DNA of 64,000 bases from Mobula hypostoma (lineage: Eukaryota). Below, one piece after another: positions 1 through 64,000 of this stretch (its first letter is position 1; each line of letters begins with the position of its first letter). The notes under the pieces are model-generated. The model ran no database searches, was not told the DNA's origin, and worked only from the letters and a program-made list of their open reading frames with translations. The DNA lies in NCBI RefSeq assembly GCF_963921235.1, contig NC_086108.1, forward strand, positions 43,774,001 to 43,838,000. Reading direction: 5' to 3'. Both the position numbers and the translations under genes were made by a program.

Positions 1-170
1 TTTTATATTATTGGCTAGCTTAGCTCATGTTTCATTATTTTTCTCCTTGCTGCTTTTGTAACTTACATATTACTATTTAACTACTTAAGGTTCTATTACT
101 ATTTATTATTTATGGTGCAACTGTAACAAAAACCAATTTCCCCCAGGATCAATAAAGTATGACTATGACT
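1..170 (+). mobile_element. 3' end of Rex1/Babar-type LINE with (TATGAC)n tail
   Basis: GGTGCAACTGTAA..AAAACCAATTTCCC..GGATCAATAAAGTATGACTATGACT matches the 3' terminus of the RT-encoding copy at 22677-23846. Confidence 0.75.
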
Positions 171-1240
171 ACTAATTGTCTGCTGTCATTTTCTTTCTTC
201 TTTGGGATGTATCAACACTGCATCTTCCAAATTATTCCCAGAAACTCCAGCCCTTTACCTCCTGCTTTACTTCGATCTCTGCTAGTGTTCCTTCAAATCA
301 ACTTTGGCCAGCTACCCTCTCGTGCCTCTGTAGTTACAATATCTTTACTCAGTTGTGATATGTGTATATCCAATTCTAGCTTCTCTTAAATTGCATTCTG
401 TTTCCTTGAAGGGGAACTGCACTTGTGGCCTGAGTCTACAGTCCGGGATCTGCTGGTATCACTAGATTTGAATATCGATTGATTTTTTAAATGTATTAAG
501 ACAACGTTGCTTACTGGAGTACCCATTACTTTGTCTGTGGATTTCAGCTGTGGTAGTCCTAGACAGGAATTTTTTGATGATTCCCATTGGAGCCACATGC
601 AAAAGTTGCCACTTATCAGCATCACTGTAAGTGAAATTAACATTTACCTAAATCTATCTAGCTATCTTTCACACATTTGAACAGATTTTCCCAGCATCCA
701 TCCTCCATATATCCACTCAGTCTGCTCAATCACAGCTGCACCTCATAGCTACGAGTCATAAATAGATCCCCAGTGCTGGATTGTTGATCCTTTTCTAGAA
801 TTCATTACTCCTTCCTAAACACTGCTGATAGCAAAGGGACATTTACAAAGTTCTGTGACATTGTGGTGGGAATATATTGCCCCTGAGATCCCAGAATAAA
901 AATGCACAGTAAATCTTCCTTGGGAGTGGATCACATGCACACTGACTCTTAATGGTAACAGGTCTGCAGACACTGATTCGCTGGAGAATGGATGCCTCCC
1001 CTGTTCTCATGGCCTCACATTGGCCTGTAACTGAATCCACCTTCCACAACTCGGCTATTCCATATGTTCTTTTCTCTTTGTAAATTTTTGAGACATGTCA
1101 ATGAGATTGAGATTACAGTAATACAAGAAATTACAAATGCCAAGAGGAAGTAAAATCCATATTGACACTTGGCCCAGGGATTTTTCTGATGTGTCCCTGC
1201 TTCACTGCTTTGCAGAGTTAATAGTCTGGACCACATTGGT

Positions 1241-1760
1241 TAAGTAAAGAGCTGGGAAGAGATCAGAGCTGGAGAAAGGGGAATCTGACTGGAGAGGTCA
1301 GAAGACCATGGGAGAAAGGGAAGGGCGAGGATCACCAGAAGGAGGCAATGGGCAAGTAAGAGGTGTGAGAAGGAAATGGGAATGGTGAAGGGGCGGGGGG
1401 TGGGGAGGGAGTGTAATTACCGGAAGTTTGAGAAATCAATGTTCATGCCATCAGGTTGGAGGCTACCCAGACAAAATATAAAGTGTTGCTCCTCCAACCT
1501 GAGTGTGGCCTCATCACAGCAATAGAGGAAGCCATGGACTGACGTGTCAGAATGGAAATGGGAGATAGAATTGGAAATTCCACACGAGGTAAATCAGGTG
1601 CTCGATGAGGCGGACTCCCAATCGACATCAGGTCTCATCGATGCAGTAGATGGCCCCAACAGACTCACAAGTGAAGTGTTGCCTCACCTGGAAGGACTGT
1701 TCGAGCCTCTGAATGGCAGTGAGGGAGGAGATGTTGGGGCACTTGTTCCGTTTGCAAGGA
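1241..1760 (-). mobile_element. Degenerate Penelope-like element (PLE) 3' fragment
   Basis: Same GIY-YIG C-terminal and purine-rich 3' sequence as the other PLE copies (GTTCATGCCATCAGGTTGGAGGCTACCCAGAC, CCTCACCTGGAAGGACTGT on +). Confidence 0.75.
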
Positions 1761-2422
1761 TGATTATTGCAGTCATTTCATTGGCTCAGTGCGTATTTCC
1801 AGGCCAGGAAAGACCAGAGTTTATTTATCTCAGAAACAGCTCACGCACAGATACTTTTTCTAAATTAAACTCTGATATCTGTCAAAATACTTAAGTAATT
1901 TTCAGTCTGCCATAGTTACAGACTAAGGGAATTTCCAATATTCATTGATTCTGGGGAATCCTGTTTTAAACCTACTGAATACAAAATGTTCTCTATGAAA
2001 TATCAATTATTTGATTTGCAGAGTAAGGTCCTATTTTAAGTGAGTTTTAGGAGAGAGGAGAATTTACCATGTGAAATGCTAAGTTGTCACTTTTGCTCCA
2101 GTACAATCTGTTGCTCTGTCTGCTGTTTCAATGCACACTCAGCAGATGCTAATACTTCAAGATGCTGCACCTCATATCAACAAAACAAAATCAATTGATC
2201 TCAAAATCTTGTTAGGGTGGTAAACTATAAATGATATAATCTGCAGAAAACTTGCATCAGGAATTATCAAGCAAACATGTGGCGGAACAGTCACTGGTCC
2301 AAAATGCAGCTTACTAAAGTAGTTGTGGCTGATAAGCCTGCTGAAGCTGCAGCTATCTGAGCACTGATCTAAAATAGAAAGGCTCCCTCACAGGACACAG
2401 GAACAGGTATTAGGCTTTTGAT

Positions 2423-3680
2423 CACAAACGAGAAAATCTGCAGATGCTGGAAATCTGAGCAACACGCACAAAATGCTGGAGAAAATCAGCAGGCCAGGCA
2501 GCATCGAGGAAAAGAGCACAGTCGACGTTTCAGGCCGAGACCCTTCAGCAGGACTGGAGAAAAAAGCTGAGGAGTACATTTAAAACTTGGGGTGGGGGGG
2601 GGTGAGAGAAACACAAGGTGAGAGGTGAAAGCTGGAAGGGGAGGATGAAGTAAAGAGCTGGGAAGTTGATTGGTGAAAGAGACAAGGCCATGGGAGAAAG
2701 AACAGGCGGGGAGGAGCACCAGAGGGAGTCAATGGGCAGGTAAGGAGATAAGGTGAGAGAAGGAAAAGGGGATGGGAGTAGTGGGGGGGTGCATTAACAG
2801 AAGTTCGAGAAATTGATCTTCATGCCATCAGGTTGGAGGCTACCCAGATGGAATATAAGGTATTGTTCCTCCAACATGAGTGTGGCCTTATCGCAGCAGT
2901 AGAGGAGGCCATGGATGGACATATCAGAATGGGAATGGGAAGTGGAATTAAAATGGGTGGCCACTGGGAGATCCTGCTTCATCTGGTGGACGGAGCATAG
3001 GTGCTTGGTGAAGCAGTCTCCCAATCTACGTCAGGTCTCACCAATATACACGAGGCCACACTGGGAGCATCAAACACAGTACATGACCCCAACAGACTCA
3101 CAGGTGAAGTGTTGCTTCAACTGGAAGGTCATTTTGGGGCCCATGAATGGTAGTGAGGGAGGAGGTGTAAGGGCAGGTGTAGCAGTTGTTCCGCTTGCAA
3201 GGATAAGGGGAGAATTATTAATCAAGGGAGTTGCGTAGGGAGCAGTCCTTGCAGAAAACAGAAAGTGGGGGGAGGGAAAGATGTGCTTGGTGGTGGGATC
3301 CCGTTGGAGGTGGCAGAAGTTTCAGAGAATTATATGCTGGATACGGAGGCTGGTGGAGTGATAGGTAAGGACAAGAGGAACCCTATCCCTGGTAGGGTGG
3401 CAGGAGGATGGGGTAAGAGCAGAAATGGAAGAGATGCGGTTGAGGGCAGCGTTGATGGTGGAGGAAGGGAAGCCCCTTTCTTTGAAAAAGGAGGACATTT
3501 CCTTCGTTCTGGAATGAAAAGCTTCAGCTTGAAAGCAGATGCAGCGAAGACAGAGGAATTGAGAGAAGGGGATAGCATTTTTACAAGTAATAGGGTGGGA
3601 CGAGGTGTAGTCGAGGTAGCTGTGAGAGTCTGTGGGTTTATAATAGACATCGGAGGATAAGCTATCTCCAGAGACAGAGA
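2423..3680 (-). mobile_element. Penelope-like retroelement, 5'-truncated (RT C-terminus + GIY-YIG endonuclease + terminal repeat)
   Basis: ORF 2794-3024 carries the GIY-YIG C-terminal block (GDCFTKHL...VATHFN...LEEQYLIFHLGSLQPDGM); terminal repeat with a hammerhead motif at 2519-2556. Confidence 0.85.
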
Positions 3681-4026
3681 CAGTAAGACAGTGGCTTTTG
3701 ATGTTTTGTGCTGCTTATTGTCCACTGTTGCTCTAAGTGTTAATCCTCTTCCTTGTCTGAGAGATTGTGACACAACCTGAGCCTGCATTCTTTTACTTCC
3801 AAAGGCAAGCCGGCTTAGAAACAGATTTACAGGGTAACTAAATTACTGTGCTTTCTGAGCACCTTCAGTGGTCACACCCAGAACATTATTAACCAGTTCA
3901 CAAACATTAGGTTTGTGATGTGTTTTGGAGGATTGTCGGGTGAGAGGTGCATTACACTTTTAGGTACCTCATTCCTTAAAGTGGTGAGGATGAATATGGA
4001 TGGGCTGAGCAGTGGAATGCAAATTT

Positions 4027-5065
4027 CACAAATGCTGAAGAAACTCAGCAGCCCAGGCACATCTATGGAAAAAGAGTACAGTTGACGTTTCGGACCGAGA
4101 CCTTTCATCAGGACTGGAGAAAAAAGATGAGAAGTCGGAGGAAGGGTGGGGGGGGGGAGGGAGGAAGAAATACAAGGTAGTAGGTGATAGGTAAAACTCA
4201 GGAGAGGGAGGGTGGGTGGAGTAAAGAGCAAGATGTTGATTGGTGAAAGAGATAAAGGGCTGGAGAAGGGGGGATCTGATAGGAGAGGACCGAAGCCAAG
4301 GAAGAAAGTGAAGGGGGAGGAGATGGCCAGGTAAGGAGATAAGATGAAGAGAGGGAAATGGGAATAGGGAATGGTGAAGGTGGGGGGTGTGGCATAACTG
4401 GAAGTTCAAGAAATTGTCGTTCATGCCATCAGGTTGCAGGCTACCCAGACAGAGTATAGGGTGTTGCTTCTCCAACCTGAGTGTGGCCTCGTTGTGACAG
4501 CAGAGGAGGCCATTTACTGACATGTCAGAATGGGAAGGGGAAGTAGAATTAACATGGGTGGCCACCAGGAGATCCCAGTTTTTTCTGGTGGATGGAGCAT
4601 AGGTGCTCAGCGAAGTGGTCTCCCAATATACGTCCAGTCTCACCAAAATACAGGAGGCCACACCGAGAGCATCGGATACAGTAGATGACCCCAATGGACT
4701 CACATGTGAAGTGCTGCCTCACCTGGAAGGGTGGTTTGGAGGGAGGAGGTGCAGGGGCAGGTGTAGAATTTCTTCTGCTTGCAACGATAAGTGCGAGGAG
4801 GGAGATCGGTGGGGATGACAAGTGGACACCGGCGTTGTGTGGGGAACGGTCTCTGCGGAATGCAGAAAGTGGTGGGGTCCCATTGGAGGTGGCAGAAGTT
4901 ATGGACACGGGCTGGTGGGGTGGTAGGTGAGGACAAGAGAAGCCCTATCCCTGGTGGAGTGGTGGGAGGATGAGTTGAGGGCAGACATACGTGAAATGGA
5001 AGAAATATGGGTGAGGGCAACATTGATGGTGGAGGAAGGAAAGCCCCTTCCTTTGAAGAAGGGTA
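4027..5065 (-). mobile_element. Penelope-like retroelement, 5'-truncated
   Basis: ORF 4549-4908 contains FTCESIGVIYCIRCSRCGLLYFGETGR..DHFAEHL (GIY-YIG motif with internal CxxC); terminal repeat with a hammerhead motif at 4079-4116. Confidence 0.85.
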
Positions 5066-7589
5066 TTTTATATGTTGCATTTACACAATTCTCTTTGAAT
5101 TGGTACCCATCCCAAGAAGTAGGAGGCAAATATAGGATAAATAGTTCTAAATTAAAACAGATCAGTGGTAACACAGAATTACTTGAACATAATGTAACCC
5201 AAATAAATTTCAGTTGCATCTCTAGCAGTTGAAACAGCACAAAGCAGGAACTTCTCCTATGTTAAGGAGAAATGAAAAGGATTAATTTTAGATAAACAGC
5301 TTGTATATTGTTGCAGCATAGACTAAGTTCTCTTTTGCTTGCAGAAGGATAACACACCAATCACATTTAAATTTGGCAATTCAATGTACACTTTGGAAAC
5401 TCAATGTACACTTCAACATACCATTGCTAATTTCTCACCTCACCCCCTTTGGTTTCTTTTGACTCATCTCAAACACCACTCAACCTCTTCTCAAAGACGA
5501 TGAAGTATGATTTGATAAGTGCCACACAGGATAAACAGGGAAGCAGAACAATAACATGGAAAGAGGATTAGATCACTTGCTACAAATTTATAAAGACATT
5601 TTAAAAAAATAGTAATAATTGGATCTTATATTTTGGCTAGTAGCTATTCAAAAATGAGCATAACATAAATGGCTTGACCTCTATATGATGTAAGGTGACT
5701 AATGATTCAAGACTCATAAAAGCTGAAAGACGCTTTGATAAGCCAGATATCTGTAAAACAGAGAGGCACACCCTCTGAGTCATATCACCATCAACACTGA
5801 CACTGCAATCAGCACTTACAAAAATAACAGCAAACTTTCTGTAACACGTGAATCAGGAATGTGCGCAAGCTACTTCCCTGGGAATATAAACAGCCAACAG
5901 CATCATCCTTAAAATAATTTCATAAGATCATACCCTGTTTAATTTGAGTTTCACTGAGTCATTTAAAAGCAGTAGACAATTGTTTCTTGGCCTTCCTCAC
6001 CAAATGGTAGCTTGTAAATGAAGCTGATGAAACAAAGTGTGTACTGGGAGAGCAACCAGTTTAGCAAACTGTAGAGTGAGAATGTGCAATGTGAAATGAA
6101 ACACTTGCATGTGCTGGCACCTTCTAAGTGACTCCATAGAGGAGAATATACAGCAAAGTACAGGATGATGCAAGTAACATAATGAGTTATTTCAGGACTT
6201 TTGTAAATTTTTTTTCAATTCAAAGTGCAAATGCAGCTTGGACGTGTGGATCTGTTTCTGGGAAAAACTGCTTTTTATAATTTGCTGTTTCTTTTATATC
6301 TTTTCACAGAGGTGGTATAGTTTACGATGGTGACTAGATGACTGTTGAATCTTCCAATAGTCTACTGGAATATGTGGAGAGTAGGCAAAAGGGGATTGTG
6401 AAAGAGAGAAACAAGTATCAAAACGTGCTTTGCTATCTTACATAGCAAAACAATTAGAAATAATTTAAATGTTGTCAAAAAAGTGAAGAATTAAAATGGT
6501 TATTTGAGACCTTAGAAAGTGCAGAGCAACATGCAAGATAAAGTGATTTGAAGAGTAAGTCCAGATAATGATTTCAGAACCTGCCATCAGCAGTGGAGCA
6601 AGGAAAAGCAGAGATTGCGAGTTGGAGATCAGGGTTGGTAATGTGAAGTGATTTCTCAAGCGACCAAGTGAATGTGTGTCGGTCAGTGAATGACCAGAGG
6701 CTATTGACACCAGTGGTAACAGAAGAGCAAAGACAGAGAGTTCAAGGGTGATAGTTTTGAAGAAGAACTGAGGAGTGAGGAGTGAGCATTGGCAGGTGGA
6801 GCAGCAGTTGAATGGACTGAAAGGACTGCATGGAGCAAACCATACACAAAGAGTTGATAATGTAGAGAATGATCGTGTCATTGTTGTCATGGGGGCAGGA
6901 ATGGACATGGAGACTTTGCAGAAATTTGGAGCTCTTCCACTCATATTTAGGTACAAGGATAGAGAGAAGGAGGGGTAAAGGATATAATTTATAATAAAGA
7001 GGAGTTGTTCTTTGCTTCTTCTGGTGAGAGGGAAAGCTGATATTGGTTGCGGTGTTTATGGTAATAGCTGCTCAAACCCGCCCTGTACCAATTTTCACTT
7101 CACACACCTAACCACTGCTTCCTGTCTGTCTAAAAGGTGCTCACAATTAAAACTGCTACCATGTTCTGGGTTCACTTCATCTGGCATTAAATGTTAGAGT
7201 GAGCTTTAGTTGGGGGGTTGGAAGAGTCCAACTAAGAAAAATTTGTAGGTTAGAATTCGAGATACAAAGGCAAAGGTTTGGGCAGCAGCGTGGAAGAACC
7301 AGGATGATGGTGGATAAGGCTGCAAAGAGTGAACGTGCTATTGTTGAAGACAGGGAAGTCATGGCTAAAGCTGTCTGTTCAGCTTCTGCTCTACATGTGA
7401 AGAATCTTAGTATAGGGACACCAATTGGTCAAGGTTACAATCAGATCAACCATGAAGTTATCAAATGACACAGCAAGCTTGAGGGCCTACTCCTCCTTCT
7501 ATTGCTAATATTCAAGGGAAGGGCTGAGTAGTCAAATAGAGCATCAGGTACTTGTAGAAAAGAGGATAAATACGTGCACTTGCCCATCC

Positions 7590-7830
7590 ATTGAGATGTT
7601 CCCATAACCAACGATCTCACTTTAAGGACTTTGTTTCTCATTATGTCATGTTCTCATTATTTATTGCTATTTACTTATATTTGTATTTGCACAGTTTGTT
7701 GTCTTCTGCACCCTGGTTGATCTTTCATTGATTCTGTTATAGTTACTATTCTATAGATTTGCTGAGTATGCCTGCAGGAAAATGAATTTCAGGGTTGTAC
7801 TTGGATAATAAATTTACTTTCAGCTTTGAG
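7590..7830 (+). mobile_element. Probable LINE 3' UTR remnant (Rex1-like)
   Basis: T-rich 3' UTR ending AATAAATTTACTTT; recognised by general resemblance only, no coding sequence. Confidence 0.4.
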
Positions 7831-8515
7831 CATGCATTACAAAATGGAGAAGGTTACAGGGAAACGGAGGAACACGAAGAGGCAGAGTTATACCAGAAAT
7901 ACATAAATACTTGAGCCTTAGCTGTCAGCTCACGAGTCTGTGCTGGTACAGGTGGAGATGGCATCCTTGTTATATATATTCGAATATTTTGCAAATAGTC
8001 CTTTACGTGGGATCTTGGTATTGTCCCATCTTGGTAATTATAACAATTGGATAAGTGTGTTCATCTCCCTTAAATCATTGTGTGAGGGAGTTAGAGGCAG
8101 CTATAGAGCTGTCATTACTATATGGTTAAGACATTGAACACTGCCCCAAGTACATAGGCTTACCTAATGGCAGTGCATAATGGGAATGATGGGTGACCTC
8201 ACACGAATTTGTGAACTAACCTGGGCTCTTGGCAGCTTTCAGGTCTTTCCCAAAGATTCAAAAGCCTTGAACAATACACCGATGTGCAAGAGACATCTAA
8301 TACATAAACACAAGAGATCCTGCAGATGCTGGAAATCTAGAACAACACACACAAAATCCTGGAGGAACTCAGCAGGTCAGGCAGCATCTATGGAAAAGAA
8401 TAAGCAGTTGACATTTTAATAGAAACATAGAACATAGAAAATAGGTGCAGGAGTAGGCCATTCGGCCCTTCGAGCCTGCACCGCCATTTATTATGATCAT
8501 GGCTGATCATCCAAC

Positions 8516-10739
8516 TCAGAACCCCGCCCCAGCCTTCCCTCCATACCCCCTGACCCCTGTAGCCACAAGGGCCATATCTAACTCCCTCTTAAACATAGCC
8601 AATGAACTGGCCTCAACAGTTTCCTGTGGCAGAGAATTCCACAGATTCACCACTCTCTGTGTGAAGAAGTTTTTCCTAATCTCGGTCCTAAAAGGCTTCC
8701 CCTCTATCCTCAAACTGTGACCCCTCGTTCTGGCAACACACATCAAAGTTGCTGGTGAACGCAACAGGCCAAGCAGCATCTATAGGAAGAGGCGCAGTCG
8801 ACGTTTCAGGCCGAGACCCCTCGTTCTGGACTTCCCCAACATCGGGAACAATCTTCCTGCATCTAGCCTGTCCAATCCCTTTAGGATCTTATACGTTTCA
8901 ATCAGATCCCCCCTCAATCTTCTAAATTCCAACAAGTACAAGCCCAGTTCATCCAGTCTTTCTTCATATGAAAGTCCTGCCATCCCAGGAATCAATCTGG
9001 TGAACCTTCTTTGTACTCCCTCTATGGCAAAGATGTCTTTCCTCAGATTAGGGGACCAAAACTGCACACAATACTCCAGGTGTGGTCTCACCAAGGCCTT
9101 GTACAACTGCAGTAGTACCTCCCTGCTCCTGTACTCGAATCCTCTCGCTATAAATGCCAGCATACCATTCGCCTTTTTCACCGCCTGCTGTACCTGCATG
9201 CCCACTTTCAATGACTGGTGTATAATGACACCCAGGTCTCGTTGCACCTCCCCTTTTCCTACTCGGCCACCATTCAGATAATAATCTGTTTTCCTATTTT
9301 TGCCACCAAAGTGGATAACTTCACATTTATCCACATTAAATTGCATCTGCCATGAGTTTCCCCACTCACCCAACCTATCCAAGTCACCCTGCATCCTCTT
9401 AGCATCCTCCTCACTGCTAACACTGCCACCCAGCTTCGTGTCATCCGCAAACTTGGAGATGCTGCATTTAATTCCCTCATCCAAGTCATTAATATATATT
9501 GTAAACAACTGGGGTCCCAGCACTGAGCCTTGCGGTACTCCACTAGTCACCGCCTGCCATTCTGAAAAGGTCCCGTTTATTCCCACTCTTTGCTTTCTGT
9601 CTGCTAACCAATTCTCCACCCACACCAATACCTTACCCCCAATACCGTGTGCTTTAAGTTTGCACACTAATCTCCTGTGTGGGACCTTGTCAAAAGCCTT
9701 TTGAAAATCCAAATATACCACATCCACTGGTTCTCCCCTATCCATTCTACTAGTTACATCCTCAAAAAATTCTATGAGATTCGTCAGACATGATTTTCCT
9801 TTCACAAATCCATGCTGACTTTGTCCGATCATTTCACCGCTTTCCAAATGTGCTGTTATCACATCCTTGATAACTGACTCTAGCAGTTTCCCCACCACCG
9901 ACGTTAGGCTAACCGGTCTATAATTCCCCGGTTTCTCTCTCCCTCCTTTTTTAAAAAGTGGGGTTACATTAGCCACCCTCCAATCCTCAGGAACTAGTCC
10001 AGAATCTAACGAGTTTTGAAAAATTATCACTAATGCATCCACTATTTCTTGGGCTACTTCCTTAAGCACTCTGGGATGCAGACCACCTGGCCCTGGGGAT
10101 TTATCTGCCTTCAATCCCTTCAATTTACCTAACACCACTTCCCTACTAACATGTATTTCACTCAGTTCCTCCATCTCACTGGACCCTCTGTCCCTTACTA
10201 TTTCTGGAAGATTATTTATGTCCTCCTTAGTGAAGACAGAACCAAAGTAATTATTCAATTGGTCTGCCATGTCCTTGCTCCCCATAATCAATTCACCTGT
10301 TTCCGTCTGCAGGGGACCTACATTTGTCTTTACCAGTCTTTTCCTTTTTACATATCTATAAAAGCTTTTACAGTCCGTTTTTATGTTCCCCGCCAGTTCT
10401 TTCTCATAATCTTTTTTCCCCTTCCTAATTAAGCCCTTTGTCCTCCTCTGCTGAACTCTGAATTTCTCCCAGTCCTCAGGTGAGCCACTTTCTCTGGCTA
10501 ATTTGTATGCTACTTCTTTGGAATTGATACTATCCCTAATTTCTCTTGTCAGCCACGGGTGCACTACCTTCCTTGATTTATTCTTTTGCCAAACTGGGAT
10601 GAACAATTGTTGTAGTTCATCCATGCAACCTTTAAATGCTTGCCATTGCATATCCACCGTCAATCCTTTAAGTGTCATTTGCCAGTCTATCTTAGCTAAT
10701 TCACGTCTCATACCTTCAAAGTTACCCCTCTTTAAGTTT
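8516..10739 (-). pseudogene. CR1 ORF2 (reverse transcriptase), 5'-truncated and interrupted by a 96-bp in-frame insertion containing a stop
   Basis: ORF track 8780-10939 and 8516-8779 are the same frame, separated by TAG inside the insert; the first ~67 aa of the 719-aa ORF are read-through from flanking PLE sequence. Confidence 0.9.
8734..8814 (-). mobile_element. 81-bp PLE terminal-repeat mini-insertion with 15-bp flanking direct repeat
   Basis: GACCCCTCGTTCTGG at 8719-8733 and 8815-8829; the insert matches the PLE terminus at ~39550-39631. Confidence 0.9.
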
Positions 10740-12900
10740 TGGGCCTTCTTCAGAACTGGAAAGAAAAGGGGAAGAATGAAAAGGTGGGGAGGGGAGAGGA
10801 GGGGGAAGGAGGATAGCTGAAAGGTGATAGGTGAAGCCAGGTGAGTGGGAAAGGTAAAGGACTGGAATCTGATAGAAGAGGAGTGTGGACCATAGAAGAA
10901 TGGGAAGGAGGAGGGGCACCATGGGGAGGTGATGGACACATGAAAAGAAGGAGTAAGAGGCCAGAAAGGGGAATAGAAGAAGAGGAAAGGGAGAGGTTAA
11001 TACAACAGAAGGAGAAATTGATGTTCATGCCATCAGATTGGAGGCTATCTAGACAGAATATGAGGTGTTGCTCCTCCACCCTGAGAGTGGCCTCATCATG
11101 GCAGAAGAAGAGGCCGTGGATCAACATGTCGGAACAGGAATGGGGATAGGAATTAAAATGGTTGGTGAGCGGGAAATTCCACTTTTGGCAGATGTAGTGG
11201 AGGAGCTCGACAAAGCAGTCCTTCAATTTACACTGGGTGTCACCGATGTACAGGAGGATGCTTCGGGGGCACCGGACACAATAGACGACCCCTGCAGATT
11301 CACAGGCGAAGTGTTGCCTCACCTGGAAGGACTGTTTGAGGTCCGGAGTGGAGGTGAATGGAGTCGTCAATGTGGCACAGGAAGAGTTGGGGAACATTAC
11401 CAGGGAAGGCTTGGAGTATGGACTGTACCACATAGCCAAGGAAAGGACATGCATTGCTGGGCCCATGCAGGTTCCCATGGCTACACCTTGAGTTTGAAGA
11501 AAATAGGAGGAGCTGAGGGAGAAGTTGTTGAGGGTGAGGACCTATTCAGCCAGACAGAGGAGGGCGGTGGTAGAGGGAAATTGGATGTGATTTTTTTTGT
11601 TGAGAAAGAAGCAGAGAGCGTTAAGACCTTCTTAATGGAGGATAGAAGTGTGTAAGGACTGGAAATTCATGGTAAAAATGAGGCAGTCAGAACCAAGGAG
11701 TTGAAAGTTGTTGGGGAGATTGACAACATGTGAAGTGTTGTGTTTGTAGGCGGGAAGGAACTGAACCAAGGGGAATAGAATGTGGTTGAGGTATGCGGAT
11801 ATGAGTTCAGTGGGGCAGGAGCAGGCAGAGACTATGGGCCTAGCCAGACAGTCAGGTTTTTGGATCTTGAGTAGCAGGTAGAAGCGAACAGTGTGGGGTA
11901 AGTGAACAATGAGTTTGGTGGCTGCAGATGGGAATTCTCCAGAGCTGATGAAATTAGTGATGGTGTCAGAGACAATTTTTTGAGCTGGGTGCTTTTCAAG
12001 GTGAAAGTAAGAGGAGGTCTGGCCTCAGCAAGGTCTGCCCTACTATGACAGCACCGCCTCTGTTTGTGGGCTTGATGGTAAGGTTGGGATTGGTGTGGAC
12101 AGACTGGAGGGCAGTGCATTCAGAGGAGGTAAGGTTCAAGGAGGAAAGAGGAGTGCTGAAATCGAGCCAGTTGATGTCTCCTCAGCAATTAGAGATGAAA
12201 AGATCCAAAGCGGGGTATCCAAGAAGAGGAGGGAGGTTGGAAATGGGAGAAGGGGTCAGCAATGCGGGATGGGGAATTCTTGTCAAACAGCTAGGCTCGG
12301 AGATAAAGGCAACAGAAGAAAATCTTGGCGTCATGGCGTGTGCAGACTCACTGAGGTGCAGGTGAAGGGAAACAAAGGTAAGGCCCTCTGAGGACAGAAT
12401 GTTCCATTTCAGAGAGGAGAAGGCACACAGGGATAAGAACTGGGATCAGAGAGGGGAGGAGAGTTGGTGGTGTCAGAGAAGAGGGAAGGCTTGTGATATT
12501 CAGGGAATGTAAGATGGAGGCTCTGAGGACCTAAAAGACGATGGCAGAGACTGAGAGATACAGGGTTGGACAGTGGTGGTGGGGGAAGGGGGATCCAGGG
12601 GCCCAGTGGCAGCGGGGAAGGTCTGGGCTTGAGTGGCGGCCAATGTCCAGGCTGGAGCTGGAGCTAGAGGCCGCATTATCTGCGGGTTGAAGGAGTCCAA
12701 GAGTCATTGGAACCGGTGTTGGCGTTGTTGGGATCCACGGTCTGCAGACAAAATACATAATATATACAGAATTTGTTTTAAGTTTTCTCATTCAGGCTGC
12801 CTTTTACCTAATATCCAGTTATTTCTCTTTTTCTCAGATCCAACCACAGATGCTGCTCAACTTACAGAGTGTTTCCAACATCTACCCTTCCCTGACTTTT

Positions 12901-13005
12901 AAAAGTTATCCAATATACATAAAAATTATCTGATATACATAAAAATTATCCAATATGGATAAAACTTATCTGATATACGTAAAATGATCCAATATACATA
13001 AAACT
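12901..13005. repeat. Minisatellite, ~5 copies of a 20-bp unit (AAAAnTTATC[CA/TG]ATATACAT)
   Basis: Directly visible tandem units. Confidence 0.85.
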
Positions 13006-13309
13006 CGCCTGCCAGGCAAGTCCCACTATCGTATCATGAACAACTTGTGACACAGACTTCATAACTGACTGGCTGACAACTGTCTCCGTTAAGCCATCCT
13101 GTGATGAACACCTCTGAAAACTTACCTTCATCTTGCTCTTTGACAAAGGGTCACAGACCTGAATCACTGTTTCTCTTTTCACAAATGCTGCTTGACTTTT
13201 CAGCATTTTCTGTTTATATATATATTTACCAGTATATATATATATATATATATTTACCAGTGTGTTGTTTGCATATCAGATTTACGGCATTGAATTTAAA
13301 TAAGAGCTG

Positions 13310-13680
13310 AACTAGCATTTAACAAGGTCCCTCATGGAAGGCTCATCCAATAGATTAAGATGCATGGGGGTCCATGGTGAACTGGCTGTTTGGATTATCT
13401 TGCCCACAGAGAACAGAGCATGGAAGTCAAAGGAACTTATTCTAGCTGGAGGTCTGTAATTAGTGGTGTTCCACCACGATTTGGACTGGAAACTCTACTC
13501 TTTGTCATGTATATAAATGACATAGATGAAAATGCAGATGGGTGGGTTAGTAAATTTGCAGATGATACAGAGATTGGTGGTGTTGTGGATGGCATAGAAG
13601 ACTGGCAAAGAATACAAAAGGATATAGATTAGTTACAGATATGGAAGGAGAAATAGCAGGTGGAATTTAACCCGGCCAAA
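13310..13680 (+). mobile_element. Old CR1 RT fragment
   Basis: ORF 13390-13632: WRSVISGVP...YINDIDE...[12 protein letters not shown]. Confidence 0.8.
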
Positions 13681-13694
13681 CCCCGCCAAGGAAT

Positions 13695-13942
13695 TAATTA
13701 TGGATGTCAGGAAGGGGAAGTTGAGGGAACACACACTAGTCCTCGCTGAGGGATCAGAAGAGGAAAGAGTGAACAGTTTCAAGTTCCTGAGTGTCAACTC
13801 ATCTGAGGATTGATCCTAGGCCCAACGTATGGATGCAATTACAAAGAAGGCACGACAGCGACCATATTTCATTAGGAGTTTGAGAGGAATTGATATGTCA
13901 CTAAAGACACTTGTAAATTTCTACAGATGTACTGTGGAGAAC
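13695..13942 (+). mobile_element. Rex1/Babar LINE fragment
   Basis: DAITKKARQRPYFIRSLR..LVNFYRCTVE; same family as 42945-43745. Confidence 0.7.
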
Positions 13943-13959
13943 AATAGTAAACCAAGCAG

Positions 13960-15388
13960 TAGTAAATCAAAACAACTGGACTTGCTGTGTTATCTAGAGA
14001 CGTTTTGCCACTCATCCGAGAGGCTTCTTCAGTTCTAGTCCATGGTGGGGAGCTCTCCAGTTTATAAGCTCTGGAATAGTTTATAAACTATTAGTATAGC
14101 AACCACATGAAGATTGTTAAGAGTCATAGAGGTAATGAGAGGGCCATTAATCTTCTCTTTGCATGAATGGAGGTGTGAACTGTTGTGGAGATGCCGGGGT
14201 AGAGGTGTTAGGACTGCACTGTAAGTAGCCGATAGGTGATGTCGTACCCACCCCCTCCGTTCAGGGATGGGTTTTCCAGTTTGACAAAGATTGCTTCCTT
14301 AACCCCTCTTTCAAACCACCTGTCCTCCCTGTCCAAAATGTGCACATTGTTATCATCAGAGGAGATTCCCTTGCCCTTTAGGTATAGATGTACAGCTGAT
14401 TCTTGACCCGAGGTGTTAGATCTCCTATGTTGGGCCATCCGTTTGTGAAGTGGTTGTTTTGTCTCACTGATATACAGATCTGTGCACTTCTCATGGCATT
14501 GGATAGCATATACAATATTGCTCTGTTTATGTTTGTAGGATCCTTGGGGTGGACGAGTTTCTGTCTGAGAGTGCTTGAAGGTCTGAAAAATACAGGGATG
14601 TGGGGTTTGTTGAAAATCCTTCTGAGTTTCTCTGAAAATTCAGCCTCATATAGGATGACTATGTTTTTCCGTCTGCTTTGCTCCTTTCCTCTGTCTGTTG
14701 GGCTGATGTTCCCGCTGGTTATTATTGCTGTCTTGATGAAGGTCCAGTCAGGATAGCTGCAAGCTTTCAAGGCTTCTCTCAAATACTTGCGCTCCTTGCC
14801 TTTATCTGTAATGTTGGTGGGCACATTCTCGGTGTGGTGATCTTGTGTTCTGATAACCCCCAACTTATGTTCTAATGGCTAATGAGAATCAAACCATAGA
14901 TACTGATCTGTGTGGGCTGGTTTCCTGTAAACTTCAATATCTAGATATCCATTTTCTTTGATAAGTATTGCACAGTCTGAAAAGGCCAGTCTATTGTTCT
15001 CGACGCCTTCTTGTGCAAATTGGATGTTATTATCCACCAAGTTGATGTGTTTTGGGAAGGCTTGCACATCATGGATTTTGATCTTGACATCAGGATAGTA
15101 CCCTGGACAGTAGAACTCAGATCAGGTATGTACTCTACTTGACCTTTGTCTCAGCACTACCTATTTCAAACACAAAGATGTCTTCTACAGGCAGAAACAC
15201 AGTTGCGCCTTGGGTTCACCAGAGTCTCCTATTGTAGCCAACTTATACATGGAAGAAGTAGAAAGGACAGCCTTGAATACCTTCCATGGAACATCAGCCG
15301 GTCATTGGTTCAGGAATGTGGATGACACCTGGGCAAGATCAAAATCCATGAGGTGCAAGCCTTCACAGACACATCAACTCAGTGGATA
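13960..15388 (-). mobile_element. Second, distinct Penelope-like family (Poseidon-like) with an inverted 5' segment (15089-15388 on +)
   Basis: Minus strand: RT C-terminus (YRKPAHTDQYL), RQKLVHPKD and GIY-YIG C-terminus (MAQHRR...WFERGVKEAIFVKLENPSLN). Plus strand: RT motif MGSPESPIVANLYMEEVE...WFRNVDDT. Confidence 0.85.
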
Positions 15389-15697
15389 CAGTCTGTGCCC
15401 ATTAGTAGCATATCCTTATGGATATTTCTTTGAGCTGGAAGACTAACAACTTTCAGGCAGACCCACAGTGTGCCTTCATTTGATACTTGTTTGGATATAA
15501 ATCCACAGGAACAGCCCATAGTTCCGAGAGTCCTCTGTATGTAGCTTCTCAGAATGAACCTTGACAAGGACTCTTGCATGACCTTACAGACCTTTCTGGC
15601 AAATGCACAGTCCACAAAAATGTGGCCATCATCTCATCCTTGTGGCAGTGATCCCAAGGGGATTGTGTGCTGGGACTGAACACTAAGTATGCAGAAA

Positions 15698-16062
15698 GGA
15701 CATCTTCTGTGTCTTGTCGTGCTCTATGCATTCCACGACGCTTCCAGAGACCGCCTTCTTGACCGTTGGACCTTCCATTGGTCTTGTCCGCTCAATCCGC
15801 CAGAGTCTGTCTTCACATGCTGGGATAGACAACTCCCTATCTCACCGAGGGTTTGAGACCCATCGACTACCCTCACCTGGTTTAGCTGGCTTGTCGAAGC
15901 CGTTGCCTGGGGTGTGGCCACTGTCGCATGCAAACAGCTACGGGGAGCCACAGGTGAGAGTGAGTGCCAGGTGGGGACCAAAGGTGGGCAAACCACCCTG
16001 AAAAGTATGTGACATGATCACCCACTAGAGGTGCTACCCCTCCCTGACACCCCATACACCCC
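15698..16062 (-). mobile_element. Structured 5' leader of a non-LTR retroelement (RTE-like by inference), 3' part absent
   Basis: GC/CpG-rich 365-bp segment that cuts a CR1 RT frame at ...YINDL and begins with an HDV-like ribozyme fold; no coding sequence remains to confirm the clade. Confidence 0.55.
15872..16062 (-). ncRNA. HDV-like self-cleaving ribozyme motif
   Basis: P1 GGGGUGU(16062-16056)/ACACCCC(15915-15909); P2 CUCACCUG/CAGGUGAG; P3 GGC/GCC; L3 begins UCCCCG; AGGCAAC before P4; P4 GGCUU-CGAC-AAGCC; J4/2 GCUAA with the putative catalytic C at 15885. Confidence 0.75.
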
Positions 16063-17065
16063 AGATCATTTATATACAGCATAAAAAGAAGCGGTCCCAA
16101 CACCGACCCCTGCGGTACACCACTAGTCACTGGCAGCCAACCAGAAAAAGATCCTTTTATTCCCACTCACTGCCTCCTACCAATCAGCTAATGCTCTAAC
16201 CATGTTAGTAACTTTCCTGTAATACCATGGGCTCTTAACTTGGTAAGCAGCCTCATGTGTGGCACCTTGTCAAAGGCCTCTGAAAGTCCAAATATGCAAC
16301 ATCCACTGCATCCCCTTTATCTATCCTACTTGTAATCTCCTCAAAGAATTCCAACAGGTTCGTCAGGCAGGATTTTCCCTGAAGGAAACCATGCTGACTT
16401 TGTACTATCTTGTCCTGTGTCACCAAGTATTCCATCACCTCATCCTTCACAATTGACTCTAACATCTTCCCAACCACTGAGGTCAGGCTAACAGGTCTGT
16501 AATTTCTTTTATGCTACCTTCCTCCTTTCTTTAAGCGTGGAGTAATGTTTGCAATTTTCCAATCGTCTGGCACCATGCCAGAGTCTAATGATTTTTGAAA
16601 GATCATTTCTGATGCCACCACAATCTCTAACGCTACCTCTTTCAGAACCCTAGGGTGCAGTTCACCTGGGCTGGGTGACTTATGTACCTTTAGGTCTTTC
16701 AGCTTTCTGAGCACTTTCTCTCTTGTAACGGTGACTGCACCCACTTCTCTTCCTTCACACACTACAACATCTGGCATACTGCTAGTGTCTTTCACAATCA
16801 AAACTGATGCAAAATACTCATTTAGTTCATCATCCATCTCCTTGTCCCCTGTTATTATTTCTCCTGCCCTACTTTCCAGCGGTCCTATATCCACTCTCAT
16901 TTCTCTTTTATTTTGAACATACTTGAAAAAACTTTTACTATCCACTTTGATATTACGTTTGTATTTGCTAGCTTGCTTTCATATTTTATCTTTTCCGTTC
17001 TAATGATTTTTTTAGTTGCTCTCTGTAGGTTTTTAAAAACTTCCCAATCCTCTATCTTCCCACTA
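16061..17065 (-). mobile_element. CR1 LINE internal RT fragment (family C), frameshifted
   Basis: ORFs 16514-16945, 16253-16477 and 15882-16166 give [44 protein letters not shown]. Confidence 0.85.
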
Positions 17066-17877
17066 ATTTTTGAGGATGTGACTAAACACATTGATGAAGG
17101 TAGAGCAGTATATGTAGTGTATATGGATTTCAGCAAGGCATTTAATAAGGTACCCTATGCAAGGCTTATTGAGGAAGTAAGGAGGCATGGGATCCAAGGG
17201 GACATTGCTTTGTGGATCCAGAACTGACTTGTCCACAGAAGGCAAAGAGTGGTTGTAGAGAGGTCATATTCTGCATGGAGGTTGGTCACCAGTGGTGTGC
17301 CTCAGGGTTCTGTTCTGGGACCCCTACTCTTTGTGATTTTTATAAATGACATGGATGAGAACTGGAGGGATGGGTTAGTAAATTTGCTGATGACACAAAG
17401 GTTGGAGGTGTTGTGGATAGTGGGGAGGGCTGTCAGAGGTTACAGCAAGATATTGATAAGATGCAAAATTGGACTGAGAAGTGGCAGATGGAGTTCAACC
17501 CAGATAAGTGTGAGGTGGTTCATTTTGGTAATATATGATGGAACAATATAGTATTAACGGTAAGACTCTTGGCATTGTGGAGAATCAGAGGGATCTTGGG
17601 GTCCGAGTCCATAAGACACTCAAAGCTGCTTCGCAGGTTGTTAAGAACCTGTGGTTAAGAAAGCATACAGTGCATTGGCCTCCATCAATCGTGAGATTTA
17701 GTTTAGGAGCCGAGAAGTAATATTGCAGCTATATAGGACCCTGGTCAGACCTCACTTGCTCAGTTCTGGTCACCTCACTACAGGAAGGATGTGGAAACCA
17801 TAGAAAGGGTGCAAAGGATATTTAGAAGGATGTTGCCTGGATTGGGGAGCATGCCTTATGAGAGAAGGTTGAGCGAC
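17062..17877 (+). mobile_element. CR1 LINE RT fragment (family B)
   Basis: FEDVTKHIDEGRAVYVVYMDFSKAF...[10 protein letters not shown]; highly similar to 21600-22440. Confidence 0.85.
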
Positions 17878-18507
17878 TCGCCGTTGGGGCTTCATCATGA
17901 GGTGAGGCAGGGTTGCAGATGTCTGTCTGGAACATTGATCTTTCTTCCTGTTACTTTTATTCCCAGAGGATCATTGCCTCTTGGAATCGTGCCTTTTGTG
18001 TCTTTCGCCTCCCCCCACTCCCCGGTGCGTTTGAAATGAAGCCAGGAATAACAAAGCAAGCCAATCAGCAAATGCAAAATGACAGGACGATATGTCAGAA
18101 ACTGAACAATGTAAGATAAATAACGACGGAATTTATGTTTTTGCTTTCATTACAAGTCCTAGTGAAGTACTTTACGAGTGCGCTAATGTTATCCTGTATC
18201 TACAGAAGGGGCAGGGAAGCCGTAATGTATCCCAGCCACTATGAGTAATGATGAATATTCTGTTTAACAGAAAGGAAGATTAAGTTTTATGAAATATATT
18301 GTAGTTAAACAATAGAAAAAAGTCATGAAGGAAATAAATACAGACAAATAATATGTAAAAGCCAAGGCTACAAAAAGGCTGCCAAGGTTCAAAAGGAAGG
18401 AAAAGTGCAGAAAACCAGCAAAAGGTCAATCCTCAGCTAAAATCAAAAATGCTGGCCAAACCCAGCGGTTTCACCAAAGGTCACAATAAAATAGAACTAA
18501 ATGATTA

Positions 18508-19620
18508 CATTTGAATTAATTTTATTTCTTACATTCTTCATGTACATGAGGAGTAAAAATCTTTATGTTACGTCTCCGCCTAAATGTGCAATGTGCAATC
18601 ATAGTAATTTATAATAAATAGAACCATCAATGTAACATAGAAATACACTCAGATCAGCGTGAGTTAATCAGTCTGATGGCCTGGTGGAAGAAGCTGTCCC
18701 TGAGCCTGTTGGTCCTGGCTTTCATGCTGCGATACCGTTTCCTGGATGGTAGCAGCTGGAACAGATATGGTTGGGGTGACTTGGGTCCCTAATGATCCTT
18801 CGGGCCCTTCTTTCACATCTGTCTTTGTAAACGTCCCGAATCATGGGAAGTTCACATCTACAGATGCGCTGGGCTGACTGCACCACTCTCTGTAGAATCC
18901 TACGATTAAGGGAGGTACTGTTCCCATACCAGGCAGTGATACAGCCAGTCAGGATGCTCTCAATTGTGCCCCTGTAGAAAGTTCTTAGGATTTGGGGGCC
19001 CATGCCAAACTTCCTCAACTGTCTGAGGTGAAAGAGGCGTTGTTGTGCCTTTTTCAACACAGCTGGTGTGTACAAACCACATGAGGCCCTCGGTGATGTG
19101 AATGCCAGGGAACTTAAAGCTGTTTACCCTCTCAGCCCCAGATCCATTGATGTCAATAGGGGTTAGCCTATCTCCATTCCTTCTGTAATCCACAACCAGC
19201 TCCTTTGTTTTTGCGACATTGAGGGAGAGGTTGTTTTCTTGACACCACTGTGTCAGGGAGATGACTTCTTCCCTGTAGACCACCTCGTTTTTATTTGAGA
19301 TTAGGCCAATCAATATAGTGTCGTCAGCAAATTTAATTAGCAGACTAGAGCTGTGGGTGGCAACACAGTCATGGAGTAAAGGAAGGGATTTAGTACACTG
19401 CCCTGGGGGGCTTCTGTGTTGAGAGTCAGAGGGGTGGACGTGAGGGAGTCCATTCTTACTACTTGCCGGCAATCTGACAGGAAGTCCAGGATCCAGCTGC
19501 ACAAGACAGGGTCAAGGCCGAAGTCTCTGAGCTTCTTGTCGAGCCTGGATGGAATTATGGTGTTGAATGCTGAACTGTAGTCCAAGAACAGCATCCTCAC
19601 ATAAGCATCCCTCTTCTTAT
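18508..19620 (-). mobile_element. Rex1/Babar LINE, 5'-truncated
   Basis: [49 protein letters not shown]; 3' UTR nearly identical to 26483-26700. Confidence 0.85.
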
Positions 19621-20425
19621 AAACATCGTCAGTGCATTTGTCATAACAAAGGGCCTTCAGCATGAACTGCTACTTGCTTCTTAATACTTAATCCCATCTC
19701 ACTTTTCCAGTCGCATTTCTTTCCAGTAATTACCAGTTCCTCTTCTGAAGTTATGTACTGTTCTTCCTCTAAAGTACAAATCCACAGCTATAAATGGAAT
19801 CCAGTTTATTTGTCTGACTATCTACTGATGTTTTGAAGTCTATACATTCTGGCTGCCCATTCAAATGGAGGTGGGGGGGTGTGGAAATTAACAGTCATGC
19901 ATAAGCCTGTTGGCATCCTTTGAAAAGCCGCTCAGAATCCTACAGGTTGTACTCAGTGAAAGGGAGATCTATTGCTGTCTCTCATCACATTTTTCTCTCT
20001 GCGTCAACAATGTTTATTTTATATTTTTACCAAAATAAGCAAATATTCACGTGGTGGCCGTACTCTGTCAGGATTATCATTTATCTAATGTCAGCCTCAA
20101 ACTTCCTTTTTTTTTGCCAACCTAAATTTATATCCATTGTTGTTTTTTGGCTTGAAGTATCCTTCTGCCTTCACCATATTCTATCATTTAATATTGTATT
20201 AATATTCACCCATCATTTCAGAAATAGAACCTTTCAGATTCGAGACCTTATATCCAATTATCAGCATCGCATTTACTATCATTGACAATATGACGTGAGA
20301 TTTGTTATTTTGCAGCCTCAGTACAGTGCAAAGATGTAAAAATCTAAAAATTAAAAAATAACTAAGTAGTGCAAGAATAAAGACATAACAAGGTAGTGGT
20401 CATGGACAGTTCGGAAATAATTTAT

Positions 20426-20890
20426 TGACTTTCATAAGAAGAAAGATTGGATGAACTGGGCTTGTACTCATTGGAATTTAGAAGATTGAGGGGGGATCTG
20501 ATTGAAACGTATAAAATCCTAAAGGGATTGGACAGGCTAGATGCAGGAAGATTGTTCCCGATGTTGGGGAAGTCCAGAACAAGGGGTCACAGTTTGAGGA
20601 TAAAGGGGAAGCCTTTTAGGACCGAGATTAGGAAAAACTTTTTCACACAGAGAGTGGTGAATCTGTGGAATTCTCTGCCACAGGAAACAGTTGAGGCCAG
20701 TTCATTGGCTCCATTTAAGAGGGAGTTAGATATGGCCCTTGTGGCTACGGGGATCAGGGGGTATGGAGGGAAGGCTGGGGCGGGGTTCTGAGTTGGATGA
20801 TCAGCCATGATCATAATAAATGGCGGTGCAGGCTCGAAGGGCCGAATGACCTACTCCTGCACCTATTTTCTATGTTTCTATGTTTCTATG
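20426..20890 (+). mobile_element. Young CR1 (family A) 3' end
   Basis: ORF 20447-20791 is almost identical to the C-terminus of the 8418-10739 copy; (CTATGTTT)n tail. Confidence 0.95.
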
Positions 20891-21084
20891 TAATGCAAAC
20901 ATGATAATAAATTGTTAGCTCGGTATAGGACTGTAACATGCAGTTACAAAGGCCAGACCTTGGTTGGACCTTAGCTAGAATATTGTTTTCATTTATAGGC
21001 ACGGCACTTTAGAAAGTATGTCAAAGTCCTGGAGAAATTGAAGACATTTATTATGTTTATCGTACAAAGCTATTTATTTATTTA

Positions 21085-23997
21085 AAGTGAGAAAGTGTGT
21101 ATGGAACCGGAGGAAATGGCAGGGGTACTTAATGAACACTTTACTTCACTTCAGTATTCACTATGGAAAAGGATCTTGGTTATTGTAGTGATGACTTGCA
21201 GCAGATTGAAAAGCTTGAGGATGTAGATATTAAAAAAGAGGATGTGCTAGAGCTTTTGGATAGCATCAAGTTGGATAAGTCGCTGGGACCAGATGAGGTG
21301 TACCCCAGGCCACTGTGGGAGGTGAGGGAGGAGATTGCTGAGCCTCTGGCGATGATCTTTGAATCATCAACGGGGATGGGAGAGGTTCTGGAGGATTGGA
21401 GGGTTGCGGATGTTGTTCCCTTATTCAAGAAAGGGAGTAGAGATAGCCCGGGAAATTATAGACCAGTGAGTCTTACTTCAGTGGTTGGTAAGTTGATGGA
21501 GAAGATCCTGAGAGGCAGGATTTATGAACATTTGGAGAGGTATAATATGATTAAGAATAGTCAGCATGGCTTTGTCAAGGGCAGGTCGTGCCTTACGAGC
21601 CTGATTGAATTTTTTGAGGATGTGACTAAACACATTGATGAAGGAAGAGCAGTAGATGTAGTGTATATGGATTTCAGCAAGGCATTTGATAAGGTACCCC
21701 AGACAAGGCTTATTGAGAAAGTAAGGAGGCTTGGAACCCAAGGGGACATTGCTTTGTGGATCCAGAACTGGCTTGCTCACAGAAGGCAAAGAGTGGTTGT
21801 AGATGGGTCATATTCTGCATGGAGGTCGGTGACCAGTGGTGTGCCTCAGGGATCTGTTCTGGGACCCTTAGTCTTCATGATTTTTATAAATGACCTGGCT
21901 GAGGAAGTGAAGGGTTGGGTTAGTAAGTTTGCTGATGACACAAAGATTGGAGGTGTTGTGGATAGTGTGGAGGGCTTTCAGAGTTTACAGCGGGACTTTG
22001 ATAGGATGCAAAACTGGGCTGAGAAGTGGCAGATGGAGTTCAACCCAGATAAGTATGAAGTGGTTCATTTTGGTAGGTCAAATATGATGGCACAATATAG
22101 TATTAATGGTAAGACTCTTGGCAGTGTGGAGGATCAGAGGGATCTTGGGGTCTGAGTCCATAGGACACTCAAAGCAGCTGCACAGGTTGATGCTGTGGTT
22201 AAGAAGGCATACGATATATTGGCCTTCATTAATCGTGGAATTGAATTTAGGAGCTGAGAGGTAATGTTACAGCTATACAGGACACTGGTCAGACCCCACT
22301 TGGAGTACTGTGCTCAGTTCTGGTCGCCTCACTACAGGAAGGATGTGGAAGCCATAGAAAGGGTGCAGAGGAGATTTACATGAATGTTGCCTGGATTGGG
22401 GAGCATGCCTTAGGAGAATAGGTTGAGTGAACTCGGCCTTTTCCCCTTGGAGTGGCGAAGGATGAGAGGTGACCTGATAGAGGTGTATAAGATGATGAGA
22501 GGCATTGATCGTGTGAATAGTCAGAAGCTTTTCCCCAGGGCTGAAATGGTTGCCACAAGAGGACACAGTTTTAAGGTGCTGGGGAGTAGGTACAGAGGGG
22601 ATGTCAGGGGTAAGTTTTTTACTCAGAGAACGGTGAGTGCGTGGAATGGGCTGCCAGCAATGGTGGTGGAGGCGGACAGGCCAGCGAGCACTGTGAGGGT
22701 CATGTTTTTTGACTTCTCCAGTGCGTTCAACACCATCCGCCCTGCTCTGCTGGGGGAGAAGCTGACAGCGATACAGATGGATGCTTTCCTGGTGTCATGG
22801 ATTCTTGATTACCTGACTGGCAGACCACAGTACGTGTGCTTGCAATACTATGTGTCCGACAGAGTGATCAGCAGCACTGGGGCTCCACAGGGGACTGTTT
22901 TGTCTCCCTTTCTCTTCACCATTTACACCTCGGACTTCAACTACTGCACAGAGTCTTGTCATCTTCAGAAGTTTTCTGATGACTCTGCCATAGTTGGATG
23001 CATCAGCAAGGGAGATGAGGCTGAGTACAGGGCTACGATGGGAAACTTTTGTCACATGGTGTGAGCAGAATTATCTGCAGCTTAATGTGAAAAAGACTAA
23101 GGAGCTGGTGGTAGACCTGAGGAGAGCTAAGGCACCAGTGACCCCTGTTTCCATCCAGGGGGTCAGTGTGGACATGGTGGAGGATTACAAATACCTGGGG
23201 ATACGAATTGACAATAAACTGGACTGGTCAAAGAACAATGAGGCTGTCTACAAGAAGGGTCAGAGCCGTCTCTATTTCCTGAGGAGACTGAGGTCCTTTA
23301 ACATCTGCCGGACGATGCTGAGGATGTTCTACGAGTCTGTGGTGGCCAGTGCTATCATGTTTGCTGTGGTGTGCTGGGGCAGCAGGCTGAGAGTAGCAGA
23401 CACCAACAGAATCAACAAACTCATTCGTAAGGCCAGTGATGTTGTGGGGATGGAACTGGACTCTCTCATGGTGGTGTCTGAAAAGAGGATGCTGTCCAAG
23501 TTGCATGCCATCTTGGACAATGTCTCCCATTCACTACATAATGTACTGGTTGGGCACAGGAGTACATTCAGCCAGAGACTCATTCCACCGAGATGCAACA
23601 CTGAGCGTCGTAGGAAGTCATTCCTGCCTGTGGCCATCAAACTTTACAACTCCTCCCTTGGAGGGTCAGATACCCTGAGCCAATAGGCTGGTCCTGGACT
23701 TACTTTCTGGCATTTACATATTACTATTTAATTATTTATGGTTTTATATTGCTTTATTTATACTGTATTCTTGGTTGGTGCAACTGTAATGAAAACCAAT
23801 TTCCCTCGGGATCAGTAAAGTATGACTATGACTATGACTATGACTGTGATAGGGTCTTTTAAGAGACTTCTAGATAGGTGTATGGAGCTTAGAAAAATAG
23901 AGGGCTATGTAATTTCTAAGGTAGGGACATGTTTGGCACAACTTTGCGGGCCAAAGGGCCTGTATTGAGCTGTAGGTTTTCTATGTTTCTATGTTTC
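21085..23997 (+). mobile_element. CR1 LINE (family B), 5'-truncated, interrupted by Rex1 at 22677-23846
   Basis: 330-aa RT ORF 21163-22155 (YRPVSLTS, QHGF, MDFSKAFD, FADDTK); CR1 3' UTR resumes after 23846 and ends in TTTCTATGTTTCTATGTTT. Confidence 0.9.
22677..23846 (+). mobile_element. Young Rex1/Babar LINE, 5'-truncated, (TATGAC)n tail
   Basis: VRVMFFDFSSAFNTIRP, GAPQGTVLSPFLF, KFSDDS, KKGQSRLYFLRRLRSF; one frameshift near 23045; tail at 23821-23846. Confidence 0.9.
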
Positions 23998-25859
23998 CAA
24001 AACAATTGTGATCTGTGAATACTGGGTTTGTGCATTTAGACCTCATTATGTCACCATCCTCGCTGTTAAAATTAGGTTGCATGAACAGCTGTAGTTTGTT
24101 GCCTCTTTGTCAGTATGGTTGTATGCACTTGTCCATGGTTTAGGGATAGCTATTTGTGATGTATCGTATATGATGTTACCTTCCTGAATAACTGCTATGG
24201 ACAACTAGTAGTTGAGGTTGGGATATAATTGTTTAATCAGCACATGTCAAGCCCTGCTGTCTGAGCTTGGGTATAGCTACATTACCGGATATATTGATAA
24301 AATCTGATGAAATGGCAAGTCTCTGTAGCTCTTGCAAAGTTGGAATAACAATGGCTGAGCTTGGCAGTTGCCTAAGAGCATTCATTTTGCAAGAGGTTGA
24401 GGTGATCAACAGACTCTTGTCATCATCAGCTCATAAGGTGATGTTACTAATCAATATGCTCTTCATGTCCCTGCTGAAGTTGGCCAAATCAGGATAAAGT
24501 GGCTTTCTGCTCCTCCTGTTGAGTTCCACAGCCAATGCTGTAATGTACCATTTAAGGAGCTTGTTCATCTTTGAGCTTTCTGTAAGAATGTTGCTGTAAT
24601 TGTCATTGTGGGTGCTACTTGGTGTAGAACATGGTGTAACTTACACCACCCAAACCATTGCTTGTTAGAATGGAAAGGTTGATTTCCTGAGGCTTGAGCT
24701 TCAATTTGAGGAAGAACTTTGTTCAACACTGATGACTTGAAATAGACCAGTTAGCCGCTGTGGTTTAGAATTGCAGTAAGTTTTGGCTGGACTGAGACAT
24801 TCAGATGTGATGGGTAACTGCCAAGTGAGCTTTACGTTTTTTGAATTATTGGACGTAGTTAAATAAAAATTCTTTGTGAACAGGTGAAAATGATGTCCTA
24901 GTTAGTTAGTTGTAATTCATTTTCATTTATGCAGTAATGGATAATATCACCAAAATGTTCTTCAAGGACACTTATGTTTTCAGTGTGCTCTAGTGTTTAA
25001 AAATGTCTTGCAGAATGCCCGAGGGAATTTTGATTAGAATACAGTATACAGTTAGTTGAGGTATTTGTTAGAACAAGCAATAGGAATCAATCCAAGCAGA
25101 AGTTTCCACAGTGTTTGAATCTGGGTCCTTGTATCTCAAAGGTTATTTCTGGTCATTGCTCTATTCCACAAAGGACAGCAGCCCTTAAATACTATGGGCT
25201 AAGTGCATTTCTCCCTTATTGTGTGCCTTAGCAGACATTATTGCTAGCCCATGGAAGGTAGTCCAGCTGATTTGATCCAACACCCTTGTGTAGGTTCCTG
25301 TAAAGTCCACAGAAGTTCCTTTCCACTTGTGTTTTATTTTTTTACTGAGAATCATTTTTGTTACTTACTTATCACCCAGGCTGGCTTCAGCAAGTTTAGC
25401 CCCAGTATGGAAATTATATGTGGGGTTTCTATTCAGCACTTCACAGATGGTAAAGTACATTAGAATGTTTTAATGTGACAGACGATGCTGTACAAATGCA
25501 GGACATTATGACTCGGTCCAATGTGACGTGCTCATTTACTATCTGCAGTTCTGGGTGAGCTTCAGAATCTGTTTCAGAAGGAGACTGTTTTGATAGTTTA
25601 AAATATATGTAAATATAGGGAAAAGATTGGGGAAAGTGTGCAGAATTTACTGAATCTGTATGACAGGGCAAATACACTTCCTTAGGTCCTTGAGTCATGG
25701 GAGAAACTATGAATAAACATAGAGGAATTGTCCATTTAAGTTCCTATCTAAAGTAGTGTCCAGTCATAGCTGAAAAATATTTGTTAACTATCCAGGTTAA
25801 TCTGCCGTGCTTTCTTTGCATTGCACTTTGTGCTGGGTCCAGGACAGGGCCTCGGAAAT

Positions 25860-26482
25860 AGTAAGACCCGGAATTTAAAGTTGCTGACTCTCTCCACCTC
25901 TGAAGAGGACTGGCTCATGGGCCTCTGGCTTTCTTCTCTGAAGTCTACAATCAGTTCCTTGGTCTTGCTGACATTGAGTGACAGGTTGTTATAAAGATAC
26001 CACTCGGACAGATTTTCAGTCTCCCCCCCGTATGCAGATTCATCACCACTTTTGGGTCAGCCTATAGCAGTGGTGTCATTAGCAAACAGATATGGCATTG
26101 GAGCTATGCTTACATATACAGTCATAGGTGTAAAGCGAGTAGATCAGAGGGCAAAGCCCACAGCCTTTAGTGCACCTGTGCTGATGGAGATCATCGAGGA
26201 GATGTTGTTGCCAATCTGAACTGACAGGGGTCTACAAGTGAGGAAGTCCAAGATCTAAATGCACAAGAGATATTGACACCAAGGTCTTGGAGCTTATTGA
26301 TTAGTTCTGAGGGGATAGTGGTATTGAATGTTGAGCTGTAGTCAATAATGAACATCCTGACGTATGCACCTTTGCTGTCCAGATGTTCCAGGGTTGAGTG
26401 AAGAGCTAATGAGATGGCATCTGCTGTGGATCTGTTGCTCCCGTAGGCAAATTGAAGTGGATCCAAGTCGCCCCTCAAGCAG
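25860..26482 (-). mobile_element. Older Rex1/Babar RT fragment
   Basis: ORF 26191-26478 [18 protein letters not shown]...[14 protein letters not shown]. Confidence 0.75.
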
Positions 26483-27975
26483 GAATTGAATTGAATTGAC
26501 TTTATTTCTTACATCCTTCACATACATGAGGAGTAAAATCTTTACATTACGTCTCCGTCTAAATGTGCAATGTGCAATCATAGTAATTTATAATAAATAG
26601 AACAATCAATGCAACATAGAAATACACTCAGATCAGTGTGAGTTAATCAGTCTGATGGTCTGGTGGAAGAAGCTGTCCTGGAGCCTGTTGGTCCTAGCTT
26701 TTATGCTGCAATACAGCTGGAATAGATTGTGGTTGGGGTAACTTGGGTCCCCAATGATCCTTCAGGCCCTTTTTTCACACCTGCCTTTGTAAACGTCCTG
26801 AATCATGGGAAGTTCACAACTACAGATGCGCTGGGCTGTCCGCACCACTCTCAGCAGAATCCTGCGATTAAGGGATGTACAATTCTCATACCAGGCAGTG
26901 ATGCAGCCAGTTAGGATGCTCTCAATTGTGCCCCTATAGAAAGTTCTTAGCAACTGGGGACCCATACCAAACTTCCTCAACTGCCTGAAGTACTGTTGTG
27001 CCTTTTTCACCACATGGCTAGTATGTACAGACCATGTGAGGTCCTTATTGATGTATATGCCGGGGAACTTAAAGCTGTTTACCCTCTCAACCCCAGATCC
27101 ACTGATGTCAATAGGGGTTAGCCAGTCTCCATTGTTTTTGTAATGCACAACCAGCTTCTTTGTTTTTGTGACGTTGAGGGAGAGGTTGTTTTCTTGACAT
27201 CACTGTGTCAGAGAGATGACTTCTTCCTTGTAGGCCTCCTCATTATTATTTGAGATTAGGCCAATCAATGTAGTGTCATTGGCAAATTTAATTAGCAGAT
27301 TAGAGCTGTGGGTGGTGACACAGTCATGGGTATACTGGGGGTAAAGGAGAGGACTTAGTACACAGTCCTGAGGGGCTTTTCTGTTGAGAGTCTGAGGGAT
27401 GGAGGTGAGGTGAGGGAGCCCACTCTTCCCACTGGTGATCTGACAGGGAATCCAGGATCCAGCTGCACAAGGCAGGGTCAAGGCCAAGGTCTCTGAGCTT
27501 CCTGTCGAGCCTGGAAGGAATTACGGTGTTGGATGCTGAACTGTAGTCCAAGAACAGCATTCTCACACAAGCATCTTTCTTTTCCAGATGTGTAAGGATC
27601 TGATGTGTTTCGTCACCAACCTCTTAAAACACGTAATTACTGTGGACATAAGTGCAACTGGGTGATATCATTGCGGTAGGTCACCATGCCCTTCTTGGGC
27701 ACTGGCATAATTAAAGGCTGATTGAAGCAGGTGGGTACCGCACACTGCTGAAGTGAGAGGTTAGAAACACCGGTCAGTTGGTCAGCACGGGTCTTTGGTA
27801 CATGGCCGGGTACCCTGTCTGGTCTGGATGCTTTCTGTGGACTCACCTCTTGAAGGCAGCCCACATGTCAGCTTCAGAGACTGAGGTCATAAGATGGTTC
27901 TTCCTTGTTCTGATGGTCAAAGTGAGCATAGAAGGCTTTGAGCCCATTTGGAAGCAAAGGCCTGCTATTTTCCAT

Positions 27976-28908
27976 AGAACATAGAATAGGCCTTGGTGAG
28001 ACCACACCTGGAGTATTGTGTGCAGTTTTGGTCCCCTAATCTGAGGAAAGACATCTTTGCCATAGAGGGAGTACAAAGAAGGTTCACCAGATTGATTCCT
28101 GGGATGGCAGGTCTTTCATATGAAGAAAGACTGGATGAACTGGGCTTGTACTCGTTGGAATTTAGAAGATTGAGGGGGGATCTGATTGAAACGTATAAGA
28201 TCCTAAAGGGATTGGACAGGCTAGATGCAGGAAGATTGTTCCCGATGTTGGGGAGGTCTAGAACGAGGGGTCACAGTTTGAGGATAGAGGGGAAGCCTTT
28301 TAGGACCGAGGTTAGGAAAAACTTCTTCACACAGAGAGTGGTGAATCTGTGGAATTCTCTGCCACAGCAAACTGTTGAGGCCAGTTCATTAGCTATGTTT
28401 AAAAGGAAGTTAGATATGGCCCTTGTGGCTACAGGGGTCAGGGGGTATGGAGGGAAGGCTGGGTTCTGAGTTGGATGATCAGCCATGATCATAATAAATG
28501 GCGGTGCAGGCTCGAAGGGCCGAATGGCCTACTCCTGCACCTATTTTCTATGTTTCTATGTTTCTAGTACAGCACAGTACAGGCCCTTTGGCCCACAATA
28601 TTGTGCCGACCCTTAAACCCTGCCTCCCACATAACCCACAACCTTAAATGCCTCCATATACCTGTCTAGTAGTCTCTTAAATTTCACAGTGAATCTGCCT
28701 CCACCACTGACTCAGGCAGTGCATTCCACGCACCAACCACTCTCTGAGTAAAAAACCTTCCTCTAATATCCCCCTTGAACTTCCCACCCCTTACCTTAAA
28801 GCCATGTCCTCTTGTATTGAGCAGTGGTGCCCTGCAGAACTGGACACAGTACTTCAAGTGTGACCTAACCAGAGTTTTATAGAGCTGCATCATTACCTCA
28901 CGAAAACC
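27976..28908 (-). mobile_element. CR1 3' fragment with internal deletion, flanked by a TTCCAT duplication
   Basis: ORF 28684-28947 (LYKTLVRSHLKYCVQF/ TRGHGFKVRGGKF..FFTQRVVGAWNALP); TTCCAT at 27970-27975 and 28909-28914. Confidence 0.75.
27988..28567 (+). mobile_element. Young CR1 (family A) 3' end inserted into the tail of the opposite-strand CR1
   Basis: ORF 27993-28469 is near-identical to the family A C-terminus; host tail CATAGAACATAGAATAG|TACAGCAC is split around it. Confidence 0.9.
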
Positions 28909-31284
28909 TTCCATGTTGCTCCATTTGTAGGAGGTGATAGTATTCAAGTCCTGCCACTGCTGTCGAGCATCCCTTGTTGATTCATTTGGTTCAGAAATTC
29001 CACCTCACACGGGAGATGGTTTTCTGGAGAACATACCTGCACCTCTTGTAGCTTTCTTGCTCTCCAGACTTGAATGCATCCTATCTGGCCCTCAGCAGAT
29101 TTCCAAACTCATGATTCATCCAGGGCTTGATTGAGGAAAAGTGAATGATTTAGCTGGGACACACTCATCAACAGCTGTATTAATAAAGTCCATTACAACC
29201 ATAATGTGTTCATTCAGACCTCCTGATGAGTTCTTGAACAAGGCCCAGTCCACTGACTCAGAGCAAGCCTGTATTTGCTCCTCAGCCTTCCAAGACCACC
29301 TCTTAGTCGTCCTACTCTCTGGAGCCTTGCTTTTTAGGCTCTGCCTGTATACTGGTAGGAGACGACAGCCAAGTGATCCGATTTACCAAAATGTGGTCTG
29401 GACAAGGAACGGTAAACATTGCTTAACTTAGTATAGCAGTGGTCTAGTATGTTGGAACCTCTGGTGCTACAGGTTATATGGTGGTGATAAATGGGCAGAG
29501 TTTTCTTCAAACAGGCTTAGTTGAAGTCTCTGAATATAATTTCAAATGCGTTAGACTGGGTTGTTTCTTGTTCGCAGACAACATCGTGCAGTGTTGCAAG
29601 TGCTTGATTATAGTGGGCTGCTGGTGTCATATACTTAAGTTACAGTCAGAATCATGGATGAGAACTCCTGAGGTAAATAGAATGGACAGCATTTGGCCAC
29701 TACGTGTTCCAAGTCGGGGGAACACGTGTTTGACAGAACCACCACATTGGAGTACCAATGAGAGTTAACCATAAAACATGCACCTCCTCCCTTTGCCTTA
29801 CCTGGGTCTGCAGTTCAGTCAGTTCTGTGAATCATGAATCCTTCTGGTCTGACTGCTGCATCCAGCATATCCAGAGATAACCACGTTCCGGTACAGCATA
29901 AAATTGAGTAGACTTTCATCTGCCTCTGACATAGCAGCCTTGCCCTGAGATCCTCAGTTTTATTCTCCAACAACGACACACTTGCCAACAACCTGGAGGT
30001 TGTTTGAATTAACCTTGGAGGATGGAGAGAAATTCCTGCAGATGTGTTTATGTTTGAATACCGAGTCTTAGTTACAGCGGAGTGTCAGTCTGTGTATTTC
30101 AAATGAGACTACATCATTCGACATCTATACTAGGATTGTACTTACTTGAAAGGCCAGTCAAATCCCGTATTTGATCATCAGTCTGTTTGCTGAAATCAAC
30201 CCTGATATTTTGGGTAAAGTGGGTAACATGAGACTTAATTCTTAATTAAGTTAGGTATTGAACGAGGTATTCTACTTCATATGGGCTATGCTGGCTAATG
30301 CATGTGAGATCTGCAATAAGACAATTGGAGTAGGCTGCTTGTCTGTTTGAACCTGCCCTGTCAATTATGATCATTTCAGATTCTCTATCTTCAAACTATT
30401 TTCCTGCTTTACCCCTGGATGCATTTTTACATCTAGATGTCTACATACTGACAACTTATTGGCTTGATCTCTACTTCCTTCTGTGGTAGAGAATTCTTCC
30501 TGTTCACTACAGTTAGCATGAGTAAATATCACAATTTTTGTCATAAATGTCTTAACACTAACATCTGAGAACATGACAACTGGTTCTAGACACTCCAACC
30601 AAGGAAACCTTCTCTCTGCATGTAGTCCTTCAAGTCAGAAGTTTGTGAATCTCTGTGTATGACAGTGCTGCTAGCTCATGCATCAGTTCGTCTTTAACAA
30701 GTACAGGTTTTTGTAGGAGAGGAGAGCAATATTGTTAAATGCTCAAGATGTTTCACCAAGACTCTTTGTAGTTGAGCAAGACACCCTTGTGCTTATATTC
30801 AATCATTCTTGCAATGAAGGCCAGTGTTTTGTTTCAGATACTGGTCTATATTATTTCTCAATCTATCGCCATCTAACTAATGAGCTGCTTTTGTTTTCAC
30901 TACTGTAGTGAATACATCTACACTACATTTTGTTTGTTGTGTATTTGTCCACTTACTGAACTTGTCTAAATTGCCTTGAAATTCCTTTGCATTACCTTCA
31001 TGTTCCAGTGACAACAATGGTGTCAATGATAGGCTTAAAATATTACAATCATTCCCACAGTTATTATATATTAAGATTTGATGAGCCCCAAGTACCGATG
31101 CCCACACTATCTCAAGTTGTCATGTGCTTTCCCAATAAAGACCCATTTATTCCTTGTTTTCTGTCCATCAATCAATTTTCAGTCCATTATGTTATCTTTC
31201 TCCAATCTCATATCCTTTAATTTCCTGAACTAACCACTTGAGTTGGGGTCTTTCAAAGACCTTCTGAAAATTCAAAAATAGGCT

Positions 31285-34200
31285 ATAGAAACATAGAAAA
31301 CCTACAGCACAATACATGCCCTTCGGCCCACAAAGTTGTGTTGAACATATACTTACTTTAGAAATTACCCATAGCCCTCTATTTTTCTAAGCTCCAAGTA
31401 CCTATCCAGGAATCTCTTACAAGACCCTATCATCCGCCTCCACCACCATCGCCAGCAGCCTATTCCACGCTCTCACCACTCTCTTAAAAAACTTACCCCT
31501 TACATCTCCTCTGTATCTACTTCCAAGCACCTTAAAACTGCGCCCTCTCGCGCTAACCATTTCAGCCCTGGGGAAAAGCCTCTATCCACATGATCAATGC
31601 ATCTCATCATCTTATACACCTCTCATCCTCTGTCGCTCCAAGGAGAAAAGGCCGAGTTCACCCAACCTATTCTCCTAAGGCATGCTCCCCAATCCAGGCA
31701 ACATCCTTGTAAATCTCCTCTGCACCCTTTCTATGGTTTCCACATCTGGTAGTGAGGCGACCAGAACTGAGCAAGGTACTCCAAGTGAGGTCTGACCAGG
31801 GTCCTATATAGCTGCAAAATTACTTCTCGGCTCCTAAACTCAATCCCACGATTGACGAAGGCCAATGCACTGTATGCCTTCTTAACCACAGAGTCAACCT
31901 GCGCAGCAGTTTTGAGCGTCCTATGGACTCGGACCCCAAGATCCCTCTGATCCTCCACACTGCCAAGAGTCTTACCATTAATACTATATTCTGCCATCAT
32001 ATTTGACCTACCCAAATGAACCACTTCACACTTTTTTTGGTTGAACTCCATCTGCCACTTCTCAGCCCAGTTTTGCATCTTATTAATGTCCGGCTGTAAC
32101 CTCTGACAGCCCTCCACACTATCCACAACACCTCCAACCTTTTTGTCATCAGCAAATTAACTAACCCATCCCTCCACTTCCTCAGCCAGGTCATTTATAA
32201 AAATCATAAAGACTAAGGGTCCCAGAACAGATCCCTGAGGCACACCACGGGTGACCGACCTACATGTAGAATCTGACCCATCTACAATCACTCTTTGTCT
32301 TTTTTGGCAAGCCAGTTCTGGATCCACAAAGCAAGTCCCCTTGGATCTCATGCCTCCTTACTTTCTCAATAAGCCTTGCATGGGGTACCTTATCAAATGC
32401 CTTGCTGAAATCCATATACACTACATCTACTGCTCTACCTTCATCAATGTGCTTAGTCACATCCTCAAAAAATTCAATTAGGCTCGTAAAACACAACCTG
32501 TCTTTGACAAAGCCATGCTGACTATTCCTAATCATATTATGCCTCTCCAAATGTTCATAAATCCTGCCTCTCAGGATCTTCTCCATCAACTTGCTCACCA
32601 CTGAAGTAAGACCCACTGGTCTATAATTTCCTGGGCTACCTGTACTCCCTTTCTTGAATAAGAGAACAACATCCGCAACCCTCTGATCCTCTGGAACCTT
32701 TCCCGTCCCCACTGATGATGCAAAGATCATCGCCAGAGGCTCAGCAATTTCCTCCCTCACTTCTCACAGTAGCCTGGGGTACATTTTGTCCTGTCCTGGT
32801 GACTTATCCAACCTGATGCTTTCCTAAAGCTCCAGCACATCCTCTTTCTTGATGTCTATAAGCTCAAGATTTTTAGTCCGCTGAAAGTCATCCCCACAAT
32901 TGCCAAGATCCTTCTCCGTAGCAAATACTGAAGCAAAATACTCATTAAGTACCTCTGCTATCTCCTCCGGTTCCGTACACACTTTCCCATTGTCACACTT
33001 GATTGGTCCTATTTTCTCACGTCTTATCCTCTTGTTCTTCACAAACTTGTAGAATACCTTGGGGTTTTCCTTAATCCTGTCCCCGCTAAGGCCTTCTCAT
33101 GGCCCTTTCTGGCTCTCCTAATTTCATTTTTAAACTCCTTCCTGCTAGCTTTATAATCTTCCAGATCTCTATCATTACCTAGTTTTTTGAACCTTTTGTA
33201 ATCTTTTCTTCTTGACTAGATTTACAACACCATTTGTACACCACGGTTCCTGTACCCTGCCATCCTTTCCGTCTCATTGGAACATACCTATGCAGACTTC
33301 CACGCAAATATCCCCTGAACATTTGCCGCATTTCTTCTGTACATTTCCCTGAGAAAATATGTTCCCAATTTATGCTTCCAAGTTCCTGCCTGATAGCCTC
33401 ATATTTCCCCTTACTCCAATTAAATGTTTTCCTAACTTGTCTGTTCCTATCCTTCTCCAATGCTATGGTAAAGGAGATAGAATTGTGATCACTATCTCCA
33501 AAATGCTCTCCCACTGAGAGATCCGACACCTGACCAGGTTCATTTCCCAATACCAGATCAAGTACAGCCTCTCCTCTTGTAGGCTTATCTACATATTGTG
33601 TCAAGAAACCTTCCTGAACACACCTAACAAGCTCCACCCCATCTAAACCCCTCACTCAAGGGAGATGCCAATCAATATTTGGGAAATTAAAATATCCAAC
33701 CACAACAGCCCTGTTATTGTTATACCTTTCCAGAATCTGTCTCCCTATCTGCTCCTCGATGTCCCTGTTACTTTTGGGAGGTCTATAAAAAACACCCAGT
33801 GGAGTTATTGATCCCTTCCTGTTCCTAACTTCAACCCACAGAGACTCCGTAGACAATCCCTCCATGACTTCCTTTTCTGCATCCAATACACAATCTCTGC
33901 CACGCCCCCACCTCTTTTGCCTCCCTCCCTGTCCCTTCTGAAACATCTAAAGCCTGACACCGAAGTAACCATTCCTGCCTCTGAGCCATCCAAGTCTCTG
34001 TAATGGCCACAACATCATAGCTCCAAGTACTGATCCACGCTTTAAGCTCATCCGCTTTGTTCATAAAACTGTACTCCTTGCATTAAAATAAGACACATCT
34101 CAAACCATCGGTCTGAGCGCATCTTTTCTCTATCACCTGCCTATCCTCCCTCTCACACTGCCTCCAAGCTTTCTGTATTTGTGAGCCAACCATCTCTTCC

Positions 34201-34458
34201 TCTCTCTTGAGTTCAGTTCCCACCCCCCAGCAATTCTAATTTAAACTCTCCCTGATAACCTTAGCAAACCTCCCCGCTAAGATATTGGTCCCCCCGGGAT
34301 TCGAGTGCAATCCATCCCTTTTGTACAGGTCACACCTACCCCAAAAGAGGTCCCAATGATCCAGAAATCTGAATCCGTGCCTCCTGCTCCAATCCCACAG
34401 CCACACATCTATCCTCCACCTCATTCTATTCCTATACTCACTGTCACGTGGCACAGGC
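31285..34458 (-). mobile_element. Long CR1 LINE (family B): ORF1 esterase C-terminus, ORF2 APE endonuclease and RT, decayed
   Basis: ORF1 LFWGRCDLYKRDGLHSNPGGTNILAGRF (SGNH-type DxxH motif); APE motifs VAITETW, YRPP, GYFNFP, TRGEAVLDLV, SDHN; RT motifs; CATAGAAA tail at ~31285. Confidence 0.9.
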
Positions 34459-35519
34459 TTATCTACTGGTTCTCCCATAATCCTGCTATTACATCCTCAA
34501 ATTTCAAGTAGAATTGTCAAAAAGAGCATTTCCCTTCATAAACTTGTTGTCACGTCCCATCCTAATTATCTAAGTATCTTGCTAGCACATCCTTCATCAT
34601 AACCAGGCAATTTCCCTCCAACTGGTAGGTTACCCAATCTATGGATTATGGTTTTCACTCTCCCTTGACCTCTGAATCATTTGCTACTCTCCTCTGAAGG
34701 AACTGTTTCTTAACATGTAGATTTTGGAAAATAATAACTAATGCATGTATTATTTCTTTGGCTCTCAATTTTTATTATTTTGAGATTCAAATTATCAGGC
34801 TTTGAAATTTCTCAAGAATGGTTTTGTTTACTAATAGCAATTTTCTTTAATTCCTTTTCAGTTAGACTCTTGGTTACCTGACATTTCTGGGAGGTTGTGT
34901 TCACATCAGTGAAGTCAACTGAAGGCTTTAATTTCTCTGCATTTCTTTTCCCCTTAATATAAACTAAGGAGCTACATTAGTTGTCTTTATTTATTTATAT
35001 TTTTTCTGTTTAACTAGATTTCATGGTCCACTTTTATCTCTTTCCAAGTTTAGTCTTGTACTCTCTTATTGCTGTCTTAATTTTTGTCCATTTTCATTCT
35101 AAAATTTGAAACTATTCCTAATCTTTAGGTTTGCTACTTTCTTTCACAACTTTATATGACTCCTTTTTGGATCTAATACTACACTTTTATTCATTTTGGC
35201 AGGGCTATTTTCCTTTTCAGATGTGAAACTTTGTTCTTGCATTTGGTTCTTAAATGTTAACAATTCTCTATGCACTATTATATTTTCTGTGAATCTTCCT
35301 TAGTGTATCATAGCCTACTCACTAATGCATTTGTAGGTCTGTGTAAAATTAAAGACACTATTTCACCTTCCAGCTTAATGAATAATTTTATCTTCCCTCA
35401 GCAAGATTATTGATAAACCACTTTGCACAGTACCCAAACTGAAAGAGATTGTTGTCTGCTCAACTAAGGAACAACTGGTCTAACATGGAATCCACTTTGC
35501 ACTCTGCAAATATATCGTC

Positions 35520-35830
35520 TGCGCTATAATTGGAAGAGTCTAGGACCAGAGGGTACAGCCTGAGTGTAGGACGTTCCTTTAAAACAAAAATAAGGAGGAA
35601 TTTCTTTAGCTGGGGATGGTGAATCTTTAGAATTCATTGCCACATAGATGGCAAGTCATTTAAAGTGGAGGTGGACAGGTTCTTGATTAGTAAGGGCAAC
35701 AAAGGTTATGAAGAGAAGGAAGAAGAATGGAGTTGAGCATGAAAATAAAAGTCATGACTGAATAGGGGAGCAGACTCGATGGGCCGCATGCCTAATTCTG
35801 CTTGCTCCTATGTCCTATACCTTATGTCTA
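35520..35830 (+). mobile_element. Degenerate CR1 3' end
   Basis: GAGTCTAGGACCAGAGGG...AGGAATTTCTTTAG...GATGGGCC..TGCTCCTATGTC resembles the CR1 3' ends elsewhere in the window. Confidence 0.65.
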
Positions 35831-35944
35831 AACTGTTTTAACTGGTAACCAGGGGACATAGATTTAAGGTGAAAAACAAAACACAGAAATGGTCTCTTGC
35901 GTTGACTCTATCAATAAATAAAATCATGGCTTATCTGATCAAGA

Positions 35945-37030
35945 TTCAAGACATAATATTCAAGATTGTTTAATATCATTTCCAGTACACAAGTGTAAAG
36001 GAGAACAAAATAATTGTTACTCCGGATCTAATGCAGCACAAAAAAACACAATAAGAAAAAGAACACAACAATAAAAAAAACATAATAAATGTAAATACAT
36101 AAGATAGCTTATATACATAGATTGATTGTATGTACTTAAAGTGCTGCTAGGTACAGGAGTGTACATAAGGTGACTCTGATGGGGAATTATAACATAGAGG
36201 TGGTGGGGGTGTGGTAGGGTGGGTTAGTGGGTGGAGTGGTAGAACGTCACTACTTTTGAGTGCTCCTGGCATGAATGCTACATAGTTCTGTCCCCCATGG
36301 GAGTGGAGCAAACAGCCAATGAACAGGGTTTTCTAGCACTTTTCTGTATACATGTGGCTGATTGTTTGTAGGCTAGAGCCAGTGATGTTTTGGGCAGTTT
36401 TAACTACCAGCTGTAGAGCCTTCCTGTCCGCCACAGTGCAGTTTCTATACCATGCAGTGATGCAGCATTTTAGGACACTCTCTAGTGCACATCTGTAAAA
36501 GGGGGCAAGTATTGATATACATAGTCTAGCTCTCTTCAGTCTGCTCAGAAAGTAGAAGCGTTAATTATGTACTATGTGATCTAGGACCATGCGGGGTGTT
36601 AATTTTGCACTCCCGTGAGTTTGCAGTTTCCATTGCTGTGCCACCTAGGTAAAGAAAATATGAGTGGTGCAAGTTTCCTTAAGTTGATAATCATCTCCTT
36701 TGTCTTGTTGACATTGAGGAAGAGGTCATTTGCCTGGCACCGGGTCCTGAGCTCTTCCACCTCCTCTCTGTGGGCTGTCTCATCATTGTTGGTGATAGGC
36801 CCCACACTGTTGTATCATCAGCGAACTTGACAATGTGGCTACTAGGGTGTTTGGCTGTGCAGTCGTGTGTGATGTGAGCAGAGCGTATCGCAGTGTGCTC
36901 AGCACACAGCCCTGGGGCGGGGGGGGGAGGGGGGCAGCTGTATTAATGATGATGGGGAGGGAGGAGCGGTTCTGCATCCTGACTATCTGAGGTCTGTTGG
37001 TTGAAAAGCCCAACACCCAATGGCACATAA
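35945..37030 (-). mobile_element. Degenerate Rex1/Babar LINE
   Basis: QGCVLS, KFADD-like sequence at ~36815-36830, LNVNKTKEMI. Confidence 0.7.
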
Positions 37031-39379
37031 ATAAGCAACAGGACTTGTCCTTTTTTAAGAGTCCATAATAATTGTAACTAATTCATAAACAATAGTCTCT
37101 GCTCAAAATTACCATGTCACACCAAAAAGATTATCGCCAATTTGGGCACACACTCTCAAAAAGATTGGTCACCACCGCCCTAGGTGTTTACTTTTGGATA
37201 GCACAGGAATCCCAAAACCGACCAGCACCTGTGCTGAGAACTCCCAGAAGTTATCAGCAAAACCCAGGTCTATAATTCTAAGATTTGACATCAGCTCTTG
37301 ATTCCGAAATGAAAACAGAATATGTTGGAATCGCTTAGCAGGTCATGCAGCATTGACAGGAAGAGCAAGTGAGTTTCAGTTTCTGGTCTGAGACCTCAGG
37401 TCAGGTTTGCTTTTATAATTGATGCAAATTTCTGCCAAATCAGATATGCACCGAGCTATCTTGGTACTTCAACTTACAGATAATATTTTATTCTAATTGG
37501 TTTGATATCCCTATATGACGTTAATCATTCCCTATCCAAGAAGTTTAAAAATTGTGGTTGTAGTTCTTAATTCAGAATCATATTCGGAGGAAGTAAGAGG
37601 TCAGATATTTCCCACAGAGCATAAAAGAAAAATGTATTCTCAAACAACTCATCTTGGAAAGCCTTTGGGAGAGCACATCAACTCAAGGACACATAACAAA
37701 TTTAGGGGAATAGAAAAAAAAGCATACTTTATTTGACCTCAAACCTTGTTACGCAAATTCAGATCAGTTCAGCGTCATCTGAAAATATCCAAGGTATGTC
37801 ACCAAAATAGTTCCTAGTAGACCATTTTAAATACTTACCCCATCCTTGAATGATTTACTTTCTAATGTCAGTTTCAAATTTACTTTTTGCCAACTTAAAC
37901 TTATATCCACTATTGTTTTTAACATTAAATAGCCTTTTGCCTTTACCATATTTAGTTATTTAATACTGTATATATTGCAATGAAGTTCTCCATCACTTCA
38001 GAAATACAGCCTATCAGATTAGAGACCTTTTCTTTGTTCTTCTTCTCAATTTTGGTGGCTTGAAAGTGGTAACTGAAATTATATACAGTGGTCCAACTGT
38101 CTGAACAATAAATCGTAAACTACAGCATAATCTTTGTAGGCCTACATCACTAGATCTGTTTTTTTAAAAATAAGTTGCTTGACACTGAAAGTGATCAATT
38201 ACTGGCTAATTGTTAACAATTTCTAGGATGTCTATGTTGTCCATTGTTTTGTCTAAATCTTTGCATTTCATTTCTGTTTTACATATCTATTTATATCTAC
38301 GTACAAATTTGAAGCTTTTCAAATCATATTCACTACTCCTTAGAACTAGCCAGCAATTATAAAAGCTTACAATTGACAACTGACACAAGCATTTTATACA
38401 AATAAGAAACCACAGTGTCCATAAAATGATCCGTGTGGTAACCCACTGTCATAGAGTAGCTCCCACGTCTGAAACACAGTCTCTGTCATTCATATTACTT
38501 TTTAGCTAATTTCTTATCCTAAGCAATCAAATTAAGAATGCTTCTTAAAGAGCCTTAGTTTGAAACAGGGAGAATTTGAGAGCGAGAGAATTTGTGTGTG
38601 TGGGGGGGGGGGGGGAGAGAGAGAGAAAAAATAAAATTACATAAAAGATATTTGAACACAGAAGTTCTTTTAATTTACATCCAATTTATCAAAACTTAAT
38701 AGCATCAACAAATAAAAACTGAAAAGGCCAGAAGCACTCAGCAGATCACACAGTATCTGTGAAAATAGAAATAGAGCTAACATTTCGGCCACAATCCTAC
38801 GTTCTTCTCACAGATGTGCTTGACCTGTTATGCATTTCCAATATTTTGTTTCTATTTCAGATTTCTATCTCATGCAGTTATTTTGATTGTCATTTAGCAT
38901 ACTTTCTTTCCTACCTAACCATGTGCCATCAGCAAATTTAGCAACCTTTAGTCCTTCATTCAAATTAGTTTTATAAATGGATAAAAGTTGAGGCCCCATA
39001 TCCAATCACACCACTTATTACACCTCAACAACCAGAAAATGTTGCATCTTTCCCTTCTGTTAGTCGGTGAATTTTCTATCCAGGGAAACTGTAGGTGCTA
39101 GACTATGGAATAATATGGAAGAACACAGCTGGTCAAGCAACATCTGTGGAAGCAAAAAGAAACATTGATGTTTCAGACTGTGATACTGTGAGTCTGCATC
39201 AGGACTGAGAAAGAAGAGGGAAGATTGCCAGTATACAGCATGTTAACTCAGAGGCTGGTAGGTGGCATCTGAAAATAGATGAAATTTGGGGGGGGGGAGG
39301 GGGCGGTGGTGGAGGAAAATTATGGGTAGTTGGAACCAGGTGGAGAAAAAGGAGTGGAAAAGATAAAGCAAAGGAGAAG

Positions 39380-39666
39380 CCACACACATCAAAGTTGCTG
39401 GTGAACGCAGCAGGCCAGGCAGCATCTCTAGGAAGAGGTACAGTCGACGTTTCAGGCCGAGACCCTTTGTCAGGACTAACTGAAGGAAGAGTTAGTAAGA
39501 GATTTGAAAGTTGCTCTAACTCTTCCTTCAGTTAGTCCTGATGAAGGGTCTCGGCCTGAAACGTCGACTGTACCTCTTCCTAGAGATGCTGCCTGGCCTG
39601 CTGCGTTCACCAGCAACTTTGATGTGTGTTGCTTGAATTTCCAGCATCTGCAGAATTCCTGTTGTG
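39380..39666. mobile_element. Head-to-head inverted pair of PLE terminal repeats (near-perfect palindrome) with ~14-bp TSD
   Basis: Arms 39382-39495 and 39516-39629 are reverse complements differing at 2 nt; flanks AAGCAAAGGAGAAG (39366-39379) and AAGCAAAGGAAAAG (39667-39680). Confidence 0.9.
39533..39570 (+). ncRNA. Minimal type-I hammerhead ribozyme motif, intact core
   Basis: UAGUC-CUGAUGA-AGGGUCUCGGCCU-GAAAC-GUC^GACUG: stem I UAGUC/GACUG, conserved CUGANGA and GAAA cores, palindromic ACGU in place of stem III; predicted cleavage after 39565. Confidence 0.75.
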
Positions 39667-41339
39667 AAGCAAAGGAAAAGAAAGCTAGGTGGACAGGTAG
39701 GTGTATGTGGGAAAATAACTTTTGAAGCTGTGGGTTATGTGAAAATGGAAAATACTTCTCTTTCCTCTCAGTCCTAATGCAGGCTCTTGACCTGAAATGT
39801 TGACGTACAACTTTTGTTTTTCCTTCCACAGATGCTGCTTGACTGTCTGGGATCTTCCAGCATTCTTTTATTTCTGTTTCTGTCCTTGGTGGTGTTACCT
39901 CCCACAGGAAAGGCTTCCATTTTCCTCAATAACCTTTTCAAATACTTTCTGGGAATCATAGCATAGCCACAGGTTCTTCTTTATTCACAACATATGTTAT
40001 GCAAAGAACTGTAGTATATTAAAGAAGAGATTTCCCTTCACAAAACCACATGGACTTTATGAATTACTTTGAACTTTCCTAGTGCCCTGCAATGATACCT
40101 TTAATTCTTATTTATTCTCATCAACATATGAACAGGTAACTGGCTTGTAGCATTTCTGCTTTCTAACTTCTTCCCTTTTTGAATAAAGGAGTTATATAGA
40201 ACAGTACTGCACAGGAACAGACCTATGGCCCCACCCCACCCAATGCTGAGCCAAATTAATAAAGATATGTTATTAAACTGATGTATTCTGACTGCCCATG
40301 GTCTCTATCTCTCCATATTCATGTGTTTATCTATGAGCCTCTCAAATGCCTTTTTTGTATCTGCCTCCACCACTGTCCCAGGCAGCGTATTTCAGACACC
40401 CACCACAATCTGTGTAGTAAAAAAGACCTGGAATGGCTCCCCGCCCCCCATTTGATAGAACTTTCCCCAAATCTAGGACATTTTGGGAAATTAAAACCAA
40501 ATCATCAGCTATTCACTAATTCATAAAAGCTGTCAAAAACTGCTGATGCTAGAAATCTGAAATAAAACAAATAAGAGTTTGGTTAATAACCATTAGTCAG
40601 AACTAGGCTGATCTCCGAACTAGATCTCTGATCTGAAATATAAATTCTGTTTCCCTGTCCACAGATGCTTCCTGACCTGCTGAGTGATTCCAGCACTTCT
40701 GTTTTCATCTCTCTGCTTCCTTCTCTTAAGACCCTATGATGATGTCTATCAGAGGTTTACCAGCCTACTGATGCAACATCTTGTTTAGTTTCATCAACCT
40801 GGCAATTATATTTTTCCTGAGTTCCTCCCTCTCGTCTGATTTCTGATTTAACTCTTTCTGAGAAGTTATTAGAATGCAGAAATATCCCCGGAGAAGGTCA
40901 AATGGTTAGTGATGCAACTTGTAACAGTATATGGGGAAAAAAAGGCTTAAAATGCTCTGTTTACAGGAGGAAAAGTACCTAAAATATTTTCTTAATTGCA
41001 ACTCTAGCAGGTAAATATATTGCTCTCTATTGCTAGAAGCTAAAGACAGACTTTGGACCTAGATAAAAAGCAAAAAAAAAAAAAAAATGCGATTCAGGAA
41101 TAAATTCAAGAAATTACATTGTCTTAGGGAAACTGAATCAGACACAATAACACACTAGAATCCTAAAGGAAACAAAATACGTGATTTTTTGACTGATTTC
41201 CACCACTTCATCAGTTTGTTTGCTCATAAAATCAGAGAACAATTCACATAGTCTGAGTCTTCTTCACTTGTAGTCATTTTTTCATGTGTAAATTCAGCAC
41301 CTGGGATATATGCGCCTCTAATTTTTGAACCTGTTAGTA

Positions 41340-41610
41340 TTAATCACTCATGGCCATACCTTCAATGTCAAGGCGCTATCTTCTGGAACTTAAACCCCCT
41401 AAATCTATCTTCATACTTAACCTTATCTGCAACTCTTTCCTACTTTTAAGATGATCCTTAAAACTTAAATGCTGAACTCAATACATTCTTAAATATCTTT
41501 GCACCTGTCTGATTTTGTGTAATAATGCCCCTCTGGGGCATCTTAGGACTTTCTACTATGTTAATTAATTAATTAATTAATTAATTGAAAAGCAAGTTGC
41601 TTTTGTTACA
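41340..41610 (+). mobile_element. Ancient L2-type LINE 3' end with an expanded (TTAA)n run
   Basis: TTTTAAGATGATCCTTAAAAC...TACTATGTTAA...GCAAGTTG resembles L2 3' ends; (TTAA)6TT at 41561-41586. Confidence 0.45.
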
Positions 41611-42944
41611 TGGGCCTAAGTCCTGCAGTGAGGAATCAAACAGAAAACTATTGATTAGGACCAATACACAAATTCATTTTGATTTTATGCCAATACATAC
41701 ATAGTTAGAATATAGCTTTAAAAACAAAAAGTACAATGGTAATGAAAACCTCACAAATTTAAGTGAATATCTCAATAGTGGATTTAGTGTCCTTGCTGAA
41801 TGCGATGTAGATGGCATTTTGGTGAAATTTGAAAATTGTGAACCTTGGAGAATTCTGAAATGTCTAGTGTTAATGGAAAATTAAACACTGCTTAACCGTT
41901 AAATAACAACTAGCTTGTCAGTACAGGATTCTAATGGAAGTTTATTCAAAGTACGAGTCAGAAATACTAAGTACTGAGACATTTTGAACTTTCTCTCGTG
42001 CTGCAGAAAACATATGTAAACTGTTCTACTTAAAGAGTTAGTGTTTCCTACAAGGAACTAACGTTTTCCATTAAGCAACTTAACAAGTGTCAGATAAGCA
42101 TACGGTTAAGAGTGATCTGCTCGGGCACCTATAAATCCATCATTTTTCCAATCTACACTGACTTCCATCTTCCAATGCCTCAAATTCACCTTTACATCCC
42201 TTCATGGCTGCACTTTTCACTATCTTTGCAACCACCTGCTATTCCTCTAATATTGGCTTCTTACACAGCCCCTTTCCACACTTCGTTTCACAATAACAGC
42301 TGTGCTTTCAGCCATACAGATCATGTTCTCAGGCTGTTTGCTTAAATGTCCACCTCTACAGCTTCCATCATACCAAAAAGAATTTCAGGATATATATTGT
42401 ATACACTTCTCTGACATTAAATGTACCTATTGAAGTCTCTCTTAAAAATCACATATGCAAGCTTAGGGTTTGGGTATGGAGTCAATGCATACTAAGTAAC
42501 TAATTATTCCACGGAACCCCTGGCTATAGTGAGGTTGGGATTATGGGGATATGGGTTGATGCACCAGCTGATGCAGCTGCCTCACAACTCCAGGGAACAG
42601 TGCTTAGTTTGCATGATTTCCAGTGACTGCATCCACTTCCAGCAGTTGCAGGTTTCCTTGCACATTCAAAAGATGTTCTGGTAAATTAATTGGTAGATGT
42701 GAATTACCACTTAGTGTAAGGCAAAGATCAATGGGAGTTGGCGAGTGTATGAAAATTGGAGGGCTATTTGGAAATTGGTGGGGCAGTGAATACGATGAAA
42801 TTGCTCTAAAGGGAACTGGCATGAGTCAAATTACTTCCTTTTGCATCATAATTGGCTGAATAGTGTAGATTATAAGATTACATAAATGGACGAGCTTTTT
42901 GCATCACTGATAGCCAAAAAAACATTTTCTGTTGGAGGTTAATC

Positions 42945-43477
42945 AGCAATCTTTTTAGACAACCTTGCACTCAATGTCAGTAAGACCAAGAAATTGATTG
43001 TGTACTTCACAAAGGGAAAGTTGAGGGAACACACACTAGTCCTTTTCGAGGGATCAGCATTGGAAAGGCTGAGCAGTTTCAAGTTTTTGGGTGTCAACAT
43101 CTCTGAAGATCTATCGTGGGCCCAACGTATTGTTGCGATTACAAAGGCAACGGCTATATTTCATCAGGAGTTTGAGGAGACTTGATATGTCACCAAAGAC
43201 TCTCACAAATTTGTACAGACATATCATGGAAGGCATTCTAATTGGTTGCATCACCATTTGGCATGCAAGTGCCACTGCACAGGATCAGAAAACGCTGCAG
43301 AAAGTTGTAAGCTTTGTCAGCTCCATCATGGGTTCTAACCTCTCCAGCATTCAGGACACTTTCAAAAGGCGACGTCTCAAAAAGGTGGCATCCATCATTA
43401 TAGACCGTCATCACCCAGGACATGCCCTCTCCTCACTTCCTCACTGTTTCCATCACAGAGAAGGTACAGGAGCCTGA

Positions 43478-43510
<33 letters not shown>

Positions 43511-43745
43511 CACACACACACACAATGTTTTAGGACCATCTTCTTCCCCTCTGTCATCAGATTTCTGAACCAACAGTGAACCCGTGCTCACTACCTCACT
43601 TTTTTGCTCTCTTTTTGCACTACTTATTTAATTGTTATATATACTTACTGTAATTTAAAGTTCTTTTATTACGTATGGCAATGTAGTGCTGCCGCAAAAC
43701 AACAAATTTTATGACATATGCCAGTTATATTAAACCTGATTCCGA
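42945..43745 (+). mobile_element. Rex1/Babar LINE 3' fragment with internal (GA)n(CA)n microsatellite
   Basis: SSFKFLGVNISEDLSW, QRLYFIRSLRRL..YRHIMEGILIGCITIW; microsatellite ~43479-43524. Confidence 0.8.
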
Positions 43746-44541
43746 ATCATAGGATTAAATGCATAATTCTATATCTAATGTTTTAAAAGCAGAGACATAC
43801 TATTTGGTACTGGTTTAAGACTTTAAGATGACAAGGCAAGATTTTGCAAATGAAGGGTCATTGTGGATGGTATGTTAACAAGTCTTCAGAATACTGGAAT
43901 TAGAACATAAATATACTGTACAGTATCCAGCTCTAATATCAATAATCAAATTCTACTACGACATTTGTATGATCATGACTAACTCTAGTTTTCACCATCC
44001 TCTTTGCCCAGGGTATTCTTTTCATATCCTTTTCGTAGGCATCTTCAAACATCACCTGCCTTTGTGCCATTCATGTCTGTGAGAAACTGCTTCCCTACTC
44101 AAACAATGGAATCCAATTTAGCAGGTATCAGTACCCAACCCCCCAAATAAAAACCTTTCTCAGTTGTATGCTTAAACTTTAACTTATCCTGCAATAACTA
44201 ACTATTAGGTCATACAGTGTAGGATAAAATCATTTGACTCATGTGGTGTGAGCCAGTTCCTTAAAATACAATTTGTTTTTTACCCATATACAAATGTTCC
44301 TTTTTCAATATGGAGTCATACAAGCTTGCAGCAAGACTTTCCAAAAAGGGGACAACGTTCAACTGCAGTCTATTAAGGAGTGCTGCTACAAATGGGAGAA
44401 CCACAGAGAGAAGTAGTTCTGGGACACTGTGTTAAAAAATGAGCGTATATCAAACAGTCTCTGTACTAACTTGATCCTAATGGAGACTTACTAACACTTT
44501 AATGTAAAATACTCAATTCCCAACACTAATAGATTCGGCAA

Positions 44542-44547
44542 TTTATT
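44542..44547 (-). promoter_or_regulatory. Candidate DPH5 polyadenylation signal AATAAA
   Basis: First AATAAA seen downstream of the DPH5 stop codon, about 200 nt away; usage not verified. Confidence 0.5.
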
Positions 44548-44742
44548 TCATATACACTAAAGAAAGATTCCAGATACTGGAAACATTAGGAGGTTAGCCT
44601 GCAACTGAGCATACAACAAACCTTTGACAATTAAGAGATAGCTTTAACAGTTCTTTTAAAAGGCAATCCAGCTTTTTTCTCCACTTATAAAGGAGCATAA
44701 AACTGAACAGCTGAGACCTGAAATTGCAGGTTAATTGTTTCA

Positions 44743-44966
44743 CTATGATTTCATATGTTGATCAAGTTTATTAAAACTTGAATTATCCACAGCGAAGAGT
44801 TTCAGCATCTCAATTTCCATAGGATGCATATGGCCTGTAATGATCAGGGAATGTAGAGGAGCACCTAGATCCACCTTCACCATCTGTTGTAGTGTTGCAG
44901 CAGCAATCTTTTGGTCTTTGGAACCCACTCTGGCTAGTCCGACACACAAGGTCTCTTCAGTCAGTG
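44743..44966 (-). CDS. DPH5: Diphthine methyl ester synthase, last coding exon
   Basis: (A)LTEETLCVGLARVGSKDQKIAAATLQQMVKVDLGAPLHSLIITGHMHPMEIEMLKLF...* matches the vertebrate DPH5 C-terminus; acceptor tttctctaatttag; phase 1 fits the preceding exon. Confidence 0.95.
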
Positions 44967-45474
44967 CTAAATTAGAGAAAGACAGAACATCAGACAATTA
45001 GACACAAAAATACATTCAGCATTTTCAAATCTGAAATACTCTCACCTTTAGGCACAGATTTTAATGTGATGTACCTTACATAAACTTTGTAGTTGTACCA
45101 TAAGACAGTTTCAGTGCATTTCCTGCCCTATCCTCTCCAAAGACTGAATCTGTCCCTGTAGGCATTTGTCTGGTGGAACAGGCATGTTCATCATTAGTAT
45201 GTGCAAGTCAGAGTTTAAAAAATGTATTATCATATAATTTAGAGTATAACATCCTCTTAACTGGGACAATGTATCCAATTAAAAGGATTAGCAGACCTGG
45301 AGATGATGTAAAAAAAATTTTAAAAAGATACCTTGAACAGTACTCTTCCTTGTTCTTCTGTATTTTAATCTTTATTAAAAAACACTAAAACTAACAAAGT
45401 CAATTTCATAATAAAATACTGAGAATACAGATCTAAGAGCCCCAGTGAAATGAAGCTTTTCTGGTGAGTCACTG

Positions 45475-46880
45475 AAACATACAGCACAGAAGTGTGACTT
45501 CACAGATAACCTGACCCATGCTGACCATGATCCAATCTGCCTGCACCAGGTCTATGTCTACTATTCACTTCCTATCCATGCAGCTACCCAAATGTCTTAT
45601 AAATGTTGTAATGGTATCAACATACATTACTTTCTCTGGCAGCTCATTCAAATATTCAGCACCCTCTGTGCAAAAAGTCTACTCCACAGATTTCCTTTGA
45701 ATTTATTCCCTCTCACCTTAAACCTGTGCCCTCCTGTCCTAGGAAAACTCTGACAATCTATGTCCCTCAATTTTGTGAACCTCTATAAGATCATCCCTTA
45801 GCCTCCTACATTCCAATGAGAATAAACCCAGTTTATCTAATTGCTCCTTATAATTCCATTCCTTCATCAGCAATATCCTTATAACTCTCTTCTGCACTTC
45901 TTCTATTGCCACATCTTCGCTGTTGTGATGGCCAGAACTGTACACAATACTACAATAGCACTCTCACCAATGCTTTGTACAGCTGCAACATAACATCCCA
46001 ACTCATACTCAGTACCACAGACTTTGCAGGTAAGCATACCAAAATGCCTTCTTCACTACCCTATCCACCAGTGTCACCACTTTCAGGGAGTTATGGACTT
46101 GCACTCCAAGGTCTTTTTTTTTTACAATTCTCTCTGGAGGGTCTTGCATTCACTGCAATTTGTCCTCCCAAAGTGCAATGACTGCACTTGCCTGGATTAA
46201 ATTTCATCTGCCATCACTCCATTCAAATTTCCAGCTGTCCACGTATGTTCTGCTGTATCTTTAAATTACCTTTGTTATCTAAAAGCCTACCAATTTTTGT
46301 GACATCTGCAGACATACTAATCACACCACATACTTTCTCATTTGTCACTTTGGGTTCGGGTTAGCAAGGTATCAGCACCGATCCCTGTTTTACCCCACTT
46401 GTTACAGACTTTCTGTCAGAAAAACACCTATCTTTCATCTCTATTTGCTGCCTTCTATCATCCAGCCAATTTTGGATCCAGTTTACCAACATGCCATAGA
46501 CACCGTCCACCTAAACTTTTCAGCCCAGCCTATCATGTGGGTTCTTGTCAAAAGTCTTATGAAAATCTACATACACATATCCACTGCTTTGCCTTCAGCA
46601 CTCTCCTTGGTAATCTACTCAAAAAACTCAAGCATATTTGTGAGACATGACTTTCCATCCACAAATCTATGCCTGATTCCTTTTAATCAGTCCCTACGTT
46701 TCCATATATTCTGTCTCTCAGAATCTTCTACCAACAGCTTCCCTACTATTAATATTCTGTAATATTCAACATTCTGGAATTTCAATGGTTAGCCCCAGTA
46801 CCCCTTTTGATCAAGGGGACAACATTTGCTGTCCTCCAGTCTTCTGGTACTTCACCCTTAGCTAATGAGGATACTGTCCC
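45475..46880 (-). mobile_element. Old CR1 LINE in the last DPH5 intron
   Basis: LGLFSLECRRLRDDLIEVHKI in ORF 45739-45945, plus decayed RT sequence upstream. Confidence 0.7.
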
Positions 46881-47482
46881 CAACTAACTGATTCCTCCTC
46901 TACTCTACCCTCAGCTCCATGAGTAAAGCCCTGCTCTGATTACCAACCATTCCTCTCCCTCATGACTTGCCAGAACTAGAACTGGTCCCCCTCACAGACC
47001 TGCCTGATACCATCCCTTGTGTGTTCAGCATCAATGCAGCGCACGTAGGAGATAGGTGAGGGTCATTCAGCAGAACTTCTTGTAATGGATCCATGACCAA
47101 AATGATTGCCGGTGTTCTGTGAAATGACCCATTAGCACATCTTCCCTGAAGCCAATGAATATCTTGGTCAACTTCTTTCCTTCTTAATGTACGTGAGGGT
47201 TACTGATATGCAGGGGGAATGACTTTGCTAACCTTGTTGACAAAATCTTCCCAGTGTATTTATGCCCTCACATACTGAGTCAAGATAGTTTTAAAAGCTG
47301 ATTTACTAAGCTCTTTCACATGGCCAGACTTTATGTGAGTTTCATGGAAAGAAAAAGAGTTAATGCATCACGCTGAAGACAAGTGGCCCCTTTCCACAGA
47401 TACTGTCTAATCTACTGAAAGCTTCCAGCAATTTTAGCTTTTATTTCAGATTTTCAATATCAGCAGCTTTTTGATGGTCATT

Positions 47483-47795
47483 GTGTTGGCGCGTGGCCAA
47501 GTGGTTAAGGCGTCGGTCTAGTGATCTGAAGGCTGCTAGTTCCAGCCTCAGCTGAGGCAGCATGTTGTGTCCTTGAGCAAGGCACTTAACCACACATTGC
47601 TCTGCGATGACATCAGTGCCAAGCTGTATCAGTCCTAGTGCCCTTCCCTTGGACAATATCAGTGGCGTGGAGAGGGGAGACTTGCAGCATTTGCAACTGC
47701 CGGTCTTCCATACAACCTTGCCCAGGCCTGCGCCCTGGAGACCTTCCGAGGCGCAAATCCATGGTTTTACCAGACTAACAGATGCCTATTATATT
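47483..47795 (+). mobile_element. tRNA-derived SINE with CORE-like central domain
   Basis: A-box TGGCCAAGTGG (47494-47504), B-box-like AGTTCCAGCC, CORE-like TGTGTCCTTGAGCAAGGCACTTAACC, CpG retained. Confidence 0.75.
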
Positions 47796-48542
47796 ACTAT
47801 CCCTTTCATCTTATGATCCAGACATAGGGTTTGGCACCAAGATTCAAGTAAAATTACATGCAAATATGACTTTTTAAATAATGTATCAAAATAAAATGTT
47901 AATGTGACAGGAAATGGATCTTGTGTTTTTTCGTCACATCTGCCACATGTTAATATGTGTAACATTAGAGTGCAATACTGACCATCTCAATGTGTTGGTT
48001 TTAATTACAATGGGATCTTTGCAGCCTGATTGGGTTTATTTGGTCACATAATATGAGTACATTTTCAATGAAAATTAGATGAAAATATTCAAATAGTTTA
48101 CTCGAAGCCTAGTCAAATGATTTTAAAAAATATTTTTGAGATGATGAGCTACTGACGACGATCACGATCAAAGATAATCCTCATTGTTTGCAGTTTCCGA
48201 AGAACTGCAGCTTGACAAGTTACACAGAGAATTTGTGAAAATTGGCAGAGCTGTTTACATAAGGGATCATAAGTGTTTAGAAATGAACAGGATGGGAATC
48301 CAACTCAGAAAGTTTGCTTCCTATAAGCTGCAATGACAGGAAATGGTTCACATTTGCACTTCTAAGTGACTTGGGGGAAGTGAAGTGTTAAGGCTGACAA
48401 AACATTGCATCAGAAGAAAGACAGGCTAAGCATGGGAAAAATAATGAACATATTTATGTTGGAACTTTCTGACCTAAACCAATTAGGGCATTGTCATTTG
48501 ACAACAATCAATGATTAAATATTACAATGATGTTGGTTTAAA

Positions 48543-49035
48543 GGACAAATATTGGCCACCACACCAAGAAAACCCCTTCTTCTAATTGTAGTGCCAAGGA
48601 TTCTTCCGTATGTACTTGAAAGAGTAGACTGGGTCTGGGTTTGAAGACATAAGAGACTGCAGATGCTGGAATTGGGAACAAAAAAATACACTGGAATAAC
48701 CCAGGGGACAGGCAACATCTGTGAAAACAAGTGATGAACCTGTGGAATTCATTGCCACGGACAGCTGGGTATATTTAAGTCATTGGGTATATTTAAATGG
48801 AAGTTGATAAGGTTAAATCAGCCACGATTGAATGGCAGAGCAGACGCAATGGGCCAAATGGCTTAATTTGTTTCTATGTCTTATGGTCTAAGTCTGATGT
48901 CGATGTTTCAGGTCAAGACTCTGCATCATGACTAGGTTTAATATCTCATCTAAAAGTCGATACCATTAATAGAAGAGCACTCTTTCATTACTGCACTGAA
49001 AGGTCAGTCTGGGTTATGGACAAAGTTCTGCAGAA
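48543..49035 (-). mobile_element. Ancient DeuSINE-like element (AmnSINE1/SacSINE1-type Deu domain), interrupted at 48643-48934
   Basis: AAATATTGGCCA..ACACC...TAGTGCCA..GGAT...GGTTTAA..TCTCATC..AAAG...GCACTC..TCA.TACTGCACTG..GTCAG resembles the Deu domain (recalled consensus, not aligned); insert flanked by GGTTT/GGTTT. Confidence 0.55.
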
Positions 49036-50778
49036 CAGCCAGTATCTTCCAGCCTGTGTTCCAACAAGTTCAGATTCCTGCTTAACTGTGGAATCTTAAT
49101 CTTGCTAACTACTCTTCATTGTTGATTTCTTATCTCTACTCCAGATGAAGTTGTGGTACAGATGCTGTCAAATCTGGCCAACAATCTGCGACAAAACTCT
49201 AAATGAGAATCAGGTTTAATGTCATCACCATATGTCATGAAATTCATTAGCTTAACAGCAGCAGTACAATGCAATACATGACAAATATAGAAAAATAAAT
49301 AAATCAATTGAAGTACATATATGTATATTACATAGTTAAATTAAAATAGTGCAAAAACAGAAATAATAAAAAAATGAGGTGGTGTTCATGAATAGAGACG
49401 AATGACTGAGGGTAAGGTAATTTACATTTCTCTGAATTAGTATAGTTAATTGCCCTGGTGTTCAGAAGTTTGCTAGTTTTATTAGTTAACAAAAATTACT
49501 TAAACATTTTTCATTGTAATTGATAATTTTTGAATATTTTGAACATTTCTGAATGCCACAAAAATCCTCTTTGAAAGACAGAGTACATCCGTGTAAGACC
49601 ACACTGCAGGCAGGATACATGGGCTGCATCTAGCAGTACTGACATTTGTGGAGGGGGATCCATAAAAGGATAGCTTAGCAGCAAGTGCGGGCAATTCACA
49701 ACAGGCAGGAAATCCTGGACCATTATGTCTCAGGAGTGAAATTTTAACTCATGACCTTTATGGCAGGACAAACTGGAAATATGATTGTCCTTTTATAAAG
49801 GAAATATTCTTGTTAGGTGTGAAGAACAGGAAATTTGAGTATTTCATTTAAAATAGGCAGTTTTGAGGATTAAATACTGCATTATGCATTACACAATGAG
49901 GAATTCCTGAGGACATAGCTTATACATATGGCATGAACTTTAATCTTTACTCAGTAAAAATATAATAGGGATATTTCCCACGTTCCTGTCTGTTTTGTAG
50001 GAATCAACTAAATGCTAAAATGCAAATTCAATCACTTCTGTTTGAGATCAGGATCATGAAAGGGCCTTAATGCCATTCTATCAATGTGTACAACAACTAT
50101 GTCAGTCATTACATCAGGCTTTACCATATTTGAGTTTACAAAATACAGTTGGATACCTTCTCCTGGTGATAATCACTCTACTGGTACAAAATAGATCTAA
50201 AGGGGTTGAATTATGAATGCAGTGTATTATTATGTGCCTGTATGTACAACAATGGAAACTAAGTTTCATTGAACTGAGGAACAGCATGATAGGGAAGGGT
50301 GATAAAACAGGAAGATTGAGCGTGTTTCCTGCAGATTGTAAATGATTATCAAAGGATATTTACAGTTTAACAGTTTGTGTCTGAGCCTTTGTCCAATTTA
50401 CGGAAGGCATTCAAATAAGTTTAGAACAGCTAACATTTTCTTAAAGAGAAATAAGGATATTCAAATTAAAAGTCTCCAGTTATGTCTTAAAAAGTCTTAT
50501 GTTAACAGTTTCCCAAATTGTTAACATAACTTGTATCTTACCTAATGTAAATCCTAGCTCAAAGAGGCATTAACTTGAGTTGCTATAACTAACAAATAAA
50601 ATTGATTAATATCATTTGCTAATTGGATATAATGCAATAAAAGAATAAGATTACAACACTAAATATAGCCACCACAAAGGTCCCTTAAGGATGTTCAAAT
50701 AGATATACCGCACATTAATTGTTTTGAAGAAGATAGAACCTGGAATAATCGGTTTTAAAGACAAAAACAGTTACTTAC

Positions 50779-50882
50779 CTAGCTCCTCTCCTTTACCTCT
50801 TCGATTTTCAATTATCTCCAGTAGTTGTTCAGCAGCCTCATTCACAGACATGAACCTGGGAGGCTCAAAGATCTTCCTTCCC
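50779..50882 (-). CDS. DPH5: Diphthine methyl ester synthase, penultimate coding exon (104 bp)
   Basis: (R)GRKIFEPPRFMSVNEAAEQLLEIIENRRGKGEEL; acceptor ttttttag, donor CTAG|gtaagt; phases 2/1 fit both neighbours. Confidence 0.95.
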
Positions 50883-51684
50883 CTAAAAAATACATTTTCA
50901 TCTGTGTTTCTAAATAGATTTTTAAATTTCTTTCCTATCCAACAACAAAATATTGAAAAAATAGAGCAGGGCAATAGAATTTACCCCTTTCACACTGAAA
51001 TCAATGAATATTTCAGTTGATTTTTAAACTGAATACAAGGCAACGCTCCAAGGCAGTTAATAAGAGAGTTATCAAACAGGAGTTGAAACTTGTTCAGGTG
51101 AACAAAATCTTGAGAGAAGAGTGGTAGAGAGATTTAGTTGCAAAATTCCAGGTATTGAGGCCTTGGCAGTTGACAACACTCTTGCCACAGGTAGATGAGT
51201 AAATCCGGCAACGACAAAAATGTACCAGTAAAATTTAACAGTAAGGAAGACTGCCAAACAGAGGAATCTGTTGGATGAAGTCTCTAGGTAATCAAATCAC
51301 AAACATCAGCTAAACTGCTGAAGCACTAATTCTAAATATCCATGACTTCCAACCATTTCATGCTAAAAAATAAATCATATTATATCTCCAAGTTAGCTAG
51401 CTGAGGAAATGCATGACTTGCATTGAGCCAGAGGCCAGAGAAGTCCTGGATTCAATTCCCAATATGTGTTAAATTAGTCAATTTCATTTTGGAGGTGAAT
51501 GGCTACAGAAAATGAAGGATGTGATTTAAGATTGAATGTGATTACCTCAGTAACATTGCATATAAAAAACTTCCCTTAGGTAAGGTGCAGAGGATTACTA
51601 CCATTATGCAAAGAATCATAGATCATAATTAATTACTATTATGGAAGGGAAATGGTGAAAAATAAAATACTGTTAAATGAAGAA

Positions 51685-51875
51685 GAAGAAAGCCCTTAAC
51701 TCCGAGTGGAGTCATTGGAACGCCGTCATGACAGCATTTTCTTAGCAGGCTTTCTTATTTTTATGAGGCCAAGTTGCCACCAAAGATGGAAAGCGTGCAA
51801 GGGAGCCGGCTGGATTTGAACTCGGGAGCCTTCACTCTGAAGTCCAGCGCTGATGCCACTACACCATCAGCCAGC
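51685..51875 (-). mobile_element. tRNA-derived SINE with (CTT)n tail and 18-bp TSD
   Basis: A-box TGGTGTAGTGG, B-box GAGTTCAAATCC; ATACTGTTAAATGAAGAA at 51667-51684 and 51876-51893. Confidence 0.9.
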
Positions 51876-52923
51876 ATACTGTTAAATGAAGAAACTAAAT
51901 ATTTATTGGCTAGTTTTAATTTTAAATTACCAGTAGCAGTGAAACATTTTAATAATATCATACAAGTGCTTATAATATTAAATATTTTAAAATTAAGCTG
52001 CTTCTACCTAGTTAAACTACTATATTTTTGCTGCCATTTACATGATTGAAGCAGCATTCTTTGTCTTGGAGAACTAGATTCAAATCATAACAAGATTGCT
52101 GTCCAAAATAAGCACAATTAAAGTATAAATTTTAAATATTTCCCACTGGATGTGTTCCAGTTTGACTGGAATTTGATTATGATAATTTGAAAGCATACAG
52201 TTGGCTAATGAGTGGGTTCGGAGCTACTGGGTATTATTTGTCTATCTTATGACCTCAGTAACTCAGTATTGATTTTCCTTGTACCTGTGGCATTATCAAG
52301 TTTGGACAAGTCTTGTATTAGTTTCTAACATATTTTATGTTTCAGGCAACAGTTTAACCAATCTTAGATGGAGCAGGGAAAGACTAGCATCCATAAAATA
52401 GATTAGCATGGTGGCAGCAGGGCATTAACCTGCTTCCCAAAGGCAAAAAGCTTTAAATGAGATTTCACTTCTTATATTTACCTCCATTTTAAGCAAAGTG
52501 CTGGTCAGATAGGTTAAATGTACTTTGGTAAAATTGACAACATTTTGGTAAAATAAGAATACTAAATAGAACAGATAATTACCTATGCAGCACTGTCTCA
52601 GGAACAGGAACTACCTGTAAGGAATCTCAACTCTAAGCTTATCTGTAGACCACTTTGTGATTGGATTTCCAGCCTCTCACCTCATTGTCCTTTTATCTTC
52701 TTCTGACTAGATATCTGCCACCTTCACAACCAGGCAGTTTGTAGCAGGGAAATCTATTTAAAAATGGCCCCTTTCAAATTTCAGTAGAATCATCCCGTTC
52801 TCCTAAATTAATCTCCCCTATTCCTTTCTCTACAACATATGCTGCGCGAGGGTTTGGTAAATAGTATTTCTAGTTTGTATACTGTGAGAAATATTCTGCT
52901 CCCTAAATAATTGAACAACTTGC

Positions 52924-52963
52924 CTTAATAGATTTTCCAGCGACTGTTCCTTTACTTTGATGT
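52924..52963 (-). CDS. DPH5: Diphthine methyl ester synthase, 40-bp coding exon (not in the ORF track)
   Basis: (D)IKVKEQSLENLL(R) matches the conserved DPH5 DIKVKEQS motif; acceptor ctcttttttttacag, donor AAG|gcaagt; splices in frame to 50882. Confidence 0.92.
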
Positions 52964-53063
52964 CTGTAAAAAAAGAGGGAAAAGGCTTGTTTACAAAACT
53001 TATCCATAACCATATCTATATTTAAGTTTCACTCTGCTCATGGGAAAATAGAACATAAAACAG

Positions 53064-54105
53064 AGATAAATATTCTCCTTCATACTCACACTTTCTGCAA
53101 TACCTTCAAGTTAGACATGTTTTACAAAAATATTTAAGTAATTTTCCTTAGATATTGGAGGCTGACCTGTTACTATTATGAGTACGAATCCTTCGATCAA
53201 GGGTTCTATTGGAAGAATTTATAATTTATTATTACAATGGGATAAGCGTCCTTTATCTAAGATTAAACAGGATTGGGAAAGGAACTCAATTTGACTTTCA
53301 TGACAGAGGATTGGATGCGGATTTTGAAGTTAATTCCTCTTCAGTTTGTGCTAGCCATTCATTGATTCAATTTAAAATTGTACATCATTAGACTTCCTAA
53401 AATCTTTTCTAATGTTGATAGTCATTGTGATAGATGTAAAACTGAGATAGCTACAGTGACACATACGTTTTGGTCTTGTTCTGTATTGGAACAGTTCTGG
53501 AAGTCGGTTTTTTCAACAATTTCTAAAGCACTTAAAATTAATCTACAACCTAATAAATTAATTGTACTTTTTGGAATAATTCCTCAAAATATCCATGGTA
53601 TTTCTGTGTCTGACCAACATGTTATTGCATTTGTTACATTGATAGCTAGGAGGGCCATCTTGTTGAAGTGGAAGGATACATCAGCTCCCACTTTGTCACA
53701 ATGGTTCTCTCAAGTGATGCCATGTCTTAGTTTGGAGAAAATTAGAAGTCGAACCTTTGAACCTTTATTTGATTTTGAGAAAAGATGGGGCTCATTTGCT
53801 CGTTATTATCATTTGAGCTAATTGATAGATTTTTTCCACGATCTAACTGTAAATTTTTTGGTATATTTTCTTTTCTTGCTGGTGGTTTGATGTTTATTTT
53901 CAGAAGCTTTTTGTATGATGCATGGCTCTGGGGTTGTACACCTAATGGGTTCTTTTTTTTCTCACTTTTTCTGCTTAGTAGGTTTTTTTTGTTATCACAA
54001 TTTTTTTTCAATCTTTAAGATAATGTCTTTTTTGAGACATTGTAAGTGTTGTTACTTCAATGTACTCATGTTATTTCTTTTGTATAACAATAAAAAGATT
54101 TGAAA
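53064..54105 (+). mobile_element. L1-clade LINE 3' fragment (ORF2 cysteine-rich C-terminus, 3' UTR, A-rich end) with 14-bp TSD
   Basis: CDRC..HTFWSC..FW and IARRAILLKWK...W...LSLEKI motifs; AGAACATAAAACAG at 53050-53063 and 54106-54119. Confidence 0.85.
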
Positions 54106-56769
54106 AGAACATAAAACAGGGAATACTACAGCACAAGAACAAATCCATTCAGTAATGATACCTGTGCCACTTATGAAGCCAATTTAAATTGAACATCTGT
54201 CTGCACATGGTTCATGTCTCTCAATTCTCTGCCTGCTCATGGGCTTGTCTAAGTGTTTCGTAATCATTGCTATCATATCTGCTATCAAAACTTACTCTAG
54301 CAGCACATTCCAGGCAATATCAATTTATGTATAAAAAAATTGCCAAGTAAACCTCCTTTAAAATCCCCCCCCCCCACCCCGGTCTTAAACCTGTGCCCTC
54401 TAGTACTGACATTTTCATCATGGGAAGACTCTATCTACCTTGTTTATGTTTCCATTAACCTAATGTTCTTTGTTCAAGTTGTCTCTTAGCATCCTAGACT
54501 CTGAAGAAAACTATCCAAACCTGGTCCAATCTTTCATTATAGCTAATACGCCATACGCTTTCTTTACAATCTCATCTATTTGCTTTTACCACCTTCCAGG
54601 AACTATGAACTTGCACCCTGAGATGCCTCAGTACATCAATGCTCTGAAGTGGTGCCATTTAGGAATATTGATTTACAGAGGGATCAAGAATATTAAAATG
54701 CTCCATAAATTTCAGCAGTTAAGAAAATGCACTCGGGACCCAATTGTCATACCTCAAATTTCCTTCACATTGCTGAAATGGAGTTGCTAAGCAATACATG
54801 AAAAAACTTCCACCTTTAGAATGTAGAAAAACCCCTAGACCTTCCTTCACCTAAATTAAGTTCCAGAAAGCTTAATCAGATATTAAAATCTGTGTTAGTT
54901 TTAGATACAGCAATATGTTTACAGATTAAAATGAACTTTACTTACAGTACTTGATCAGCAAACTGGTTAATACAAAAGACCCCTAAAATCTATGTGTTAG
55001 TGTATTTGATTATTAACATACATTGGCAGTGAATGATATGCATTATTTCATTCATGTTTGTATTAAATTCACAAAATGGTTAACTGTCTCTTCTTTCAGT
55101 ACAATCAGCAATCCAAGTGCATTGCAGTAGTTCTTAGAAATACATACTAGTTATTTGCATTTCATCCAAAATAAAATCTTCCATGAATTAACTCAATTGG
55201 GCAGTATTTTACAATAAAATTTAAAATCAGTAACATTAGCTTCAAAATATTCTAAAGGACCATTTAATTGATGGGCCGAATGGCCTATTGCTGCTCCATT
55301 ATCTTATGGTCTTATGGTCTAAGACTGGTAGGCTGATGTGGTTTTAGCTGTAAGGCTGAAATTGATTAACACATAGGAGGCAACTTATAATCAATACTTA
55401 GGCCAAACTGAGCAATCTGTTGTTAAATAATTGAAAATAATCTTAAATTTTCATACAATACCACCAGTTGAAGTAGTGCAGCCAGTCTCTTGCAATTTAA
55501 ACCTTTTTAAAATGTGCACATCAAAAGAAGCTTAATGCTAACAACCTCCTCAGAAGCCCACAGCATGGGACAACAATTAATGGACACTAGAGTGATTCTT
55601 CCAAGTGATGCTCAACACGGAATAGCAAGTAACTCATCAGCTATGGAAGAGAAATGGATGCTAATTCTTCAAACAATTTTGGCCAGCTTTTAAGCACAAT
55701 TTTTTTTAAAGACGAGGAACTCACTTTATTTGGATGTAAACTTACACTTATTCAATTTCTCGATTCATTCAATTGATTTTGGGTAAATAGTAATGAAAAA
55801 AAACTAGTGAAGGATCCTGTCTTATTTGCTTTGTGGTCTTTGGACCCTTTGAATTTATATAATTATAAAGCTATACAGTACAGATGAGGCAGCTAAATGG
55901 CATTTTGCTATAAGTAGTAGTTAACAGAAGGTAGGATCTGTAACAGTGCAATTAGTATCACTTAAAGAAGGGTATGGTGTGGTAATCCACAATTTCTTTC
56001 CTTATCTGTATTTGATCTGACATCAGACATATGCTTATGACTGCATACCACTGTTTAACTTTCTGGGCCTATCATACTCAGGGATGGTAATAGACAATTC
56101 TGGCATCTTGGATGAAAGGTATTATTCTGAGAGTTAATTTACTCTTTGGCCAATTCACCTGATTTTAGCAGAGGTCCATATCACTAGTTAAGGAGGAACA
56201 TTTTTATTAATTTACATTGTTTTCTAGCAGCCTGATTTGATTTCAAAGCCAGATCAGAGCTAACCATATTACTATTGCGTCTAGATTTACACTACATATA
56301 CAACTGATCAGGAGTGCAGTGTAGACTTTGACAACAATGCAATGGAATTATATTTCTCATCCTATTTAAGTCGCAGATTTAATAATTCACTGAACTCACA
56401 TTTCCTAGCCGGAATAGTAGGATTTTAATTATGCTTCTGGATCATTCCAGGTCTCCAGATTATTACTCCACTGATCACCAACCTGAGGGCAATTGTGCTA
56501 GTTTTCACAAGAGTCCTTGTTTAAACTTATCACACATTGTCCCTCAATGGCTTATGAATTACTACGTCTTCATTAAAAATTTGGAAGAAACTCTTGACCA
56601 GCAAAGCCACAGAATAGACTCTGTACCTTAGCAGAGGAACTTCAAATATCCTACGAGTGGTTTAATGACACCTCTGCTGATGAAATCTTACTTATATTGT
56701 TATCAGACAGGGCTTGTTCATGACATTACTGATGGGATTTATCAAAATACTCCAAAACTTGCTTGCCAA

Positions 56770-57770
56770 TTTGTTCCCCTTGTCCTCACCTATCATCCCA
56801 CCAGCCTCCGGATCCAACATATAATTCTCCATAACCTCCACCACCTCCAACGGGATTTCACCGCTAAGCACATCTTTCCCTCCTCCCGCTCTCTGCTTTC
56901 TGCAGGGATCGCTCCCTACGTGACTCCCTTGTCCATTTGTCCCCCCATCCCTCCCCACCCATCTCCCTCCCGGCACTTATCCTTGTAAGCAGAACAAGTG
57001 CTACACATGCCCTTACACTTCCTCCCTCACTACCATTCAAGGACCCAGACAGTCCTTCCAGGTGAGGCGACACTTCACCTGTGAGTCGACTGGGGTGATA
57101 TACTGCGTCTGGTGCTCCCGATGCGGCCTCCTATATATTGGCGAGACCCGATGCAGACTGGGAGACCATTTCGCTGAACACCTACGCTCTGTCTGCCAGG
57201 GAAAGCAGGATCTTCCAGTGGCCACACATTTTAATTCCACGTCCCATTCCCATTCTGCTATGTCTATCCACGGCCTCCTCTACTGTAAAGATGAAGCCAC
57301 ACTCAAGCTGGAGGAACAACACGTTATATTCCGTCTGGGTAGCCTCCAACCTGATGGCATGAACATTGACTTCTCAAACTTCAGCTAATGCCCCACCTCT
57401 CCCTCATACCCCATCCGTTATTTATTTATTTATGTGTGTGTGTGTGTGTATATACACACACACATATATTCTTTTTCTCTCTCCTTTTTCTCCCTCTGTC
57501 CCTCTCACTATACTCCTTCCCCCCTCCCCTTTTCTTTCTCCCTAGGCCTCCAGTCCCATGATCCTCTCATATCCCTTTTGCCAATCAACTGTCCAGCTCT
57601 TGGCTCCATTCCTCCCCCTCCTGTCTTCTCGTATAATTTTGGATCCCCCCTCCCCCTCCCACTTTCAAATCTCTTACTAGCTCTCCTTTCAGTTAGTCCT
57701 GATGAAGGGTCTCAGCCCAAAACATCAACTGTACCTCTTCCTAGAGATGCTGCCTGGACCGCTGCGTTTG
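56770..57770 (+). mobile_element. Penelope-like retroelement 3' part
   Basis: ORF 57062-57388 is an open GIY-YIG domain (FTCESTGVIYCVWCSRCGLLYIGETRCRLGDHFAEHL...EEQHVIFRLGSLQPDGMN); decayed hammerhead at ~57694-57731. Confidence 0.9.
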
Positions 57771-60700
57771 CCACTTACCAATGTATGGTTCTGCTGATTT
57801 ACACTGGCTCCTGCTTCAGCAGTTCTCCCAATAATACATTAGCTATTCCTGTTGTTAATGTCCTAAGGTTTCAATGTCCCCCATCACCACTACCCTTTGC
57901 TCCAACTCTTTCGGAAATTTTCCTTCAATTCCAGTTTCTGGTGCTTTCCTATGTTTACTGATTGAGCATTTGAAGCTGTGCTTACCTTTGCCTACACTCT
58001 CATAATGTTTTACTCTATAGAGGTTTTCTCTTCCTAATTCCCTTTCCTCCTTCAAAATGTCATCTTTTTGCCTGAGTTGAAATTTCTATTGGATGGAAAA
58101 GTGCCAATCCCTGGGGACAGCATAAAAGTGCAAGCTGTTGCTGTTGTTGTTAAGAGACCCTCAATCAAATTCTTAAGGAGACTAAATCCCCATTTTAACC
58201 TGTGCCATACTTTATTGCATGCGTGGCAATCAACTACAGTTCAAAACATTTTAGTCCTACTGTGCTGAATTCTAGCAGATTAATAACAGAATTAATAAAA
58301 GGAAACTCAAAACCACAAAATAATGGCACATGGGGGAAAGGGGGAGGGAGGACAATAAGAGAAATAGTAGGGGTAGAGGAGGATAGGGGAGAGGTGAGGT
58401 GAAGAGGAAGAAAGGGAAGGGGAAGGGGAGATGGAGGAGGAGGGTGAGGGGAGATGGAGGGAGAGGGAGAGAACCTAAACGATTGAACACAAAAGCTACG
58501 AAATAAGGAAATGAGAATTATTCGGATGTGAGAACATAAATAAAGAATGTAAAAGTTGTGCAATGCTGCGATTTGTCCAACAAGTCTCTGCATTTAAAAT
58601 GGGGATGGTACGTGACTTAAAAGTTATGTGCAGGTGGTGAACTCCTCTTACATCTGCTGCACTTTTCCTTCAGGCACATTTCCACGAGTTGTAGATTTTG
58701 GGAGATGCTGAAGTAGCTTGGATGAATAATTGCAGTACATTTATTTTGTTAATAATGCCGGTGGTGGAGGAAATAAACAGTGAGGGTGGCTTACATGTGG
58801 GAATAAAACAGCTGTTTTGTCCCTTATGATGTTGAGCTTCTAGGGAATTGTTGCAACTGTACTACTCCAGACAAGATAAGAGTATTGCTGACCTATGCCT
58901 TGTAGATCTTTGAAGTATTAGAAGATGAGTCACTATTGTGGATAACCAGTCTCTGATATGGTCTTCGCAACACAGAAAATAAATGGCTGGCTCAGTTCAG
59001 TTTTGGAACAATGGTGACTTGTATATTGATGGAGGAGACACAGTGGTGGCAATGCCATTGAATGTCAAAGGTAGATGGTTAGATTCTGTCTCCTTGGGGA
59101 GTAGTCACTGCCTGTCACTTTTGTGCTGCAAACACAACTTGCTACCTATCAGCTAACATCTGAACATTGTTTGGGCCTTGCTCTATGCAGGCATGGATTG
59201 TTTCAATTGTGAGAGGAATTGTGAACATTTAGATACGTCCTCACCTCTGACCATATGATGGTAGGAAGATATTTGACAAAGCTGTTGAAGGTGGTTAAGC
59301 CAATGACACTGCCATGTTGACTTTCTGCAGTGACTAGTCCAAGTGTGGGGTCAGTAATTTTAACTGCCAACAACCACAGTTATCTTACTTTGAGTAAGAT
59401 GTAACTTTAATCATGGGAGTTTTTTTTCTCTTGATGTTCACTGACTTGTTTTGCCAGGACTCCTTAACGCCAAAGTTAGTCAACTGGTGTTATAGGCAGT
59501 CACTCCAGTCTCACTACTGGAACTTAGCTCTTAGGGTCTTGGCTGTGGCATAGTCTGTAGCTTAAGTTCAAATTCAATTATCATTCATCCATAATATAGC
59601 CAAATGGAATAGTGTTCTTCTGGGGCCAAGGTATAAAATACATTACCCACAGGGCATAACAGGTATAGTTAAGATTTCAGAAAAACATAGTCACAAAGAA
59701 GAAAAAATATATAGCCTAAGTCCCAGAGTGGCATGATTGTAGAATTGATGGTAAGTTGTCCTGGTCCAGCTTGTTCTTCCACTGAGCGAACGCTAGTGTC
59801 TTGAGATCATGATAAAAACGTCCAAGATGATTAACTGCAATGTGCACTGTCTGATGGTACACAACAAGTCCAGGCAATAACACAACAGTGGTACTCAATC
59901 AGTCAAGCTCCATTGCTATTGAGCAACTCGCTGATGGGACAGTCCTGCAGTACCTTATGTTCTTAGTATCCAGCAGTGACTTCTGATCATTAAAAAAAGG
60001 CATACAAGATGAACAAATACACCTTTGATTGGACCCTGAGTGGCAAGTGCACTGCCATTTTACTAGAAGTTATATGATAATATGAAGAAAAGAAGAAGAT
60101 TAAGGGTCTTGGCAAAATTAAAACTAGGCACCTTGGCAGAGGTTATTGGTGAGTAACTGTCAACAAGAGTTTCCTACACTTTGCTGATGATTGAGAGCAG
60201 ACTGATGGGTTGTCCCGCTTTTTTGTGGACAAATCATATCCAGGCAAGTTTTCTACATTGCTGGGTACATGCAAGTGTTGTAACTACTGGAATATCATGG
60301 ATGGAAGCACAGCTTCTTCTGGAGTTCAGATTCTCAGTACTAAAGCTATGATGGCATTTGGCCTGACAGCCTTTGTCGTATTAATAAATCACTGAGAGCA
60401 ATAGACATTGTGTATAATCAGAGTTGAAGTTGGACATACATTGCAATTTAACTCAAGATAAATCCAATATTTATTTCTCCAGTGTACGTACTGAAGCCCA
60501 TATCGTGAGAATATATATGTTAGCAAATCTCCAAGTAGATGGTGAAAGTCAGGCTGACATCTACAGTGTTCTGAGAAAACTACTCATATTACAACATTAA
60601 TATAATTGTATTTTCAATGATTGACTTTAGTTTTGTTTTCTTAACAATCCATAATTACTGAAAGAAAGGAGATTTTATAAGGGCACTGTTATTACTGTGC

Positions 60701-61009
60701 TTGAAAACTGAGAAAAGAAAGGCCTTGGATAATGTTTTAATATTGTACTGGTTTGTTAAAGTAATGTGATGAGATAAATCTTGATGCAATTTATGGTTAT
60801 CTTGCATTTGCAATCTGGTAATAAAACAACCTCTGATGTGTGCTCTATCAAAACACTGAGCTTTGATGTCTATAAAAAGATTAAGAATGTATTTAATTGA
60901 TGACTATATGATGAAAAGAAAAAGATTAAAAATACAGTTTTGAAATTAGGAGGATAAGAGAGGTAAAAGATGGATTTAGTTGTAAAGGTTAAGGAAAACA
61001 CCTAGGTTC

Positions 61010-63945
61010 TATACCTATATTAAGAGTGAAAGGGTGGCTAGGGTGAGAGTAAAGTCCCTTAGAAAGCAGCAGGACCACCTATGTCCAAACTGTAAGAGAA
61101 GGGTGGGATTTTTAATGAGTATTTCCCTCAAGTGTTTACTGAAGAAAAAAAATCATGTTTACTCAAGAAATAAGGGAAACAAGTGGAGATGTTTTGGAGG
61201 ACATTTATATTACCAGGGAGGAGATATTTGTAGCTTTAAATCCCCTGGGCCCTACCAAGTGCATTCTCAGTCTTTGTGGGAGGTCAGAAAAGAAATTGCA
61301 GAGTTCTTACAGAGATATTTGCTTGTTAGCTACAGTTCCTGAAGACAGGAAGGTGGCCAATTGTTTCAGACAAGCTATGGAACGACAAGCTTGACATGAG
61401 TGATAAGGAAGTTACTAGAGGGAATTCTGAGCGACAGGATCTACCAACATTTGGATAGACTGATTAGCAGTCAGCATGGCTTTGTGTGGAAAGTTGTATT
61501 TGAGAAATCCTTTAGTGTTGTTTGAAGAAGAAACCAAAAGTGTAGAAGAGGGTAGGGCAGTGGATGTTGACGATATGGACTTTAGCAAGGTGTTTGACAA
61601 GGTTCCACATGATGGGCTGTTCTGTAAGGTTAAGTCGCATGGAATCTAGGGACAGCTAGTTAGGTGGATTGAAAATGGACTCAAGGCCTCAAAGCTCTCC
61701 ATTTCTTTTAGGACACCTGATCCAACGAGTTCTCCTCCACCGCTACTCTCTTCTGTCTAGCGGAATTTGTTTTCACTCTTAATGATTTCTCCTTTGGCTC
61801 CTCCCACTTCCTTCAAACAAAAGGTGTAGCTACGGGCACTCGCATGGGTCCCAGTTATGCCTGCCTTTTTGTCAGCTACATGGAACAGTCTTTGTTCCAA
61901 GACTACACTGTGTCCATCCCCACTTTTCCTACGCTACATCGACGACTGCATTGGTGCTGCCTGCACCCATGTGGAGTTTGTCGACTTCATCAACTTTGCC
62001 TCCAACTTCCACTACCCTGCCCTCAAATTTACCTGGTCCATTTCTGACTCCTCCTTTCCCTTTCTTGATCTCACTGTCTCTATCTCTGGAGGCAGCTTAT
62101 CTACTGATGTCTATTATAAACCCATGGACTCTCGTAGATTCCTGGATTAAACCTCTTCCCACACCGTTACTTGTAAAAACACCATCTCCTTCTCTCAATT
62201 CCTCTGTCTCTGCCACATCTGCTCTTAGGATGAGGTTTTTCATTCCAGAATGAAGGAGATGTCTTCCTCCACTATCAATACTGCCCAAAACCACATTTCT
62301 TCCATTTCACGCACATCTGCTCTTAACCCACCCTCCCACTACCCTACCAAGGATAGGGCTTCTCTTGTCCTCAACTACCACCCCACCAGCCTCCGCATCT
62401 AGCACATTAATTCTCTGGAACTTCTGCCACGTCCAACGAGATCCCACCACCAAGCACATCTTTCCCTCACCCCAACTTTCTGCTTTCTGCAAGGATTGCT
62501 CCCTATGCAACTCCCTTGATCATTAATTCTCCCCTTATCCTTGCAAGTGGAACAAGTGCTACACCTGCCCCTATACCTCCTCCCTCACTACCATTCAGGG
62601 CCCCAAACAGTCCTTCCAGGTGAGGCGACACTTCACCTGTGAGTCTGTTGGGGCCATGTACTGTGTCCAGTGCTCCCACTATGGCCTCCTGTATATCAGC
62701 GAGACCCGATGTAGATTGGGAGACTGCTTCACCAAGTACCTATGCTCCGTCCGCCAGATGAAGTAGGATCTGCCAGTGGCCACCCACTTTAATTCCACTT
62801 CCCATTCCCATTCTGATATGTCCATCCATGGCCTCCTCCACTGCTGCGATAAGGCCACACTCATGTTGGAGGAACAATACCTTATATTCCATCTGGGTAG
62901 CCTCCAACCTGATGGCATGAACATTGATTTCTTGAACTTCTGTTAATGCACCCCCCCACCACTCCCATCCCCTCTTTTCCCTATCTCAACTTGTCTCCTT
63001 GCTGTCCATTGCCTCCCTCTGGTGCTCCTTCCCCCCCTTTTCTTTGTTCCATGGCCTCTGTCCTCTCCTATCGGACTCCCCATTCTGCAGCCCTTTATCT
63101 CTTTCACCAATCAACTTCCCAGCTCTTAACTTCATTCTCTCCCCCCTTCTGGTTTCAAGTATCACCTTCTGTTTCTCTCTCACCTCCCCCCACCTTTTAA
63201 ATCTAACTCCTCATCTTTTTTTCTCCAGTTCTGCCAAAGGGTCTCAGCCCGAAACGTCCACTGTACTTTTTCCCATTGATGCAGCCTTGTCTGCTGAGTT
63301 CCTCCAGCATTTTGTAGGAGTACAAGTGTACCACTCATTGAAAGTGGCATTCTAGGTCAGCTGGTTGAGATATTAAGTTGCAGCTGTATAAATTGCTGGG
63401 GAGTCCGCACTTGGAATACTGCAGACAATATTGGTTGTCCTGTTAAAGAAAAGACATGGATTAACTGGAAAGGGTACAGAAAAGATTTAAGAGGATGTTT
63501 TCTCAGGTAGAGGACCTGAGTTATACGGCAAGGTTGGCCAGGTTAGGTCTTTATCCCTTGGAATGACGGAAAATAAAGGGAGACCTCTTGGAAATGATTA
63601 AAATTATGAGAGGCATAGAAAAGGTGGACGATAACAGTCTTTTCCCAGGTTAGGGAATCCAATTTGGGCAGAGGTTTAAGGTGAGAAGGGAGAGATTTAA
63701 TAAGGATCTGAGGGACAACTTTTTCCACTCAGAGGGTCGTGAGTATATGGAATCAGCTGTCAGAGGAAGTGGTTGAGGCTGATACAATAGTATCATTTAA
63801 AAGCACTTAGATGGGTACATGGAGGGAGGGGCCAGGAGGAATACAGGCCAAATGCAGGAAATTGGGACTAAATGGATGGGCATCATGGTTGGCATAGGCT
63901 TGTTGAGCCAAAGGGCTTGTATCCATGCTATATTTCTCTATGATT
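61010..63945 (+). mobile_element. Old CR1 LINE split by a PLE insertion
   Basis: Decayed QHGF/MDFSKVFDKVPH sequence at 61470-61610; CR1 C-terminus and 3' UTR resume at ~63317. Confidence 0.7.
61685..63316 (+). mobile_element. Penelope-like retroelement (RT + GIY-YIG + terminal repeat), decayed
   Basis: GVATGTRMGPSYACLFV, FLRYIDDCIG, FLDL, YYKP and GIY-YIG remnants; decayed hammerhead at ~63226-63263. Confidence 0.9.
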
Positions 63946-64000
63946 TCAATGAAATATTTATTCACCTTCCACTTTCATTTTAGGCCATCTGCCATACAGT

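Follow-up and report, generated by a model that had tools for sequence, protein, structure and literature searches.

The minus strand of the window (the whole stretch of DNA analyzed here, 64,000 nt in length) carries, at 16062-15872, the head of a short repeat whose 5′ end is probably set by an HDV-like ribozyme. The element to which this head belongs is SINE-like and would lack a promoter of its own: it would be transcribed by read-through from outside, trimmed by the predicted self-cleavage, and mobilized in trans, a reading that we consider likely on the evidence given below. The copy in the window is itself best explained as a dead one, truncated at its 3′ side and decayed at CpG sites. 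The presence of HDV-like ribozymes at the 5′ ends of retroelements is established.

Each helix and joining strand of an HDV-type fold can be read directly from the letters of this 191-base segment, and all of the segments listed in the initial annotation of the window occur at the minus-strand places assigned to them (Table 1). The strands follow the order P1-J1/2-P2-P3-L3-P3′-P1′-J1/4-P4-J4/2-P2′ of a nested double pseudoknot, with a G at position +1, a 7-bp P1, an 8-bp P2, a 3-bp P3 adjoining P1′, and a rightly spaced C in J4/2. In the family majority, the two C residues of L3 also pair with the GG that follows P1′, giving the P1.1 helix. Two common attributes of HDV-like ribozymes are absent: L3 is not short (28 nt here), and a match to Rfam at gathering score is lacking. 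Positions within the element (i) are numbered throughout as i = 16063 - coordinate.

Table 1. Features of the element copy and of its immediate surroundings in the window.
Feature	Position	Strand	Remarks
P1, 5′ strand, GGGGUGU	16062-16056	-	predicted cut 5′ of G16062, the first base of the element
J1/2, 97 nt, long hairpin (P1.2-type peripheral domain)	15959-16055	-	compensatory changes between lineages
P2, 5′ strand, CUCACCUG, then U	15958-15951	-	pairs with CAGGUGAG
P3, 5′ strand, GGC	15949-15947	-	pairs with GCC 15918-15916
L3, 5′ part, UCCCCGUA	15946-15939	-	U, CC (for P1.1) and G kept in all lineages
Extra L3 hairpin, 19 nt, GCUGU-loop-ACAGU in the window copy	15938-15920	-	followed by G before P3′
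P3, 3′ strand, GCC	15918-15916	-	read from the sequence
P1, 3′ strand, ACACCCC	15915-15909	-	pairs with GGGGUGU 16062-16056
J1/4, AGGCAA	15908-15903	-	first two letters form the 3′ side of P1.1; GG in the family, AG in the window copy
P4, C-GGCUU-CGAC-AAGCC-A	15902-15887	-	closing C-G of the family is C.A in the window copy
J4/2, GCUAAAC, candidate catalytic C at 15885	15886-15880	-	from sequence comparison
P2, 3′ strand, CAGGUGAG	15879-15872	-	pairs with CUCACCUG
Remaining conserved head module, element nt 192-367	15697-15871	-	copy ends here, without 3′ module and without tail
CR1-type reverse transcriptase fragment (host), interrupted by the insertion	16063-16954	-	no resumption within the window
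Old LINE-like fragment, unrelated	15389-15696	-	abuts the truncated copy

The window copy comprises element nt 1-367 only (16062-15697), and neither a target-site duplication (TSD) nor a resumed CR1 was found for it in the window. Its core departs from the family majority at three places: an A replaces G at 15908, in P1.1 (G in 22 of 30 aligned copies), an A replaces G at 15887, in the closing pair of P4 (G in 21 of 30), and a U replaces C at 15920, so that the closing pair of the L3 hairpin, G-C in the family, is G.U. The first two are CpG>CpA changes, as had been proposed from the window alone, and the A at 15908 leaves one of the two P1.1 pairs formed. In J1/2, the copy has also lost 1 nt at the base and differs at several other places. 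Given its three core defects, the copy is probably inactive. The initial annotation further placed the predicted cut within a 2-nt microhomology at the junction with the interrupted CR1; the GG overlap with CR1 is real, but its meaning is ambiguous, as another CR1 copy reads ...TTGGATGA at this point.

The rarity of the motif was estimated with a structural descriptor specifying a 7-bp P1 that starts with G, a 3-bp P3 abutting P1′, an L3 of 7-30 nt with CC at its second and third places, RG after P1′, a P2 of at least 7 bp, a P4 hairpin, and C.AA in J4/2. On both strands of the window, the descriptor matches the 16062-15872 locus alone, in two P1 registers (G1 and G10). In random DNA it matches 6 loci per 656 sequences of 64 kb (∼0.009 per window), a chance estimate that is post hoc, because the descriptor was written after the motif was seen. 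The covariance model R1 likewise has this locus as its single match in the window. None of the HDV-type Rfam families matches the window, even at E 10, and a near-majority copy compared with all 4227 Rfam families gives one match, to the HDV-type family RF02682 (13.4 bits, E 3.3), which lies below the cut-off of 44 and whose alignment spans J1/4-P4-J4/2; at gathering score, no Rfam HDV-type model matches either the window or the near-majority copy. Nested minimum free energy (MFE) folding is not significantly different from that of shuffled sequences (z -1.64 and -1.63). Neither of these folds contains P3 or the L3 hairpin; thermodynamic folding restricted to the core yields P2 and P4.

The site of predicted cleavage is also where a large repeat family begins. 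In the genome (3.48 Gb), the first 32 nt of the element have 2452 matches with no more than two mismatches (control, 0), and a 365-nt query reading downward from 16062 returns 4564 first-look candidates, 40 of which were scored and have 93-100% identity. Homology begins at the same G in all 30 loci obtained with the 5′ part of the element (the window's own locus and 29 others), while the 50 nt upstream are unrelated; three copies in this set have a changed first or second base. An internal probe (nt 215-367) was also used, so that loci were not chosen by their 5′ end, and it yielded 29 loci besides the window, five of which are also in the first set. These start at nt 1 (16 loci), nt 2 (two), nt 3 (two), or nt 5 (one), for a total of 21/29, and the other eight are 5′-truncated, starting at nt 10, 34, 34, 48, 70, 160, 165, and 195. 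No homology upstream of nt 1 was found among these 29 loci. The proposal that cleavage would fall at the 5′ end of the retrotransposed sequence is thus borne out as to position. Other organisms' assemblies, aligned to a near-median copy, give the same unit boundaries: depth in one of them is ∼10 in the flank and ∼239,000 in the first bin, a figure that comes from contigs, which cannot show RNA ends (the RNA label of run X16 is a guess).

The copies have the attributes of a non-autonomous, non-LTR retroelement: TSDs, 5′ truncations, a simple-repeat 3′ tail, and no coding capacity. Of 29 loci of the first set, 21 have TSDs of 7-13 nt (located by script), which in 17 cases abut the first base of the element. 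The insertion flanks are AT-rich and unrelated among 58 loci, in which the site-specific insertion into 28S rDNA that characterizes R2 SIDEs was not seen. Copies are ∼560-565 nt in length and close with two 3′ hairpins followed by ...CGAUGGACGAAC(AAC)n, a tail motif that does not occur in the window. With the last 98 nt as query, 24 of the 40 matches that were scored are 100% identical over the full 98 nt, and the family is therefore young. The element is a non-coding, non-autonomous, SINE/SIDE-like non-LTR retroelement.

The initial annotation had taken the ribozyme for an RTE-type leader, and this identification fails: no ORF follows the ribozyme, and the short copies (∼565 nt) end in TSDs and (AAC)n. 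No LINE sharing the head or the tail was found. A search of the genome with the 3′ 98 nt returned copies of the short element only, patterns that exclude the element's own context returned only CpG or microsatellite variants of it, and four odd tail contexts examined for a LINE partner all proved to be the same short element. Similarly, no shared ORF is present in the 6 kb downstream of two copies each of lineages B and C (described below). One copy (L098, 2204-2629) contains a 142-codon open frame running from inside the ribozyme to its 3′ end; no longer relatives of this frame were found, and it is therefore probably a chance occurrence in a young repeat.

In addition to the lineage of the window copy (A), two older lineages were traced via loose ends of diverged relatives in other organisms' assemblies. 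Lineage B has 266 pattern matches in the genome (control, 0; loci L073-L092), and lineage C was met in a genome census of the L3 gap (loci L099-L105); both are also short. All three lineages start at the same G beside unrelated flanks, and their P1, P2, and P3 are identical letter for letter. The two middle letters of the L3 5′ part, J1/4, P4, and the apex of J1/2 vary between them. The L3 5′ part reads UCCCCGUA in A, UCCAAGUA in B, and UCCAAGUA in C, keeping the U, the two P1.1 C's, and the G; J1/4 reads GGGCAA, GGUACA, and GGUAAA, respectively, keeping the two P1.1 G's; and J4/2 reads GCUAAAC in A and B and GCCAAAC in C, keeping GC.AAAC and with it the candidate catalytic C. P4 keeps its pairing, with CGGCUU/AAGCCG in A, CCGCUU/AGGCGG in B, and CCGUCU/AGACGG in C. 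The conservation of the pairings and of the candidate catalytic C in other copies, on which the ribozyme assignment had been staked, accordingly holds in A, B, and C.

Across an alignment of 26 sequences, 89.9% of 1571 cells are paired (34-50% with the partners slid), and 44 cells have changes on both sides of a pair, compared with 19.8 ± 4.4 in shuffles. These both-side changes are confined to P4 and the J1/2 helices, and the compensatory events stem from three lineages only. By program count, two of the six P4 pairs are changed on both sides; reading of the three majority forms gives three of six, the additional one being the third pair (UG 10, UA 8, CG 5), which the program scored as one-sided and which is U-A in lineage A and C-G in lineage C. 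The apex of J1/2 differs between A and B in 16 of 36 columns (14 of 164 elsewhere, counted by eye), and despite this divergence both lineages form the same long hairpin (-45.8 and -45.4 kcal/mol). Covariation was found in P4 and in J1/2, but not in P1 (0/7 pairs), P2 (0/8), P3 (0/3), or the L3 hairpin stem (0/5). Because these core helices lack both-side changes, the argument for them is one of invariance and position. The second P1.1 pair is formed in only 12 of 24 cells, owing to CpG decay.

The most serious alternative is that transcription starts at G1, from a Pol III or Pol II promoter inside the head, and that the HDV-like fold is fortuitous or serves in reverse transcriptase binding or RNA stability. 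Core helices that are invariant, without covariation, are in keeping with this, as is the fact that a tRNA-derived SINE has the same 3′ tail, so that Pol III heads work with that tail. Also in its favor is a subfamily that was amplified despite a mismatch in P1: approximately 17 of the 100 perfect 5′ ends listed have an A at position 6, which gives an uncompensated A.C, although one or two mismatches at the top of P1 are described as frequent in R2 ribozymes (PMC3774820). Against a promoter at G1, no likeness to tRNA, 5S, 7SL, or snRNA was found in the element head. Furthermore, the letters that are kept are those that an HDV core needs (U, CC, and G of L3, the two G's after P1′, and the C of J4/2), while their neighbors drift, and a fold with a chance rate of ∼0.009 per window has its cut site at the first base of the family. 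We consider a transcription start at G1 unlikely.

The sequence GGGGUGU is present twice in all lineages, at nt 1-7 and, 9 nt downstream, at nt 10-16 (16053-16047 of the minus strand), where it contributes the 5′ side of the helix at the base of J1/2. This duplication of the P1 strand could permit an alternative register or a folding switch. It is accordingly conceivable that the ribozyme is real and that its P1 uses the second GGGGUGU or switches between registers, with the L3 hairpin and the doubled strand acting as a regulatory fold; both registers fit the descriptor, all three lineages retain the doubling, and one locus (L053) does start at nt 10, with an imperfect TSD. That start accounts for only one of the 29 loci from the internal probe, however, against 21 at nt 1-5, and nt 10-16 are already engaged in the covarying J1/2 helix, which makes a working P1 in the second register improbable. 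A chance resemblance in a GC-rich repeat, with a fold devoid of function, is hardly credible: unremarkable MFE z-scores and the absence of an Rfam match at threshold would suit it, but random sequence seldom yields the motif, which here starts at the first base of a repeat family and persists in three diverged lineages whose P4 and J1/2 show compensatory substitutions.

For the reading that we favor, in which a promoter-less element owes its 5′ end to an HDV-like ribozyme, the sequence of events can be outlined as follows. A source copy would be transcribed within a longer host transcript, in which the nested double pseudoknot would form with the help of the long J1/2 hairpin. Cleavage 5′ of G1, the site predicted from the fold, would then yield an RNA that starts exactly at G1. 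Finally, the 3′ hairpins and the (AAC)n tail may be used in trans by the reverse transcriptase of a LINE for target-primed reverse transcription, a step suggested by the TSDs, the 5′ truncations, and the tail. A structured J1/2 ("P1.2") is described as speeding or activating large HDV-like ribozymes of mosquitoes (PMC4908430).

The 28 nt of L3 are made up of a canonical 8 nt, the 19-nt hairpin, and 1 nt. The hairpin follows an intact 8-nt L3, with a single base separating it from P3′, and no other placement leaves the P1.1 C's beside the 3-bp P3. In HDV-like ribozymes generally, L3 is 7-8 nt long. The hairpin had been singled out in the initial annotation as a departure from the canonical form, and it is conserved: it is near-identical in A and B, while C keeps the stem with a loop that differs in sequence and length. 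Genome-wide, the L3 gap between fixed flanks is 19-25 nt in 2514 copies and 0-6 nt in four, all of them different, and the census of the genome contains no amplified lineage without the hairpin. To judge by these sequence comparisons, the hairpin is a conserved part of the putative ribozyme head, with candidate roles as a folding aid, as a contact for a protein or reverse transcriptase, or as a neutral passenger. A narrow check of the literature turned up no description of an insert in L3, and it is plausible that this variant is undescribed.

The head is joined to more than one kind of 3′ sequence. Following ...CAUCCACUGC (nt ∼380), the first 100 of 3106 matches continue into the A tail module (85), the module of lineage C (10), another module that recurs (4), or something else (1). 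At this one position the ∼380-nt head meets no fewer than three recurrent 3′ modules that are unrelated (L106/L107, nt 380-520). This pattern suggests a portable ribozyme head that may have been joined to different tails, by template switching or recombination as candidate routes. The lineage C module ends in ...CCAGAUGCGACCUAA, without an (AAC)n tail.

Several composites occur at individual loci. In L049 (nt 1288-1667 onward), a gypsy-like pol fragment continues the frame of element nt 1-380, which makes the locus a composite of the head with a foreign 3′ sequence, as is the window copy, which breaks at nt 367. Three other loci (L047, L048, and L061; ∼1805-2000 in locus coordinates) hold head-SINE-tail composites, with a tRNA-derived SINE body located between element nt ∼517 and a 3′ end common to the last ∼45 nt of the element. 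Box-A- and box-B-like motifs are visible by eye in the SINE body, in which ARAGORN finds no tRNA. The A tail is common to the element and to this SINE, and therefore one tail serves both a Pol III-type SINE and a ribozyme-headed element. In three lineage B loci (L074, L085, and L086), the first ∼80 nt of the ribozyme are missing and the unrelated upstream sequence is common to all three; a different repeat appears to have captured a 5′-truncated ribozyme head.

Genomic and antigenomic HDV and CPEB3 ribozymes have the same strand order as the head described here, and the weak RF02682 alignment covers J1/4-P4-J4/2. The family-majority letters of L3, J1/4, and J4/2 presumably bear a close resemblance to those of HDV. 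In contrast to HDV and CPEB3, L3 has 28 nt (theirs, 7-8) and J1/2 has 97 nt, and the ribozyme belongs to a multi-thousand-copy repeat instead of a viral or single intronic locus. The favored cycle of read-through transcription, self-cleavage 5′ of G1, and mobilization in trans agrees with published accounts of R2 and its SIDEs, of baggins and RTE, and of L1Tc/NARTc (PMC6765202; PMC3414825). The drz-Agam-2 type (mosquito RTE) is described as heading non-LTR elements with a double pseudoknot of the HDV kind and as having a long, structured J1/2 that brings P1 and P2 together (PMC4908430; PMC6765202), both of which are found here; the present element differs in that it is short and non-autonomous, has no ORF, carries the L3 hairpin, and resides in a large, vertebrate-type genome.

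In R2, the ribozyme is described as setting the exact 5′ end of a co-transcript, and the non-autonomous R2 SIDEs as retaining the ribozyme together with a 3′ end that serves in trans (PMC3414825; PMC3774820); tolerance of mismatches at the top of P1 is a further likeness (PMC3774820). R2 is, however, specific to rDNA, whereas the present element has unrelated AT-rich flanks and 7-13 nt TSDs, and is known here from short copies alone. The trypanosome elements L1Tc and NARTc, one of which is non-autonomous, are described as dispersed and headed by the HDV-like ribozyme Pr77 (PMC3383444; PMC6765202). Pr77 has 77 nt and doubles as a promoter, whereas the present head has 191 nt and two peripheral hairpins, and evidence of a promoter was not found in it. 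In twister- and hammerhead-headed short retroelements (Perere-3 T-variants, and SINE-like elements of schistosomes), a ribozyme is likewise described as replacing or adjoining the promoter (PMC8501958; PMC6765202), although the ribozyme is of another class.

A broader reading, which we advance tentatively and regard as somewhat short of an even chance, is that the L3 helix and the doubled P1 strand together mark a structural subclass, a portable and promoter-free head that was combined with several different 3′ tails and gave rise to recently active, SINE-like families, thousands of copies strong, in a vertebrate genome, and, jointly, that either activity or recognition by the reverse transcriptase of the partner depends on the L3 helix. 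A 19-nt helix in L3, beside the active site, is absent from the descriptors and Rfam models used to find HDV-like ribozymes. If ribozymes of this form are active, whole families of them would have been missed in large animal genomes, and in a vertebrate a ribozyme head would be able to stand in for a SINE's Pol III promoter and to be swapped between tails. The L3-hairpin family is also a natural experiment on the tolerance of the L3 region.

Two other features of the window involve retroelement proteins. Between 14208 and 15446, pieces resembling reverse transcriptase lie on opposite strands (15114-15446 of the plus strand, RVT_1, E 0.013; 14879-15121 of the minus strand), along with a GIY-YIG-like ORF at 14208-14639 of the minus strand; Pfam gives no match for either of the two minus-strand pieces, and by eye the region looks like an inverted Penelope-like element. 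The minus strand at 8780-10996 contains an uninterrupted, stop-to-stop frame of 738 codons, of CR1 type and with reverse transcriptase motifs, which may represent a young copy.
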